Shown here one piece after another: positions 1-64,000 of a DNA stretch of 64,000 nucleotides. Position 1 is the first letter of the stretch. Each line of letters begins with the position of its first letter. Source of the DNA: a virus; the IMG/VR virus record IMGVR_UViG_3300023202_000068, positions 64,001 through 128,000 of that record, one strand, 5' to 3'. Under the pieces are notes generated by a model that was given only the letters and a program-made list of their open reading frames with translations, was not told where the DNA came from and did no database searches. Made by a program: the position numbers and the translations under genes.

Positions 1-51
1 AGAGTATGATTACTTTGCGGATGAGTTGTTGAAACTTTTGGAGGGTGAGCT

Positions 52-321
52 ATGAAACAGAAACCGCGAGAGTTTTGGATAAAGGATGGCGATGCTCATG
101 AAGTCGAGCATGAGGACATGAAGCCTTATGAGTATCATGTTATAGAATACTCCGCCTACGATAACCTTAAAAAGCAGATGGCTGAAGTGTTAAATCGAAT
201 TGCCGTTAACGAAAAAGATTATGGGAATGTGGGAACTGATAAAGAGTTTTTTAAATTGGAGCAAGTCGAAGCTTTCGCTAGACAAGCACTAGCAAAACTG
301 GAGGGCGTTGGGGATGAGTAA
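52..321 (+). CDS. hypothetical early phage protein
   Basis: ORF with GGAGG RBS; first of a translationally coupled run of small genes. Confidence 0.7.
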   Translation: MKQKPREFWIKDGDAHEVEHEDMKPYEYHVIEYSAYDNLKKQMAEVLNRIAVNEKDYGNVGTDKEFFKLEQVEAFARQALAKLEGVGDE

Positions 322-523
322 TGTCAAATTATATACCTTTTGTGTAAAACAATATGGAGAAATTAAATTTAAAGTTAACCTTTATTCAGATCATCCCCAT
401 GAATCAGACTTTATAAGAATGGCTCGTAGGGGCATCGCTGAGATTTATGAAATAGAGGAAGACGATGTAATTCTTGATGTATCTACCGCTGCTTCTGAAT
501 CAGCAAAAAGGTTTACGCAATGA
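314..523 (+). CDS. hypothetical protein
   Basis: ORF overlapping neighbours; ATG at 314 preferred over TTG at 308. Confidence 0.6.
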   Translation: MSNVKLYTFCVKQYGEIKFKVNLYSDHPHESDFIRMARRGIAEIYEIEEDDVILDVSTAASESAKRFTQ

Positions 524-711
524 ATGAAGAGATTTGGTATAACTCCGAACACAACTTGATTGGAATAGTTTGTGCGTCTATCAGATTTCCATCAGATAAA
601 AAAATAGTATACAACGTCCCGTTTAGCTTAGATGAACAATGTATGTTCTTAGAAAGACGGTGGAGAACAGAGCTAAAGAAGTGCGGATGGGAAAGGATTG
701 GCGAGCTATGA
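520..711 (+). CDS. hypothetical protein
   Basis: ATGA overlaps at both ends. Confidence 0.6.
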   Translation: MNEEIWYNSEHNLIGIVCASIRFPSDKKIVYNVPFSLDEQCMFLERRWRTELKKCGWERIGEL

Positions 712-1073
712 GCAATGACTTACAAAAAGAAATAGCAAGGCTGCGTGAGGTTTGTGATGCGGCTTCGGATGGACCTTGGACTGCGTATGAAAACGGTCCA
801 TGGGGTAGTCAAGGTTTTGGTGTTGTAACTTTTTGTGACGACAAAGTCCACAGAGCTTTTAACACTCATCCTCACGATAACAGCAAAGAGTCAGCTAAAG
901 ATGCGCTATTCATAGCCGAATCCCGAACCGCTCTCCCTAAGCTGCTCGATGCGCTCGAAGTGGCCTTAGAAGAGTTAGGTGTTATTGAAAAATCAGACTC
1001 TAATATTCCTGCGCATATAATAGCTAGGTCGGCATTAAAAGAAATCGAAACCATAATAAAAGGCGGCGAGTAA
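708..1073 (+). CDS. Ead/Ea22-like phage protein
   Basis: AASDGPW...DALFIAESRTALPKLLDALE matches the Ea22-like pattern; ATG 708 overlaps the previous stop. Confidence 0.6.
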   Translation: MSNDLQKEIARLREVCDAASDGPWTAYENGPWGSQGFGVVTFCDDKVHRAFNTHPHDNSKESAKDALFIAESRTALPKLLDALEVALEELGVIEKSDSNIPAHIIARSALKEIETIIKGGE

Positions 1074-1300
1074 TGTTTGGATACAGCATTGTGAAAACTG
1101 ATCGATTGCAATATCTAGAAAAATGCACAGTAAAATTTGAAAAAGTCCATCAACTATATCGTTGGTTTTCAGGATGGCAGGATTTAGATATTATATGGAA
1201 CTACATAAGATCAGAAACTTATTTCGGAGGTATTGACGAAGCCAGGAAAAAATACGCAAAAGCCAGAGGCACAAATGTTTACGGAGGCGAGAGTGATTAA
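1073..1300 (+). CDS. hypothetical protein
   Basis: TAATG coupling to the previous gene. Confidence 0.65.
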   Translation: MFGYSIVKTDRLQYLEKCTVKFEKVHQLYRWFSGWQDLDIIWNYIRSETYFGGIDEARKKYAKARGTNVYGGESD

Positions 1301-1535
1301 ATACGATATAGAAAATTTTTATAATCTATTTTCTGAAATTGGCTATGCATTTGAGCCTCAGTATCCGCCTAGAAAGCAAACAGTTGATGAGTTAGAAGTT
1401 ATCACGTTTTACAAACTAAGCTTAAGATCCGACGGACAGGCTCAGTACAAAGCTGAGACATATACTTTTAATCCAAAACTGTGGAGCAAGGTTGAGGCTT
1501 TGTATAAACTACTGGAGGGCGAGAGTGAATCTTGA
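1293..1535 (+). CDS. hypothetical protein
   Basis: GTG 1293 downstream of GGAGG, in frame with ORF 1233..1535. Confidence 0.6.
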   Translation: MIKYDIENFYNLFSEIGYAFEPQYPPRKQTVDELEVITFYKLSLRSDGQAQYKAETYTFNPKLWSKVEALYKLLEGESES

Positions 1536-1753
1536 TGAAAAGATAAGATTCCATATTATGGATGTGGATTATGACAAAAATTAAATTAGGACAAAAAACA
1601 CTAGATGATGTAGCAAAGAATGAAGACGCTGACGCTATTCGTCATGAGCTGGATAATATTGGCTTGTACAGTATGAAAGATCAGTATATCAACCTACACT
1701 TTCCTTGGGAAAAAGAGGTTGGAAGAAATATAGAGAGGTATCTGGGTGAATAA
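1525..1753 (+). pseudogene. hypothetical protein with an apparent +1 frameshift in the A5 run at 1576-1580 (or a sequencing indel)
   Basis: GGAGGG RBS + GTG 1525 gives MNLDEKIRFHIMDVDYDKN*; removing one A joins it to KIKLGQK... of ORF 1562..1753. Confidence 0.45.
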
Positions 1754-2024
1754 ACTAACAGACGAAGAGATTCAAAAGTATATCGACAAAATCGACTTCC
1801 CTAGTCCTATTGTAGGGTTTACACTATTTGGTATCACATTCTTTATGTGGAGCAGACCGGAGTTTTACTTTGAGCTTATCGAGACAGAACCTTACGCACT
1901 TGACGGCTCTATGCCTAGCATAATGGTCCACCTAGCTTGGTTTGAGTTTATATTTGAAAGTAAGACTTTGTATAGGTTTTTCTACAAGAGAAAGTATGGC
2001 GAAGAGCCAGCAGGTATGGAGTGA
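1746..2024 (+). CDS. hypothetical protein, possibly membrane-associated
   Basis: GAGG RBS, hydrophobic segment IVGFTLFGITFFMW. Confidence 0.6.
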   Translation: MNKLTDEEIQKYIDKIDFPSPIVGFTLFGITFFMWSRPEFYFELIETEPYALDGSMPSIMVHLAWFEFIFESKTLYRFFYKRKYGEEPAGME

Positions 2025-2986
2025 AAACAATAGTTAAGATGAAGTTTGGCTCACACCTTTATGGGCTTAACACACCTGAGTCAGACACAGACTATAAGGG
2101 TATTTACATTCCTGACCTTAAAGACATTGTACTCCAGCGAGTACCAAAGACTTCCATTAACATGTCTACGGGCTCTGCAGATGGTAAGAATACCAAGGAA
2201 GACGTTGATACTGAAATGTTTACACTGCAGGGCTTTATCAAGATGTGTGCGCAGGGACAGACGGCTGCAGTTGATATGTTGTTTGCACCTGAAGAGATGA
2301 TTATAGAAAGCTCATTCGAGTGGCGCAGGATTCAAGAGCAAAGAGATAAGTTAATTACAGGTAAGGCAGCAGCCTTTGTAGGCTATTGTTATCAACAGGC
2401 TAATAAGTATGGCATCAAGGGGAGTAGGATTAATGCTATAGACACAGTCTTGGCTTTCTTGAGCAAAAAAGACCCAGACATGAAGCTATATATTCCATAC
2501 CACTCTATGTCTCAGGCTTTGGATGGAGTTAAGCATGTGGAGTTTATTAAACTTCCAGTCAAGAAGGGTTCAGATAAAAAAGTAAACGCTGTGGAAGTGT
2601 GTGGTCGTAAGTTTGATGTGTCTGTTAAAATTTCATACATGATCAATGCTTTGGAGAAGATCAAGGATAACTACGGAGATAGAGCCCAACTTGCAAAGAA
2701 AAATAAGGGTATTGATTGGAAGGCTATTTCTCACGCGATGCGCGTATGTATGGAGGCTGAAGAGTTGCTAACTACTGGTCGTGTAACTTTTCCATTCACA
2801 GGTAGAAAAAAGAACTACCTTCTTAATATTAAAAAAGGTGTTTTGGAGTATGACTCTGTTGCACACTCTCTTGAAGAGTATATGCAGCTAATACGGCAGC
2901 TTGAAGAAACTACAACTCTACCTAGGCAGATCGACGTTGACTATTGGGATAACTTTATCTACAATGTCTATACGAGGTCTAGATGA
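2021..2986 (+). CDS. DNA polymerase-beta superfamily nucleotidyltransferase (RlaP / Nuc-transf type)
   Basis: FGSHLYGLNTPESDTDYKGIY (GS...DxD), YGIKGSR, DWKAISHAMR motifs typical of phage members. Confidence 0.85.
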   Translation: MKTIVKMKFGSHLYGLNTPESDTDYKGIYIPDLKDIVLQRVPKTSINMSTGSADGKNTKEDVDTEMFTLQGFIKMCAQGQTAAVDMLFAPEEMIIESSFEWRRIQEQRDKLITGKAAAFVGYCYQQANKYGIKGSRINAIDTVLAFLSKKDPDMKLYIPYHSMSQALDGVKHVEFIKLPVKKGSDKKVNAVEVCGRKFDVSVKISYMINALEKIKDNYGDRAQLAKKNKGIDWKAISHAMRVCMEAEELLTTGRVTFPFTGRKKNYLLNIKKGVLEYDSVAHSLEEYMQLIRQLEETTTLPRQIDVDYWDNFIYNVYTRSR

Positions 2987-3279
2987 TTCAGTGGTTTAAA
3001 GATATATTTACAAGTAAGAAGCCTAAGTTTGAAGTGCGGATATTAAATGAAGTGCTCGACACTATAATAGAGCACCAAGAAGAGCTTGAAATGACCGTAA
3101 GCACAACTAGGGAAGTGATGGAAAAGCCAGGTCTATTCACACATCTTGGAGCTAAAACCAAAGGTAAAGTGTGGGCACTTAACTTCGGGCTACACGTTTT
3201 TTATTACTTAATTGTAGATGATAAGTACGTAATCGTGGAGATTGTTGTACCTAAAAAATTGGGAGACATGTATGGCTAA
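2983..3279 (+). CDS. hypothetical protein
   Basis: coupled ORF. Confidence 0.6.
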   Translation: MIQWFKDIFTSKKPKFEVRILNEVLDTIIEHQEELEMTVSTTREVMEKPGLFTHLGAKTKGKVWALNFGLHVFYYLIVDDKYVIVEIVVPKKLGDMYG

Positions 3280-4231
3280 ACTGGGACACTCAGACCCACA
3301 CAACTATTTTGAACAAGCTATTGGTGACGGCACCATTAAGCCTTCTACACCACGTATGAGTATGATACCTAGTAAAAAGTACGAAAACCCAGTTAAGAAC
3401 AAGATCTTTCAGATAGACCCAGAATATTTTCACATTTACCGCAATACTAAACTCAAAGCACGTGAAGAACGACTTAGTAAATATTACCAACGCACTGAGT
3501 CAGACAATGAAAGGGTAATTGAATTTATCGTAGATAAGCTAGTTGAGGAATACCCAGACTTGTTTGAGTATTGGTACTACGAAGATAATGTTTGGCTACC
3601 ACACCACTTGAGGTGCCACTTGACTGGTGACAATCTAATGTTTGATCAAAATTGGAAGTTGACCGCACATAAAGTTTACATTGACTCTTTTGATGCCCTG
3701 GCTATGCAAGTTCCTGAAGACCTAGTGATTCACTACTCTAATAGTGACAGAGACTACGCCGGATACATACACTTGTGTCACGCTAACGGCTGGAATGCAG
3801 AGTGGGCAATAGATAAAGACTTCCAATGGGTACATAAAGAGGTAGAGAATATTGACAAGATGATACCAAGACCTAAAGCACTGGTTGACGGCATTATTAA
3901 GTCTGGTAGAACTACAGAGCGTGTTGGTGCAATTAGCTTTAGAACCAATACAGAGTTGAATAGGCATCCTGATGATGAACCAGAAGATGCCAATAAGTTT
4001 AACGCAGAAAATCCAGAGCTGTATATGAGAGTGGAAAGGCAGACTATCAATCCTTTTCCCGATGAAGGCTGTTTCTTGTTTACGATCAAAACTTACTTTG
4101 TAAACTGCGACCACCCAGAGGCAGATAAGAGAGATAAGATCATCAAGGCTTTTGAAAAAGATACAACTAAAGTATATTCACACTGGTTCTTCGATAAGTA
4201 CAAGGATCAAGTATTGGAGTGGTTGAAATGA
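3272..4231 (+). CDS. DUF3445 / heme-dependent oxidative N-demethylase alpha-subunit-like protein
   Basis: LAMQVPEDLVI, HLCHANGW..., WVHKEV, LYMRVERQTI, FLFTIKTY follow the DUF3445 motif order; start at ATG 3272 after GGGAG. Confidence 0.7.
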   Translation: MAKLGHSDPHNYFEQAIGDGTIKPSTPRMSMIPSKKYENPVKNKIFQIDPEYFHIYRNTKLKAREERLSKYYQRTESDNERVIEFIVDKLVEEYPDLFEYWYYEDNVWLPHHLRCHLTGDNLMFDQNWKLTAHKVYIDSFDALAMQVPEDLVIHYSNSDRDYAGYIHLCHANGWNAEWAIDKDFQWVHKEVENIDKMIPRPKALVDGIIKSGRTTERVGAISFRTNTELNRHPDDEPEDANKFNAENPELYMRVERQTINPFPDEGCFLFTIKTYFVNCDHPEADKRDKIIKAFEKDTTKVYSHWFFDKYKDQVLEWLK

Positions 4232-4340
4232 ATCTAGAAGACGCCGTGTATATGCTATTACTTATGCTTGCAACTAACCTTCATATCTATGTGGTCCACT
4301 TAAAGATTGAAGATGTAAGAAAGAAGATGGGAAAGAAGCG

Positions 4341-4643
4341 ATGAGTGAAAGTACTACATTGCGCTATCTATTTTTTGGCTACTTCTTTGTTTTTTTCACA
4401 GCTCTTGTTGGTCCTGCCCTAGTAGGATGTACAGAAGACAGGCCTACCACGTATATTAAAGAGGCGAAGCCATCAGAGAAGGAAGATAAGATATTGTTTC
4501 AGGTTCAGCATTTTCTGGGGAGTGAGTACGAAGTCTTAGGCTATGAGGTTATAGATAGAAACTACACTCAAGCCGTTGAGATTAAGCTTAGAACTAAAGA
4601 TCAAGGCAGGACCATGGATATCCGCTTAGAGTGGGAGATGTAG
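4341..4643 (+). CDS. putative lipoprotein
   Basis: hydrophobic N-terminus ending in lipobox LVGC. Confidence 0.6.
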   Translation: MSESTTLRYLFFGYFFVFFTALVGPALVGCTEDRPTTYIKEAKPSEKEDKILFQVQHFLGSEYEVLGYEVIDRNYTQAVEIKLRTKDQGRTMDIRLEWEM

Positions 4644-4645
4644 TA

Positions 4646-4972
4646 GTGGTTAAGTTAAACAGAAGAAAGTTTTTACAAATCATGGGTTCAGTAGCTGCTG
4701 CTGCAGTCTTGCCAGGACACTTTCCAAAACCAGAGCCTGAAAAGATTTCTGTAGATGAAGTAGAGCCGGTAGTACTAATAAACACCGATGGTGGAGAACT
4801 TACACTTGAAAAGATTGAGGAAGCAGCAATTATGGCTGCTCAGCAACATGGTCAACCAGACATGCTCTTGATACCAGAGGAAAGTTTCAAAGCCCTTTTG
4901 GAGATTACTGAAGAAGAATATTGTGAGATACTTAGAGTTAATCCAAGAGTATCGGAGTGCATCGTTGCGTAA
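4646..4972 (+). CDS. twin-arginine (Tat)-signal protein with a major-capsid-like C-terminal segment
   Basis: NRRKFLQ + hydrophobic AAAAVLP; GTG 4646 after GGGAG; capsid resemblance is by eye only. Confidence 0.5.
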   Translation: MVKLNRRKFLQIMGSVAAAAVLPGHFPKPEPEKISVDEVEPVVLINTDGGELTLEKIEEAAIMAAQQHGQPDMLLIPEESFKALLEITEEEYCEILRVNPRVSECIVA

Positions 4973-5378
4973 CCTGAGCTATATACGTTTTCTAGGGTTT
5001 ATCATAATCGCAATGTATCTTACAGCGTGCTCTTCAACCTATGTTCACCGCGACATGCGCAAGTACGTAGATAGGTATAAAATATACAAAAAAGACTACC
5101 TTGGGACTGATGAGCTATATTACCCCATTCATTTTGTGATCGAGCCGATAGACGACGGTGATGCCGTAGGAACTTGTGATCAGCGCATATTGAGTAGGAA
5201 TGGGGAGAAGGCTAGAGTTGTAACTGTTGACATTCACTGGTGGGCAAGGGTTACAGATTCAGACCGTGAGGTAATGATCTTACACGAGCTTGGACACTGT
5301 GACCTAGATATACACGAACACACAGTAATGAAGCTGCAGAGAGCGGCTTTTGAAAACAAGGAGACAAGAGATGTCTAA
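4965..5378 (+). CDS. lipoprotein zinc metalloprotease-like (HExxH)
   Basis: lipobox LTAC; ILHELGHCDLDIHEH; TTG 4965 after GGAG; paralog of 17440..17949. Confidence 0.7.
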   Translation: MRNLSYIRFLGFIIIAMYLTACSSTYVHRDMRKYVDRYKIYKKDYLGTDELYYPIHFVIEPIDDGDAVGTCDQRILSRNGEKARVVTVDIHWWARVTDSDREVMILHELGHCDLDIHEHTVMKLQRAAFENKETRDV

Positions 5379-6444
5379 AGAGTATAAATACGCCGTATTT
5401 ATCGGCAGATTCCAACCCTTCCATAGTTCACACTATGACGTAGCCCTCCAAGGGCTTGAAATTGCAGAAGAATTAATATTCGTAATCGGTTCTGCAAACT
5501 CAGCTAGAAATGTAAAAAATCCATTCACATCACAAGAGCGCAAAGCCATGATATTGTCGGCTTTTGAACCTCATGAGACAAAGAACCTACATTTTATTGA
5601 CGCACGAGACTATCACTACAATGACTTGTTGTGGGTGACGCAAATCCAAAACAGCATTAACCAGATTGTTGAAAACGGTGACCCTGTTGTTCTAATCGGT
5701 AACGTGAAGGATCAGAGTTCTTACTACGTCAAGTATTTTCCACAGTATGACTTCATGCCTATTCGCACAGGCAATGTCATGCAGGATGCTACGGATATTC
5801 GTAATAAGATGTTTGATGTTGAGTTAAAAAGTGCATGGACTGACAGCGGTGTAGGTAAAGTTGACACGACCCATACTATAAATCTTACAAACGAAGTTCC
5901 ACAAGGCGTTAACGACATGATCAATGGCTTCATGGCAACAGACGAGTATAAAGATCTTGTGAAAGAGTTTGAGTTTTTAAAAGACTATAAGTCTAAATGG
6001 GATTCAGCTCCTTATCCTCCGACTTTTATTACGGCTGATGCTGTTGTAACTTGTTCAGGTCATGTATTGGTTGTAAGGCGCGGTTTCAATCCAGGTAAAG
6101 GCCAACTTGCAATGCCAGGAGGGTTTGTCCGACCAACAGAGAAAATCAAAGACGCAGCACTTAGAGAGTTAAAGGAAGAGACTAGGATTAGACTTGACAA
6201 GCTTGTGCTTGATAACGCTATAATACATTCTAAGGTGTTTGACCATCCAGGTAGATCACTGCGTGGTCGCACGGTTACACACGCATATCATATTAAGTTG
6301 AAAGACGGCAGACTTCCTGAGGTAAAAGCAGGTGACGATGCTGATAAGGCATATTGGGTGCCGTTTGCAGACGTTTACAAGCAAGAGACAGATTTTTTTG
6401 AGGACCATTTTCATATTGTAAGTTATTTTTTAAACCAAAGGTAA
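5371..6444 (+). CDS. nadM: bifunctional NMN adenylyltransferase / ADP-ribose pyrophosphatase (NadM-Nudix)
   Basis: FIGRFQPFHSSH (HxGH-like), NPFTSQER, Nudix box GGFVRPTEKIKDAALRELKEET, RSLRGRTVT, FFEDH. Confidence 0.93.
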   Translation: MSKEYKYAVFIGRFQPFHSSHYDVALQGLEIAEELIFVIGSANSARNVKNPFTSQERKAMILSAFEPHETKNLHFIDARDYHYNDLLWVTQIQNSINQIVENGDPVVLIGNVKDQSSYYVKYFPQYDFMPIRTGNVMQDATDIRNKMFDVELKSAWTDSGVGKVDTTHTINLTNEVPQGVNDMINGFMATDEYKDLVKEFEFLKDYKSKWDSAPYPPTFITADAVVTCSGHVLVVRRGFNPGKGQLAMPGGFVRPTEKIKDAALRELKEETRIRLDKLVLDNAIIHSKVFDHPGRSLRGRTVTHAYHIKLKDGRLPEVKAGDDADKAYWVPFADVYKQETDFFEDHFHIVSYFLNQR

Positions 6445-6480
6445 GACAGAGAGTTTTACCGGAAAACAAGGAGATCAAAA

Positions 6481-7848
6481 ATGATCACAGATAACATAAT
6501 TCTACTAACAGATAGTTACAAAGTAACCCACTGGAAACAGTATAAACCTGGAACATCAAATGTGTATTCGTACTTCGAGTCACGTGGTGGATTATTCCCC
6601 GAAGTCGTATTTTTTGGGCTTCAGTATTATTTACAAGAGTATTTGTCAAAACCAGTGACAATGGAAATGATTGATGAAGCTGAAAGCTACTTCACAGGTC
6701 ACTTCGGAGACAAGTCACTATTTAACCGTGAGGCTTGGGAGTATATTGTAACTGAGCACGATGGTAAACTACCTATTAGAATCAAAGCTGTACCGGAAGG
6801 TACTGTTGTAAAAGTTAGCAACACCATGATGTCTGTTGAAGCCACTGACCCTAAGTGTTACTGGCTAACAAACTATATGGAAACAGTCTTATCACAAGTT
6901 TGGTATGGCTCTACAGTTGCTACATACTCACGTGAAATAAAGAAAGTTATTAATCAATATTTAGAAAAGACTGGAGATACAAGTGGTATTAATTTCAAAC
7001 TTCACGATTTTGGTTTTCGCGGAGTATCTTCTGTGGAGTCTTCAGGTGTTGGCGGTGCTGCTCACCTTGTTAACTTCATGGGAACTGATACGCTCTCCGC
7101 ACTGGTCGTTGCTAGAAAAAATTATTCCTCTGACATTGCTGGGTTCTCTATCCCTGCTTCTGAGCATAGCACTATGACAAGTTGGGGAGGACAGTACTCT
7201 GAGGTTGATGCGATGAGAAACATGATTAAACAGTATGGATCTTCTCCAATCTTCGCGTGCGTGTCTGACTCATATGATGTATACAGAGCTTGCAAAGAGT
7301 ATTGGGGTAAGCAGTTAAAAGACGATCTTATGGAAGTTGACGGGACTTTGGTTGTAAGGCCTGATTCTGGAACGCCGCACAAGGTAACGCTAGAGTGCAT
7401 TGAGCTATTGGGTGAAGCTTTTGGTTACAGCGTTAATGAAAAAAGTTACAAAGTCCTAGACCCTAAAGTTAGGCTCATTTGGGGTGACGGTATTGACTAC
7501 GACGGTGTAAGAAAGATCTTGTCTACCCTTGAGCAGAATGGCTGGAGCGCAGATAATATTGCTTTTGGAATGGGTGGAGGCTTGCTTCAAAAGCTTAACC
7601 GAGACACACAAAAGTTCGCGTTCAAATGCTCTAGTATGACTGACGAAAGAGGTAATGAGCACGATGTGTACAAAGCCCCTATCACCGATGGAGGTAAGAC
7701 CTCTAAGAAGGGTAGGATGAGTCTGGTAGAAGGCAAGACTGTCAAAAAGGACAATCACCCTGAAGATATGCTCAAAGTGGTATATGAGAATGGTGAGGTT
7801 AAGCTTACCACGACACTTGATGAGATTAGAGACAGAGCTAAGTTGTAA
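6481..7848 (+). CDS. nadV: nicotinamide phosphoribosyltransferase (NAMPT)
   Basis: TDSYKVTH, LHDFGFRG, SIPASEHS, VSDSYD, VVRPDSG, GDGI, AFGMGGGLLQ. Confidence 0.95.
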   Translation: MITDNIILLTDSYKVTHWKQYKPGTSNVYSYFESRGGLFPEVVFFGLQYYLQEYLSKPVTMEMIDEAESYFTGHFGDKSLFNREAWEYIVTEHDGKLPIRIKAVPEGTVVKVSNTMMSVEATDPKCYWLTNYMETVLSQVWYGSTVATYSREIKKVINQYLEKTGDTSGINFKLHDFGFRGVSSVESSGVGGAAHLVNFMGTDTLSALVVARKNYSSDIAGFSIPASEHSTMTSWGGQYSEVDAMRNMIKQYGSSPIFACVSDSYDVYRACKEYWGKQLKDDLMEVDGTLVVRPDSGTPHKVTLECIELLGEAFGYSVNEKSYKVLDPKVRLIWGDGIDYDGVRKILSTLEQNGWSADNIAFGMGGGLLQKLNRDTQKFAFKCSSMTDERGNEHDVYKAPITDGGKTSKKGRMSLVEGKTVKKDNHPEDMLKVVYENGEVKLTTTLDEIRDRAKL

Positions 7849-7861
7849 TTATTACTAATAA

Positions 7862-7900
7862 ACACCGTCATTAGTATAAAAAACGTACTAATGACGGTGT
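7862..7900. terminator. perfect 15-bp inverted repeat, probable terminator/insulator after nadV
   Basis: ACACCGTCATTAGTA-(9 nt)-TACTAATGACGGTGT; only a weak U-tract follows. Confidence 0.65.
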
Positions 7901-7924
7901 ATTGCGTTTTCCAGTCCCTGCCGC

Positions 7925-7933
7925 AATCTTTAA
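7925..7933 (+). promoter_or_regulatory. putative late promoter motif AATCTTTAA
   Basis: the same motif precedes structural genes at 32799, 35401, 46391 and 49887. Confidence 0.6.
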
Positions 7934-7984
7934 TCTATATAGTGTACCCAAACACTTCCTATCAAGGCTAGGGTTATTTTTTCT

Positions 7985-10501
7985 ATGGCAGAAGACAAAA
8001 AAGCAACATTTTCTATAAGACCTGGTATCGACACCTCTGAGTTCGACAAGGGCATGGCTGATATTCAGCGTAAACTGCGTAATTTACAGCAAGAATCGCG
8101 TAGAGCTGAAAATATTACAAAAACACTAGGCGCTGACCCAGTATTAGGCCCTGCTGCGAAAAAATACTTCGACCCACAAGCGGAGCTTCAAAGTCTCAGG
8201 CAAAAAGATCAAGAACTTACGAAAGAATTTCAAAAAGAACAAAACAGGCTCAACCAGAAGATGGCTCGTGTTAAAGAGCTGGTAGGACTAGAGGGTGAGC
8301 TTTCCAAGAAACAACAAGAAAGACTAGATCAGCTTAAGGCAGAAACTGCAGAGATAGAAAAGCAACAAAAATTGAGAGTTGCTGAAGCTGGTGGTGTAAG
8401 ACAAGCCCGAATGGATATGGGAGACACTACTGTCCCAGGAATGCCAGAACAACCTGGTAAACCTGGTGTGGGCTCTACTATCATGGGTGTCGGACGTAGT
8501 ATGCTTGGCGGTATCGGAGCAGCCGGTTTAGTTCAAGGTATTAGTAATGCAATTGTTACTGGTATTGGCGACATCATCTCAAGAGATCGAGTCATATCTC
8601 AAGCAAGAGGCGGCGCACTTAGAGGCGGAGTCAACCAAGACATTAGAGCACAATATCAAGGTCGGGGTTCAGAAGCTTTCTTCTTTGCAGAAGAGCGTGC
8701 GCAAGCTATGCGTATGGCACAGAGTGAGGCGGAAGGCGAGAGAGTCAAGACAGGAGTTGGAACTCTTGGTTCTATAGGTGCTGGTATGGCAGGAGGAGCC
8801 GTTGCCGGTTCTTTCTTTGGTGGTATCGGTGCAATCCCAGGCGCTGTAATTGGTGGTGGATTAGCTCTTGGAGCTAGAATGGTAGGAAGTAGTCGGGCAA
8901 GAAATCAAATATTTGACCCAACACGTTTTGGCGCTGAACTAAACGAAGAGGCTATGCAGAGGTACAATGCCAACCTTGGTGCCCTTAAAGAACAAAATAT
9001 TAACAAAACATTAGCTGGAGAAGAGTTCTTTGGTAGAACTAGACAAATGTCTCAGCTTGAAAGAAGTTTAGGGATTAACACTAGAACATTAGTTGGCGAT
9101 GCTGAACAACAGTTCGACGCTTCATCAATTATGAATCTACCTGCAGGTCAGTCTATGTACGGTGGAGGCAAAAGCTTTAGCGAGTTGCAAAGAGAAGGTC
9201 AAGCTAGAGTAGAGCAGGCAAACGCCGGTAGACAGCGTGGATTACTACAGACTCAAATGGACGTAGGTTTGAGAATGGGAGGTCTAGCGTTTGAAGAAGA
9301 TGTTGTACAAGAAAGAATGCAAGGAATACTTGGTGCTGGTGGAACCACTTCTGCGGCGCGTGGTCTTGCAGGTGTTTCAGAAGGAATGCGCAGGCAGTTT
9401 GATTTAGGAAATGCAGATCAACTCGTAGGAAGAATTACAGGTCAAGCAGGAATGGAAGCCGGACAGACAGAAGACCAGATGAAGCGTTTTTTAGCCGAGG
9501 CACAAGCGGCTGGTATTGAACTATCTGGAATGCCGAAAGAACTTGAAAGATTTACCGAGATGTCCTCTAAACTTATCACTGCAGGTGGTGGTGTTGCAAG
9601 CGGTGCAGGAGAACTTGCAGCAGCAGCCCTAATAGGAACTGATGCCTCAGCAATATCTGCAGCAGGCGGTGCTACACAGAGATTTATGCGAAGAGGAAAA
9701 CAAGCAGGTGGTTTTGAAGGCCAAATGGGTATGGGTTTCTTACAAGGTGACCTGTCTGAGTTTGGCTTTAAAGGAAAACTCGACTCCGATCAAATCAACC
9801 TACTAAACCAAACCTCATATGGCGAGGCTCGTGACGAAGACTTTTTAGCAATCGGTGAAAGTTTAGATATTTCTCCAGAACAAGCGGAAGACCTACTAAG
9901 ACAAAAAGATCTGTTTAAGCAAACCAGAACGGGTAGAGAGCGTGACGCTATTGGTGAGCTAGGTTCTTTTATGAAGGAACAAGGGTTTACTTCAGTAGAA
10001 GAAGCGGAAAATGCCGAAGGCGATATAGGTAAGCGTTCTAGAGAATTGCTGATGAAAGTCAGGGAAACAAGAGCGGCTTCAATGGGTACGCAGTTCACCG
10101 GAATGAGTGGTGACGAACAGCGTGCAGATATAAATCAATTGGCTAGGTTGTCGGCAGGCTTTGAGGTTCCAAAAGAATTAGATATGTCTGGTGTAAACGC
10201 ACAACTTCAAGCTCCAGGCTCTACATCAGAGCAAGACAGAGGTGCGAGGGCAGAGAGTGACAAGGTAAGACTAGATAATTTAGCCAACAACCTAGACTCA
10301 CTTGCTGAGGCAGCCAAGAAACACGCTGAAGAGGCAGATATCTTTACCCTACAGATGCAAAAGTTTAATGAAGCCCTATCTAAAGCCAACGACTCCGGTG
10401 CACTTAGTACTTTAGCCGATGACTTAGAATCTATTCGAGACAGTATTCAGCGAAACAGACAGTCTGGCGGAAACATACCTTCAGGCGCACCAGGAGATTA
10501 A
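7985..10501 (+). CDS. tail tape measure protein
   Basis: 838 aa, Ala/Gly/Gln-rich helical, coiled-coil N-terminus, Gly-rich hydrophobic segments; followed by hub and spike genes. Confidence 0.75.
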   Translation: MAEDKKATFSIRPGIDTSEFDKGMADIQRKLRNLQQESRRAENITKTLGADPVLGPAAKKYFDPQAELQSLRQKDQELTKEFQKEQNRLNQKMARVKELVGLEGELSKKQQERLDQLKAETAEIEKQQKLRVAEAGGVRQARMDMGDTTVPGMPEQPGKPGVGSTIMGVGRSMLGGIGAAGLVQGISNAIVTGIGDIISRDRVISQARGGALRGGVNQDIRAQYQGRGSEAFFFAEERAQAMRMAQSEAEGERVKTGVGTLGSIGAGMAGGAVAGSFFGGIGAIPGAVIGGGLALGARMVGSSRARNQIFDPTRFGAELNEEAMQRYNANLGALKEQNINKTLAGEEFFGRTRQMSQLERSLGINTRTLVGDAEQQFDASSIMNLPAGQSMYGGGKSFSELQREGQARVEQANAGRQRGLLQTQMDVGLRMGGLAFEEDVVQERMQGILGAGGTTSAARGLAGVSEGMRRQFDLGNADQLVGRITGQAGMEAGQTEDQMKRFLAEAQAAGIELSGMPKELERFTEMSSKLITAGGGVASGAGELAAAALIGTDASAISAAGGATQRFMRRGKQAGGFEGQMGMGFLQGDLSEFGFKGKLDSDQINLLNQTSYGEARDEDFLAIGESLDISPEQAEDLLRQKDLFKQTRTGRERDAIGELGSFMKEQGFTSVEEAENAEGDIGKRSRELLMKVRETRAASMGTQFTGMSGDEQRADINQLARLSAGFEVPKELDMSGVNAQLQAPGSTSEQDRGARAESDKVRLDNLANNLDSLAEAAKKHAEEADIFTLQMQKFNEALSKANDSGALSTLADDLESIRDSIQRNRQSGGNIPSGAPGD

Positions 10502-10503
10502 GA

Positions 10504-12372
10504 TTGGGATATGTAAAGGATATTAGGCAAAACGCTTTTGATTCACAACAGACTTCTCCAGCTTACGTCGTTACCTTCGTGCGATGGTCTAATAGAGACA
10601 CATATAACTATGACAACAACGGACCTCTTGACACTAGAGCGCCACTGGTCGTTGTTAACGATGCTTTAGATATAAATATTTCAAATACAAAACAAGGAAT
10701 GTCCCCGACCTGCTCTATTCAATTAAAAGGTGGAGACCTTAACTACGCAACTGCAGTACATCCAGGCGACTTTGTGATGGTTAATATGTTGAATTGGCCT
10801 AAAGACGCTATGAGAGTTAGACAAAATGCGCTAGCTCGAAAAGCTATAAACAAGGTAGGTGACGGATTTAAGGGTATGTTTAAGATACAAAGTGTTGTAA
10901 AAAATGTAACAACTCAGAAAAACGGAATGAAGACACTCACCTACTCTATTACTGCTGCAGGCTTTACAGAGTTCAACAATACTATTTATTATAACCCAGC
11001 AATTGCCGCTGCTTTTTCAGACAGGGGTACAAACCTATATCAAATACTAATTGGTGAGTTTTACCAGGACAAGTTAAAGACAAATTCTGAAGTTCAAATT
11101 ATCATGAAGGATTTGTTTAAGATATTGTTGGGAAAGTCTAGTAAAGATAGAGATGTGAAGATAAAGAACTTTGGAAATAAGCACTTTAAGGTCCCAACAC
11201 TTCTAGGTCAGCTTTTAGGTAAAAATAAAGCCCAGTATGCAAATGAGATTTATAATTATATCCTAGGTATCTGGACTAACGATACTCAGGCTAATACTAA
11301 TGATTCAAATATAGCTCTAGGCTTTAACCCAAAAATAGAACCAGACCCAGAAGGTAACTTCTTTAGAACACCAAACTCTATCTTGGGTAACAAAGAAGTG
11401 TTTATAGAGAACTGGAATAATTCTACGGCTTGGTCAATATTACAACAAAATCTAAACTCAGTATTAAATGAAATGTATACAACTTACCGTGTAGCTCCAG
11501 ATGGCTCTGTTCAACCCACTGTGGTAGTTAGACAAAAGCCGTTTACTACGAAACATTTTTACAATCAGCGATCTAAGTTAGTACCTAACTATCAACTTAC
11601 TTTATTTGAAGAGCTTCCTAGATGGAAAATATCAGCTAACCTCATGCTACAACAGCAAACAAGTAAGAACGACGCGGCTAGATTTAATTTTGTACAAGTT
11701 TACACAAGATCATTGGCTGATGTTGCTGAGCAAGATATGGCTCAACAGATTTCACAAAACAACTTTGTAGAAGACCCAGGTGATATACAAAGAAATGGAT
11801 TAAGACCATATGTGGTTAGATCTAACTTTGATTTTCCTACGAAGGACCGGAATAAGCGAATTAGGGCACCAGAGTGGGCTAAAATTGTCAGCGACTGGAT
11901 TATTGATGGTCACTTAAAAGAGTCTGGTACTTTTGTATTCTATGGTATTCAAGATCCTATCTCTGTTGGTGACAATATTGAGTTTGATGACATAGTTTAT
12001 CAAATTGAAACTATAAATCACAAGATGAACATAGCTCCTAACGGAACGAAGACTTGGAGAACTACAGTAAATGTTTCATACGGTATGAGTAAAGGATCTT
12101 CTGTTAAAGGCCCTGTTTATGCCAACATGGAACATACGGATGCATACACAGAGCGAATTGAAGACTTTGAAAATGAAAGAATTCTACCAGGTATAGGTGA
12201 TACCCAAGACCTACCAGGTCGATCTTTGGGTGAAGAAACTAAAGAGACTAGGCAAGGTAGCTTCACACCTCCAGATTTAAGAAAGACTAGGCAGAAGACG
12301 CAGGAATCTAATACAGGACAAGACTCAAACTTTCAACAAAATGAAGATGGAAAGTCTAGGAAGAAAACATGA
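10504..12372 (+). CDS. baseplate hub / tail-associated protein
   Basis: follows the tape measure; TTG start; C-terminal ESGTFVFYG..ISVGDNIEF..YQIETINH is typical of hub proteins. Confidence 0.65.
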   Translation: MGYVKDIRQNAFDSQQTSPAYVVTFVRWSNRDTYNYDNNGPLDTRAPLVVVNDALDINISNTKQGMSPTCSIQLKGGDLNYATAVHPGDFVMVNMLNWPKDAMRVRQNALARKAINKVGDGFKGMFKIQSVVKNVTTQKNGMKTLTYSITAAGFTEFNNTIYYNPAIAAAFSDRGTNLYQILIGEFYQDKLKTNSEVQIIMKDLFKILLGKSSKDRDVKIKNFGNKHFKVPTLLGQLLGKNKAQYANEIYNYILGIWTNDTQANTNDSNIALGFNPKIEPDPEGNFFRTPNSILGNKEVFIENWNNSTAWSILQQNLNSVLNEMYTTYRVAPDGSVQPTVVVRQKPFTTKHFYNQRSKLVPNYQLTLFEELPRWKISANLMLQQQTSKNDAARFNFVQVYTRSLADVAEQDMAQQISQNNFVEDPGDIQRNGLRPYVVRSNFDFPTKDRNKRIRAPEWAKIVSDWIIDGHLKESGTFVFYGIQDPISVGDNIEFDDIVYQIETINHKMNIAPNGTKTWRTTVNVSYGMSKGSSVKGPVYANMEHTDAYTERIEDFENERILPGIGDTQDLPGRSLGEETKETRQGSFTPPDLRKTRQKTQESNTGQDSNFQQNEDGKSRKKT

Positions 12373-13418
12373 GTATAAACTACAAACCAATTCTACCAGC
12401 AGGACTTGTTAGGTCTCGAAACAACGAGACAGAGGCAAACTTTGGATTGCGTGTTAAGAATAACATGTCTTTAAAGAACGGTGTGGTTTTAGAGGTATTA
12501 GAAACCAGCGATGAAAAGAACCAATCCAAGCTAGTCCCTGAATACAACGTCATGGTAATTGAGGACGGCAACACAGCTATATATAAGAACATTATTGCAG
12601 TAGACGGTTTTGGTGGTAACGCCGACTACATGCAAAAGAAGTATAGAGCCCCGAAAGACCCTAAGAAGGTTCAACAGTCTGGTTCATTCAAAGATCAAGA
12701 CGGATCAATTGTACTACTACTATGTCTTGACGGTAATGCTGAAAAAGCTGTAATACTTTCATCAATATCCCACCCTAGTAAGATAGAAGACGACATAGTT
12801 CTTTCAAAAGAAAAAGGGCATCACCTAGAGGGTGAGTTCAACGGTCTTTTCTGGTCAATTGATAAGGAAGGTGCGCTGCGCATTGAGTTTAAGTCGGCTA
12901 CAGAGGTTGATGGAACTCCGAAGGACGAAGAAGCAGGCGGAACCTTTTTAACCATAGAAAAAGACGGCTCTGTACAGATTAATACAGGCGAAGACGGCGA
13001 AGTCATTAGAATAGATAAGACTACAAAAGACATCTCCATAACTGCTGGGAATAACGTATCAGCTAAAGCCGAGACAGATGTTAATATTGAGTCTGGAGCT
13101 AACACTGGTGTTACAGTAGGTGCTGACTTAGCGGCAAGTATAAGCGGAAGTGCTGCTATTACTATCGGCTCTAGTCTAGAACTTAAAGCTGAGAGTGATG
13201 TAAAAGTTATATCACCAACTATCGAGATCACAGCAGATACCTTGTTTAAGGTGCAGTCTCAACAAATTAACTTAATGGGTGAAACAGTTTTAGTAGGTGG
13301 AGCAGGCGCTCCTGCGTTAGTACTAAGCACTCAATTTTTAGGTACGGGTAATTTAGGTGCTCCGGTCATCTCACAGGCGATTGGACCATTTAGTAGTAAG
13401 GTGCTAATCGCTACATAG
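12369..13418 (+). CDS. baseplate central spike (gpV/gp5-like)
   Basis: N-terminal OB-like region, C-terminal short beta-repeats (ISITAGNNVSAKAETDVNIESG...). Confidence 0.7.
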   Translation: MSINYKPILPAGLVRSRNNETEANFGLRVKNNMSLKNGVVLEVLETSDEKNQSKLVPEYNVMVIEDGNTAIYKNIIAVDGFGGNADYMQKKYRAPKDPKKVQQSGSFKDQDGSIVLLLCLDGNAEKAVILSSISHPSKIEDDIVLSKEKGHHLEGEFNGLFWSIDKEGALRIEFKSATEVDGTPKDEEAGGTFLTIEKDGSVQINTGEDGEVIRIDKTTKDISITAGNNVSAKAETDVNIESGANTGVTVGADLAASISGSAAITIGSSLELKAESDVKVISPTIEITADTLFKVQSQQINLMGETVLVGGAGAPALVLSTQFLGTGNLGAPVISQAIGPFSSKVLIAT

Positions 13419-13431
13419 GAGGGGAAAGTGA

Positions 13432-13635
13432 ATGAAGCCATACAAAAAAAGACACCATCAATGGAAAATGAATTACGACAAGAAGCCGATGGGCAAAGAA
13501 AGAAGATTTGTGGAGAAAAGTGTGCGTGCCAGTGCAAAACAAGAGATAAAAAGAGAGATGAAAAATGATGACCTATATGATAATAGGGATGCTGATGGTC
13601 GCAGCGTTTCGAATATTCGACAAAAAGACCGTTAG
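13432..13635 (+). CDS. small basic hypothetical protein
   Basis: AGGAGG RBS, Lys/Arg-rich. Confidence 0.55.
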   Translation: MKPYKKRHHQWKMNYDKKPMGKERRFVEKSVRASAKQEIKREMKNDDLYDNRDADGRSVSNIRQKDR

Positions 13636-14071
13636 AGTTGAGTGGCAGGCTATTGGAGGCTTTCTTGGCTTCATGGCTGTTGTAACTTTTTTAAGAATAT
13701 CAATGTACGATTACGTACACATGGCAGACCCAGACTTTATACCAAAAATGCACGGGGCTTTACTTGAAATGCCCAAGATCATGTTTTCACTGGTTTGGTG
13801 GGAGGATGGTTTTTACGTACTCCCTATTGTATTGGCGTTTAGATATCTGCCAAAGAAGATTGCTATAGCTTTCGCAATTTTTATGTCTGCTTGGTTTGGT
13901 ACAGGACACCTTTACCAAGGTATCAGTGGTGTATTTATTACATCATTATATCCATACTTAGTAGCCTATCGCTTTGGAAAGAAGTATGGTTACGGCACGG
14001 TTATGGTCGGTCACGTTCTTTATGACTATATTACATACTACACAGTTATCGTTGCACCACTCTTGCTTTAG
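13565..14071 (+). CDS. CPBP (CAAX/Abi) family intramembrane metalloprotease
   Basis: multiple TM helices; WEDGFY (EExxxR-like), FGTGHLYQG, GHVLYD. Confidence 0.75.
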   Translation: MMTYMIIGMLMVAAFRIFDKKTVRVEWQAIGGFLGFMAVVTFLRISMYDYVHMADPDFIPKMHGALLEMPKIMFSLVWWEDGFYVLPIVLAFRYLPKKIAIAFAIFMSAWFGTGHLYQGISGVFITSLYPYLVAYRFGKKYGYGTVMVGHVLYDYITYYTVIVAPLLL

Positions 14072-14080
14072 TGGTATATT
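14052..14080 (+). promoter_or_regulatory. sigma70-type promoter driving candidate sRNA-1
   Basis: TTGCAC-17 nt-TATATT with extended TG at 14072-14073. Confidence 0.65.
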
Positions 14081-14086
14081 ATAAAT

Positions 14087-14157
14087 AAGACTGGCTTTTT
14101 TCATCTAGTCTCCTTTGGGTAACCCCTGTCGATTTAATGTTGACAGGGGTTTTTTTA
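14087..14157 (+). ncRNA. candidate ~70-nt anti-RBS small RNA (sRNA-1)
   Basis: hairpin AGACTGG/CTAGTCT with loop CTTTTTTCAT, then CCTTTGGGT, then an intrinsic terminator; complementary to AAAGGAGA...ATGAAAAAA of gene 14218. Confidence 0.55.
14121..14156 (+). terminator. intrinsic terminator
   Basis: AACCCCTGTC...GACAGGGGTT followed by a T-run. Confidence 0.8.
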
Positions 14158-14168
14158 TTAGATACGAT
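14140..14168 (+). promoter_or_regulatory. sigma70-type promoter for 14218, overlapping the terminator
   Basis: TTGACA-17 nt-TACGAT. Confidence 0.7.
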
Positions 14169-14217
14169 AGAAATGATGGTATCTAACAATAACAAACATA
14201 TATAAAGGAGAAATTAT

Positions 14218-15165
14218 ATGAAAAAATTACTATTACTGTGTATTACAGTAATGGCAGCAGGTTGTGCTAAAGATGGTACAGTGCGATTGCCAGACCTTGG
14301 TCCTGAAGTAAAACTACTTCAAGCCAATGATGAACTTCAAGACATGAGACTCGATAGTCTTGAAATTAGAGTAACAGATCTTGAGTCGAGAATGTCAGAT
14401 GCAGAAGACGCTATTGACGCTAACGAAGAGAAAATCTCTGAGCTTTGTGATTCTGTTGCAGATCTAGAGGAAGACCTTGACGCATTGAGATCAGAACTTC
14501 GATCAGAAGTTAGAAGTCTTCGTCGTGCCGATAGACAACAGAGACGCACACTACGTAGAAAAGTACGTAAATTGCGCATGAAGTTGTTGGCAGAAATGCG
14601 GTCTCGACAATCTGCAGATCAAGCATTGCAGAGAGAAATCGATAGTTTAGAGCGCACAGTTCGTCGTAACACTGCTATTCAGTCTCTAATCAACGGCTTC
14701 CTAGCATACGGTCTATATCAGACTAATCAGCGTATCGATCAGTTGCAATCTAGAATCGCTAGAGCCCTTTCTGATCTAAATAGTCGTGTTGGAGTTTTAG
14801 AGAGCGAAGTTACTGATATCCAAAATAACATCACAAGAATTGCTTCAGCTATTAGAGGTATTTACACTAGAGTTGGCGAATTGGAAAGCAGCATGATCAG
14901 TGTTGATGAGCAATGTGACGGTAGCTACCTACTCAATACTCCAGACGGTACTTTCGGTATTGGCTATGAAACTCGTGAAGTTACGGAAAACTTTAGCATT
15001 GGCGACACAGTTCAATACTTTGATTGCGAACTTACAGTTCGTGGAAGGTGTTTTAAAGGACAAAATCGATCACTTACTATTAGTGACAGCGGTAGCGTTA
15101 CTTTTGACGTAATCGACGACGTAATGCTTATGGAAATTCCAGCACCTACTTGTGAGGGGGAATAA
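14218..15165 (+). CDS. coiled-coil lipoprotein
   Basis: MKK + lipobox AAGC; long heptad coiled coil; Arg-rich central block; Cys-containing C-terminal head. Confidence 0.75.
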   Translation: MKKLLLLCITVMAAGCAKDGTVRLPDLGPEVKLLQANDELQDMRLDSLEIRVTDLESRMSDAEDAIDANEEKISELCDSVADLEEDLDALRSELRSEVRSLRRADRQQRRTLRRKVRKLRMKLLAEMRSRQSADQALQREIDSLERTVRRNTAIQSLINGFLAYGLYQTNQRIDQLQSRIARALSDLNSRVGVLESEVTDIQNNITRIASAIRGIYTRVGELESSMISVDEQCDGSYLLNTPDGTFGIGYETREVTENFSIGDTVQYFDCELTVRGRCFKGQNRSLTISDSGSVTFDVIDDVMLMEIPAPTCEGE

Positions 15166-15167
15166 TC

Positions 15168-15587
15168 ATGAAAGCACTATTTTTAGCACTCACACTAATG
15201 GTAACTCCAGCTTTTGGGTTTGAAGTACCTAAAGATGCGGTTATTAAGGTTTACGATAAGAGCGGAAAGCAAATTGGTGAAATGAAGCGGTCTGAGTATA
15301 AAGTAGTAAAACTAGGTACATCAAAAGTAAAGATTGTTGAGAAAAGAGTTGAAGTACCTGTTCAAAAGATTCGCAAAGTTAAACACCACAAGTCTGTAAT
15401 TGTACACGCAGGCGCAGGACCAAACGGACTTAGGGCAAGAAATAACGGAGAAGAGTTTGTAGTAAGAGAAAGACAGAGACCAGTCGGAGGATTGACTGGA
15501 TGTGTGTCTGAAAATGGTACTGGTATTTGTGCTAGCGCATTTACTAACGAGACGCTAACTCTCGGTATCAAATTTGATTTTGATTAA
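15168..15587 (+). CDS. secreted protein with C-terminal amphipathic beta-strands (outer-membrane anchor-like)
   Basis: SPI signal (PAFG/F); ends TNETLTLGIKFDFD; paralog of 18478..19023. Confidence 0.6.
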   Translation: MKALFLALTLMVTPAFGFEVPKDAVIKVYDKSGKQIGEMKRSEYKVVKLGTSKVKIVEKRVEVPVQKIRKVKHHKSVIVHAGAGPNGLRARNNGEEFVVRERQRPVGGLTGCVSENGTGICASAFTNETLTLGIKFDFD

Positions 15588-15594
15588 TAAACAT

Positions 15595-15667
15595 GATGCT
15601 GTAGCTCAGTTGGTAGAGCAATGGATTGATAAACCATAGGACGGGGGTTCAAGTCCCTCCAGCATTG
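15595..15667 (+). tRNA. tRNA-Ile(GAT), atypical; CCA not encoded
   Basis: acceptor GATGCTG/CAGCATT, D-arm GCTC/GAGC, anticodon arm ATGGA-TTGATAA-ACCAT, T-arm GGGGG-TTCAAGT-CCCTC. Confidence 0.8.
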
Positions 15668-15770
15668 GTTCTGCCGTTGGCAATTATCTAGGATACTGTA
15701 TTGCTGCAGCCTAGTGAGCCGCAGGTAGTTTAGCCGAACCCATAGGTACAGACAGCAATTGAACTATGGG

Positions 15771-15818
15771 GCTGTGATGTGTTAGGCTTGTAAAAACACC
15801 ATCACAGCACTTTTTTTT
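15771..15818 (+). terminator. intrinsic terminator after the tRNA region
   Basis: GCTGTGATG(TGTT)...(AACAC)CATCACAGC + T8. Confidence 0.8.
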
Positions 15819-15828
15819 AGGAGGAATA

Positions 15829-16113
15829 ATGTATTCAGAATATGGATTAAAAAGCACCGACGAGGTCTTGGAATATATCGAGCGGTACAAGAAAAGACTT
15901 GCCAAGAGAATGACTAGACATAAGGAGTTGTTGAACGATTCGACTCAAGAAAGATTTAAAGACATGCATATGAGGGCTGTTCTGAGTATCAACGCAGAGC
16001 AAACTGCCCTAACTAACGTCAAAAACAAGATTACAGGTGAGTGGAAAAAACTACAAGAAGACTATAAAAAGATACTGGAGGAAGCTGGTGATAATAATAC
16101 GAGGTGTGACTAG
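15829..16113 (+). CDS. hypothetical protein
   Basis: AGGAGG RBS. Confidence 0.65.
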   Translation: MYSEYGLKSTDEVLEYIERYKKRLAKRMTRHKELLNDSTQERFKDMHMRAVLSINAEQTALTNVKNKITGEWKKLQEDYKKILEEAGDNNTRCD

Positions 16114-16288
16114 ACACGCATCAGTAGAGAACAACTTTGAAGATTCAGATGCTGTAAAAGCTGAAGAGTACCAGAACATGTTGCATGAGAATGATTGGGA
16201 TGATGTTAGGTGGATTCACATACCTGGAATGACCTATGAGCAGTACATAAAAGAATATATGAAGAGAATGAACGGAGTGTTTGAATGA
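16088..16288 (+). CDS. hypothetical protein
   Basis: GTG after GGAGG, in frame with ORF 16037..16288. Confidence 0.55.
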   Translation: MIIIRGVTRHASVENNFEDSDAVKAEEYQNMLHENDWDDVRWIHIPGMTYEQYIKEYMKRMNGVFE

Positions 16289-17103
16289 AGATCGAAAAAG
16301 TAAGTATGGAAGATATAAACTTTGGCTTTACCCTCCTTAAGTCTTTTAGGGAAACTGGTTTTGCAATCATTACAGATCACGGTTTAGATAAAGAAACCCT
16401 TAACGAGTATTACGATAAGTGGTATAGGTATTTTTTAAGCGAAGATAAGCACGCAGATTTATCTGGAGAAGACCACTCAGGCTACTTTCCAATGAATAAG
16501 GAAAAAGCCAAAGGCGCTATCGTTGCAGACATGAAAGAGTTCTTCCACTACTACCCATCTCTAGTTAAAGACCCACTGTTCGGTCTTTCCGATATAGTAT
16601 ATAAACAACTTAATCAGATTGCAGAACTTACACTTACTCGCATTGAAGATCAGCTACCTTCACAGATTGCTCAAGGTCTATCAATGCCGCTGTCATGGAT
16701 GATTCAAAACTCAGAAAAAACGCTCCTTAGAGTGTTACACTACCCACCAGTTAAAGATATTCCACAAGGCGCAGTGAGAGCTGCAGAGCATGAGGATATC
16801 AATTTAATCACCATCTTACCTGGTGCTACTGAAATGGGGCTTGAGGTAAAGGCTGCAGACGGCTCCTGGCTTCCTGTAGAAGCCGGTACGGAAGACTTAG
16901 TAGTCAATGTCGGAGATATGCTGCAAGAGGCTACAGGCGGATATCTGAAGTCCACGCCGCACCGTGTAGTTAACGTCGGCATGGAGACATCTAGACTTTC
17001 TTCACCTTTATTTCTCCACCCACGTCCTGAAGTAGTTTTATCTGATAAATACACCGCAGAGTCGTATCTAGATGAAAGACTTAAGGAATTAGGTCTAAAA
17101 TAA
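16285..17103 (+). CDS. isopenicillin-N-synthase-family 2OG-Fe(II) dioxygenase
   Basis: TGFAII DIOX_N-like region, LLRVLHYPP, HED (HxD), VNVGDMLQ, STPHRV (distal His), RLS (RxS). Confidence 0.88.
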   Translation: MKIEKVSMEDINFGFTLLKSFRETGFAIITDHGLDKETLNEYYDKWYRYFLSEDKHADLSGEDHSGYFPMNKEKAKGAIVADMKEFFHYYPSLVKDPLFGLSDIVYKQLNQIAELTLTRIEDQLPSQIAQGLSMPLSWMIQNSEKTLLRVLHYPPVKDIPQGAVRAAEHEDINLITILPGATEMGLEVKAADGSWLPVEAGTEDLVVNVGDMLQEATGGYLKSTPHRVVNVGMETSRLSSPLFLHPRPEVVLSDKYTAESYLDERLKELGLK

Positions 17104-17106
17104 TTC

Positions 17107-17134
17107 TTGACTTTTTTACACCCTCTTGTATAAT
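17107..17134 (+). promoter_or_regulatory. sigma70-type promoter
   Basis: TTGACT-16 nt-TATAAT. Confidence 0.7.
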
Positions 17135-17155
17135 ATACATAAACAGGAGGGTAAT

Positions 17156-17458
17156 ATGGAATTAAATGGCATATCTAATCTTAAGCTGCAAATCGACAAA
17201 CTCTTTGACGAGCTAGTTAATACAAAGCAAGATTCTCGTGAAATCAAAAAAACCTTAGGTGACATGCAAGACCAGCTAGACGTGCTGGAGCGATATATGG
17301 TATCGATTGCAGATTACCTCGACAAGGTAGATCAAAACGTATACACACGCCCATCCGATAAGCCAGAGAGACTTCCTTATTGGCACGAAGTCCGAGACGA
17401 GCGCGACAAGTATCCAACAAATAGCGAAAGACTAAAGTCATGTGGACTATTAAAGTAG
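17156..17458 (+). CDS. coiled-coil hypothetical protein
   Basis: AGGAGG RBS + ATG 17156. Confidence 0.65.
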   Translation: MELNGISNLKLQIDKLFDELVNTKQDSREIKKTLGDMQDQLDVLERYMVSIADYLDKVDQNVYTRPSDKPERLPYWHEVRDERDKYPTNSERLKSCGLLK

Positions 17459-17949
17459 TCCAAATTAGCTTTTTATGTCTGTTTTGGACTACTATAGTAG
17501 CCTGCGGCAGGTTTGAAGCTGCAAAGCCAACTTTTGTTGACCCTGAGCTTCAGCCATACTTTGACAGGTATGTTGAGTACAAGCTTGAATACTTAGGTAC
17601 AGACAGAACCAGAGCAATTGACATATTCTTTGAGTCTTTGCCAGGTAATGCGATAGGCAAGTGTACACTTTACAGTTCTGGTGAGCGTGAGATTAGAATT
17701 GACCCAGACTTTTGGGCTTTTAATTCTGACGCCGATAGAGAACTACTTATGATGCACGAACTTGGGCACTGCGACTTAAACTTAGACCACTCCCCACCAA
17801 GATCAATTATGGAAGTATTCCATATTGGAGGGTATAACTATTCAAGATCATTAGATTATTATTTAAAACAATTTTTTAGCTTGCGTGTAACAATTTCACC
17901 TGTTACACTGGCTACTAAACATATTAACTGTAACCATAGGGAGAAATAA
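17440..17949 (+). CDS. lipoprotein zinc metalloprotease-like (HExxH)
   Basis: lipobox IVAC; AIGKC; DRELLMMHELGHCDLNLDH; Met-turn-like SIM. Confidence 0.75.
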   Translation: MWTIKVVQISFLCLFWTTIVACGRFEAAKPTFVDPELQPYFDRYVEYKLEYLGTDRTRAIDIFFESLPGNAIGKCTLYSSGEREIRIDPDFWAFNSDADRELLMMHELGHCDLNLDHSPPRSIMEVFHIGGYNYSRSLDYYLKQFFSLRVTISPVTLATKHINCNHREK

Positions 17950-17950
17950 A

Positions 17951-18478
17951 ATGAAACAGTTACTTTTTATATTGGCAGTTACTGCCTTAGTAGGATGCGG
18001 CGAACAAGAAGTTGCCTTTTCACCAGCAGACGGTGCAGACGGTACAGGATGTACTGTTGAGGAAGTTCCAGGTGGTGCAAACATCACTTGCGGCGAGGAA
18101 GTTACCTTTATTGCCGATGGAGAAGACGGTCAAGACGGCGCTACTGGACAGCCTGGTCAAGACGCAGCTACTCTTACAACTGTAGCTTTACCTGCAGGCG
18201 GCTGTTCACAAGTTGGTCCTGGTATCTGGGCTGAGAATGTGAGGAACGGTCAGTTGTTTGACGTATACCTTAACGCTAACTGTGAAGATCGAGATGGGGA
18301 GTATTGCGACAATGTAATTCCTTCATACGGTAGATCTGGACAACTCGATAGTGATGAGCATCCAGGTTCAGGTACGGTTTGTTGGGCTGGCGATTATCAA
18401 ATTAGCGGCTACAAAACAAGTAAGAACTCAAAAGATATCGTAATTAAAGTTTTAGATTTTAACCCAGGAGGAAACTAA
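17951..18478 (+). CDS. collagen-like lipoprotein
   Basis: lipobox LVGC; GADGTG and GEDGQDGATGQPGQD G-X-Y repeats; Cys-rich C-terminal domain. Confidence 0.75.
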   Translation: MKQLLFILAVTALVGCGEQEVAFSPADGADGTGCTVEEVPGGANITCGEEVTFIADGEDGQDGATGQPGQDAATLTTVALPAGGCSQVGPGIWAENVRNGQLFDVYLNANCEDRDGEYCDNVIPSYGRSGQLDSDEHPGSGTVCWAGDYQISGYKTSKNSKDIVIKVLDFNPGGN

Positions 18479-19023
18479 TGAATAATTTTACACAAACACT
18501 TTTTTACTTTGTACTAGCAATGCTAGGACTAATGGCACTAACCCTATTTCAATCAGCAGACGCTAGTGAAGTTGGTGAGAAGTTGAAGGTAGAGTTACGC
18601 GAAGAAGTAGATGCCTTACTAGACCAAGTTGAGAAAGAAGACGTTAGAGGCACTGCTTCTGAAGAAAAAGCACCTAAGCCATTTGAAGACTCGGATATCA
18701 AGAGAGAACTTAAAGACGGTAAGGTTCAAAAGTTCGATGGTAATAAGTACATGATTGTGCGCCGAGGTGCAAAAAAGAAAAAGCCCGTTACAAAGACGAT
18801 TACTGTTGTTAAGAAACAACCTCGTAAGAAGAATAGACTAACTCTGTATGTTGGTAGCGATCCAAACGATCTAGAAACCAACTCAACTAATGACAAGGTT
18901 ATTCTTGACAAAGATGGGCTTTGGGGTGTAGGCTATACACGTAACTTAAACGAAACAATACACCTAGACGCTGTTATTTTGACTAACGAGACGGTAATGG
19001 GTGGAATAGGTGTTAGTTTTTAA
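18478..19023 (+). CDS. secreted protein with C-terminal beta-strands ending in Phe (outer-membrane anchor-like)
   Basis: signal peptide (ADA/S); Lys-rich linker; strands RLTLYVG, LWGVGYTR, IHLDAVIL, VMGGIGVSF. Confidence 0.6.
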   Translation: MNNFTQTLFYFVLAMLGLMALTLFQSADASEVGEKLKVELREEVDALLDQVEKEDVRGTASEEKAPKPFEDSDIKRELKDGKVQKFDGNKYMIVRRGAKKKKPVTKTITVVKKQPRKKNRLTLYVGSDPNDLETNSTNDKVILDKDGLWGVGYTRNLNETIHLDAVILTNETVMGGIGVSF

Positions 19024-19289
19024 TGAATAAAGAACTTAGGCAAAAAATTACTAAGTGTTTAAAGGATTATTTGATAGGTCAAGGATGGCCAAATCTTTCA
19101 AACGATCAGATTATTCAGCTTCTGCCGCAAATGTGGAAGAAGATGGAAGCTCAGGGACTTACAAAAGAATTAGAAAGCCAGGGCTTTGGATACGCAAAAT
19201 TTGCACAGTCAGCAATAAGTGCTAAGCAACAGGCTGCAATGAAGGCGGCTTTTGAACAACGATTAAGAAACATGGGGATTAAATTCTAA
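19023..19289 (+). CDS. hypothetical protein
   Basis: TAATG coupling. Confidence 0.65.
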   Translation: MNKELRQKITKCLKDYLIGQGWPNLSNDQIIQLLPQMWKKMEAQGLTKELESQGFGYAKFAQSAISAKQQAAMKAAFEQRLRNMGIKF

Positions 19290-19579
19290 TGAAACTAGCA
19301 TCAATAAGACTTAACGCACTTGACTTCGCTAGCGAAATCGCTCGTGAATCAAAACAAACTTGCACGGCAATCCAAAATGATATTGACAAGCTCGATATGG
19401 AAATGAAGATGAATCTAATTGATCGTCAAGAGGCTCAGGATAAGATTCACCACCTTAAAGTTGAAAAACGTAATTACAGAATGGTCCATATTAAATATCT
19501 TAAGAAGAGATGGCAGGTTATGGAGTACATGAAAAAAAAGAACGCGCAAGCGGCTGAAAATTATTACACAGGAGAGTAG
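19289..19579 (+). CDS. hypothetical protein
   Basis: TAATG coupling. Confidence 0.65.
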   Translation: MKLASIRLNALDFASEIARESKQTCTAIQNDIDKLDMEMKMNLIDRQEAQDKIHHLKVEKRNYRMVHIKYLKKRWQVMEYMKKKNAQAAENYYTGE

Positions 19580-19580
19580 T

Positions 19581-19835
19581 ATGACCGTAGGTCAGTTAAT
19601 TTCAATTTTACAAAAGTATAACGAAGATACACCTGTGGTCATGAAGAGCACGGGTAGTAGAAGGCACCTGGAAGACTACATCGATGTAGACGCCAGTAAG
19701 ATCCAAACAATGGTTGGTAAGCCTGTATTTAAAGACACGACACACGTAGATAGACAAGTTTATGATGCTACGGAAGTCATTGATGGTCGCGAAGTCCTTA
19801 GTCTAACAGGTGTTCCCTTAATTCAGGAGAAATAA
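19581..19835 (+). CDS. hypothetical phage protein
   Basis: MTVGQLISILQKYNEDTPVV is a common phage N-terminal motif. Confidence 0.7.
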   Translation: MTVGQLISILQKYNEDTPVVMKSTGSRRHLEDYIDVDASKIQTMVGKPVFKDTTHVDRQVYDATEVIDGREVLSLTGVPLIQEK

Positions 19836-20659
19836 TGCACAGAGATCAACTAGGTATAATAGGTCAGATTCAACCACCTGGATCTAAAATTAAAGTTGAG
19901 GGTGGTGACTCACTTGCGTGGCACTCCCACTGGATTTACCTTAATGACGGAAAAGACCCAGACGGTATCACGGTCAAAGATGCTGCAGACGTTTTTCAAT
20001 TTTTTTCTCCAGACTATCTTTTTGACGGGGCTTTACTCAGACACCCTATAGCTGAGTTTACTAACAATGGCTTTGGAGCGTACTACTCAAACCCATGGAG
20101 CGGCTGTGTTAGTAGAGATCAGATAACAAATGCTCTTGCACTGGCTATCCAAAGCGGTCGCAAAGATATAATGCTTAGGATTATTAAGCACAGCTCGAAG
20201 CGTTTGTTTTTGACCACGTACAATACGATTTTAAACGGCAGAAATCCTAATGAAACCAAGCTTAGCCTGTCAAAGTTCTTCAGTAATCCCAATAATGAAA
20301 ATTATTACAAGTTCCCAGACCCTACAGGTCCAGACATATGGGCTATGATGATTCGTGGCTTAGGAGTGTGGGCATATCTACTCTACCCTCTACTGTTTTT
20401 GTTTGATTTTCACATGGTGCTAAATGCGCTTTACAATAATTACTTAGATAAAGAAAACGATGATCAAATCAACCAAGTTACTAAACTGGTGGTTGGGCTA
20501 GAATATGTCCCTACACCTTTTAGCTGGCTTGCCTGGAAGATATCTGATAAGTCTTTACTTTTAGAGCAGCTTACGAGATACTGGAGTGGGTTTAGGGATT
20601 CACCAGAATACCTACCATTATATCGTAAGAAATTCAAGGAGCTTGGTTTTGAGTCCTAG
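19835..20659 (+). CDS. hypothetical protein, 274 aa, partly hydrophobic
   Basis: long coupled ORF; GGDS, RHP and SRDQ motifs; function unknown. Confidence 0.7.
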   Translation: MHRDQLGIIGQIQPPGSKIKVEGGDSLAWHSHWIYLNDGKDPDGITVKDAADVFQFFSPDYLFDGALLRHPIAEFTNNGFGAYYSNPWSGCVSRDQITNALALAIQSGRKDIMLRIIKHSSKRLFLTTYNTILNGRNPNETKLSLSKFFSNPNNENYYKFPDPTGPDIWAMMIRGLGVWAYLLYPLLFLFDFHMVLNALYNNYLDKENDDQINQVTKLVVGLEYVPTPFSWLAWKISDKSLLLEQLTRYWSGFRDSPEYLPLYRKKFKELGFES

Positions 20660-20882
20660 TATGATAGAAGAGTTTTACTTCCACAAGTCTCAAGAAGAGA
20701 TAGATAGAACTCTTGAGTTAACAGGCTTAGCACTAGATGAACTTGAAGAGGTTGTAGAGGGTTACTTTCCAGAAGACCACCACTATCCAGGTCAATTAAA
20801 AGGTCGTGTAAATATAGGGTATGACGGTCGGATTGAAATTAGACACCATTTCTTAAGTAAAATTTTCTGGAGGTCAGAGTGA
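20586..20882 (+). CDS. hypothetical protein (true start probably near 20649-20661)
   Basis: ORF; AAGGAG upstream of the internal start. Confidence 0.5.
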   Translation: MGLGIHQNTYHYIVRNSRSLVLSPSMIEEFYFHKSQEEIDRTLELTGLALDELEEVVEGYFPEDHHYPGQLKGRVNIGYDGRIEIRHHFLSKIFWRSE

Positions 20883-20994
20883 GTTTTTGGAAAGGTTTTA
20901 GTCAAGGTTGTGGGGTTGTAATCGGATTAATGTTTATGATTATTTTACTTCAACTATGTGCTTACGGATTGCATAAGCTAGGGGTATTTAACTG

Positions 20995-21342
20995 ATGTAC
21001 ACTTATAAAGCTCAGGTGGTTAAAGTAGTAGACGCAGACACTATGGATGTCAATATTGATCTAGGTTTTAATACGTGGCTCAATAACGTGCGCATTAGGC
21101 TGGCTCGCATCGATGCCTATGAGGTAAAGCTATATAAGGGCGTAAGTGAAGAAGAGAAAAAGCTAGGCTTACAGGCCAAAGAATATGTTGAAAATGAAAT
21201 GCATATGAATAAGGGTATTGTAAAGATTATAACTAAAAGCCAAGGTAGCTTTGGCAGATGGATTTCTGAAGTAGAGGTTAATGGTAAAAATCTAAATGAT
21301 AAGTTGGTAAGTTTAGGTTTAGCCGTTTACAAGACCTATTAA
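20995..21342 (+). CDS. thermonuclease (staphylococcal nuclease-like)
   Basis: KVVDADTMDVNIDLGF, RIRLARIDAYE, SFGRW, NLNDKLVSLGLA. Confidence 0.85.
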   Translation: MYTYKAQVVKVVDADTMDVNIDLGFNTWLNNVRIRLARIDAYEVKLYKGVSEEEKKLGLQAKEYVENEMHMNKGIVKIITKSQGSFGRWISEVEVNGKNLNDKLVSLGLAVYKTY

Positions 21343-21356
21343 TAAGGAAGTGTATA

Positions 21357-21635
21357 GTGAAAAACTTTTACCTATTGCGTCACGAAGATGTGCATGATAA
21401 TACGGGAGAAGGCGTGGTAGCAGAGGGAGTGATATTCGATAATGGTATGTGTGCCATGACGTGGCTGTCTAACGTAAAGACTGTTACGATTTTTCAAAGA
21501 ATTACAGAGGTAAAGAAAATACACAGTCATGGCGATAGGACTGAGGTTGTGATTGAGGGTAAGCACGATTCTTTTGATGAATGCAGAGCTGCGGTTAGAG
21601 TCTTAAGGACTCAGGAAAAGCGAGGGGATAAGTGA
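21357..21635 (+). CDS. conserved phage hypothetical protein
   Basis: FYLLRHEDV..TGEGVVAEGVIFDNG motif. Confidence 0.7.
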   Translation: MKNFYLLRHEDVHDNTGEGVVAEGVIFDNGMCAMTWLSNVKTVTIFQRITEVKKIHSHGDRTEVVIEGKHDSFDECRAAVRVLRTQEKRGDK

Positions 21636-21829
21636 GATACTATAAGTGCGTAAACTGTGGATATCGTGGGGATTTTAAGTTTTATAGGTCACGAAATGTA
21701 AAATGTCAAAAGTGTGAATACGATCTATTGACAGAGTACGAAGAAGATGAGTATAATGAGTGGATGAGTAAGTTTGGACAATACCAGGAGGAGCCGGATG
21801 GGAAAAGTAAAGGAACAACTGATAAATGA
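21632..21829 (+). CDS. zinc-ribbon protein
   Basis: CVNC...CQKC. Confidence 0.6.
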   Translation: MRYYKCVNCGYRGDFKFYRSRNVKCQKCEYDLLTEYEEDEYNEWMSKFGQYQEEPDGKSKGTTDK

Positions 21830-22046
21830 AGACGACTGGACTGATGCAATTCGCTATGCGCTAGGTTCACCTGGTTTTATTACTGATCTTGGAGCGGAAG
21901 AAGTAGGGGATTACAAAATACAAAGCCTTAGTGAACAAATTATGACAAGCAATAGCTGCTTTCACGTTTGGGAGGAGAGGCACTTGTTTACATCAAGCTA
22001 TGTGGCGTGTAAAAAATGCGGAGAGGAAAAAAATGCAGGGAATTAA
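21798..22046 (+). CDS. hypothetical protein with C-terminal CxH...CxxC
   Basis: AGGAGG RBS + ATG 21798. Confidence 0.6.
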   Translation: MGKVKEQLINEDDWTDAIRYALGSPGFITDLGAEEVGDYKIQSLSEQIMTSNSCFHVWEERHLFTSSYVACKKCGEEKNAGN

Positions 22047-22269
22047 GATTAATATGGACGAGCTTAAAATGGGTCTAACAGAGCTGATCTCTAGATGTAC
22101 TAGACAAGATAAGCTTGAGCTTAAAATTGACGGAAGAGACTTGACCTTGTCTGCTATCGACGATGACGACAATATTGTTGAGGTAGTTTTAAACCATGAA
22201 GGTAACATGCAGGCTAAGTTTAGACACACAGAGAGACTAATGAGTATGAAGAAGAAGGGTTCACTATGA
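22033..22269 (+). CDS. hypothetical protein
   Basis: GAGG RBS + ATG 22033. Confidence 0.6.
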   Translation: MQGIKINMDELKMGLTELISRCTRQDKLELKIDGRDLTLSAIDDDDNIVEVVLNHEGNMQAKFRHTERLMSMKKKGSL

Positions 22270-22484
22270 GCGGTTCACACTTAATACCAGACGATGATGT
22301 TATTATAACACATGCCTTAGGAGAGTCTAATACCGCTATTAGAGTAGAGGGACTGAAGCAGTGGGTGAAAAACCTACACGTTATCGGTGAAACCCAGGCA
22401 TACCTGAAAGCGCAAGATAAAGAAACCGGAGAAATATTTTTAATTAAACAGGTTGTAGAAATTAAAACACCTGTGGTAGAATAA
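22266..22484 (+). CDS. hypothetical protein
   Basis: ATGA coupling. Confidence 0.6.
   Translation: MSGSHLIPDDDVIITHALGESNTAIRVEGLKQWVKNLHVIGETQAYLKAQDKETGEIFLIKQVVEIKTPVVE
22453..22482 (+). promoter_or_regulatory. extended -10 promoter driving candidate sRNA-2
   Basis: TTGTAG-18 nt-TAGAAT with TG extension (TGTGGTAGAAT). Confidence 0.55.
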
Positions 22485-22487
22485 GTT

Positions 22488-22558
22488 AAGTCCACCCAGT
22501 GTCGCAAGGCACATCCCTCCCTGTATGTGGGTGAGCGAAAGCTCACCTGCATTTTTTA
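22488..22558 (+). ncRNA. candidate ~70-nt structured anti-RBS small RNA or leader (sRNA-2)
   Basis: GTGTC-GCAA-GGCAC hairpin, single-stranded ATCCCTCCC, 12-bp ATGTGGGTGAGC-GAAA-GCTCACCTGCAT hairpin + T-run. Confidence 0.55.
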
Positions 22559-22598
22559 TAGAGGACTTAGGGGTGGTAAGGGAAGGATTTGAAAACTT

Positions 22599-23045
22599 AT
22601 GAACAACCCAAATTTTAAAATTGGTGATGTGGTTGATTACAAGGGAAGCACGGGAGCAATTACCCAGCTAGACGTGATCTGTAAAGACCAGAAGCTTGGC
22701 GCTACGGTAGAGTGGCAAGCTAACCTAACACCTCCACAATCCAATGTTCCATATGAGGACCTAGTTTTTGTTGGCTCTCCTGTAACCCTACAGAACAGTA
22801 ATAGTAAAGTTTACAAGCCTGGTCAGGACCCTTGGACCTATTCTCAAGCTTACAGTAACACTAAGACATCGAATATAAACACTCACTGCCCCGTATGTTC
22901 TTCAGAGTGGGAGGATAGAACACTGGTTTATTCAAGTTTTAAGTACTGTCCCAAATGTAAAGAAGAAAAAGATTTTTTGGTAGAACAAGCTGGTGTTGTA
23001 GGTATCGATGGTGGTAAAAACGTATATTCAGCAGGAGCTGACTAA
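22599..23045 (+). CDS. hypothetical protein (SH3/KOW-like N-terminus + Zn ribbon)
   Basis: FKIGDVV...; CPVC...CPKC. Confidence 0.65.
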   Translation: MNNPNFKIGDVVDYKGSTGAITQLDVICKDQKLGATVEWQANLTPPQSNVPYEDLVFVGSPVTLQNSNSKVYKPGQDPWTYSQAYSNTKTSNINTHCPVCSSEWEDRTLVYSSFKYCPKCKEEKDFLVEQAGVVGIDGGKNVYSAGAD

Positions 23046-23239
23046 TGAGATCTGCAGGGCAAATATTACTAGAAATGGAAGAGCTGAGGAATGAGCTTAT
23101 AGATGACCACGATATGCAGTGGGGAGATCTTTTTTATGAACTCCACGGCTGGCTGGAGATACATAGGCCAGATGCAAGAGAAGAATACGTAGACGGTGGA
23201 CATCCGGTATTTTCCTATAAACCCCCAGAAGAAGGTTAG
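23045..23239 (+). CDS. hypothetical protein
   Basis: TAATG coupling. Confidence 0.65.
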   Translation: MRSAGQILLEMEELRNELIDDHDMQWGDLFYELHGWLEIHRPDAREEYVDGGHPVFSYKPPEEG

Positions 23240-23395
23240 AAATGGACAATTTAGAGATTAAAATGGCTTTTGCTGTAATTATTTCTGGACTTATCTTTTC
23301 TTTTATGCAATACTTACATAAGAAAAAGGTAGAAAGAGCAGAACGTGAATTCCAATTATTAATTAAGTCTATGGACGCAAAACATTGGAGGAATC

Positions 23396-23662
23396 GTGAA
23401 AGAAAAGATTTATAAGGTTAAACTCAAGAAAATCAAGAGTAATCACAAGAATTTAAGAACTGAAGAAGTAGAGGGGCAGACGCTAACTCTACCTGAGGTT
23501 GGAAAAGCTTTTGTACTAGTTGGTGAAGCTCTAAACCCAGAAGCAGATTACAGATCAGTATACACTACTGAAATTAAGCACGTAGAAAAGATGGGTGAGT
23601 CTTACAGGTTTAATACACAAAATAGTATTTATCACTTAGATGTTTTAGGAGAGGTGGAATAA
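23396..23662 (+). CDS. hypothetical phage protein
   Basis: GGAGG RBS; TT..I...FNTQNSIY motif common in large phages. Confidence 0.65.
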   Translation: MKEKIYKVKLKKIKSNHKNLRTEEVEGQTLTLPEVGKAFVLVGEALNPEADYRSVYTTEIKHVEKMGESYRFNTQNSIYHLDVLGEVE

Positions 23663-23908
23663 ATGGTAATGGAAGGGATTGTTTCAGCGATGGTTTTTGG
23701 CTCAGTATGTTTGAGCCCTAGTGTTGATAATCACACGAAAGATTGGACTGATATTGATCGTCAAAGCTTTACCCGTGCACACAAGAGGTGTGGGGAGAAA
23801 TTTCCCAAGTCACCTTGTCTTGTAAAGTTTATAAAGAAAGACTTTCAGGTTTATAATGCAGTATGTGGTCAGCGAAGGTTTGTAGATGATAGTCTTCGTA
23901 GGCGATAA
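23663..23908 (+). CDS. small Cys-rich hypothetical protein
   Basis: RC...SPCL..F.K...YNAVCG. Confidence 0.6.
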   Translation: MVMEGIVSAMVFGSVCLSPSVDNHTKDWTDIDRQSFTRAHKRCGEKFPKSPCLVKFIKKDFQVYNAVCGQRRFVDDSLRRR

Positions 23909-24266
23909 GCCTTCCTCTAAAAATATCAGCCCTTATATACCGTTTGTAGGAACCCAGTCTTACAAGAGACTGCTTGAGTGGATTTGGGAGATGGATATCG
24001 ATATTAGTCGTGTAAAACTTTGCAACAAAGACTTTATTGACGGGACTTACGAGGATTTCTATATAGCACTTGGTAATGAGGCGGAAAAAGCCATTAAGGA
24101 TACGGTTTTTTGTGTTTGGAATTGGAAGAAGGGCGTGGAGATGGAAATAAAGCCGTATTACTTTAAACTACCGCATCCATCGGGTTTGAATAGAAAGATA
24201 AACGACAAGAAATTTATTAAACAAGAACTAACTAAATGTAAGGAGTGGTTGAATGGCAAAAGATAA
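23886..24266 (+). CDS. minimal uracil-DNA-glycosylase superfamily protein
   Basis: IVFVGDKPS (motif A), PFVG, IALG, LPHPS (motif B). Confidence 0.7.
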   Translation: MIVFVGDKPSSKNISPYIPFVGTQSYKRLLEWIWEMDIDISRVKLCNKDFIDGTYEDFYIALGNEAEKAIKDTVFCVWNWKKGVEMEIKPYYFKLPHPSGLNRKINDKKFIKQELTKCKEWLNGKR

Positions 24267-24456
24267 GGCAATTGTAAAAAATGGTAAGATTAAAGATAAC
24301 TCCAGAAAATCTGGGGCTGCTGCGATGAATAAAGAGCGCAAGCGCAGAGAGGCTGAAGAGCGTAATGCAGAATATCAAGCCTTGCCCTTAGAAGAAAAGA
24401 TGGCTCGCAACTCAACTAAGGTTAGAAATAAACTTACGGCTCAATTGGAGAGATAA
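24253..24456 (+). CDS. small basic hypothetical protein
   Basis: AAGGAG RBS; Lys/Arg-rich. Confidence 0.6.
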   Translation: MAKDKAIVKNGKIKDNSRKSGAAAMNKERKRREAEERNAEYQALPLEEKMARNSTKVRNKLTAQLER

Positions 24457-25043
24457 TGTTAACAGCTATGGGTGACGTGATGCGTGAAGCCTACAAACGT
24501 GGGTGGATCACAACGCGAGATGGAAATATTTCAATACGCAGAGGCAATCGCTTTTACATAACACCTTCAGGCGTGCGCAAGACTATTATCCACCCTGAGA
24601 GTGTGATCAAACTACCTATTAAGCAAGGTCTTGCCCTAATGGAGGGTAACATTAAACCCTCTATTGAAATGGATATGCACACTCAAATACAAATGTCAGA
24701 CTCAAGAACAAAGGCTGTTGTACACCTTCACCCTACCTACACGATTGCTTTAATGCATAAAGCTTATCACGATTGGAAGGTTTTACAAACTGTAGCGCAA
24801 GACTTTCCAGAATTAAAGCGATATACTAAAGTGGGCTCTGTGGTTAAGTATCACGCACCTGGTTCCCAAGAGCTTGCAGACGCTGTATTTGAGGCTATTG
24901 CACCAAAGGGTAAGATAGAGTATGATATTGTAGGTATGCAGGGGCACGGTGTAACTGCTGTGGCAAAAAACCCTTGGGACGCCTTTGAGCACATTGAAAG
25001 GCTTGAACATATTTCACAAATTTATTTAGCATCAGGAGTTTAA
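24456..25043 (+). CDS. class II aldolase/adducin family protein (FucA/MtnB-like)
   Basis: DGNISIR, ITPSG, PSIEMDMH, VVHLHP, HGV metal-ligand motifs. Confidence 0.88.
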   Translation: MLTAMGDVMREAYKRGWITTRDGNISIRRGNRFYITPSGVRKTIIHPESVIKLPIKQGLALMEGNIKPSIEMDMHTQIQMSDSRTKAVVHLHPTYTIALMHKAYHDWKVLQTVAQDFPELKRYTKVGSVVKYHAPGSQELADAVFEAIAPKGKIEYDIVGMQGHGVTAVAKNPWDAFEHIERLEHISQIYLASGV

Positions 25044-25937
25044 ATGTCGAAAGATAAAATTAAAAATTTAATACTAATGGCTGGACCTCCTGGATCTGGT
25101 AAAACTACCGCTATTAAGCAACACCCTTTTCTTAGCAAACTAACTAGAATTAGCCAAGATGAAATGGGAAAAGAAGGTCACTTTGAAGCTTTTACAGAAG
25201 CTATTAAAAAAGGCGAAAACGTAGTAGTTGACAGAATGAATTTCAATAAGAAACAGCGAAGAAGATATATTGAGTCTGCTAAAAAAGCCGGATACAGAGT
25301 GGACATTGCAATTCAACACACTCCCAAGGAAGCTTGTTACTCAAGGTGCATAAAGCGTGAGGGGCACGAAACTATAAAGACTAAGGAAGATGCACAAAGC
25401 GCGATTGATTTTTTCTTTAAGAACTATGAAAGACCTGAGCCTGACGAAGCTGATTCTATTTCTAACCTAGGATGGTCTGACGGTCACACTATGTGTATTG
25501 TGTGTGATCTTGACGGTACACTGGCTAACGTAGATCATAGACGTAAATACGTTAGAGTGGAAAAGCCAGACAAGCCTAATTGGAAAAAGTTTTTTGATAA
25601 AATGGTAGATGACCCAGTCAATACTTGGTGTTCTGAACTTATTACAATGATGTCTGACAGATACCCAATTGTATATGCTACGGGAAGACCTGCAGACTAC
25701 GAGTTTGAAACCAAGGGCTGGCTGGAGAAGAACGGACTTATGCTAGGTGGGGCAAAACTATTCATGCGTGAAGCCGGAGATTATAGGTCAGATCGCATCG
25801 TTAAGCAAAACATATTGGATTTTGAAATCAAAACAAGGTATGATATATTGTTTGTAGTAGACGACAGGAAGCAAGTTGTCGATATGTGGCGCGATAATAG
25901 TTACACAGTACTACAGTGTGCGGAAGGGAATTTTTAA
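25044..25937 (+). CDS. pseT: polynucleotide 5'-kinase / 3'-phosphatase
   Basis: P-loop GPPGSGKT, RISQD; HAD DLDGT, TGR, DDR. Confidence 0.88.
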   Translation: MSKDKIKNLILMAGPPGSGKTTAIKQHPFLSKLTRISQDEMGKEGHFEAFTEAIKKGENVVVDRMNFNKKQRRRYIESAKKAGYRVDIAIQHTPKEACYSRCIKREGHETIKTKEDAQSAIDFFFKNYERPEPDEADSISNLGWSDGHTMCIVCDLDGTLANVDHRRKYVRVEKPDKPNWKKFFDKMVDDPVNTWCSELITMMSDRYPIVYATGRPADYEFETKGWLEKNGLMLGGAKLFMREAGDYRSDRIVKQNILDFEIKTRYDILFVVDDRKQVVDMWRDNSYTVLQCAEGNF

Positions 25938-26209
25938 TGAGTAAAAAAGATAACGAAGAATATTGGTATATAGATGAGACAGCAGGTGACGCTCGTAAAT
26001 TTTTAGAGTTCGCAAGAAAACAACTTAAAAATACAACTCACAGGGGTATTTTGTATATCGGGAGTAGCCAAGAAGAAAGTTCTTTCCTTAAAGAGGCAGC
26101 TCGTCACTTCGACAATATGACCAAGCCTAATTCTTACGAGATCTTTGACCTTGTACATGAACAAGACGGAACCGCAAAAGGAAAAACATGCGATACTTAC
26201 TACCTTTAA
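25937..26209 (+). CDS. hypothetical protein
   Basis: TAATG coupling. Confidence 0.55.
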   Translation: MSKKDNEEYWYIDETAGDARKFLEFARKQLKNTTHRGILYIGSSQEESSFLKEAARHFDNMTKPNSYEIFDLVHEQDGTAKGKTCDTYYL

Positions 26210-26436
26210 TATTCTTACTAGCCGGATGCGATAAAGTTGCCACAATAGAGCCAGCTAGTGAAATGACAATAATCAGAGCTACGTGTGCTATGAACGACTT
26301 TGACGGATTTCCAAAGAAAGTTACAGGCATTGTGACACTACAGCTAAAGGGTTTTTTAACCATTAGGGTGGACAATGAAGATAATTCAGAGCACGTAGAA
26401 ATTACATTTCCTAAATCTAAATGCGGAGTTAAATAA
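26188..26436 (+). CDS. small lipoprotein
   Basis: MRYLLPLIFLLAGC lipobox. Confidence 0.7.
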   Translation: MRYLLPLIFLLAGCDKVATIEPASEMTIIRATCAMNDFDGFPKKVTGIVTLQLKGFLTIRVDNEDNSEHVEITFPKSKCGVK

Positions 26437-26759
26437 TGCAAAGCGAATTAATCGGAGCACTTCTAGAGACTATGGACTCAAAGATCTTTTCTTTGGTCCT
26501 ACAGCTTATCGTGGTTGGTGCTATCTTTATGTGGCTAAAGGATTTTAACGGTCGTGTGGTGAACTATTTTAAACTGAGAATGTCTGAGTTTGGAAGGGGA
26601 ACTAAGGTACGTATCGAGGGTATCGAAGGGTACGTAAGACATATTGGCTTCAACGAAGTTGAAATAGTTATTAACGAAAATGAAACCCTTTTAATGCCTG
26701 TTTCTAGATTTATGTCTATCAGTAAGGTAATTATAGTGCAAGGTCCAGTGAAGCCGTGA
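26436..26759 (+). CDS. truncated MscS-like protein (one TM + beta domain)
   Basis: TM helix, then FGRGTKVRIEGIEGYVRHIGF...LLMP. Confidence 0.6.
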   Translation: MQSELIGALLETMDSKIFSLVLQLIVVGAIFMWLKDFNGRVVNYFKLRMSEFGRGTKVRIEGIEGYVRHIGFNEVEIVINENETLLMPVSRFMSISKVIIVQGPVKP

Positions 26760-27100
26760 GATGGGAAAGGGGTAGGCAGGGTACAGGTTATTGGATATTT
26801 AAGATATTTAGTGTCTGGACCCTACATTGCGACTGTTATTTAATTTACTACCCCACTGGCAGCTACATCCCACCGCATAAAGACCCTGCAATTGACGGGT
26901 ATGAGCACCACAGAATTAACATTGTCTTGAGACAAGCTGATAAGGGCGGCTGGTTTTGGGTTAGACAGGGTTTTGGCGTAGGCACTACGGATCGCAGTAT
27001 CGTAAGGTTTAGACCAGACATACAAGAGCACAGTGTTGATAGAGTTTTAGAAGGGTCAAGGTTAGTATTTTCCTTTGGTTGGCTTAGAAAGGCAGTGTGA
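26756..27100 (+). CDS. small 2OG-Fe(II) oxygenase
   Basis: YPTGSYIPPHKD (HxD), FRPD..EHSV, GSRLVFSFG. Confidence 0.8.
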   Translation: MRWERGRQGTGYWIFKIFSVWTLHCDCYLIYYPTGSYIPPHKDPAIDGYEHHRINIVLRQADKGGWFWVRQGFGVGTTDRSIVRFRPDIQEHSVDRVLEGSRLVFSFGWLRKAV

Positions 27101-27262
27101 TGTTTAAAAGCTACTGGTTAATTGGTGTCAACCCTTCAGGTTGTGAGCATTTTGAGATTATCAACACACTACACAGCTATGATGGTAACTTTACATACCG
27201 TAGATGGTCAAAAATCTTTGAACTGTTTGGTCGTGGCTTTTATTTAAGAGGAAGGTTGTTTC

Positions 27263-27889
27263 GTGAATAAAAATGTATTTTTTACTTCGGACTGGCACAT
27301 CGGGCACGATATGGTTATCAAGTATAGTAATCGTCCATTTAACGATTGTGAACATATGCACCGCGTACTTATTAACAACTATAACTCCACTGTAGGCAAG
27401 CACGATATTTGTTACTTCCTAGGTGATATCGGACTAGTTAACGGTGAGGTTATTAAAGAGGTGATATCTAAGCTCAACGGCACCAAGATATTAATTCAAG
27501 GCAATCACGATGCCAAGGGTAGACAGTTTTGGATGACTGCTGGGTTTGTCACGGTACTCCATTCAGCTTCCATCAGGGTAGCCAGAGAGACTGTTACGAT
27601 GTCTCACTGTCCACTCCAAGGCCTATATAGAGAGGACACGTCACAGATGCGTAATGGCGGTGAAAACTGGCATGGTGAGGCTAAACACATTAGGAATGGC
27701 TTTTCCCTACCAGATTTTGGCCAGTTCCACCTGCACGGTCACATACATAGTCCAAACGGCGGTAAGTCCAAGAGAATACTGGGAAAACAGTTTGATGTAG
27801 GCGTTGATGCAAATAAGTATAGACCCGTGTCGATTTCTGAGATAGAATCATGGGTAGCAAAGACAAAAAAGGGAGATAGGGTTGTATAA
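27263..27889 (+). CDS. calcineurin-like metallophosphoesterase
   Basis: FTSDWHIGH, LGDI, GNHD, SHCP, LHGHIH, DVGVD. Confidence 0.88.
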   Translation: MNKNVFFTSDWHIGHDMVIKYSNRPFNDCEHMHRVLINNYNSTVGKHDICYFLGDIGLVNGEVIKEVISKLNGTKILIQGNHDAKGRQFWMTAGFVTVLHSASIRVARETVTMSHCPLQGLYREDTSQMRNGGENWHGEAKHIRNGFSLPDFGQFHLHGHIHSPNGGKSKRILGKQFDVGVDANKYRPVSISEIESWVAKTKKGDRVV

Positions 27890-28970
27890 TCCAAACTTTG
27901 AAGCTTTAGATAGACTGCATGAGGAAGGATACTTACGTAAGTTTGTATCTAGCTGCGGTAGGCTTTTTGGTTACAACTACACAGACAAGTGTGTTTATGA
28001 CAGGCATTGGAATAAGCATACTTTGAATGCGCGTGGAACTGTTTATGAAAAAAGTACAGGAAAGGTTGTAGCCAGAGCATTTCCAAAGTTTTTTAACTTT
28101 GAAGAGCTGGCTGTTTCAAAGCAACGCGCTCTGTTAAAAGAAAAAGACTTCTATGCCTTTTGGAAAGAAGACGGTTCTCTAGGGGTTATGTATTTTTATG
28201 ACGGCGATTGGCACATTAATACTCGCGGATCATTTAACTCAGAGCAAGCGGTTGAAGCTGAAAAGATTATGGAAAAATATGACTTCCACAAGCTTGATCA
28301 AACTTACACTTATCTTGTAGAAATTGTATATCCAGAGAATAGAATTATTATGGATTATGGAGATACCAGACAGCTAGTAATGCTAACTGCGATTCACACT
28401 AGTACTGGTGTGGAAATGAAGCCTGGTGAGCTGCAGGTTTACGGCAACACCTTAAAGTTTCCAGTTTGCGACTCCCATCAGTTTGACAACATTGATCAAA
28501 TAATACAGCACCAGCAAGATATGGGGAAGTTAGAAGAAGGCTACGTGGTCTTATTCCAATCTGGTGAGCGTGTAAAGTTTAAGTCCAAAGAATATATGAA
28601 ACTAGCCGCTTTAATGTCGCACATGACACCTTTGCATTTTTGGAAGAATATGGTAGACGGTCGTTTTGACAAGGATTTTTTAGAGCAATTTCCAGAAGAA
28701 GTTAGACCAGAGGCTGATGAAATAGCTACTAAGTTAGTTCACAACTATCTATTTACTAAAAATGAAATAATTGAAGACTTCGTTGATTTAGATGAGGTTA
28801 ATGGCTTCTTTCTTAAGGAAAATTACGACGGTAGTATAAAAAAATATTTAGGTTTGAACTTAGACCGATTTCGACATCCTAATGCTTTATTTTTAATATT
28901 AGATAATAATGAAGAAAAATTAGATAAGTATATTATGAAGCGAATTAGACCTAAGGCGAATGAGCTGTAA
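27882..28970 (+). CDS. rnlA: RNA ligase 1 (T4 RnlA-like)
   Basis: ARG..., FPKFFN, motif I KEDGS, TRGSF, EIVYPENRII, EGYV, RVKFKSKEY. Confidence 0.88.
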   Translation: MYNPNFEALDRLHEEGYLRKFVSSCGRLFGYNYTDKCVYDRHWNKHTLNARGTVYEKSTGKVVARAFPKFFNFEELAVSKQRALLKEKDFYAFWKEDGSLGVMYFYDGDWHINTRGSFNSEQAVEAEKIMEKYDFHKLDQTYTYLVEIVYPENRIIMDYGDTRQLVMLTAIHTSTGVEMKPGELQVYGNTLKFPVCDSHQFDNIDQIIQHQQDMGKLEEGYVVLFQSGERVKFKSKEYMKLAALMSHMTPLHFWKNMVDGRFDKDFLEQFPEEVRPEADEIATKLVHNYLFTKNEIIEDFVDLDEVNGFFLKENYDGSIKKYLGLNLDRFRHPNALFLILDNNEEKLDKYIMKRIRPKANEL

Positions 28971-28980
28971 GGAGAAGTTA

Positions 28981-29358
28981 ATGAGTTTAGATATTACACT
29001 TAAAGGTAAAGAAATACCCTGTCCTGAGTGCTCTAGGTGTTGGAGTTGTGATGGTACAGGCACAGTTAGAGAATCTTTATACGAAAGCAATATAACACAT
29101 AATCTAACCACCATGGCAGAGCAAGCTGGGCTTTATAAGTTTATTTGGAGACCAGAGGAAACTCACGTAACTCAAGCTGCTGACCTGATAAAGCCTTTAC
29201 AAAAAGGCTTGAAGCTTTTAAAATCAGATAGAGCCCGATTTGAGAAATTTAACCCAGAAAATGGGTGAGGTACATACGAGGGTTTAGTTGAATTTGTTGA
29301 GGCTTATTTAGCCGCATGTAAGGAAAACCCCAACACAACAATTCATGCGTGCGGATAG
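28981..29358 (+). CDS. conserved phage protein interrupted by an in-frame TGA at 29266-29268
   Basis: NITHNL..MA...WRP...FNPENG*GTYEGLVEFVEAYLAACKENP; the frame stays open to TAG 29356-29358. Confidence 0.6.
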
Positions 29359-29372
29359 ACTAGGAGATTAAG

Positions 29373-30143
29373 TTGATCATTATAGGCGATGTGCATGGAA
29401 ATTTTAAAACTATGGAAGCTTTGCTCCAAAAAATTCCAACTGAGGAATTAAAAAAGGGAGTGGTGTTCGTAGGAGATCTTATTGATCGTGGACCCATGTC
29501 TGCTGATGTGGTTGAGTTTGTAAGGACTACAGACTGGGCTCAAACTGTGCGTGGAAATCACGAGCAAATGATGATTGACGAGGGTTTAAAAGAAGCCGCG
29601 CATTTTATGAGAAACGGTACTTTCAATATGCATGTTAATCAATACGGTGTTTACAGTAGCTTGTGGTTGGTAAATGGCGGCAAGGAAACCCTAGAGTCTT
29701 ATGTCGATATTGATGAAGATACAAAAAGACCTGTATTTGATATGGATGTTTTTATAGACCACACTGAGTGGTTAAAAAACTTACCTCTTTACTTGGAGTT
29801 TAAAGATGTTAAAAATGACAAAGGAGAGCACCTACTGGTCTCTCATTCTTCTGCTGGCACAGTGTGGAAGTGGAGCCCTGAAAGACGCAAAACAAACGCT
29901 AAGCAATTTGCTGCTCACCTTACTTGGGGTAGGCCTCGTCAGTTCAAGCCAATTGATAATATTTACAATGTGTTTGGGCATACTCCTGTTCCAAACGGTC
30001 CTAGACTTAAAAGCTTCTATGCAAATGTAGACACCGGAGCTTTTTATAAAGAACAATCGGGATATTTTAAGTTGACAGCTTTACAATTTCCTGAGATGAT
30101 AGTCTACGAACAGGAAAATATAGATGATATTAGATACAGATAA
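29373..30143 (+). CDS. Ser/Thr protein phosphatase-like metallophosphoesterase (lambda NinI/PrpA type)
   Basis: GDVHG, GDLIDRG, RGNHE, NGG..T, FGHTP, VDTGA. Confidence 0.9.
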   Translation: MIIIGDVHGNFKTMEALLQKIPTEELKKGVVFVGDLIDRGPMSADVVEFVRTTDWAQTVRGNHEQMMIDEGLKEAAHFMRNGTFNMHVNQYGVYSSLWLVNGGKETLESYVDIDEDTKRPVFDMDVFIDHTEWLKNLPLYLEFKDVKNDKGEHLLVSHSSAGTVWKWSPERRKTNAKQFAAHLTWGRPRQFKPIDNIYNVFGHTPVPNGPRLKSFYANVDTGAFYKEQSGYFKLTALQFPEMIVYEQENIDDIRYR

Positions 30144-30750
30144 AAAGACATTAGAGTTTCATGAGTTTGAGGTCAAGTTTAGACTTGACGAATCTAAACT
30201 TAATGATTGGAAGCAACTCATAAGAGATTATGCTAATTCCGACGGTAGTGGATATAAAGACTTTGTCTACGTTGATTCTGACGACATATATTTTACTCGT
30301 GAATCTACTTCCGAAGATGTTGATTATGAATTTATCAGATATCGCTTTTCAGATGGAGAAAAGCGTGCAGAACTTACAACAAAAAGAAAGTTGAAAGACA
30401 GTAACAATATTATTCGCAAAGAGCAGAACGTGCGAGTAGACAATAATGATAGGGAAACAATACATGAATTTGTCACGGATGGTCTTGGCTTCGATTATAA
30501 TTTTCGTATTACTAAGTATGTCCAAATTTATATTTTTAAGGACGCTACACTCCCTTTTTATACGGTTGTGGACGAAAATAAAAAGCGCGACACTTTTGTC
30601 GAAATTGAAGTCGATGAGAAACTTTTACACAGCATAACTGAAGAAGAAGCTTGGGCTATTATTAATAAGTACGAAAAGCTTCTAGAGCCTTTGGGGATTA
30701 CACCTAGAAACAGACTTCGTAAGTCTTTGTTTGAGATGTATAAGCGATAA
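30124..30750 (+). CDS. CYTH-domain (triphosphate tunnel) protein
   Basis: EFEVKF (ExExK), DIYF, RYR, LTTK, FVEIEV. Confidence 0.8.
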   Translation: MILDTDKKTLEFHEFEVKFRLDESKLNDWKQLIRDYANSDGSGYKDFVYVDSDDIYFTRESTSEDVDYEFIRYRFSDGEKRAELTTKRKLKDSNNIIRKEQNVRVDNNDRETIHEFVTDGLGFDYNFRITKYVQIYIFKDATLPFYTVVDENKKRDTFVEIEVDEKLLHSITEEEAWAIINKYEKLLEPLGITPRNRLRKSLFEMYKR

Positions 30751-30853
30751 CATAGACTATATTGCACACTAAGATTTGTAAGTGACAGTGTATTGATTTT
30801 CATGGTAATTATTTTGAATCGATGAGTGCGGAAAAGTAGTAAAGATACGGACG

Positions 30854-31438
30854 ATGATGGTACAAAAACATATAGATAATATAGGTAAGTCCTATGGCTG
30901 GTTAACAATTTTAGGTGTCAGTCGCAATAAATATTACAAATATACGTGTATATGTGAGTGCGGTAATTTGTCACAGCCCAACGCACACGCTGTATTAAAT
31001 GGCTCGACAATTAGTTGTGGGTGTTATTGGGAATACAGTGTTCGTGGTGAAAAGAAAAATAAGCCTAGAAGTGATATAAAATATGGCAAAAAATCTTCTG
31101 CAGCCAATTATGTATTTCACACTTACAAGAGAAACGCTAGTAAAAGAGGTTTGATCTTTATGTTAAATAAAGATCAATTTGTTGATTTAATTGTTAAAGA
31201 CTGTTGTTATTGTGGATGTAGTCCCCAGCAGGCTTCTAGGTATTGGGGTAAGGATAAAAGCCCTAAATTTATTTACAATGGTGTGGACAGGGTGGATAAT
31301 AATCTAGGATACACGTTAGATAATTGCGTGGCTTGTTGTAATACCTGCAACAAAGCCAAGAGCGATAAGAGTTTAGAAGAATTCAAAGACTGGATTTGTA
31401 ATTTAATAAATTTTTATAAAGGAGCAAAAATTGAATAA
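30854..31438 (+). mobile_element. free-standing HNH-family homing endonuclease
   Basis: GKSYGWLT, CICECG, SCGC; CCYCG, GVDRVDNNLGYTLDNCVACCNTCNKAKS. Confidence 0.85.
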
Positions 31439-32078
31439 AAATAAAAAAACTATTCGCTTGGAAGTAGAAGGAACTGACGGTGCTGGAAAAACTACAGCGT
31501 TAAAATATGTTTTAGAAAAACTACAGCAAGCAGAGTCTAGGGTACTTGAGACTCGCGAGGTTGGGTCACCACTTATCCCAAGCTGTGTTGAACTTAGAAA
31601 ACTTGTATTGAATCCAGAGTCAAATCTATCAGGATCTGCAATGGAACTTATCTTTGCCGCCATGCGCGTTGAAAATGATCGTTTTTACGAAAAAGTTTCA
31701 AATCAGTATGACTTTATCTTGTCTGATCGAGGTTGGTTTTCTCACCTTGCTTACACTGACCATAATGTCAGCGAAGATTTTACAAAAGAGTTTTACGTAG
31801 ATTTTCTTGAAGACATCACAACACTTCCAGACGTTGTCCTTTACTTAAGAGTTGATGGTGAGACAGCACTTCAGAGAAGAATTCGCAGAGGTGAAGAGGC
31901 TGATGTGATTGAACTTAAAGGCCCTGAGTACCAAGAGCTTGTTAGAGGTTCTTTTGAGAAATACCTCAATCATTACAGTGACGTACAGATTATTGAAATT
32001 GACGCTACTCAAGATCTTGACAATGTAAAGAAACAGCTTGACAATGCTGTTGAGAAATTGTTACAATTAAAGTCATAG
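31431..32078 (+). CDS. tmk: thymidylate kinase
   Basis: EGTDGAGKTT, TRE, LSDR, PDVVLYL. Confidence 0.9.
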   Translation: MNKNKKTIRLEVEGTDGAGKTTALKYVLEKLQQAESRVLETREVGSPLIPSCVELRKLVLNPESNLSGSAMELIFAAMRVENDRFYEKVSNQYDFILSDRGWFSHLAYTDHNVSEDFTKEFYVDFLEDITTLPDVVLYLRVDGETALQRRIRRGEEADVIELKGPEYQELVRGSFEKYLNHYSDVQIIEIDATQDLDNVKKQLDNAVEKLLQLKS

Positions 32079-32088
32079 GAGGTGCCAT

Positions 32089-32406
32089 ATGGCCAAGGGG
32101 ATGACTGCAGCAGACATTGCTGATAAGATTATTGAGAAGAAACTTAAAGAGGAAAGATCAGCCTACGCAAGCCTGAGAGATCAGTGTGTCGCGGCGATTG
32201 ACGGGATGATTGACGAACTTGGCTCTGAGGTTGAAATAGAGCTTTCAGATCGTCACATGCTCGCTCTAACTAAAGTTACAGAAGAGATGCGAGACCTAGG
32301 GTATAAATTTGCCTTTATTGAGGTTCAAGACTCTAGTGGGAACATCAAAGGTCATAAACTTAGAATTTCTATCAAACATGCAATGGGAGCGGATCTTAAT
32401 GGATAA
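32089..32406 (+). CDS. hypothetical protein
   Basis: AGGAGGT RBS. Confidence 0.7.
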   Translation: MAKGMTAADIADKIIEKKLKEERSAYASLRDQCVAAIDGMIDELGSEVEIELSDRHMLALTKVTEEMRDLGYKFAFIEVQDSSGNIKGHKLRISIKHAMGADLNG

Positions 32407-32797
32407 TAAAACTTATTTAAAATCAGCATTGAGAACTAATAACCCAGATGAAGCTGGGATTCACAATAGACTTGTCGTTCCACAGGATATGTCTAAGAGG
32501 CAATCGCTTGACTTGTTGCACGCCTCTATGGGTTTAGTCACAGAAGCTGGTGAGTTCCAAGACATGTTGAAGAAGCACGTATATTACGGAAAAGAACTAG
32601 ATACTGTAAATTTAAAGGAAGAGATTGGAGATATACTTTGGTACTGCGCCATTGCTCTTAACGCTTTAGACAGTTCTTTTGAAGAAGTTATGGAGACTAA
32701 TATAAATAAGCTTAAAGCTAGATATCCTGAAAAATTTACATCAGATAAGGCAATAAACAGAGATCTAGCAAAAGAGCGCAAGATTCTCGAAGAGTAG
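32399..32797 (+). CDS. MazG-like nucleotide pyrophosphohydrolase
   Basis: GLVTEAGE, EEIGDILWY, NINKLKARYP; ATG 32399 after GGGAG. Confidence 0.88.
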   Translation: MDNKTYLKSALRTNNPDEAGIHNRLVVPQDMSKRQSLDLLHASMGLVTEAGEFQDMLKKHVYYGKELDTVNLKEEIGDILWYCAIALNALDSSFEEVMETNINKLKARYPEKFTSDKAINRDLAKERKILEE

Positions 32798-32798
32798 C

Positions 32799-32807
32799 AA
32801 TCTTTAA
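32799..32807 (+). promoter_or_regulatory. putative late promoter motif AATCTTTAA
   Basis: ends 3 nt before the ATG of the 32811 gene. Confidence 0.55.
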
Positions 32808-32810
32808 ACT

Positions 32811-34187
32811 ATGGCGCTTACTCAAGATGACAGGATCTCCATTTCTAAAAAGATCATTGATATTCCAAGGGAAAACGAGACAGCCGAAGGCTTGAAAGAC
32901 CAGCTCGAACTACAAAGGGTTGAGCTGGAAAAACAAGATAACGGCAACAAGTCCCTTCAAGATGATCAGACTGCACTGGTAAACGACTATCAGGCTGAGT
33001 TGTCGCGCTATGACGGCAACGGCAGGACTGAGGTGACAGAGCAAGACATGTTAGATTCTGCTAATCGCATTATCCAATGTCCATTTTTTCCAAACGATAA
33101 TCAGACCTCACTTCCATCAATACCAGACGGGGTGTGGAAGTCCTTTGTACCTTTTGCTGGCGGCTTAGGGATTGGTAGGGACTATTTAGAGGCCTTTAGT
33201 ACTGTTACTAGGGAACAAGACCTCATAGACGATATTAACGATCAGATAGTCATTGTGGAGGCTGAGAACGCTGCTACCAGAAGCACGGGAGATTCGTGTG
33301 TAGGAGGTGGAACTTGTAGCCTACCTATCTATACCAATCAAACAGACTGTCAAGACAATGGCGGTACGTGGACTCCAGGTGGTCCAGACTTTATCGGTCC
33401 AGACGCACAAATGCAGCAGGCTGCGACTGATTTAAAAAACGCCGTTCAAGCGTGGGAAGATTTTCTTAACGGCACTCTCGGTGTAATTCCTACAGACACA
33501 GACGCAGGCAGGCAAGTAGAAAACGATGCGTCAACCACTTCGGCTAACAGTGCAATATCTGATATTGACACTTGGCAAGCCCTTCAAGACTTTGACACTA
33601 CTACCTCTGTACCATCTACTTGTGCTAGCTTTAACTCAAAGCCTGCAGGCGATTTTACCCCAAGTAAGTTTAGAGCTGATGAGCTTCAGACAATTAAAGA
33701 CGCTATCGCAGCACGTGAGGCTTTCTTTCCAACACGTACAGGTCAAATAAATGGCCACTTGGGTACGGTTGTACAAGATAGTAGTTCTGGTGAGATTACA
33801 TCAGCAACTGGTTTTTACGGGACAAGGTTTAGATTTATTGATATGAGATTGAACGGTATGGCTGGTTCACTTTCTAAACTTAGAGGTTTGGAGCGCGGTC
33901 AAGACGCTCAGCAATCTTTGCAAAACTCCAACAACAGCGCAGGTATAGCTTTAACTACAGTCATGACTGCTAGTCAGTTTAGAGCACCTGCAACTAATAC
34001 TTCTACAATCCACGTGTTAGACGGATCTGGTTTTTCACCTGGCGACTCTGCATATGTAACGTCAAACTCTCAGGCAGAAATACCTGTGGTAATCCAGACA
34101 GTTAGTGGAAATAGAATTGTGTTGGATGTAAATATTCCAGAAAAATATAGGCACACTGAAGGTGCCAGACTATATAAAGTTCTTTAG
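32811..34187 (+). CDS. probable virion structural protein
   Basis: acidic, Thr/Ser/Gly-rich like the tail genes; preceded by the late motif; GTCS...TDCQDNGGTW Cys motif. Confidence 0.6.
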   Translation: MALTQDDRISISKKIIDIPRENETAEGLKDQLELQRVELEKQDNGNKSLQDDQTALVNDYQAELSRYDGNGRTEVTEQDMLDSANRIIQCPFFPNDNQTSLPSIPDGVWKSFVPFAGGLGIGRDYLEAFSTVTREQDLIDDINDQIVIVEAENAATRSTGDSCVGGGTCSLPIYTNQTDCQDNGGTWTPGGPDFIGPDAQMQQAATDLKNAVQAWEDFLNGTLGVIPTDTDAGRQVENDASTTSANSAISDIDTWQALQDFDTTTSVPSTCASFNSKPAGDFTPSKFRADELQTIKDAIAAREAFFPTRTGQINGHLGTVVQDSSSGEITSATGFYGTRFRFIDMRLNGMAGSLSKLRGLERGQDAQQSLQNSNNSAGIALTTVMTASQFRAPATNTSTIHVLDGSGFSPGDSAYVTSNSQAEIPVVIQTVSGNRIVLDVNIPEKYRHTEGARLYKVL

Positions 34188-34472
34188 ATCTTCTAGGTCT
34201 TCTATTGAGGTAGCGGCTAGGTCGTGTGTGATAAATAACATGTGAGCTTCTATTCGGTTGTGAGCCTTTTCATACTCTTCTTTCGATGCATCTTCACCAG
34301 CTACTATTGATTGTTTTTTTAGCCGACTAGATTCCATCTTGCGCTTTCTCATATATTCTCTTTCAATATACTTACGCATTGTGTCTTTCAATTCTTTACT
34401 AGACATCTCAGAGTAGAAACCTTCGATTTCTAACTTATCTATGACTCCATCGACAATTTCTAGAGCGTTCAT
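34170..34472 (-). CDS. hypothetical protein
   Basis: part of a short minus-strand cluster. Confidence 0.6.
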   Translation of the reverse strand: MNALEIVDGVIDKLEIEGFYSEMSSKELKDTMRKYIEREYMRKRKMESSRLKKQSIVAGEDASKEEYEKAHNRIEAHMLFITHDLAATSIEDLEDLKNFI

Positions 34473-34630
34473 CTGTTAGTCTTCTTAATTATAGCAGCAC
34501 CGCACTTGTCACAGACAAAGTACTTACCCCTGTCTAGGAAGTTGTGTCCGGTAATACAGGGTTTACTTCTAAGTGCCATAAAAATGAAACTTGCAAGTAC
34601 TGCATAAAAAAACATCACTGATAATTCCAC
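34469..34630 (-). CDS. small membrane protein with CxxC
   Basis: 53-aa ORF (MELSVMFFYAVLASFIFMALRSKPCITGH...CDKC) filling the gap between neighbours. Confidence 0.5.
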   Translation of the reverse strand: MELSVMFFYAVLASFIFMALRSKPCITGHNFLDRGKYFVCDKCGAAIIKKTNR

Positions 34631-35007
34631 TACGAATCCTCTACACCCTCGTGGTAATCCTTAAATAGAGTCTTATGCCCACATTCTTGGTTACTACAGG
34701 CTCTGTTGTATTTTACTTTATTTCTAAGAGGCCAAATGTTAATCTGCATAATACCGCTCGCACATTTGTGACATAGCCATTTTGCCTTAGCCTTCTCAGC
34801 TTTTCTCTTTTCTTTACTCTCATGGAGCTTTCGCTCTTGTCTTTGTTTTCTAACAAGCTCTTCTAAATGTTCAAATCTTCCAACATCTACCATCTTGTTA
34901 ATTTTCCTCAATTTTTTAAGTTCTTTTTTGAGGCTATCGTTTTCATGCTTCAGTTTTTCTAACAAATCATAGTCGCCACTGTGTCGGCGAGTTTTACTCT
35001 TAGCCAT
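34630..35007 (-). CDS. coiled-coil + zinc-ribbon protein
   Basis: CHKC...CSNQEC; AGGA RBS. Confidence 0.65.
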   Translation of the reverse strand: MAKSKTRRHSGDYDLLEKLKHENDSLKKELKKLRKINKMVDVGRFEHLEELVRKQRQERKLHESKEKRKAEKAKAKWLCHKCASGIMQINIWPLRNKVKYNRACSNQECGHKTLFKDYHEGVEDS

Positions 35008-35170
35008 AGTTGAGTCCTAAATTGCTTTTGTACCTCGAATTACCTTGAAGTTTCTTCTGCGTTCCTCTGCCTTTTTGTTTCTCTTTCTTCTACGGTAACT
35101 GATTATAAAATTTACAAAAATAATCCCAATTGGGATCAGCGAAAGTACTGTAAGTATTACAAATGCTGGA

Positions 35171-35368
35171 CTACTCCCTTCCATCTATTATAACTTTTTG
35201 GATAATTTTCTTATTTTCACTGCGATTGTATTCTTTTTTGGATTTAAAGGCGGTTCCGACTGGCGGCACGGGTATACGCATCTTAGGTTTGTCTAATGAT
35301 TTTAGTTGCTTAGAGAATTTTTTCTTAGCCTTAGAAGCTTTTCTGCGTCGGCTTGACATTTTACCCAT
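35171..35368 (-). CDS. small very basic protein
   Basis: GGAGG RBS; Lys/Arg-rich; downstream of the minus-strand late motif. Confidence 0.65.
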   Translation of the reverse strand: MGKMSSRRRKASKAKKKFSKQLKSLDKPKMRIPVPPVGTAFKSKKEYNRSENKKIIQKVIIDGRE

Positions 35369-35381
35369 ATTTGCCTCCGAT

Positions 35382-35409
35382 TTAAAGATTGCAGTGACAC
35401 AATCTTTAT
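35382..35409. promoter_or_regulatory. divergent back-to-back late promoter motifs
   Basis: TTAAAGATTG-cagtgaca-CAATCTTTAT: minus-strand AATCTTTAA and plus-strand AATCTTTAT. Confidence 0.6.
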
Positions 35410-35462
35410 ATTATATACCAAGTCCCTCCCTTTTAAAATCCATAAATTTAGGTGTTTAACTA

Positions 35463-38312
35463 ATGGCTAGTCCTTTTATATCAGGTAATAATCCAAACTT
35501 CGTCGGAACAAATCGCAATGCCGATTTAGCCGCTACGGAAGAGGCACGGTTTGCTGAAGAGCAGGCACAGCGTGCGCGTGATGAGATTGCAGATAGAGAG
35601 TTAGAGCGAATTAAAAGGGAAGCTGCTCGGCGTAGAGAACTTAGAGAGCTTCTACAGCGCACAGAGCCCACTCCGACTCCAGAACCTGCATTTAGACCAC
35701 CCTGGAATGACGGTGACCAACCTAAGCAAATTCACTCTAATAAAAATGAAGTATTTTTTGCTCCTTTCTTTATAGACCCAGATCGTTGGAATAGGTTTTT
35801 TCCCTACAGGCTCTTGATTATAGATGTTACAGACAACAATAAAACTGTTGGTCCTGGCGGCATTGACTTTCAAGGTATTAACTCGTTTGAAGAAATTAAC
35901 AGCGAAGGTGGAATTGAATACGTAATTACTCAGCAAGCTAGAAATAAGTCTTGGGAGATGGTGTTACCCATTACTCCTCAGCAACTTCAGGTTACAGATC
36001 AATACTCCATCAACACCTCTGCTACAATGAGAGGAGTTATAGAGGAGCATAACGGTTTAAAGTTCAAGATGATCTCGGCTTCTGGTACTACAGGAATATG
36101 GCCTCTTAAGCCAACATTGGGTGACAAGGTTGAAAGACCTAGTGTTGCCGGTTCAGTTTTTGGAGGCACTATTGAGGCAGCCAATAACTTAGCTAACCAA
36201 GCTGGCTCTGTAAAATCTATAGCGACTGGTGAGCACCCTAGAAGACCTAGTAATGCTGAAAAACCAGGTGAGTCCAGTGTAGGTACAGAATTCAACACCG
36301 GATACTACCAGGCTCTTTACATGGGACAATTCCTTGAAAGATACGCTCAAGCTAAGAAAAACCCTGAATGGAAAAATTACAGATTAGCCTTCGACATGCC
36401 TAAGCAGAATCAGACTTTTGTTGTAACGCCTGTTTCTTTTTCCCTGAAGCAAGATCAACAAAGCCCAGGTGAGTACAAGTTCAACTTTCAATTCAAAGCA
36501 TGGAAGAGAGTTAAGCTAAACGAGACACCGTTTGTAGAGTCTACTCAGTTGCCAGACTTAGGCGACCCAAACATATATCAAAGAGCTGTAGGAACTATTG
36601 AGCAAACTAGGAGAACTCTTGGTTCAGCCCTCAACTTAGTTAGAGCAGTAAGAAGTGACGCACAGGCGGTATTTAATAACTTGAGAGAATTATCTTTGGT
36701 TGTTAAAGATGCTGCCGGACTTGTGTTCACAGCTATTGACTTGCCCAGGCAGATTGTTAATGACTTAAAGTCTACCATTGAAGACTCTATTGAAAATATT
36801 TCAAGCGCATTTACCCCACCTAGTGATCGGTTTAGAGACCAGCCAGGACTTCAAGGTTCAGTCAATAAAATTACTAATGTTGGAGGCCTATCTCCTCAAT
36901 CAAAAGCCGGTACAGTTGCCCAGTCAATCACTAACCAGAGAAGGGCAAATGAAGGTCTTTCAAGAGAAGCCGTACAAGCTGGAGCATTAGGGACAGACGC
37001 TGCACAAAGAACACAGGTAGATACACTTAATAATGTTTTTGAGAACCCAGAAGAAAACTTTGACTTCTTCAATACTATAAATGTTGACCAGCTTCAACTT
37101 ACGCCGGAGCAACAGATAGCTATTGAGGACGATCAGGAAAGAACTTCTTTAATTACAATTAATGACTTGAGAGAGACTAAGCAAGACTTACTTACCCTTT
37201 CTAATCAAATATCTAATAACTTTGGTGCCCTAGACAGCACTTACGCAAGTATCTTTGGACTACCAGAGCCTCAAGAGCGTTCCTTACCACTAACTGTTGA
37301 AGAAAATGAAGTTTTAGCTTCTATATTTGAAACCATACAGGTTATAGACATACTTACTTCTACAAAACAGTTCGATAGTTTAAACGAAGAGAGTTCTTTG
37401 GAATTTGTTGGAGGTATTGCTAACGAGGCTAACATTAACTTCAACACACCTCCTTCTAAACTATTAGCGCCTGTACCGTTTGGATCAAGTATCGAAGAGA
37501 TTTCAGCTAAATACTTAAGGGACGCAGATAGGTTTTTAGAAATTGCCACGTTAAACAACTTGAGATCACCTTACATTGATGAGGAAGGCTTCATCTACGA
37601 TTTACTTTCAAATGCAAGTGGTAGGCAGTTTAACGTAAACGATACGGAAGCACTTTTGTTTATCGGACAGAAAATTATTTTACAGTCTGACATAGTACCT
37701 CCGTTTTCTAGAAAAATTACAAACGTAGAGCAGATTGGCGACGGTAACTTTTTAGTAACTGTAGATGGACTTAATAACCTTGGAAATCTTACAACAGCAG
37801 ACGGAGCAAGAATGCAAACCTTTCTGCCTGGTACTGTAAATAGTCAAAATCAAATTTACATTCCAAGTGACGAACCATCTTCTGTAGAAGACGATCAGGT
37901 TTTTAACATACCTGGTGTTAGTGACAATCAACTTGCAAAACTTTCAAAGGTAGACTTCCTACTTACGGAAGAATTTGATATTGCAATTAACAGCGTAGGT
38001 GACTTTAGACTTGCCACGGGACTAACTAACTTAGTCCAGGCATTGAAAATGAAAATTAAAACACAGCGTGGAACACTTTTGAGACATTTAGATTACGGAT
38101 TGGGTCTTGAGTACGGTGTATCTGTAGCTGATATAAATAACGGACTTATTATTAATGAACTCAACAGACTTGTAACAGAGGACGAAAGATTTCAAGCGGT
38201 GACTCAGGTGTCACTAAGGTTGTCCGGTTCTACACTCGGTATTGACATGGTAGTTCAACTTGCCAATAATAACGGTGTTTTACCAGTAAACTTTGACTTG
38301 AAAGTTTCCTAA
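35463..38312 (+). CDS. multidomain baseplate protein (tube-initiator-like N-terminus, LysM-like segment, gp25-like C-terminus)
   Basis: LPITPQQL..T; SIEEISAKYL...EIATLNNL; NLVQALKMKIKTQRGTLLRHLDYG. Confidence 0.7.
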   Translation: MASPFISGNNPNFVGTNRNADLAATEEARFAEEQAQRARDEIADRELERIKREAARRRELRELLQRTEPTPTPEPAFRPPWNDGDQPKQIHSNKNEVFFAPFFIDPDRWNRFFPYRLLIIDVTDNNKTVGPGGIDFQGINSFEEINSEGGIEYVITQQARNKSWEMVLPITPQQLQVTDQYSINTSATMRGVIEEHNGLKFKMISASGTTGIWPLKPTLGDKVERPSVAGSVFGGTIEAANNLANQAGSVKSIATGEHPRRPSNAEKPGESSVGTEFNTGYYQALYMGQFLERYAQAKKNPEWKNYRLAFDMPKQNQTFVVTPVSFSLKQDQQSPGEYKFNFQFKAWKRVKLNETPFVESTQLPDLGDPNIYQRAVGTIEQTRRTLGSALNLVRAVRSDAQAVFNNLRELSLVVKDAAGLVFTAIDLPRQIVNDLKSTIEDSIENISSAFTPPSDRFRDQPGLQGSVNKITNVGGLSPQSKAGTVAQSITNQRRANEGLSREAVQAGALGTDAAQRTQVDTLNNVFENPEENFDFFNTINVDQLQLTPEQQIAIEDDQERTSLITINDLRETKQDLLTLSNQISNNFGALDSTYASIFGLPEPQERSLPLTVEENEVLASIFETIQVIDILTSTKQFDSLNEESSLEFVGGIANEANINFNTPPSKLLAPVPFGSSIEEISAKYLRDADRFLEIATLNNLRSPYIDEEGFIYDLLSNASGRQFNVNDTEALLFIGQKIILQSDIVPPFSRKITNVEQIGDGNFLVTVDGLNNLGNLTTADGARMQTFLPGTVNSQNQIYIPSDEPSSVEDDQVFNIPGVSDNQLAKLSKVDFLLTEEFDIAINSVGDFRLATGLTNLVQALKMKIKTQRGTLLRHLDYGLGLEYGVSVADINNGLIINELNRLVTEDERFQAVTQVSLRLSGSTLGIDMVVQLANNNGVLPVNFDLKVS

Positions 38313-38313
38313 C

Positions 38314-38323
38314 TGTGGTATAT
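38314..38323 (+). promoter_or_regulatory. TGTGGTATAT extended -10-like element
   Basis: identical 10-mer at 51709-51718, also in a short intergenic gap. Confidence 0.45.
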
Positions 38324-38347
38324 GTAGGGTAATAGGTAGGAGAAAAA

Positions 38348-41300
38348 ATGGCCAAATTACCAGTTCCAAAATCATACGAGCAAATATTAGGTGATATGCT
38401 TGCGACATACATCTCCAAAATTGGAGTGAATGATCTCAATGTAGGCTCATCTGTAACTTCTTTCTTTGAAGCTATGGCACAAGCAGTCTACAGATCTTCT
38501 GGAGACACCTTCTCTATTCTCAGAGGTTTCTCTGTGGATCGCGCTGAGGGTGAGTCTCTTAAGAGACTTGCCGAGGAAGAGCGTGTATTCCCGATACCTG
38601 CGCGTGTTGCGACTGGTCGTATAACTGTTACAGACTCAAGCTTTACAAAAATTTCTACAAAAATCTATGCAGGAACAACTCCACCAAATATCGGCTCAAC
38701 CACCATCAATGTATCTGATGCTTCTGAGTTTCCAGCGACTGGCTCTGTATTTTTAGGTAGAGGTACGCCTAATATTGAAGGACCTATTGCGTATTCAAGC
38801 GTTGATGACTTAGGTGGATTTTTTAGACTTAACCTTTCTTCTCCTACAACTAAATATCACAATAACTCTGAAACTGTAATTCTTTCACAAGGTGGGGTTA
38901 GAAACATACCTGTAGGTACTGCAGTGCAAACGGTAGGGGGCGGTTCGTCTCCACAGATAGTTTTTAGCACAACACAAGTTGCAACTATTCTTGACGGTGA
39001 AACACAGATCACAAACGTACCAGTAGCAGCACAGGAGCCTGGTATTGATGGGAACGTACCTAGAAATGCAATTACACAATTTGTAACAACACCGTTTACT
39101 GGTGCAACAGTTACAAACCCTAATCCATTTACTACAGGTCGAAACGAAGAGTCTGATGAAGAAATTAGAATTCGTATTAAAAAACAAAGAATATCTAGGG
39201 GACTTGGGACAGCCATTGCTATTGAGTCTGCTGTACAAGGAATTCAGGCAACTGATGAGAACGCAGTTGTTACATCAAACCAAATTCTTTCTACTGGCGA
39301 CAAAACTACGTTATTTATCGATAACGGACAGGGGTATGAAGAAGCCACAGCAGGTATTGGCTTAGAATTTATTGTAGACTCTGCTCTTGGCGGTGAACAG
39401 TTCTTCCAGTTAGCAACAGGTGGTAATCAAACCTCTGTAGCTAAGGCTTTTTTAGAAGGCACGAACACATCTCCATTTAACATAAATCCGAACAACAGAC
39501 TTGCTGTGCTAGTAGGTGGTATTCTAAGTGAACATGTTTTTGCAGAAGGTGACTTTGCCTCTAATGGCGCTGCGAATGCGTTTGAGGTTGTTGCGTCTAT
39601 CAATGCAAACTCTGATTTATCTTTTTCAGCCAGAACCATTGATAATGGAACTCGAATCACTCTTTCAGCAAAAGAAGAAACTGATGAGTTTATACAAAAG
39701 ACCATACCGACCATCGGTACAGATGCTGGTATTGCAATTGGTATTGCAGACAATGAAGTTGAAACTTTAAAGTTGTTTAAAAACAAGGTAGCTCTAAGCA
39801 GAAACGGTCGAAGTGCCGTGCTTGAGTCAGAAAACCAAAGTGACTGGTCTAACACAATCACAGACGGCGACACCTTAATTGTAGGTGTAGATAGTACACA
39901 AAGTATTACATATACTTTTTCTAACGCAGACTTTGTAGCAGAGGGCACTCACTCTACTGTATCTAAAAACAATACACTTCAATCTTGGGTTAACGTAATT
40001 AACTCTAAAGTTACAGGTATTACCGCTTCAATTAACGGTAACAGAATTGTCTTGAGGTCAAACCTGGGAACTAACTCTAGAGCAGCACTAAATATCGACC
40101 CAAGTTCTACTTTAGTGTCTAAGGGTGTATTTACAGTTGGTCAGGGACTATCTGCTTCTGGTAGAGAGGCTGACTTTACACTGTCTAGAAACACAGGGCA
40201 AATTAAGCTCACTGCACCTCTAGAGCCTGGTGACAGCTTAACTGCTGGTAGCGATGCAACTCAGGCATCTATTGAAAGCTCTCAAATCTTAGGTGGTAAC
40301 GTAGTATTACCTTCAGATGCAGATCTTTGGTATATGGTTGACAACTCTGCTGCTGCAATAATTCCAAATGGTGTATTGAGCGATAGCTTGATAACTATTA
40401 CCAAACAGCCAGCAAACGTATTGCGAGTTAGATCAAACCTTGAAAGTGCATTTGTTAACATACAGCCTGGGGACTATGTAGTTCTGTGGAGTGACGAGGT
40501 ACTACCTGTCAATAGAGTAGAAGGAAGGGTTCACGCTGTAGGGACAGAACTTGTTGCTAACGATTACTTCGAAATTAAACTAACTGTTCCTGAGTACAAC
40601 GCTACTGCTGCTGAAGGACCTGTTACCTTCCTTGAGGGACTTGCTTTTCTGAGAACTGAAGTTCCACCACAAAAAATAACAATATCTGCCGGTTCATATC
40701 AAATTAGTGAAGTTGCTGGGGAGATTAGAGATCAACTTATTGGTGTAGACACTGCTACAGAAAACGATGAAATTATAATTGTTTCAACAAAAACCAAAAG
40801 CATCTCAGGTCACCTTTTATTATTCACTTTTAACGATGCCGCTAAGAACTTAAACTTTACAGAGGGTGATTCTGCAGCTTCACAAACTTCATTGGTTGGT
40901 TTCAAATCTGGTCAAATAAAAGGTACGGACTTTCCACTATTTTTTCACTCAAACTTTACATCAGACCAGTTTGCCAGTCCTCCTGGTTCTTTTATAGCAC
41001 AGTATGATTCTGCGCTTGACCTAGATACGGCTGGTATTGACCCAGACGCTTTTGTTGCAATACAACATCCATACCTAAGTAATGGTTCTGAGATACTCGA
41101 TGCACAAGCTGCTGATGAGAGAGTTTTAATTGACAATATTTCTGGCAGCGCCATTGATGTTGACGACTCTAAGACTATAAGAAGAATTAGAATTGCAGAC
41201 AGGTATTACCTACTAAAGACTTTGGATCTTTCACACAATGACACAATTACTGTGATATTAGACAATGATGCTGCGAACAAAACCTTTCCAGTGCCGTTAT

Positions 41301-44300
41301 TCAGAAGAGCCACTACAAATACAACTATGCCTATCAACGCAGATCAGTTTAGAGCTTACGATGCTGATGCTGGAGCCAGTGCCTCTTTCACACAATTTTT
41401 TGGTACAGACTATCCTTTTAAAAACTACAAAGTCTCAATGCAGGCAAAGAATGCAATTGACCCAAGTGGTTCTGTAGACGAAGACGCTGTTTTATTTAGA
41501 TCAGTAGTGTGGGGAAAAGCTGGTGAAAAATACAGAGTTGGTTATTTCTACCCAACAGGTCCTGATCAGGGAATTGCCAGTTCAGTTTCAGTTGGTGGAA
41601 CTATTGATACAAGAATTAGCTTAAAGTCTGGTCCAGCAGTCACCAATAACATCGACGGGACTACAGAGTGGGATGTAACAATTACCCCTAACACTCCTGT
41701 TGCAGGTGTGGACGAAGTTACATACTCTTGGACCTCTACAGGTTCTAATCCTACAATGAGTACTTTGGCTCCTGGTGACTATGTATCTATTAATAATAGC
41801 GGTGAATTTGCAGCAGCAAACCAGGGTACTTTTAGAATATCCTCTGCCAACTCTACATCCTTTACGGTACGTAGACCGAACGGAATTGCTTCTGCACAAA
41901 CTGACGTGGCAACTCTTACAAATACAACAATATCTTTGTACGAAGACAGTGACACTACTGCGCAAGAAATTGTAGATCACGTAACTAGCGATCTTGGAGA
42001 GTTTTTAACAGCTTCTGTTCTAGAAGATAACGGAGTGACTGGTGCTGGTGTAATTAATAAAAGTACTTTTGAGGATAATGATTTTGCTGCCGACTCTAGC
42101 TATGTACAATTAGTAGACGGTTTAAACTGGATTGAAACAAGTGACTTAGACGCTGTAGCTCCTAACTTTCAGTTTGAGTTAAAACAAACTCTAGAGCTTT
42201 CAAGCTTTAGCACTAACACTCCAGATGCATACGCTTTTAACGACGGTGAAGATTTGCGAATTATACCTACCTCTGTACCACAAGTTTCAGACTTTATATC
42301 TGTACTAGCGGTAAGTGGAATAACAACCTTAGGTGAGGTTGAAACTACAAATAGAGAGCAGCAACTCCAACTTGCCACACAAGTATTAGGTTCTTCTGGA
42401 GCCATCCTTATATCTGGTGGTAATGGGAACCAGGCGCAGGCTTCTGTACTAGGTGTTACCCAGAGAGTTAATGGGACTGATTTTGCCAAAACTACTATAG
42501 CTAAGTCTGCTTCGGCTGGTTTTTCAGGTGACAGTTTTGTAAAATTAGAGGCTACGAATAGACAGAGGAAGCTTACAGGAATTAGTTTTACAACAAATGC
42601 CACGATTATCCCTAATCAACCAATAGCCTCTACATCTATAGTAGAACTTGGAAACCGCGATATAACTGACAGGTACTTTGGTGAACCTAGAAACTTCATA
42701 AGACTTCGAGATAGAGCTTTCCAGGTTGAAAAACAGGGTACACTAGTGTGTATCACTTGGGATGAGGTTACTGGTACAGACCCGACCTTCATTAAAACCG
42801 TAGAGACTAACGACTCAGGTGGTGGTGACATTACTGCAGTTTACAATGGAGACTTCAACGCTACAGAATACACAGTATCTACAGGTGATAGACGCTTTAA
42901 CGAAGTGGGCATTGGTGACACGGTTACTATAGCTACTTTTACTAACGCTGGTAATAACGGTACTTTTAAAGTATTAGGTGTTTCTGACGATGGATTGACG
43001 GTTTCTGTAAATAATACAGCAGGTGTTGCAGAGACGGCAGCAATCGGTGCTGGAGATATGTCTTTTTCTGCAGAAATTAAAGAAGGAGATAATGTTGAGA
43101 TTGGCGCTCCTTTTACAAACCTTAACCAGGGTACTTTTAGAGTAGTTCGAAGATTTAACAACAGCATCTATATAGAAAACGACTCTGCCGTTGAAGAAAG
43201 AGTTTTAATCACAGATAACTTGAGAAGCCTTGGTGGTGACGCAACAACTGAGTATGATGTGACTGTACCAGGCAACATGAGAATTGAATGGAACACAAAC
43301 GGAACTGCTCCTACCTTGGCTAACGCTAAGATGGGAGATATCGTTACAGTCGGGACGGCTTTTGCTGCAGCAAACCAAGGTACTTATATGGTAGCAAGCG
43401 CAGGCGATAACTTTATTGAAATTCAAAATTCTGCCGCTGTAGCTGAGACTGGGATTACAGTCACAGGAGTTGGCGGTGATGTGCTTGAGTCACAAATACC
43501 GGCAATGAAGTTCAGTGAGTATGAAGCAACTGCACCAGGAGATATATTTACAATTTCTGGCAATGTGCTTGGGGCTAACAACCAAGGTACTTACAATGTT
43601 ACTGAAGTTCTATCTAAGAATTCAATTGTAGTAGACGACATACTAACCTCTCAAACTAACGTACAGTTAAATGACTTGTTTGTACAGGTATTTATTCAAG
43701 AAGGAACTTCATACACTGGTGTTAAGCGCATCAGGACTTTTGCTTGTAACCCATCTAACAGTTTACAAACTTGCCTGATTTTTGATACAAACGATCAGTT
43801 TGAAAAAATCAATGAGACTGCAGGAATTACCATTTCCATGGCAAGTAAGTTGGAGTTCCCAGAGACTACGGTAACTGGTTTCGATTCATACAAGTACCAC
43901 ACAGGACTACTAGCTGAGGCTAATAGAACTGTATATGGTGATCCAAGGGATACAACTACATACCCAGGAGTCGCTGCTGCAGGTGCTGAGATCTTTATCG
44001 AACCACCATTAGTCAAGAGAATTCAGGTTTCTATAAACATTAGAGTTAACACAGGTGTTCCTTTCGCTAGAGTGACTGAAGAAGTTAGAAACGCAATTGC
44101 AGCTTTGATTAACTCAGCTCCTCTTGGAGAGTCTATTGCGATTTCAGACATCATTGCTAGTGTAAACTCAATACCAGGTGTGAAAGCTGTATCGATTAGC
44201 TCACCTGCTTATGATCAGAATAACGACGTTATTGTGGTGAACCCAGCAGAGAAGCCATCGGTACTAGACATTGTTAACGATATTACTGTAAGTAAGGTTG

Positions 44301-44305
44301 AATAA
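38348..44305 (+). CDS. giant baseplate wedge protein (baseplate J/gp6-like) with a large repeat insertion
   Basis: N-terminal J motifs (DLNVGS, ATGRIT, GNVP, GRNEESDEEIR) and J-like C-terminus (GESIAISDIIASVNSIPGV). Confidence 0.85.
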   Translation: MAKLPVPKSYEQILGDMLATYISKIGVNDLNVGSSVTSFFEAMAQAVYRSSGDTFSILRGFSVDRAEGESLKRLAEEERVFPIPARVATGRITVTDSSFTKISTKIYAGTTPPNIGSTTINVSDASEFPATGSVFLGRGTPNIEGPIAYSSVDDLGGFFRLNLSSPTTKYHNNSETVILSQGGVRNIPVGTAVQTVGGGSSPQIVFSTTQVATILDGETQITNVPVAAQEPGIDGNVPRNAITQFVTTPFTGATVTNPNPFTTGRNEESDEEIRIRIKKQRISRGLGTAIAIESAVQGIQATDENAVVTSNQILSTGDKTTLFIDNGQGYEEATAGIGLEFIVDSALGGEQFFQLATGGNQTSVAKAFLEGTNTSPFNINPNNRLAVLVGGILSEHVFAEGDFASNGAANAFEVVASINANSDLSFSARTIDNGTRITLSAKEETDEFIQKTIPTIGTDAGIAIGIADNEVETLKLFKNKVALSRNGRSAVLESENQSDWSNTITDGDTLIVGVDSTQSITYTFSNADFVAEGTHSTVSKNNTLQSWVNVINSKVTGITASINGNRIVLRSNLGTNSRAALNIDPSSTLVSKGVFTVGQGLSASGREADFTLSRNTGQIKLTAPLEPGDSLTAGSDATQASIESSQILGGNVVLPSDADLWYMVDNSAAAIIPNGVLSDSLITITKQPANVLRVRSNLESAFVNIQPGDYVVLWSDEVLPVNRVEGRVHAVGTELVANDYFEIKLTVPEYNATAAEGPVTFLEGLAFLRTEVPPQKITISAGSYQISEVAGEIRDQLIGVDTATENDEIIIVSTKTKSISGHLLLFTFNDAAKNLNFTEGDSAASQTSLVGFKSGQIKGTDFPLFFHSNFTSDQFASPPGSFIAQYDSALDLDTAGIDPDAFVAIQHPYLSNGSEILDAQAADERVLIDNISGSAIDVDDSKTIRRIRIADRYYLLKTLDLSHNDTITVILDNDAANKTFPVPLFRRATTNTTMPINADQFRAYDADAGASASFTQFFGTDYPFKNYKVSMQAKNAIDPSGSVDEDAVLFRSVVWGKAGEKYRVGYFYPTGPDQGIASSVSVGGTIDTRISLKSGPAVTNNIDGTTEWDVTITPNTPVAGVDEVTYSWTSTGSNPTMSTLAPGDYVSINNSGEFAAANQGTFRISSANSTSFTVRRPNGIASAQTDVATLTNTTISLYEDSDTTAQEIVDHVTSDLGEFLTASVLEDNGVTGAGVINKSTFEDNDFAADSSYVQLVDGLNWIETSDLDAVAPNFQFELKQTLELSSFSTNTPDAYAFNDGEDLRIIPTSVPQVSDFISVLAVSGITTLGEVETTNREQQLQLATQVLGSSGAILISGGNGNQAQASVLGVTQRVNGTDFAKTTIAKSASAGFSGDSFVKLEATNRQRKLTGISFTTNATIIPNQPIASTSIVELGNRDITDRYFGEPRNFIRLRDRAFQVEKQGTLVCITWDEVTGTDPTFIKTVETNDSGGGDITAVYNGDFNATEYTVSTGDRRFNEVGIGDTVTIATFTNAGNNGTFKVLGVSDDGLTVSVNNTAGVAETAAIGAGDMSFSAEIKEGDNVEIGAPFTNLNQGTFRVVRRFNNSIYIENDSAVEERVLITDNLRSLGGDATTEYDVTVPGNMRIEWNTNGTAPTLANAKMGDIVTVGTAFAAANQGTYMVASAGDNFIEIQNSAAVAETGITVTGVGGDVLESQIPAMKFSEYEATAPGDIFTISGNVLGANNQGTYNVTEVLSKNSIVVDDILTSQTNVQLNDLFVQVFIQEGTSYTGVKRIRTFACNPSNSLQTCLIFDTNDQFEKINETAGITISMASKLEFPETTVTGFDSYKYHTGLLAEANRTVYGDPRDTTTYPGVAAAGAEIFIEPPLVKRIQVSINIRVNTGVPFARVTEEVRNAIAALINSAPLGESIAISDIIASVNSIPGVKAVSISSPAYDQNNDVIVVNPAEKPSVLDIVNDITVSKVE

Positions 44306-45918
44306 TGGCTGACGATTTAGAACTTGCAAAAATTAGATTAAGAGCTTACTTGAACGCTAGTATTAGAGGACCTAATACAGATGCGGTTATTGAGGCTTTG
44401 TCTACAGGTGCCTGTCACTTGATAGATAATGCAGAGGCTGTTAATGATTCACTATACATTGTAACTGCACAACAGAGATATCTTGATCAAAGATTAGCAG
44501 ATAGGGATCTAACTAGACCGGACAATGTAGGGCTATCTGACGAAGTGTTTCGTGAGATCGGTATTGAAGTTTCTAACAGAAAACAAGTAAGAGACTTAAT
44601 ACTTAATCTACTTAGAATTGTGTACGGAGAAGAGTTTACAAGAGCTACTCTAAACTCAACTGAGTTTGAAACTTTTGCACTACAAGACGGTGACAACTTA
44701 ATTCTTCAGTTTGATGACCAAGACCCTGTTGAGATATTCTTTGCTACTGAGCAGTTTACCAATATCAATGCAGCTACAGCACAAGAGGTAGCTGACTCAA
44801 TTACAAGAGAGATTCGTAGGCTTGGAAGAACAGGCTCTGCAATCTCAAGAGATGACGGTGCTGGCGGCTTTGTACAATTAATTTCTGAAACAGACGGTCC
44901 CTCTTCTACTATTAGAGTTCTAGGTGGAAGAGCGCAAAATGAACTTAAGTTTGAAAGCATTAGACCTACGTCTGGTGTTGCAGCAACTCAGTGGACTATA
45001 GAACCTGTAGCTGGTGGAGCTGTAAGGGCACGCTGGACTGGTGGTCCAAACCCATCCATAGGTAAGGTTAAAGTTAACGATTATGTTAACATTTTCGGCT
45101 CAGCTTTTGACCCAGCCAACCAAGGTACATACACGATTACTGGTGTGCAGAGTGGATTGATTAATGATGCCTTTGTAGAGTTTGAAAACCCTAACGCTGT
45201 AGCAGAGACTCAGCTTCAAGGTACTTCTGATGGTGTGTTGTTCTTCAACCCTGTAAGATCTACCATTAACAGTAAGACAAACTTTGCAACACTCTATCAA
45301 GTGTCTGCGAGTGTTTTAGAAATATTCGTACCTGCAACTACTAGGGTTGTTCGGAGACAAAGACAAGGTGCGGCACACATACAAGACGGCGTAGCATCTA
45401 CAGAGGGCAATGAAGGTCCATATGTATACGATACTACTAAGGGCTTTACGATTGCAGAGCCTGAGGCAAATACCATTAACACTGTAGACTCAGGTAGCTC
45501 TAACATTATCCAAGTTGACGATGCCTCTGACGTACCTGATGAGACTGGTTTTTTAATATTTGGCTTCGGTACTTCAAGAGAAGAAGGTCCTGTACCTTAT
45601 ATTTCTAGACCATCCTCCAATACTTTAATTATCGACCCATCTTATACTTTTAAAAACGTGCATCCAGCAGGAACTAATATTTCACTGGTAGCTCAGAACT
45701 TTGCTGTGCAGATATCCAAGGATGGTCAAGACTACCCGTTTTACCTGACAGATGTGGTGTCTGGTCGAGTATATATGGAAGAGTTAATAGAACTTGTGGC
45801 TGCTACTGGTATTAATGTAGTTGTTACAATCCTGTATCCAAACGATGAAGGTTTAGGTAAATGGGGTGATGCAAATAATTCAGAGAAATTTTATGTCTGG
45901 GGTCCAGATCCATCTTAG
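44305..45918 (+). CDS. baseplate wedge subunit (gpI/gp7-like)
   Basis: follows J; TAQQRYLD...GLSDEVFR; C-terminal LIELVAATGINV. Confidence 0.7.
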   Translation: MADDLELAKIRLRAYLNASIRGPNTDAVIEALSTGACHLIDNAEAVNDSLYIVTAQQRYLDQRLADRDLTRPDNVGLSDEVFREIGIEVSNRKQVRDLILNLLRIVYGEEFTRATLNSTEFETFALQDGDNLILQFDDQDPVEIFFATEQFTNINAATAQEVADSITREIRRLGRTGSAISRDDGAGGFVQLISETDGPSSTIRVLGGRAQNELKFESIRPTSGVAATQWTIEPVAGGAVRARWTGGPNPSIGKVKVNDYVNIFGSAFDPANQGTYTITGVQSGLINDAFVEFENPNAVAETQLQGTSDGVLFFNPVRSTINSKTNFATLYQVSASVLEIFVPATTRVVRRQRQGAAHIQDGVASTEGNEGPYVYDTTKGFTIAEPEANTINTVDSGSSNIIQVDDASDVPDETGFLIFGFGTSREEGPVPYISRPSSNTLIIDPSYTFKNVHPAGTNISLVAQNFAVQISKDGQDYPFYLTDVVSGRVYMEELIELVAATGINVVVTILYPNDEGLGKWGDANNSEKFYVWGPDPS

Positions 45919-45926
45919 GAGAGTAA

Positions 45927-46352
45927 ATGGCTAAATCAATTATGTTAACAGGCGCTCAGGTCAAGCTGTACATCGCCGGTAAGCTTTACCCAGAAGTTCA
46001 AAACTTGAGCTATACGATTGATTATGGTGAGCAGGAGATTTACGGTATTGACTCTATATTCCCTCAAGAGGTGCGTACTACGCGCATGTCCGTACAGGGA
46101 GCTGTATCAGGGGTTCGAGTGAAGTTCAGCGGTGGAACCCAAGGAGCCAACGCTAGACCTCGTATAAATGAGATCTTTAATTCTCCATACGTGGCTATCA
46201 GAGTTCAAGATAGATTTACACAACAAGATATAGTTTTTATACCACAGGCAAAAATTACAAGTGAGCAGGTGACTGTTCCGGCAAAAGGTGTTGTGAAATT
46301 GAATTTTAGTTTTAAAGGAATCATCCCATATCAAGAAATTGATATTAGCTAG
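45927..46352 (+). CDS. tail tube-like protein
   Basis: 141-aa beta-rich protein: LTGAQVKLYI, YGIDS..PQE, NFSFKG. Confidence 0.6.
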   Translation: MAKSIMLTGAQVKLYIAGKLYPEVQNLSYTIDYGEQEIYGIDSIFPQEVRTTRMSVQGAVSGVRVKFSGGTQGANARPRINEIFNSPYVAIRVQDRFTQQDIVFIPQAKITSEQVTVPAKGVVKLNFSFKGIIPYQEIDIS

Positions 46353-46383
46353 TAATAACAAGGAGTTGTGTAGAAGTTGGGGT

Positions 46384-46404
46384 AAATTATAATCTTTAAA
46401 GTAT
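46384..46404 (+). promoter_or_regulatory. late promoter, 21-nt copy 1 (AAATTATAATCTTTAAAGTAT)
   Basis: identical 21-mer at 49880-49900. Confidence 0.65.
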
Positions 46405-46445
46405 CCCCCTTTCACAATTCCACTATATAATATGAAGGTAAACAA

Positions 46446-49214
46446 ATGGCTGTAAGACGCTCGCAAAATTGGCTGAATCAACAGAGGGTGGACGTACCAA
46501 ACCTACGCTCCATTGAGTCTGCTGTTCGCACCGACTTCGACGAGATGATTGGTGCCTTTGCCATAGGTGAAGGTAAATCCTACATAATTCGTGGTTTCGA
46601 CATTAACATGGTAGGGGCTGTAGGCTCATCTGCCAACAGTCTACAGATGATCGTAGACGGTGCATCTTTATTTCACGGTGCATCAGACCTTGCAGGTACT
46701 TTTTTTCAGGTACCTGAAGGTACGGTAAACGAGGTTTTAAGCTCTACAACCAACACTAGAGTTGAAGGTGCTTTTACTCCAAATGCCTTAAACTACGTAG
46801 GAATTGAGTTTACCAGAGAAGTTGACAACAACACTTCTTCTCAGATTTTTCTTTGGAACCCGACTAATAGAACGGAAATCTCAAAGACTGCCCCACTAGC
46901 TCAAACATTTGACTATAAAATTGTAATTAGTTCATCTGTGTGGGACTCAAACGTCCTACCTATTTCAATCGTAAATACAGATGTATCTAACAACGTATCG
47001 ACAGTTCAAGACAGCAGACCTATGCTCTTCAGACTTGGAACTGGCGGAGTAAACACTCCAAACCCATTTAACAGATATCCTTGGACAAACCACGCTGAAG
47101 GAAGAGAGGAAAACCCATTTGTAAGTGGATCTTCCACTTCACCTTTTAGAGGTGGAGATAAGCAGCTTCTACACTTTAAAGAGTGGGCTGATGCTGTAAT
47201 GTCTAGTCTACTTGAGGTTAAGGGTACTACATACTGGTATTCTGAAAACAAAGGTGGCTCCATTGTAAAACTTCGTGGTGATATTTCATTACTACAACTT
47301 ACAGGCTCTGGAAAGTTTTCACACAGTGCAAGTGTCCCTGGACAGATGAACTGGGATAACGACATATTCCTTAACTACATTGGCTCTAGGCTTAAGTATA
47401 AGATAAACGCTAATGAATTATCTACAGACGTAACACTTGCAGACAATGCCGTAGCCTACATCAACTTAGTTCGTGGTATTCAAATTACCCCTTCACTAGT
47501 TTTCACTAATGGTTCTCCGATAATCACATCGGTTGGAGCAGTTTCGTGGACTGGAGATGTTCAAGCTGGTGATTATATTAAAGTTGCTGCTGAAGATGAC
47601 ACAGAATACTTTGAAATTTTATCAGTAGATTCTGCATCACAAATTACTCTTGTTGAAAACTTTGACGGTGACTCAACAGGTTCTGCAGGAACCCTAGCTA
47701 CCTATGCTTTTGGTACCTACGAGGCAAATGCCGCACCTAGTACAGACAGACATATTAGAATTGTAGATAGGAAAGACGTACCTTTCGAAGAAGATGTTTA
47801 CTGGTTATTCTACAGAGATGACAACGGTGGTTCTGCAGCTAAGATCTACCTTCGTGGTTCAAACGGTGGTGAGTTAGAGCAGGGTGAGGACAGAGAGATA
47901 TCTGACAACACTACCCTTGACGTTCTAGACTACATGGGATCACAGTCAGAGACCGATACAACTCCAGACTACACAAACGCAATTGTCGTAGGTGTTGCTG
48001 AAGAAACTACAATCACAATGCCTGGAATTGGAGCTACATCTTCTGGTGATAGATTCCACTTGAACTCTGCAAACGACTTAAATCAGTTCTACGTATACGC
48101 AACTGTTGACGCAGCTCCTGCAGACCCTGCACCTGCTGACCTAACACCTATTGAAGTAGAAATACTAAGTACAGATACTAACTTACAACAGGCTGCTAAG
48201 TATGCAGCGGCTATTGACGCCATCGGGTTCTTTAACGCAGTAGATAATCTTGACGGTACAGTAACGATCACCAACTCACAGGTTGGAGACACTTCTGATG
48301 CTACAGACATCGATATGCCTGCAGGTTTCAGTATTAACATTGACACTCAAGGTATTGGGGCTTTTAACCAAGTACTAATCGATGATGAAAACCTTACACA
48401 AGGTTTGAAGAGAGTCGATGAAGCTATTAAGATATTAAACGCTTCAAACGATGTAGAGCCATACGAAGAGAGAATTGACTTAATTGCAGGTGCTCCTGCA
48501 AACGATAGAGAGTTGACAGCTCCTGTTGCAGCTACTACGCCGATTAAGATCCCTAGAAACACAAGAAACGGAGACATCCAAGAAAGCTACGTTATTAACG
48601 GTGCTGACCTGGTTCTGTTCCTAAATGGTCAAAGACTAGAGCTTGGTAAGGACTACGTTGAAGATACAGCGACTACTTTTAGTCTAACATTTGACCTTAT
48701 AGAGCTAGATACTTTAACCGTAACTAAAGCTGAAACTATCGGCGGTGGTTTAGGAAGTGGTGGTTCTTCAACTGGAGTTAATCTAGGTGCAGCCCAGTCT
48801 GCAGACGTTTTCAAGCAAACTGTTGGAAGTCAACTTCAGTTTAGAAGGCTGGCTGCTGGTTCTGGTATTACCATTACAGAGAACGCTGACAACATTACAC
48901 TAGCTTCAACTCCTGCGGTAGCCAATAGCACTATTAGAACTGTAACGGTCAATGATAGTGTTACAACTGCTGACGATGTTGTACTAGTTGCAAACTCAGG
49001 TTCTGACATAACACTCACCCTACCAGACGCAACAACTGCTCAGGGTAAGAAATTTGATATTAAGAAAATTGACGCTGGAAACACACTATTTATCAAGTCA
49101 GTCTCAGGACAGACTTTAGACGGTGTTAACATTGACGCGGCACCACAAGCGGTAACAGTTCAGTATGAAAATACAACTATTATCAGTAACGGTGCTAACT
49201 GGTTCGTATTGTAA
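46446..49214 (+). CDS. baseplate/tail fibre attachment structural protein
   Basis: 922 aa, acidic and beta-rich, within the tail operon. Confidence 0.7.
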   Translation: MAVRRSQNWLNQQRVDVPNLRSIESAVRTDFDEMIGAFAIGEGKSYIIRGFDINMVGAVGSSANSLQMIVDGASLFHGASDLAGTFFQVPEGTVNEVLSSTTNTRVEGAFTPNALNYVGIEFTREVDNNTSSQIFLWNPTNRTEISKTAPLAQTFDYKIVISSSVWDSNVLPISIVNTDVSNNVSTVQDSRPMLFRLGTGGVNTPNPFNRYPWTNHAEGREENPFVSGSSTSPFRGGDKQLLHFKEWADAVMSSLLEVKGTTYWYSENKGGSIVKLRGDISLLQLTGSGKFSHSASVPGQMNWDNDIFLNYIGSRLKYKINANELSTDVTLADNAVAYINLVRGIQITPSLVFTNGSPIITSVGAVSWTGDVQAGDYIKVAAEDDTEYFEILSVDSASQITLVENFDGDSTGSAGTLATYAFGTYEANAAPSTDRHIRIVDRKDVPFEEDVYWLFYRDDNGGSAAKIYLRGSNGGELEQGEDREISDNTTLDVLDYMGSQSETDTTPDYTNAIVVGVAEETTITMPGIGATSSGDRFHLNSANDLNQFYVYATVDAAPADPAPADLTPIEVEILSTDTNLQQAAKYAAAIDAIGFFNAVDNLDGTVTITNSQVGDTSDATDIDMPAGFSINIDTQGIGAFNQVLIDDENLTQGLKRVDEAIKILNASNDVEPYEERIDLIAGAPANDRELTAPVAATTPIKIPRNTRNGDIQESYVINGADLVLFLNGQRLELGKDYVEDTATTFSLTFDLIELDTLTVTKAETIGGGLGSGGSSTGVNLGAAQSADVFKQTVGSQLQFRRLAAGSGITITENADNITLASTPAVANSTIRTVTVNDSVTTADDVVLVANSGSDITLTLPDATTAQGKKFDIKKIDAGNTLFIKSVSGQTLDGVNIDAAPQAVTVQYENTTIISNGANWFVL

Positions 49215-49223
49215 GGGGTTACA

Positions 49224-49655
49224 GTGACTTTTAGACCATACAATCAACTTACAGCATCAGGTGTAACAGACACTAGACCTAACAACACTGGAGTTACCAT
49301 ACCAAAGGCAACGCCAGTTAGGATGAACTCTAGCGGTGAACTTGATTTTGTAAACGTATCTGTCGAGTCTGAGGTTTTTGGAATCTCTGGAGTAACTAAC
49401 TCTGATATAGCCAACGGTAGCTCTGGAAACTTAAACAGTGCAGGTAAGGTTAGTAACATAACAACTTCCGGTGCTTTTGGAGATCTTCTCTATATATCTA
49501 AGTCTGGAGGGTTGACAGAAGTGAAGCCAAGCATAGGTGTTGCTGGCTTTGTGGCTGGAGACTTCGTAGTTTCAATAGGAGTTATAGGTAAGAATGAGAG
49601 TGACCCATTGTTAAAAGATTTAATTGTTAACGTAGACATCAAAGGACAACTGTAG
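49224..49655 (+). CDS. virion structural protein (DUF2190/cement-like fold)
   Basis: NNTGVTIPKATPV...GDLLYISKSGGLT..P pattern. Confidence 0.55.
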   Translation: MTFRPYNQLTASGVTDTRPNNTGVTIPKATPVRMNSSGELDFVNVSVESEVFGISGVTNSDIANGSSGNLNSAGKVSNITTSGAFGDLLYISKSGGLTEVKPSIGVAGFVAGDFVVSIGVIGKNESDPLLKDLIVNVDIKGQL

Positions 49656-49888
49656 TGGCTGGTCGGCATAAAAGAAGAAAAAGAAGCGTTGATATAGAGT
49701 CTATGACTACAGATCAGCTCAAAAGGCTGGAAGAAGACATGGGTAAACAACTGGCTAAGATATTTGACAATGCTAATGTTGAGGCAAATAAGTTACTAAA
49801 TGTATATGGTCTTGAGACCAAAATTGCCTATGAAATTAGTAAGAAAAGTGAAAAAAGTACAAAAAACAAAGAAGTTAGAAAATTATAA
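49655..49888 (+). CDS. small hypothetical protein
   Basis: TAGTG coupling. Confidence 0.55.
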   Translation: MAGRHKRRKRSVDIESMTTDQLKRLEEDMGKQLAKIFDNANVEANKLLNVYGLETKIAYEISKKSEKSTKNKEVRKL

Positions 49889-49900
49889 TCTTTAAAGTAT
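49880..49900 (+). promoter_or_regulatory. late promoter, 21-nt copy 2
   Basis: identical to 46384-46404. Confidence 0.65.
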
Positions 49901-49924
49901 AAGTTATCGTAGGGAGATTTTAAA

Positions 49925-51706
49925 TTGGCAGACATATCGATTTTAAGTAGGTTAATCAACGGGATACAAAGAAACGTAGATTTATCTGCAAACACTTTAG
50001 TAGTCCAGTCACTAAAACTAGGTACTTCAGAGCTTACAAAGACCCAATTGGATCTTTTGGTCCTGACCACTGACTCAGCCACGGCTGTTGACGCTAGTGC
50101 TCAACACAATCATGACGGTAGATATAGGACTCAATCAGAACTTAGTGCTACTGGTGGAGCGGCATTAATTGGCGCTGACGATACCGGATACACCAATGTT
50201 TCAGGCGCTACTATTCAGGCAATACTAGACTCAGTAGACTCAGCACTATCAACTGCTGGTGGAAACACTTTTACTGACGATGTATTTCGTATTCAAGACG
50301 ACGGCGACAATACAAAAGAAATTGCATTTCAAGCATCTGCAATAACGACTGCTACTACTAGAACTGTTACAATGCCTGACGCCGATGTTGACCTCGGTCA
50401 AATATCTACAAACGCTACAGATATTGGTAACTTAGAGTCTGCACTGGGGAATTCAAACCCTGCAAACATGGGCACTTACACCGGATCTGTTTTAAGTGAC
50501 GATCAAACGGCTAAGCAAAATTTACAAGAATTAGAAACATACGCAGAAAATACAAGATCTTTAATCAACAACTTTGAGTGGCAAGCATCTGCAGCAGACT
50601 ATATTGTCGATAACACCGTTGCACCTCCTACAGAAGTGTCTGGTGACAGGTATGTTTTATCTCATGACGGTGGAGCACCTAACGCAGATTGGGACGGAGC
50701 TTCCGCTGGTGATATTGTTGAGTTTGACGGCACTAGCTGGGTAGCTACTACACCTACCCTTGGTATGTTCATCTCTGTTGACGACGATCAATCTATCGTT
50801 TATCAGTGGGGTGGGACTTCTTGGGCTGACAAGGCTTTCGAGGCTACTACGGCTTCTACAGGTCTTACAAAATCTGGCTTTGACATTCAACTAGCAGATG
50901 CATCTGCAGCAAATGGTATTGCAGTTTCAAGTGGTGCGATTAGTGTTTCACTAGCTGCAGACCCAGGATTAGAGTTTTCTTCTGGAAGTTTACAAGTTCT
51001 TGTAGACCCTGCAGGTGCTCTTGAAAAAGTTGCAGCAGGATTAGACGTTGCAGACTTAGGAATTGATACGGCGAGATTAGCGGCTACTGCGGTAACTGCT
51101 GCCAAGTTAGGTTCTGATGTAGCTGGTGATGGCTTGCAAGGTGGAAACGGTTCTGCAATTGCAGTTGATGCTTCAGAAATTGCAGGTGATGGCCTAGAAG
51201 ACGATGGTTCTGAAAACTTAAGAATCGCTACTAGTGCTTACGACGGTGAAACCATTACTGGTGGAGGCGGATCTGCTGCGGCTGTACAACACGCTCCTGC
51301 AGTACAAGGTGTAGAAGTTGCAGGTGAGGCAATGGGTACAGGACTTATCGCTGTTAGATATGGAAATAGTACACTAGATACCCCTGAAACTGCAGGTAGA
51401 GTTTACTTGGCAGACCCAACAGAGTTGACGCTAGTTAAAGCTGGTGGAAACCAAGATGCATTTCACGCAATTGGGTTGGCTATCGCAGCTTCAGAAACTG
51501 CCGGTACAGACATTAATGTTGTTAAACATGGAATTATTACAGCTACAGCTCACGGCTTAGCAATTGGTCAACCTTGTTTTCTAGACGATGATGGTGCGGT
51601 TACTTCAACACCACCAAGTGCTAGCGGTGAAGCATCTGTAAAATTAGGTATACCTAGAGATGCAAATACGATTGATGTTAACATTCAAATCATGGGTGTC
51701 AACTAA
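49925..51706 (+). CDS. fibre/decoration protein (DUF2793-like middle, cement-like C-terminus)
   Basis: GDRY...GDIVEFDGTSW..TP; Gly/Ala/Asp repeats; TTG start after GGGAG. Confidence 0.65.
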   Translation: MADISILSRLINGIQRNVDLSANTLVVQSLKLGTSELTKTQLDLLVLTTDSATAVDASAQHNHDGRYRTQSELSATGGAALIGADDTGYTNVSGATIQAILDSVDSALSTAGGNTFTDDVFRIQDDGDNTKEIAFQASAITTATTRTVTMPDADVDLGQISTNATDIGNLESALGNSNPANMGTYTGSVLSDDQTAKQNLQELETYAENTRSLINNFEWQASAADYIVDNTVAPPTEVSGDRYVLSHDGGAPNADWDGASAGDIVEFDGTSWVATTPTLGMFISVDDDQSIVYQWGGTSWADKAFEATTASTGLTKSGFDIQLADASAANGIAVSSGAISVSLAADPGLEFSSGSLQVLVDPAGALEKVAAGLDVADLGIDTARLAATAVTAAKLGSDVAGDGLQGGNGSAIAVDASEIAGDGLEDDGSENLRIATSAYDGETITGGGGSAAAVQHAPAVQGVEVAGEAMGTGLIAVRYGNSTLDTPETAGRVYLADPTELTLVKAGGNQDAFHAIGLAIAASETAGTDINVVKHGIITATAHGLAIGQPCFLDDDGAVTSTPPSASGEASVKLGIPRDANTIDVNIQIMGVN

Positions 51707-51736
51707 TTTGTGGTATATGGGAAGTATGGAGAATAA

Positions 51737-52054
51737 ATGGCAAAACTAGAATTAATTGGAGGCATACCCAGGATGAGACCAGAGTCTGCCAATCCAGCCA
51801 TTTATGATGAAACCCTAGAGATTGTGGGTAGCGGCGCAGGTGCAGGTCAGTTGAACGGACCTATCAGCGCAGGAACTCCAATTACACTACCATCTTCTAA
51901 GACTTACACAGGTGACGAGCTTGAGGTATACTTGGAAAGCGATAGATTAATACCAATTTTTGATTATTCATATAGTTCAGCCACACAGATCGCCTTTACG
52001 TTTGAGATAAAGGTTGGAGACGTGATTAGGTTGAGAATAGATAGAGGCGCATAA
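51737..52054 (+). CDS. small tail structural protein
   Basis: ELEVYL...DY...TQIAFTF domain shared with 46446. Confidence 0.6.
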   Translation: MAKLELIGGIPRMRPESANPAIYDETLEIVGSGAGAGQLNGPISAGTPITLPSSKTYTGDELEVYLESDRLIPIFDYSYSSATQIAFTFEIKVGDVIRLRIDRGA

Positions 52055-52056
52055 AC

Positions 52057-54069
52057 ATGGCTAGAACGATTACTGATTCAAGACAGATAGCTTTAAGAAG
52101 GTTCTTAGAGCAGCTTGGAAATCGCACACACCACGACGGCACTACAGATGCCAAACCTGCTGGTGTATCTGAGTTAGACAATCTATTAGACTCTATTGAC
52201 TTAGAGTTAACACCTCCACTAAAGCTTGACGCTTCAAACCCAGCAAATCTTACGATCAACGTAGGCGCTGCTATTGTAACTAACACAGAAACAAACAGAA
52301 ACAGAACAATCCCACACGTAGGAAGTTTACTTCCTAATGACTTTACATCGGGAACAGTTGTATTTCCATCCTCTAGTGGTGGAAATATTACCATTACACC
52401 TGGTAACGACTCTATATTAACAGTACCTAGTAATGAATATGTTAGTGTTTTACTTTATTTAGACCCAAATGGAGATCTAAATGTACTTGTAGGTGAGTCA
52501 AATGCTGTTGAGGCAGATGCAAGTGTACTTCCACCACCCACAAACACCCTTCCGATAGGGTACGTTACCCTTTTCAACAATGCCGGTACTATAGACAATG
52601 TTGAACAGACAAAGATATTCCAATTTGGAACTGGTGCTGGCGGCGGCGGTGGAGCTGGAGATTCTTTCAGCTTTGAAGATACGATAACAGATAGACTTTG
52701 TGATTCAATTTTTGAAGCAGCCACACCTTACATTGCTGAAAGAGAACAAGACGAGCTAATCGATGTTTCCAGTACAGGGGCATTTGATCTGGTGTCTAAC
52801 AGGTTTAAGTTAGAATCTATTGGAGAAACTCTAGTATCAGAGGCACTGTTGGATGATGATTTTTTAGCATCAGAACTTGCAATCGATAAAGCAGAAGTGT
52901 TGTTGAAGTTTGACAGTGAAGGACTTGATACGGCAGCAGTAGTTGAGCTGAGTCGTAACGGTGGTACTGAGTGGCAAGCTGTTACTATGGAAAGAATAGA
53001 TACCAGTAATGTATTTAGGGGGCTTTTAGAGTTTGAAGCTGAAGCTGCTAATCAGACAATAGTAGAATATGCCAGTTCAAACATTGATTCAACTGAAGTT
53101 TTAACAGATACACTAGAGCGCGTAGGTCAAATATTCACGTTAGCTAACACCACACAACTGAGAGATATAGAATTATACTTGGAAAAAACAGGTACACCAA
53201 TTGGTAACTACAGCGTAAGGGTTGTTAAGGATAATTCTGGAGACCCTAGTACAGACGCAAATGATCTTGTTTATGAAAGCGCACCACAAAATATAGAAGA
53301 CTTAACGGCAGGAAATAATACGATTAATGTAGGACTTGCATCGGTTTTACCAGCAGGTGACTATCACATTGTTATAGTTACAGATGCTACTTACAGACAG
53401 CTAAGTTACAACGCTGGTGTTGATGAGATTGCTGTGAGAACAGATGCTTCATCTCCTGGCATTACTGAAGCAAATACATATTCTGCATCTGCTTGGTCTG
53501 CCTTGACTGGAGAAGCTGTTCCTCATAAGATTGACGGCATTGAATTAGACTTAAGACTTAGGGTTACCAGTTCGGTTGTAGATGTTTTACTAGAGGGCTT
53601 TGGTGTCCTTTATGAACAAAATATAGGCAACTTAGCTACGGCATCTATAGTTGATGGTATTACAAAAGTAAGTTTTAAGGCAGTGGCTGACAATTCAAAT
53701 AGTTTTGCCCTACCATTTACTCCAAATCCAGATACATTAGTGGCTTATTTACTTGGGTCTGGAATGAGTTTTAGATATGGAGACTTTAGTGTTCAAGGCA
53801 ATACTGTAATTTTTGCACAAGACCAATTTAACAATGGTGGGTTAGAAAAGACTCAAACGGTTATATTCGATCAGCTTCGAGGCGGAGCTTTTGATAATAG
53901 TGATGTCAATAGATTATTAATTGCTGCCAACCACCTTGGTAATGAAGACGGTGGACCTAATGATTTAAGCGTTGCAGGTCGAGGATTGTTCCTTAGAAGC
54001 GCAGACGGAACCAAGTGGGAAGTGACGGTGTTAGACGATGGCAGTATTGAAACTGTGGAGGTAGTATAA
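52057..54069 (+). CDS. tail fibre/structural protein
   Basis: acidic beta-rich, poly-Gly hinge GTGAGGGGGAG. Confidence 0.65.
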   Translation: MARTITDSRQIALRRFLEQLGNRTHHDGTTDAKPAGVSELDNLLDSIDLELTPPLKLDASNPANLTINVGAAIVTNTETNRNRTIPHVGSLLPNDFTSGTVVFPSSSGGNITITPGNDSILTVPSNEYVSVLLYLDPNGDLNVLVGESNAVEADASVLPPPTNTLPIGYVTLFNNAGTIDNVEQTKIFQFGTGAGGGGGAGDSFSFEDTITDRLCDSIFEAATPYIAEREQDELIDVSSTGAFDLVSNRFKLESIGETLVSEALLDDDFLASELAIDKAEVLLKFDSEGLDTAAVVELSRNGGTEWQAVTMERIDTSNVFRGLLEFEAEAANQTIVEYASSNIDSTEVLTDTLERVGQIFTLANTTQLRDIELYLEKTGTPIGNYSVRVVKDNSGDPSTDANDLVYESAPQNIEDLTAGNNTINVGLASVLPAGDYHIVIVTDATYRQLSYNAGVDEIAVRTDASSPGITEANTYSASAWSALTGEAVPHKIDGIELDLRLRVTSSVVDVLLEGFGVLYEQNIGNLATASIVDGITKVSFKAVADNSNSFALPFTPNPDTLVAYLLGSGMSFRYGDFSVQGNTVIFAQDQFNNGGLEKTQTVIFDQLRGGAFDNSDVNRLLIAANHLGNEDGGPNDLSVAGRGLFLRSADGTKWEVTVLDDGSIETVEVV

Positions 54070-55082
54070 TGGCTATCTTAAGAGATGATAGAAAAAATTA
54101 CATTATCAATGGGGCATTTGATTTTTTTCAAAGAGCTGTTTCTAATTCTGGATCTGGATCTTTAGCGTCTAATTATGAAACATATGTAGGACCTGATAGG
54201 TTTTCAGTCGTCAGAATTGGCCTTGGTGCCGCAGGCGATGAATTTCAAAGATCAAGTGCAGTTCCAAATGATAATTTTAGATACAGCTTAAATGCTTCAA
54301 GGGGTGTGAGTTCAGCTTCAGACTCTCTTTACATTGCTCAAAAAATAGAATCCGACAACGCAAAAGAGTTAGCAGGAAAAACGTGTTCTGTCTCTTTTTG
54401 GTGTTATGCAGGTACGAACGTAGATCAAATGACACTTAGACTAGGCTATCCAGCGAATATAGATGATTATCCAGGTACAACTACATTTGCAACTGTAGAT
54501 TTAAGTTCTCAAATAGTGAATGATTCTTGGGTGCTATATAAAGCTGAAAACATCAGCGTGGATGTATTATCTAGCAGAGGTATACAGGTAAGAATCCAGT
54601 TTGAAAATACAACTGGAACTGGTGACATTGGTATGAATATCACTGGAGTAATACTAAATGAAGGAGATGTTTGTTCACCATTTAAAACGGCAGGTAAAAA
54701 CACAGCAGAGGAATTATCATTCTGTCAAAGATATTACGAAAAAAGTTATAATATCGGCGTTTCTGAAGGTGCCACAACATCTACACGAGGAGCTTTTGCA
54801 GGCTATAAAGCTGACCTAAATAATCCTGGTGCAACACGCTTTTACTTAAATATAGATTTTTTATCTAGAAAAAGAGCGACACCCACTGTTTCATTTTGGG
54901 GCCATAGAAGTACGTATGCGTCTAACACAATCAATAGATACAATGCTAATGAGAATATAAGTGTCAATACTTCTAACACACTTGTAGCTGAAATTGGTGT
55001 CAGGGGCTATTTAGACGCCAGCCCTACAAGCTTGCAAGATAGCGCTTACTTAACTCACTGGGCAGCGGACGCGGAGCTATAA
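54069..55082 (+). CDS. receptor-binding/tail fibre protein, paralog A
   Basis: NYIINGAFDFFQR...ELSFCQRYYEKS...DAEL. Confidence 0.75.
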   Translation: MAILRDDRKNYIINGAFDFFQRAVSNSGSGSLASNYETYVGPDRFSVVRIGLGAAGDEFQRSSAVPNDNFRYSLNASRGVSSASDSLYIAQKIESDNAKELAGKTCSVSFWCYAGTNVDQMTLRLGYPANIDDYPGTTTFATVDLSSQIVNDSWVLYKAENISVDVLSSRGIQVRIQFENTTGTGDIGMNITGVILNEGDVCSPFKTAGKNTAEELSFCQRYYEKSYNIGVSEGATTSTRGAFAGYKADLNNPGATRFYLNIDFLSRKRATPTVSFWGHRSTYASNTINRYNANENISVNTSNTLVAEIGVRGYLDASPTSLQDSAYLTHWAADAEL

Positions 55083-55864
55083 TGGGACAAAGATTTTTAG
55101 AAGACAAAATTACAGCATTATCTGAGAGTTCTGGAACTATAACTTTAGCTTCTGGGGCTAGACTTACAATTGGCGGTCAACAGTATGTTACTGCTGGAGC
55201 TTTGAATGTAGCTGCTGATTTAAGTAATGCCAATACTAGATATCAAATATATGCGGTTAGAAACGCAGGTGCCACAGAACTAGTAGTGAGTAGTAACGAG
55301 AATTCAGTTGGTCCTGCAGGACACAACGCCTGGAAATTAGTTGGTAGTTATTACTCTAACGGAGAATCAACTGTGGCTTTTGGTAGTTTTGTTAACATTG
55401 AAGGCTCTCCAACAACAAAAGGCGGTGTTGAATTTGAATTAGTACCCACTATTGGGACTCTTTCTTCCTCAGCAGTTATTGAGGCAGAATGGAGGCGTGA
55501 AGGGGATATATGTCAAATTATGATTAGTTTGGAAGATGCCTCTCCCACTGGAGCGTCTAATGGATCGGGAAATGTAACTTTTGAGGCACCATTTGATGCA
55601 GCCAGCATCTCTAGAAACACCTCTAATATTGGCCATGGTGTTATCACTTTTGATGATACTGCTTCAGCTAATGGGATGGCTTCTATGTTAGGGTCAAATG
55701 GGTTATGGGCAACATCTTGTTTTAAAGATAGTGGAAATGGAACTGCAGATTTTGTTGGAAATTTTAATAACAGTATTATTGATTTAACACAGTTAAATAG
55801 GTTGGGATATGAGTTGGAATATGCAGTAGATGGCTGGGACGCAACACCAATTAAGGACTTATAA
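55082..55864 (+). CDS. tail fibre protein
   Basis: WRREGD head-domain-like motif; in the tail operon. Confidence 0.65.
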   Translation: MGQRFLEDKITALSESSGTITLASGARLTIGGQQYVTAGALNVAADLSNANTRYQIYAVRNAGATELVVSSNENSVGPAGHNAWKLVGSYYSNGESTVAFGSFVNIEGSPTTKGGVEFELVPTIGTLSSSAVIEAEWRREGDICQIMISLEDASPTGASNGSGNVTFEAPFDAASISRNTSNIGHGVITFDDTASANGMASMLGSNGLWATSCFKDSGNGTADFVGNFNNSIIDLTQLNRLGYELEYAVDGWDATPIKDL

Positions 55865-57213
55865 TGAGTATTACAGGTAAGAATACAAAATCTATTAGAA
55901 AAAAAGATGTTAAGGAAAGCAAAAGTCTTTCAAGTGGCTTTGTTAAACTTACATTTGCACATGAGGCATCTGCTGGAGAAACTGGAATTAATCTAGGCTC
56001 ATTAGTAACACCTGCAAGCTGGACATCACAAGGAAACACACAACCATCCACACAAAGACTTCTTGAAGCCAAGCTTTTTCAATTCAAAGACAATTTAAAG
56101 ATAGTTTCCTCTCTTCGTGGTGAGTTGATGAAGATTTCATACAGAGTATCTTCTAACTCACAAATTACATTCAACGGATTTGCCGCTGAAGAAGGTGAGA
56201 TATTTGAAGGAACTATAGACTCAAACCCAGTCAGTGGTATCCAGGTAATTGATGCAAAACAGCCAGTTGCCGATGGTGATCTTGCAGATGGAGATACAGA
56301 CTTCCCGATTGGCTTCACAACTAGAACTAATGCAGATCAAATTGTAGTTTTTAGAAACGGACTAGAACAAAAGAGAAACTCAAACAATAGCTCAACCGTT
56401 ACAGACGGCAACTACTACGTTGTAGACAACGGCTCTGGATATGGGTCTCTTATTAGGTTTAACGTAGCTGCTTCTGGTTCTAACGACTATGTTAAAGTTA
56501 CAGCAATCGGTGGTGTTGTAGAAAGCCCCACTAATTCAACTTGGGATGAGCTTGAAAAAGTACAAGGTCAGATTGACGCAATTGTACCTACGGTATCTGC
56601 ACTCGCAGGTGTGCCTGAAACAGACTTTCAAGCCGCACCTAATAATGTTGACCTTAGACAGTTTGGTGCTGTTTTGAATGGGCTTCTAGATGTAAGAGTT
56701 CCTATTGTTTCAGATTGGGTTAGCTTTACACCAACTGGTACATGGACTAATACGACATACAGCGGAAGATGGAGACAGGTTTTAGATCACTACGAAATTG
56801 AGTATGAAATAGATATTACCGGAGCACCTGCTGGTGGAATTCAAGACCTATCAATCCCGGTAGGTGAAAACATTGACTTTACGGGTCTAGCTTATTCAGA
56901 TATAGGAATTAGTGTTGGTTGGGGCACCAGTACAGCAAATGCGCAGTCTTCAGGATTTAATATATATGGCTACATAAATTCAGGATTTGGTGATATTGTA
57001 AGGCTTAGAGCTGAAAGAATTGACGTGAATGGACCAAATGGTGAAGAAACCCCTAGGGAAGACAATTTAGGTAGCGGTGGATATGAAATGAACAGTGTAT
57101 CTAACAACTGGAATTCAAATGACAAGATAAGCCTAAAAGTGACTATACCTATACAAGGTCTCAATTCACACCAAACTCTTAAAGAGCACCTAGAAGATAA
57201 GGGGATTTTATAA
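55864..57213 (+). CDS. tail fibre protein
   Basis: SDWVSFTPTGTW...GRWRQV head-domain-like motif. Confidence 0.65.
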   Translation: MSITGKNTKSIRKKDVKESKSLSSGFVKLTFAHEASAGETGINLGSLVTPASWTSQGNTQPSTQRLLEAKLFQFKDNLKIVSSLRGELMKISYRVSSNSQITFNGFAAEEGEIFEGTIDSNPVSGIQVIDAKQPVADGDLADGDTDFPIGFTTRTNADQIVVFRNGLEQKRNSNNSSTVTDGNYYVVDNGSGYGSLIRFNVAASGSNDYVKVTAIGGVVESPTNSTWDELEKVQGQIDAIVPTVSALAGVPETDFQAAPNNVDLRQFGAVLNGLLDVRVPIVSDWVSFTPTGTWTNTTYSGRWRQVLDHYEIEYEIDITGAPAGGIQDLSIPVGENIDFTGLAYSDIGISVGWGTSTANAQSSGFNIYGYINSGFGDIVRLRAERIDVNGPNGEETPREDNLGSGGYEMNSVSNNWNSNDKISLKVTIPIQGLNSHQTLKEHLEDKGIL

Positions 57214-57710
57214 TGGCTTTGATAAAAATACCGATAATTAATGAAGTAAAAATAGATGCAAGCCAAGTCGGTGACGTTGTAGAGTCTATGCTTACTGAAA
57301 CTCAGTTTCAAGCTATAAGAGGCAGCAACTGGGTATTAATGGATGGGAGAAATGTTGCAGGTACTACTTATGCAAATATCACAGGTAATAGCACAATTCC
57401 AGATGCTAGAGGTGTTGCACTAAGAGGTAAGAACAACGGCAGATCTAATTCTACTGGAAACCAAAGTGGCGATTTAGCATTAGGCACTTATCAAGCAGAT
57501 GAATTTGAATCACACGATCACATTATGAACGGTGAGTATTTTAACTCTACTGGGGCTGCTGCAGGAAACCAATACAATAATCCAAGTAAGGTATCAGGTG
57601 GGGCAGGTGCCACTAACTTTACTTTTAACAGGAATGCAATGGAATCTGAGGGCGGCAACGAAACCAGAATGCGTAACATTACCGTTAACATTTTTATAAA
57701 GGTAGACTAA
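57213..57710 (+). CDS. tail collar domain protein
   Basis: WVLMDGR, IPDARGVALRG, GTYQADEFESHDH, GNETRMRNITVNIFIK. Confidence 0.8.
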   Translation: MALIKIPIINEVKIDASQVGDVVESMLTETQFQAIRGSNWVLMDGRNVAGTTYANITGNSTIPDARGVALRGKNNGRSNSTGNQSGDLALGTYQADEFESHDHIMNGEYFNSTGAAAGNQYNNPSKVSGGAGATNFTFNRNAMESEGGNETRMRNITVNIFIKVD

Positions 57711-57711
57711 T

Positions 57712-58815
57712 ATGAGCTTGACACCGAGACTGGATAAATTAGATCAAAACCTGCTAATTAATGGCAACTTCGCCTTTAATCAAAGAGGCGATGATACGAA
57801 TGTAGACGACAATAGGTATGTATTGGATCGCTGGATTATTCAAAGAGAGAGTGCAGCTTCAACTATTTTAGAGGTTACACAAGAAAGCGGTGATGTACCA
57901 TTAAATTCTAATAGTAGACATTCAATGAAAGTAAATGTTGGCACTGCATCTGGCGCACCGGCAATAGCAGCTAGAAGAGTTAAGCTTTCTCAATATGTTG
58001 AAGGACATATGATGCCTCAAGTAATAGGTAAAAGAGCTAAGTTAAGATTTTGGGTTAAGTCAAATCTAGCACAGACTTTTGCCTTCGGCATAAGGTCAAA
58101 CGGCTCTGGGGTGCACTATTTTTTAACAGAGTACACTATCAATGCAGCAGATACTTGGGAGTTGAAAGAAATATTACTTCCAGAGTTTGTTTCGTCTATT
58201 GATTGGCAGGCAAATACAAACAATAGAGCAGCACTTTTTGATTGGGCTTTAGATGTGGGTACAGATTTTCATGGCGCAACAAACACGGCTTTTCAACCAG
58301 GAACTGCTCAAGCTCCGACAGGCTATGACACTCAGTTCTGTGATACTTTAAATAACTACATGCAAATCGCAGATGTAGTAGTTATGCCATATGAGATTAA
58401 CTCACCGGCTCCAGGTATTGAAGGGTTTACATACGCTGGTAGAAACTATATGGAAGAATTTCAGCTTTGTCAAAGATATCTATATGTTCCGTATGATCCC
58501 GAAGTAGGGTCAATACAACACATCGGTCACGGTAGAAACTTTGCGAGCAATCAGGGTAATATATCTTTAGAGTTTCCAGTAAAAATGAGAGCTGTCCCAA
58601 CTTTGATTACAGGAGGAACAATTTCTGATTTTAAGGCCCATAATGGAACAGGTTCGGGTGACATTAGTATAACCAGTTTTACCCAAGGAAACACAGGGCC
58701 CTTAAGGTCGAATATAAATGTATTCGCTTCTCCAATGAATGCTGGAGGGGCCTGTACTACCAGAAGAATCCCCACAGGCACTCCAGGCTTTTTATACTTT
58801 GACGCAGAACTATAA
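57712..58815 (+). CDS. receptor-binding/tail fibre protein, paralog B
   Basis: NLLINGNFAFNQRG...EFQLCQRY...MRAVP...DAEL. Confidence 0.75.
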   Translation: MSLTPRLDKLDQNLLINGNFAFNQRGDDTNVDDNRYVLDRWIIQRESAASTILEVTQESGDVPLNSNSRHSMKVNVGTASGAPAIAARRVKLSQYVEGHMMPQVIGKRAKLRFWVKSNLAQTFAFGIRSNGSGVHYFLTEYTINAADTWELKEILLPEFVSSIDWQANTNNRAALFDWALDVGTDFHGATNTAFQPGTAQAPTGYDTQFCDTLNNYMQIADVVVMPYEINSPAPGIEGFTYAGRNYMEEFQLCQRYLYVPYDPEVGSIQHIGHGRNFASNQGNISLEFPVKMRAVPTLITGGTISDFKAHNGTGSGDISITSFTQGNTGPLRSNINVFASPMNAGGACTTRRIPTGTPGFLYFDAEL

Positions 58816-58824
58816 GGAATTATT

Positions 58825-59847
58825 ATGGCTAAAACACCAGAAATTGACTTAAGACAAGATTATCAAAGAAACTATATTATCAATGGTAATTTTGACTTTT
58901 GGCAAAGAGGAACAGGGCCTATTTCTGTATCCGGTGCGGCCAACCCTACCTATGCTGCTGATAGATTCTTTATAGCAGGTAATGGTGCTAGTGCTGTTGA
59001 AATGAATAGGTCTACAGACATACCTACAGAAGCTGAATCTAAATTTCAATCAAACTATTCCCTATTTGTAGATGTAACTACGGCAGACGCATCACCGACA
59101 TCGGGAGATCGCAGGTGGATGGGATACAGAGTTGAAGGTACTGACATGCAGGGGTTACTTGGCAAAAACATATCTGTATCTTTTTGGGTAAAGGCCACTA
59201 AGGCTGGGATTAATTCTTTGGCGTTTAGAAATCAATCTACAGATAGATCATACGTAGCCGAATACACCATCAACTCTCCAAATACTTGGGAAAATAAAGT
59301 TATAACTATCCCTTTCGTAAACTCAGGATCTTGGGATGTAGATAACACATTGGGGTTGGAAATAGCATGGCCATTAATGCCGGATGCTGCGCTTGAAACA
59401 TCAACCATTGGTGAGTGGCAAAGTGGGAACTTTTTAGCATCTTCAAATCAAGTAAATCACATGGACAGCACCGCTAACGAATTCAGAATCGCACAAGTTC
59501 AACTTATAGAAGGGTCTGAAGATCTTCCGTTTAGGAGAGCTGGTAGGAACATTGGTGAAGAATTTTCAATGTGCCAAAGATACTTTCAGAAAGTGGTAGG
59601 TCGTTGGTATGGAGTTGCTCCAAATACAGGTAGAACTAGAAACAATGTTACTTACGCTACCCAAATGAGGGCTATACCTACAGCAACAAAAGACGCAGCA
59701 CTATCAACAAATAGCACAAGGTATCCTGCTGGAAATTCTGAAGTAGCAAACATAGATGAATCTTCAGTCATGACTCGTTGGATTCCCAACAGTACTGGTG
59801 GAAATGATGGGTGGTCTTTATTTCTTGATTTAGAAGCAGAACTTTAA
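58825..59847 (+). CDS. receptor-binding/tail fibre protein, paralog C
   Basis: NYIINGNFDFWQRG...EFSMCQRYF...MRAIP...EAEL. Confidence 0.75.
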   Translation: MAKTPEIDLRQDYQRNYIINGNFDFWQRGTGPISVSGAANPTYAADRFFIAGNGASAVEMNRSTDIPTEAESKFQSNYSLFVDVTTADASPTSGDRRWMGYRVEGTDMQGLLGKNISVSFWVKATKAGINSLAFRNQSTDRSYVAEYTINSPNTWENKVITIPFVNSGSWDVDNTLGLEIAWPLMPDAALETSTIGEWQSGNFLASSNQVNHMDSTANEFRIAQVQLIEGSEDLPFRRAGRNIGEEFSMCQRYFQKVVGRWYGVAPNTGRTRNNVTYATQMRAIPTATKDAALSTNSTRYPAGNSEVANIDESSVMTRWIPNSTGGNDGWSLFLDLEAEL

Positions 59848-59895
59848 CCTTATACAAAATAAGTAAATGGCAAAATTAGCCAGAAGGAGAATAAA

Positions 59896-60525
59896 ATGGC
59901 AAGAATAGCAATTGTAATGAAAGTAACACAAGGACCTTGGACTGAAGGTCAAATCGCAACATGGTATGACGCAGAAGCACCTAATCAAAAAGGATATGGT
60001 GGACCATGGGGTAACGCCTCTATGTCTGAACACGTTCAACTAGGTGAAGGTCTAGATGAGAGAAAAGTTGTTTCAGAACTAGTTCCAGATACATGGACTA
60101 AAGAGGGTGAAAGCGATGTTACTGAAGACCCAAATGATCTAGAGTGGACATTTGTTCCAGAACATTATGCACTAGTAGAGGATGCGACTAAGGCTTCTGA
60201 AGTAGACGCTGCCGACGCAGACGCTGCCGTAAGAGGTGCTTTAAGATCAGCAATGGCTCTTGGCAATCAAATTATCGAAGACTTTGCAGCAGAGAATATT
60301 GTACTTGGAATTACTGCAGATGGAATGACTGGTGATGTTTTGACAGCTATGGCACCTGTAATGGATGCACTTAGAACTGGCTCACTTCACGAGGCAATTG
60401 CAAGAGCAAAGGCAATTCCAGCAGAAGATAAAGATGTAAAATATGTTACAGATGCAAGGTTACTTGAAGCTGTAAACAGAATGGAAGAGCACTTAGGAAT
60501 TGACCCTATCTCTGCAACTCTGTAG
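59896..60525 (+). CDS. probable tail fibre assembly/accessory protein
   Basis: AAGGAG RBS; last gene of the fibre cluster. Confidence 0.5.
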   Translation: MARIAIVMKVTQGPWTEGQIATWYDAEAPNQKGYGGPWGNASMSEHVQLGEGLDERKVVSELVPDTWTKEGESDVTEDPNDLEWTFVPEHYALVEDATKASEVDAADADAAVRGALRSAMALGNQIIEDFAAENIVLGITADGMTGDVLTAMAPVMDALRTGSLHEAIARAKAIPAEDKDVKYVTDARLLEAVNRMEEHLGIDPISATL

Positions 60526-60526
60526 G

Positions 60527-61372
60527 TTACACTGTCATCTTAAGAGATTTTAAATATAAAGGTTTATACTTAATATCAAGGCTGAAATCATCAGCCTTGA
60601 ATTTTTTTGAGGTCGGCTTATATATAAGGTTAGGGATTTCGTAAGTACCTTTTTTAGGATTTAGCTTGTTTGCCATCTCCTTAACGTCAGGTTCGTGATT
60701 TGGGTACACATGACAGTCCCCACCAATCCATGTAAAAGTTCCAGGCTTTCTCCCAGACCGATGGGATAAATAAAGCATAAGAGCCCAGTACTGAATCCAA
60801 TTATGCGGTACACCGAGAACCATATCACAACTTCTTTGATACATAGTAAGGTGAACAGAGTCGTTGGACGGCTCTACAAAGGCTTGTATCACGGTACCAT
60901 GGCAATTTGTAATCGGAGTATTTGCATCCAACATGTCTGCAGTGTTCCACGTGGTAATTACGTTTCTGCGACTTCCAGGGTCATTGGTTAAAGTATCAAT
61001 CATATATTCAACTTGATCTACGCTGTTGCTAATGCCAAAGAAATTTCTGAGCTGTCTTGAGTAGTTATTTGGGATAAACCCGTCATTATCAGCCCAAGGC
61101 TTCCACCAGCTATGTACTTTCTTATCCAAGTCATTGATATTGTTACTGCCAGATAAAAACCACTCAAACTCTCTAAGTGCATTTTTCCAAGCAGTTCTTC
61201 TGACAGTTACAAGTGGAGTCTGGGTAAAAGTTACCATAGAGTTTAAAAGACGCTTTGTTGTTGCGTTTCTCGTTTGAACTTCAGAGCCAACTTTTACGAT
61301 TGAGTTCAGGTGGTGCATGAAGATCTGATCAACGGGGTTAGACCGTCTCATCGTAGAGTTAATACTACCCAT
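60527..61372 (-). CDS. thyA: thymidylate synthase
   Basis: EFEWFLSG, DQV, SRR..ITTWN, NCH (catalytic Cys), YQRSCDMVLGVPHN, GDCHVY.NH. Confidence 0.92.
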   Translation of the reverse strand: MGSINSTMRRSNPVDQIFMHHLNSIVKVGSEVQTRNATTKRLLNSMVTFTQTPLVTVRRTAWKNALREFEWFLSGSNNINDLDKKVHSWWKPWADNDGFIPNNYSRQLRNFFGISNSVDQVEYMIDTLTNDPGSRRNVITTWNTADMLDANTPITNCHGTVIQAFVEPSNDSVHLTMYQRSCDMVLGVPHNWIQYWALMLYLSHRSGRKPGTFTWIGGDCHVYPNHEPDVKEMANKLNPKKGTYEIPNLIYKPTSKKFKADDFSLDIKYKPLYLKSLKMTV

Positions 61373-61541
61373 TAGAAACCTCAGTCAAGTCGCCTTCTAA
61401 AGAAAAGCTGAAGTAAACACCTGCAGTTGTTTCGATAAACAAGGTGTCTTTTTCTTCATTGTCTAGCTCTTCGAAGTCGATCTCCGCTTTTTCCAGTAAA
61501 TTTCTAATAACCTCTAGGTCTGTAGATACTACTGCACTCAT
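61365..61541 (-). CDS. small acidic hypothetical protein (58 aa)
   Basis: MSAVVSTDLEVIRNLLEKAEIDFEE...; overlaps both neighbours; below the ORF-track cutoff. Confidence 0.55.
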   Translation of the reverse strand: MSAVVSTDLEVIRNLLEKAEIDFEELDNEEKDTLFIETTAGVYFSFSLEGDLTEVSNG

Positions 61542-62500
61542 ACCCTATCCTCCTTTAAAATAGATTGAATCGCCTCTTGCGTAACTTTTCTTGTTTGTCC
61601 TAAACTAATTCTAATAGTTTCATGATCTAACTGTGTATATATTACACCAGCATTCTTTAAAATATCAAGTGCTTTAGAGTCTGGCTTTACACACCAAAAC
61701 ATACCTACATTTGGTATCTCTTGACCATCGAATAAGTGCATAATTTCCTGCATATCTTCCTTGTTATCTGCCAAGGCGTAGTGTCCACGTCTGATAAACT
61801 GATCTAAGTCTATGGTGCTAAGAATATTCATCACTAAGAGCTGGCTAGGCTGCGATATGGTCACCGTATCGGCCCTTAAGACGGTGCTAACTTCACCGTA
61901 TAGGTTATCACTATTAGTGGCAAACCACCCAATACGAGCCCCAGGAATACCTAAGAGCTTGCTTGTAGAGCCTATCATGGCATCGTGCTTTGGATACTTG
62001 TTTAAGTCTGCGTTGTAAATCTTACTGTGATAAACAGCGTCCCAATAAACAATCCCACTATCCTTTGTGCTTTGATTACCCATGGGGTTACCAGGAGAAT
62101 CAATCAGATAAAATATCTTATCGTTTTTTTCCATGTCGGACATTAAGGGACCGTTTTTAACACGCATGAGGTTTGAATACTTAACCATGTTGTCATAGAG
62201 TGGGTAGCCATACTTGTTCATCCCAACCCACCCGTAACCTTCTTCTTTGGAGTATCTGAAAACACAGTTAATAGCGTGAGTGGCTCCAGCAGTAATTAAT
62301 ACATGTTTATACTCAAATCCAGTGGTGGTCTTAATTACGTCTTTAATTTGATCTTGTAAGACTTTAAAGCCTTCAGTAGAGCCGTAATCTAAGTGTCCTG
62401 TGTCTGGTCCCATAATCACAGGTCCAACCATACTTCCCATTAGCTCCATTAAAAAGTAAGGATTACCCCAGCCCAGATCAAAGGTCTTTTTCTTGTCCAC
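61538..62500 (-). CDS. fold-type I PLP-dependent enzyme (alliinase/TAA1-like aminotransferase)
   Basis: DLGWGNP, TAGATHAI, DSPGNPMG, WDAVYH, STSKLLGIPGARIGW (PLP Lys), IRIS. Confidence 0.8.
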   Translation of the reverse strand: MDKKKTFDLGWGNPYFLMELMGSMVGPVIMGPDTGHLDYGSTEGFKVLQDQIKDVIKTTTGFEYKHVLITAGATHAINCVFRYSKEEGYGWVGMNKYGYPLYDNMVKYSNLMRVKNGPLMSDMEKNDKIFYLIDSPGNPMGNQSTKDSGIVYWDAVYHSKIYNADLNKYPKHDAMIGSTSKLLGIPGARIGWFATNSDNLYGEVSTVLRADTVTISQPSQLLVMNILSTIDLDQFIRRGHYALADNKEDMQEIMHLFDGQEIPNVGMFWCVKPDSKALDILKNAGVIYTQLDHETIRISLGQTRKVTQEAIQSILKEDRV

Positions 62501-62984
62501 TCGCCTTCTCCTTCATCTCTTTAACGACAACATCCACCTCTCTTAAGTGAAACTGCTTCTTAATGTCAAAGATCTTTTCAACCAACTCTTCCATAGCCTC
62601 GTTTGTCATATCATGAGCCTTAGCAAGGTCAGCTACCTTTTCGTTCCTGTAAGTCTTATACCTTTTGTCCCTGTCGAGATCAGATAACATCTGTCTTAAA
62701 ACATGCGGTACTATGTAATCTTTCCACTCAGGAACCCAACCTGTTTTTTTACAAACCTTAACCATCTTGCCAGCTATCGGCAAATCAATCCACTCGTGCA
62801 AGTCACCATTCTTTATCATTTCATCGCGCTTTTTATTTAACTCATTATACGTGGCTTTAGCTTGCATTTGAATTTGAAACATTTTCAAAGCAACAATAGA
62901 TCTCTTTAAGAAGAAGAAAAACATGTAGAAGAGAAAGCCCATCATGGCTGCAGACATTAAAATTAAACTAGTAAGTTCGTCCAT
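62478..62984 (-). CDS. membrane-anchored hypothetical protein
   Basis: N-terminal TM helix. Confidence 0.65.
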   Translation of the reverse strand: MDELTSLILMSAAMMGFLFYMFFFFLKRSIVALKMFQIQMQAKATYNELNKKRDEMIKNGDLHEWIDLPIAGKMVKVCKKTGWVPEWKDYIVPHVLRQMLSDLDRDKRYKTYRNEKVADLAKAHDMTNEAMEELVEKIFDIKKQFHLREVDVVVKEMKEKASGQEKDL

Positions 62985-63613
62985 TATACCACCTCGTCAA
63001 TTACGCCATGCTCTAAGCACTCATCTGCAAACAAGAAATGGTCTAGGTGTTTTCCAAACTCAAGCCAAAATTCCTTAGGCTTATTGCTCATCTCACCCAT
63101 CCACTTAGCCCACAACTCTTCTTCCCTATCAGCTTGACCTACGTAGTTCTTAATTTCTGAATGTCTACCACCCACGTCGTAGCTAGACTCATGGTGCATG
63201 AAGGTCGCATATTCACTCATTTTCCTAGCATCACCACAGGCTAGAATAATAGTAGCTGCAGACATAATACAACCATACCCTACAGTGGTAATGTAGCACT
63301 TTGAACTTTTCAACCTACCAACAATAGCCAGGGCTTCGTATACAGACCCACCTTCTGAGAAAATCTTAATCGTAACACCTTTTTTACTACCACGCTCAAA
63401 CTCACTCATGGCGGCATCTATAATGTCAAACATTGGATACTCGATAGGTCCAGTCAGTGTGATAGTTCTATCTTTAAAGTTCACACCTCTGTCAAATAGA
63501 TATTCAAGATGCATAGCGGTTTGAGACAGCTTAGTATCTGTAGCCTTGACAGCAGAAAATACGTTAGAGTTCCTTTGCGGATTTGGTCGTTTTGTTTTAT
63601 GTTTCATATTCAC
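62984..63613 (-). CDS. clpP: ClpP-like protease
   Basis: RTITLTGPI, SEGGSV, GCIMSAA (Ser), FMHH (His), DHFLFADECLEHGVIDEV. Confidence 0.85.
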   Translation of the reverse strand: MNMKHKTKRPNPQRNSNVFSAVKATDTKLSQTAMHLEYLFDRGVNFKDRTITLTGPIEYPMFDIIDAAMSEFERGSKKGVTIKIFSEGGSVYEALAIVGRLKSSKCYITTVGYGCIMSAATIILACGDARKMSEYATFMHHESSYDVGGRHSEIKNYVGQADREEELWAKWMGEMSNKPKEFWLEFGKHLDHFLFADECLEHGVIDEVV

Positions 63614-64000
63614 CTGTCTTTATACGCTGATCTAATGCAGTTAAGTAGTTCGCTTTTTTTGAAATCATTAGACTCAACAAAATACTTATCACATATACCT
63701 TCAGCAGTTTCTGGGCTTACTCCGTTAAGAGCCATAAAGCTCGCAACACTAAACCAAGACTCGTTTCTGTTTTCCTGAACCCCTTCTCTTAGTCTTTGTA
63801 ATTTTTTTATAACAGAAATGGGGAGTTCAGATTCCCCAATTAGTTTATCATACTCTTTTATCTTCGGTTTTGCAATAACTGGTTTTTTATCAATATGCTG
63901 AGCTAGCCAGTTGTTTACGTCATCTTGTGTCACTCTACCACCTATTTCTATAAGAGCTTGCATCATAGCTTTACCATTTTTTCTACGATTACCTGGAAAT
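63610..64000 (-). CDS. primase C-terminal region (partial; ORF runs off the window edge)
   Basis: frame is open to the edge (FPGNRRKNGKAMMQAL); RNESWF...SELLNCIRSAY resembles PriCT. Confidence 0.6.
   Translation of the reverse strand, partial: FPGNRRKNGKAMMQALIEIGGRVTQDDVNNWLAQHIDKKPVIAKPKIKEYDKLIGESELPISVIKKLQRLREGVQENRNESWFSVASFMALNGVSPETAEGICDKYFVESNDFKKSELLNCIRSAYKDR

Follow-up and report, generated by a model that had tools for sequence, protein, structure and literature searches.

A candidate anti-start-region RNA unit at the junction between a baseplate module and the next gene of a large uncultured phage

Between the last gene of a baseplate module and a lipoprotein gene (gene 14218) of an uncultured phage, we found a stretch, 14087-14120, whose complementarity to the start region of the lipoprotein gene is beyond chance. 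The signals bracketing this stretch suggest a small non-coding transcription unit, placed at the junction of a baseplate/CPBP-like operon and the next gene module, a reading of the sequence that we hold at even chances. The model we favour, in which this unit would give rise to an RNA that occludes the start region of the next gene by trans and cis action combined, has in our judgement an evenly balanced probability of being right.

The window, i.e. the whole 64,000-nt stretch of DNA analysed here, corresponds to bases 64001-128000 of an IMG/VR phage contig of 153.5 kb (~96% complete), and the plus strand holds nearly all genes in its first 60 kb. Direct reading of the sequence recovered every sequence feature named in the original prediction, each in its place. 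The elements on which the argument depends are the following, in window coordinates.

13565-14071, plus strand: upstream gene, coding for a 168-aa multi-pass membrane protein (open reading frame; homologs with 52-70% identity)
13958-14104, minus strand: 48-codon frame behind a reverse-strand look-alike of a Shine-Dalgarno (SD) sequence and ATG, judged not to be a gene
14052-14080, plus strand: predicted small-RNA promoter, TTGCAC-17 nt-TGgTATATT, abutting the stop codon (from sequence and comparison); TTGCAC at 14052-14057, TG at 14072-73, TATATT at 14075-14080
14069-14071, plus strand: stop codon TAG of the upstream gene (from sequence)
14087-14157, plus strand: predicted RNA of ~71 nt, with a 5' hairpin, a single-stranded anti-SD stretch and a terminator (from the fold)
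14088-14111, plus strand: weak 7-bp hairpin; 5' arm 14088-14094, 10-nt loop 14095-14104, 3' arm 14105-14111
14109-14116, plus strand: anti-SD TCTCCTTT, mostly unpaired, the conserved core of the unit
14121-14156, plus strand: strong intrinsic terminator of 13 pairs plus T7; stem 14121-14151, T7 14150-14156
14140-14168, plus strand: proximal promoter of gene 14218, TTGACA-17 nt-TACGAT, matching the consensus at 10 of 12 positions
14204-14226, plus strand: start region of gene 14218, the proposed pairing partner; SD AAAGGAGA at 14204-14211, ATGAAAAAA at 14218-14226
14218-15165, plus strand: gene 14218, coding for a 315-aa coiled-coil lipoprotein, downstream of the RNA unit (open reading frame)

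The -35 of the predicted small-RNA promoter agrees with TTGACA at three of six positions only, and a scan for the consensus misses the site. Genome-wide, extended -10 motifs are not enriched (41 found against ~54 expected), so that the support for this promoter is entirely comparative. The likely early promoters of the phage carry TTGCAA as their -35. The proximal promoter of gene 14218 is interlocked with the terminator, its TTGACA (14140-14145) being part of the descending (3') arm, and its TACGAT follows at 14163-14168. As for the RNA itself, the 72-nt unit folds with -27.5 kcal/mol (z = -5.4), a strength that is due to the terminator; the 5' hairpin alone (-6.4 kcal/mol, z = -0.66) is equalled by 49 of 200 shuffles, i.e. 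it is no better than chance. The loop of this hairpin is complementary to the AUG and the following six bases of gene 14218. The terminator at 14121-14156 probably ends the baseplate operon and the predicted small RNA alike.

Baseplate-like genes sit upstream of the RNA unit, and the gene of the 168-aa protein closes their module, the unit being anchored to its stop codon. Relatives of the 168-aa protein give matches to PF02517 (CPBP/Rce1-like) that range from weak to clear. On the other side, lipoprotein gene 14218 is followed by genes for a 139-aa protein, a tRNA-Ile and a 2OG-Fe(II) oxygenase. Among GenBank phages, window positions 12000-17000 had no near-identity match and the two flanking proteins no tblastn match; the sole GenBank phage relative found was Myxococcus phage Mx1, through a 622-aa protein with 27% identity (tblastn). 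A scan of genome contigs returned one match only, in a distant Deltaproteobacteria MAG, which together with the relationship to Mx1 gives a hint about the host.

Single-protein scans of IMG/VR with the two flanking proteins returned no matches, and profile queries were required. Homologs of the 168-aa protein, combined with these profile scans, yielded ~40 loci (labelled L below), and the architecture recurs in two clades: the window's own, with 62-70% identity, and a second one, ~33% identical to the window's protein. In many distant relatives the next gene overlaps the stop codon and leaves no spacer, which makes them uninformative. The recurring unit opens with an extended -10 that sits at the stop codon or overlaps it; next come a non-coding body of 70-175 nt with CTCCT(T) exposed and a strong intrinsic terminator, behind which a second promoter precedes a gene whose SD is of the AAGGAG type. 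The full chain is present in the window's locus and in L002, L008, L009, L022, L024, L033, L035, L037, L038, L039 and L041; the extended -10 at or over the stop codon was found in the same set, with L003 in the place of L009. Stop codons differ within the second clade (TAA, TAG or TGA), but TGnTAnnnT is retained all the same, and where the hexamer extends past the stop codon its final T falls in non-coding sequence.

Not every locus holds the complete unit. The promoter is present and the terminator absent in L003, so that the promoter there would drive the next gene directly, and L004, L005 and L007 retain the terminator without a clear promoter or motif. Terminators homologous to that of the window occur in L004, L009 and L015, while a -35 embedded in the terminator, as in the window, is seen in L004/L015, L009 and L011/L021. 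A scan of IMG/VR with the terminator pattern returned 17 loci, none of them with the anchor gene. The alignments show conservation of both promoters and of the terminator, whose stem has undergone compensatory changes, and the RNA body diverges except for the motif.

An unbiased count identified CTCCTT as the most widespread 6-mer in the homologous spacers. It is found in 8 of 18 units against 0.7 expected, and the shorter CTCCT in 11 of 18, counts that none of 20,000 shuffles reached in either case; since the loci are phylogenetically related, these shuffle-based p values overstate independence and represent upper bounds on significance. AGGAG on the unit strand occurs in 0 of the 18 units. 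The genes downstream of the unit in the relatives are unrelated to the 14218 lipoprotein, and the motif persists. The predicted promoter and terminator signals, conserved among relatives and with no conserved open reading frame on either strand, would define a discrete transcript; its putative seed, CTCCT(T), is enriched, mostly unpaired and complementary to the downstream SD.

The original prediction had described an antiparallel complementarity of 9 + 8 nt between the RNA and ATGAAAAAA and AAAGGAGA of gene 14218, and we found it to be exact; the partial match of the RNA's reverse complement to the start of gene 18478 is real as well. When the start region of 14218 was compared with 18,060 34-nt segments of the genome on both strands, only the true antisense outpaired 14087-14120. 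Across loci, predicted RNAs were matched with downstream start regions in a 12 x 12 matrix, in which the pairs from one locus came out ahead of permuted ones (cofold energy, p = 0.006; duplex energy, p = 0.037); a control with the start region of the upstream gene, put through the same permutation test, gave p = 0.59. A permutation test on the longest exact complement at 12 loci returned no cognate signal (p = 0.28), and L002, L009, L035, L037 and L040 have little specific fit to their own downstream gene. Collinear anti-AUG and anti-SD segments measure 9 + 8 nt in the window, 6 + 8 in L024 and 5 + 8 in L033; by reading, L038 has 4 + 7 nt. Covariation in related phages, one of the checks attached to the original prediction, was indeed found, the base that follows GGAG changing together with the one that precedes CUCC. 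The window, L033 and L002 have A:U at this flanking pair, and L022, L024, L038 and L041 have U:A; L033 (A:U) and L024 (U:A) have the same downstream gene.

A ranking of the start regions of the phage did not single gene 14218 out as the target, its start region ranking only 25th to 36th of 204 among the targets predicted for the RNA in the genome. A near-consensus image of start regions, tuned on average to its neighbour, describes the seed better than a private match does. The idea of a translational repressor RNA is partly supported: the conserved, non-coding promoter-to-terminator unit of ~70 nt that mirrors the SD and AUG of the next gene stands, whereas the private match to 14218 does not. 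The comparative data suggest that the seed tracks the start region of the neighbouring gene. We abandoned the type-I-antitoxin logic that had also been envisaged, given that the product of 14218 has 315 aa and is no small toxic peptide (under about 60 aa), and that the downstream genes of the relatives are of unrelated kinds.

Folding predictions add a second mode of action. In a read-through RNA spanning 14087-14245 (-45.1 kcal/mol, z -5.6), the segment 14096-14117 is predicted to pair with the SD and AUG of 14218 and so to enclose the terminator hairpin. Transcripts from the proximal promoter are predicted to have an essentially unstructured leader whose start region is open, and the SD is unpaired with a mean probability of 0.82 in this short RNA as against 0.27 in the long one. 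This promoter (14140-14168, assigned by its consensus match) lies between the two arms, 14096-14116 and 14204-14226. Of 12 loci, 6 have this cis pairing of SD and AUG in their minimum-energy fold, and they belong to both clades. By prediction, the SD and AUG are thereby paired in the long transcript and free in the proximal-promoter transcript, as in T4-type occlusion. Such an occlusion of read-through transcripts in cis, which was absent from the original prediction, appears to be backed by the folds at least as well as the action in trans.

In the model that we favour, the extended -10 promoter abutting the stop codon would give the RNA a 5' end near 14087 and the terminator a 3' end near 14156; messages from the upstream operon would stop at this terminator too and hence carry the same 3' segment. 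The open segment 14096-14116, composed of an anti-AUG, a short spacer and an anti-SD, would fit the 14218 start region. Acting in trans, the free RNA of ~70 nt would pair with mRNAs coming from the proximal promoter, which is located between the complementary segments, and in cis a transcript passing the terminator would fold back on itself. The outcome would be that 14218 is translated only from the transcripts of its own promoter, and how much would depend on how abundant the small RNA is. We infer the production of the RNA, its pairing and the drop in translation from the signals, their conservation, the complementarity and the predicted folds.

The same folds could also be explained by insulation in cis only, whereby the anti-start stretch would be the 3' UTR of the baseplate operon and would do no more than keep the next gene untranslated on RNA that has read past the terminator; the promoter-like motif would be irrelevant or serve another purpose. 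This explanation agrees with a read-through fold that pairs SD and AUG while the proximal-promoter leader is open, with the same pairing in half of the loci (6/12), and with an adjacency and a cognate fit that are exactly those a cis mechanism requires; moreover, the T4 genes e, soc, 49 and I-TevI are a well-documented precedent (PMC3014915). However, it leaves unexplained why both clades keep an extended -10 at the stop codon, one base of which lies outside the coding frame, and the terminator is very strong, so that scant read-through RNA is to be expected. We regard this explanation as unlikely. We are still sceptical of a general anti-SD small RNA that would act on many phage or host mRNAs with a strong AAGGAG-type ribosome-binding site (RBS) and whose adjacency to 14218 would be incidental. 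Energy-based cognate tests were positive with a negative upstream-gene control, the flank of the motif co-varies with the adjacent SD, and the segment is the best genomic partner of the AT-rich 14218 start region, all of which argue against it. This reading, which we hold to be quite improbable, accounts well for a seed that is near the reverse complement of a consensus start region, for the dozens of start regions in the genome that outscore 14218, for a downstream gene that varies among relatives with a constant motif, and for the exact-match test without a cognate signal.

The stretch might finally be an ordinary terminator spacer, in which the motif would have arisen by chance or composition, or would serve as the RBS of a minus-strand small protein gene (13958-14104). 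The minus strand indeed reads a perfect SD, a 4-nt spacer, an ATG and a 48-codon frame, and the strand has no other perfect SD-ATG site within the 60-kb block of plus-strand genes; from base composition, we estimate that chance alone would yield ~1.6 of them in 60 kb. The original prediction had itself named the RBS of a translated minus-strand frame as one alternative that would overturn it. We examined this possibility and rejected a minus-strand small protein gene: the frame is conserved neither in length nor in sequence, the relatives having 0, 2, 6, 10, 17 or 28 codons versus 48 in the window, it overlaps the conserved 3' end of the plus-strand gene, and no conserved minus-strand promoter was found. 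The chance reading is in turn opposed by the enrichment of the motif and by its bracketing between a plus-strand promoter and terminator. Overall, we consider an ordinary spacer very unlikely.

Searches of the window region and 14 related loci against Rfam returned no family at the gathering threshold. The best sub-threshold match was PyrR (28.3 bits versus 54), and RF02278, a Betaproteobacteria toxic sRNA, reached 18.5 bits versus a gathering score of 50. Among known phage RNAs, c4 is encoded upstream of its target and on the same strand. Together with sar of P22, c4 of P1/P7 (immI region) exemplifies small phage RNAs that block the translation of a nearby gene by pairing around its RBS (PMC12197685). 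Like c4 of P1/P7, the window's RNA is on the same strand as, upstream of, and complementary to the RBS of the downstream gene, but it has no sequence or structural homology to c4 or sar. Furthermore, c4 is processed from the transcript of its own target and governs an antirepressor and immunity, whereas the window unit has a promoter of its own, is divided from its target by a terminator, is carried by a large phage of lytic type and has target genes that vary among relatives; its neighbours are a baseplate module, a lipoprotein and an oxygenase instead of an immunity operon.

Long transcripts of the T4 genes e, soc, 49 and I-TevI have their SD and/or AUG paired to a segment further upstream, and a proximal promoter between the arms produces short transcripts that are open and translated (PMC3014915). 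The same geometry is predicted for the window unit. On the other hand, the T4 structure is a compact local hairpin with no terminator between its arms and no dedicated promoter for the 5' arm, while the arms of the window unit are ~90 nt apart, enclose a strong terminator and include a 5' arm with its own conserved promoter. DapZ and MicL of enterobacteria are 3'UTR-type small RNAs with a promoter of their own where the upstream coding sequence ends; they share the terminator of the mRNA and act on distant host mRNAs through Hfq. The window unit resembles them in a promoter that overlaps or adjoins the last bases of the preceding gene, the shared terminator and the short seed directed toward an RBS, and differs in that its best-supported partner is the adjacent gene. 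As in the RsaE/RoxS class, the csRNAs, LhrC and RF02278, an unpaired C/U-rich motif would pair with a GGAG-type SD; in the window unit, this motif is CUCCUU plus an anti-AUG and not a set of UCCC repeats. Short promoter-to-terminator units directly upstream of a gene, which give 5'UTR-derived small RNAs, have been mapped experimentally in the jumbo phages 201phi2-1 and phiKZ (PMC11512511), but these phages and sequences are unrelated to ours, an anti-SD logic is not reported there, and the window has a second promoter after the terminator. Altogether, the window element would function like the known anti-RBS RNAs and T4-type occlusion and is homologous to none of them, combining their features in one interlocked promoter-terminator-promoter unit. 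What sets it apart is how tightly it is tied to the adjacent gene, together with a geometry that would serve cis and trans action alike.

To our knowledge, regulatory RNAs in lytic or uncultured phages are almost unexplored. The unit described here represents a compact and testable case, in which a terminator, two promoters and an antisense seed are interlocked within ~200 bp. If our model is right, c4-type antisense control and T4-type transcript-specific RBS occlusion would be joined in one element, which would also be a small portable part to insulate translation between operons. More speculatively, and with more doubt than confidence on our side, Mx1-like large phages might keep between the structural and the next module a position-locked, re-tunable gatekeeper RNA that ends the late operon, hosts the next -35 and has its seed re-matched to the downstream gene, operating both in trans and in cis. 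If this were true, the RNA could be, together with a second unit at 22470-22557, a general phage device that sets translation at module junctions. The genome contains only about six strong intrinsic terminators, and two of them (14123 and 22526) have both an extended -10 and an anti-SD stretch ahead of them; the latter, at 22526-22557, is the terminator of the second unit, which has the same design.

The immediate surroundings of the predicted ~70-nt RNA (14087-14157) begin upstream with a coding sequence of the baseplate module:

13565-14071: membrane protein of 168 aa, last gene of the baseplate module

This protein is a member of a conserved phage family, some members of which carry CPBP/Rce1-like (PF02517) signals. 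In an alignment of eight sequences, the invariant columns include W-W-E-D, G-H followed by Y-Q-G and, close to the C-terminus, an H.

At the other end of the unit, the operon terminator carries the -35 (TTGACA) of the next promoter in its descending arm (terminator and promoter together span 14121-14168), and this overlap is kept in several related metagenomic phages (L004, L015, L009, L011/L021). In another relative, L002, the spacer of the downstream promoter contains a second anti-SD, ATCTCCT (L002:3610-3665), which is the perfect complement of AGGAGAT of the downstream gene. Being present on read-through transcripts only, it would provide that phage with a second arm for cis occlusion, the predicted folding back of such transcripts on the downstream start region. 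The second clade, whose anchor protein is only ~33% identical to that of the window, has an extra small hairpin that separates the terminator from the anti-SD stretch and is made of CCTTG, a 6-7 nt loop and CAAGG:

L035, L037, L038, L039, L041: CCTTG/CAAGG hairpin, ~40 nt before each terminator

This hairpin is absent in the window's own clade.

We found a homolog of window ORF 16037-16288 directly 3' of the unit in L002, L003 and L007. The window carries ~1.8 kb extra between the two (compared region 14218-16036):

14218-16036: lipoprotein gene 14218, gene 15168, tRNA-Ile and gene 15829

Judging from this gene order, the stretch looks like an inserted cassette. The RNA seed matches the start of lipoprotein gene 14218, although that gene belongs to the apparent insert.

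The same design recurs elsewhere in the genome:

22470-22557: second unit, with an extended -10 TGTGGTAGAAT, an exposed ATCCCTCCC and a strong terminator, in that order

The ribosome-binding site of the gene downstream is GGGAAGGAT. Strong intrinsic terminators number only about six across the 153-kb genome, and the one in this unit is among them.

A non-coding element of ~230-330 nt is common to this genome and two relatives, at genomic positions that differ between phages:

own genome 56758-56992 (window -7242 to -7008, outside the window; L051:100-350): non-coding element
L004:3565-3835 and L005:3605-3935: same element

Its closing helix is long-range, and 16 of the 38 pairs predicted by RNAalifold from the three sequences show at least one both-sides change. 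No Rfam family matched the element in L004 or L005. It may represent an undescribed structured phage RNA. In L004 and L005 the element sits directly past a terminator homologous to that of the unit.

Likely promoters also lie ahead of the window:

own genome 57702-58877 (window -6298 to -5123, outside the window): set of three likely early promoters, nearly identical to one another

In each, TTGCAA sits inside a near-palindrome and is separated by 17 nt from an extended -10; a TATAGGGAGG ribosome-binding site lies downstream of every copy.
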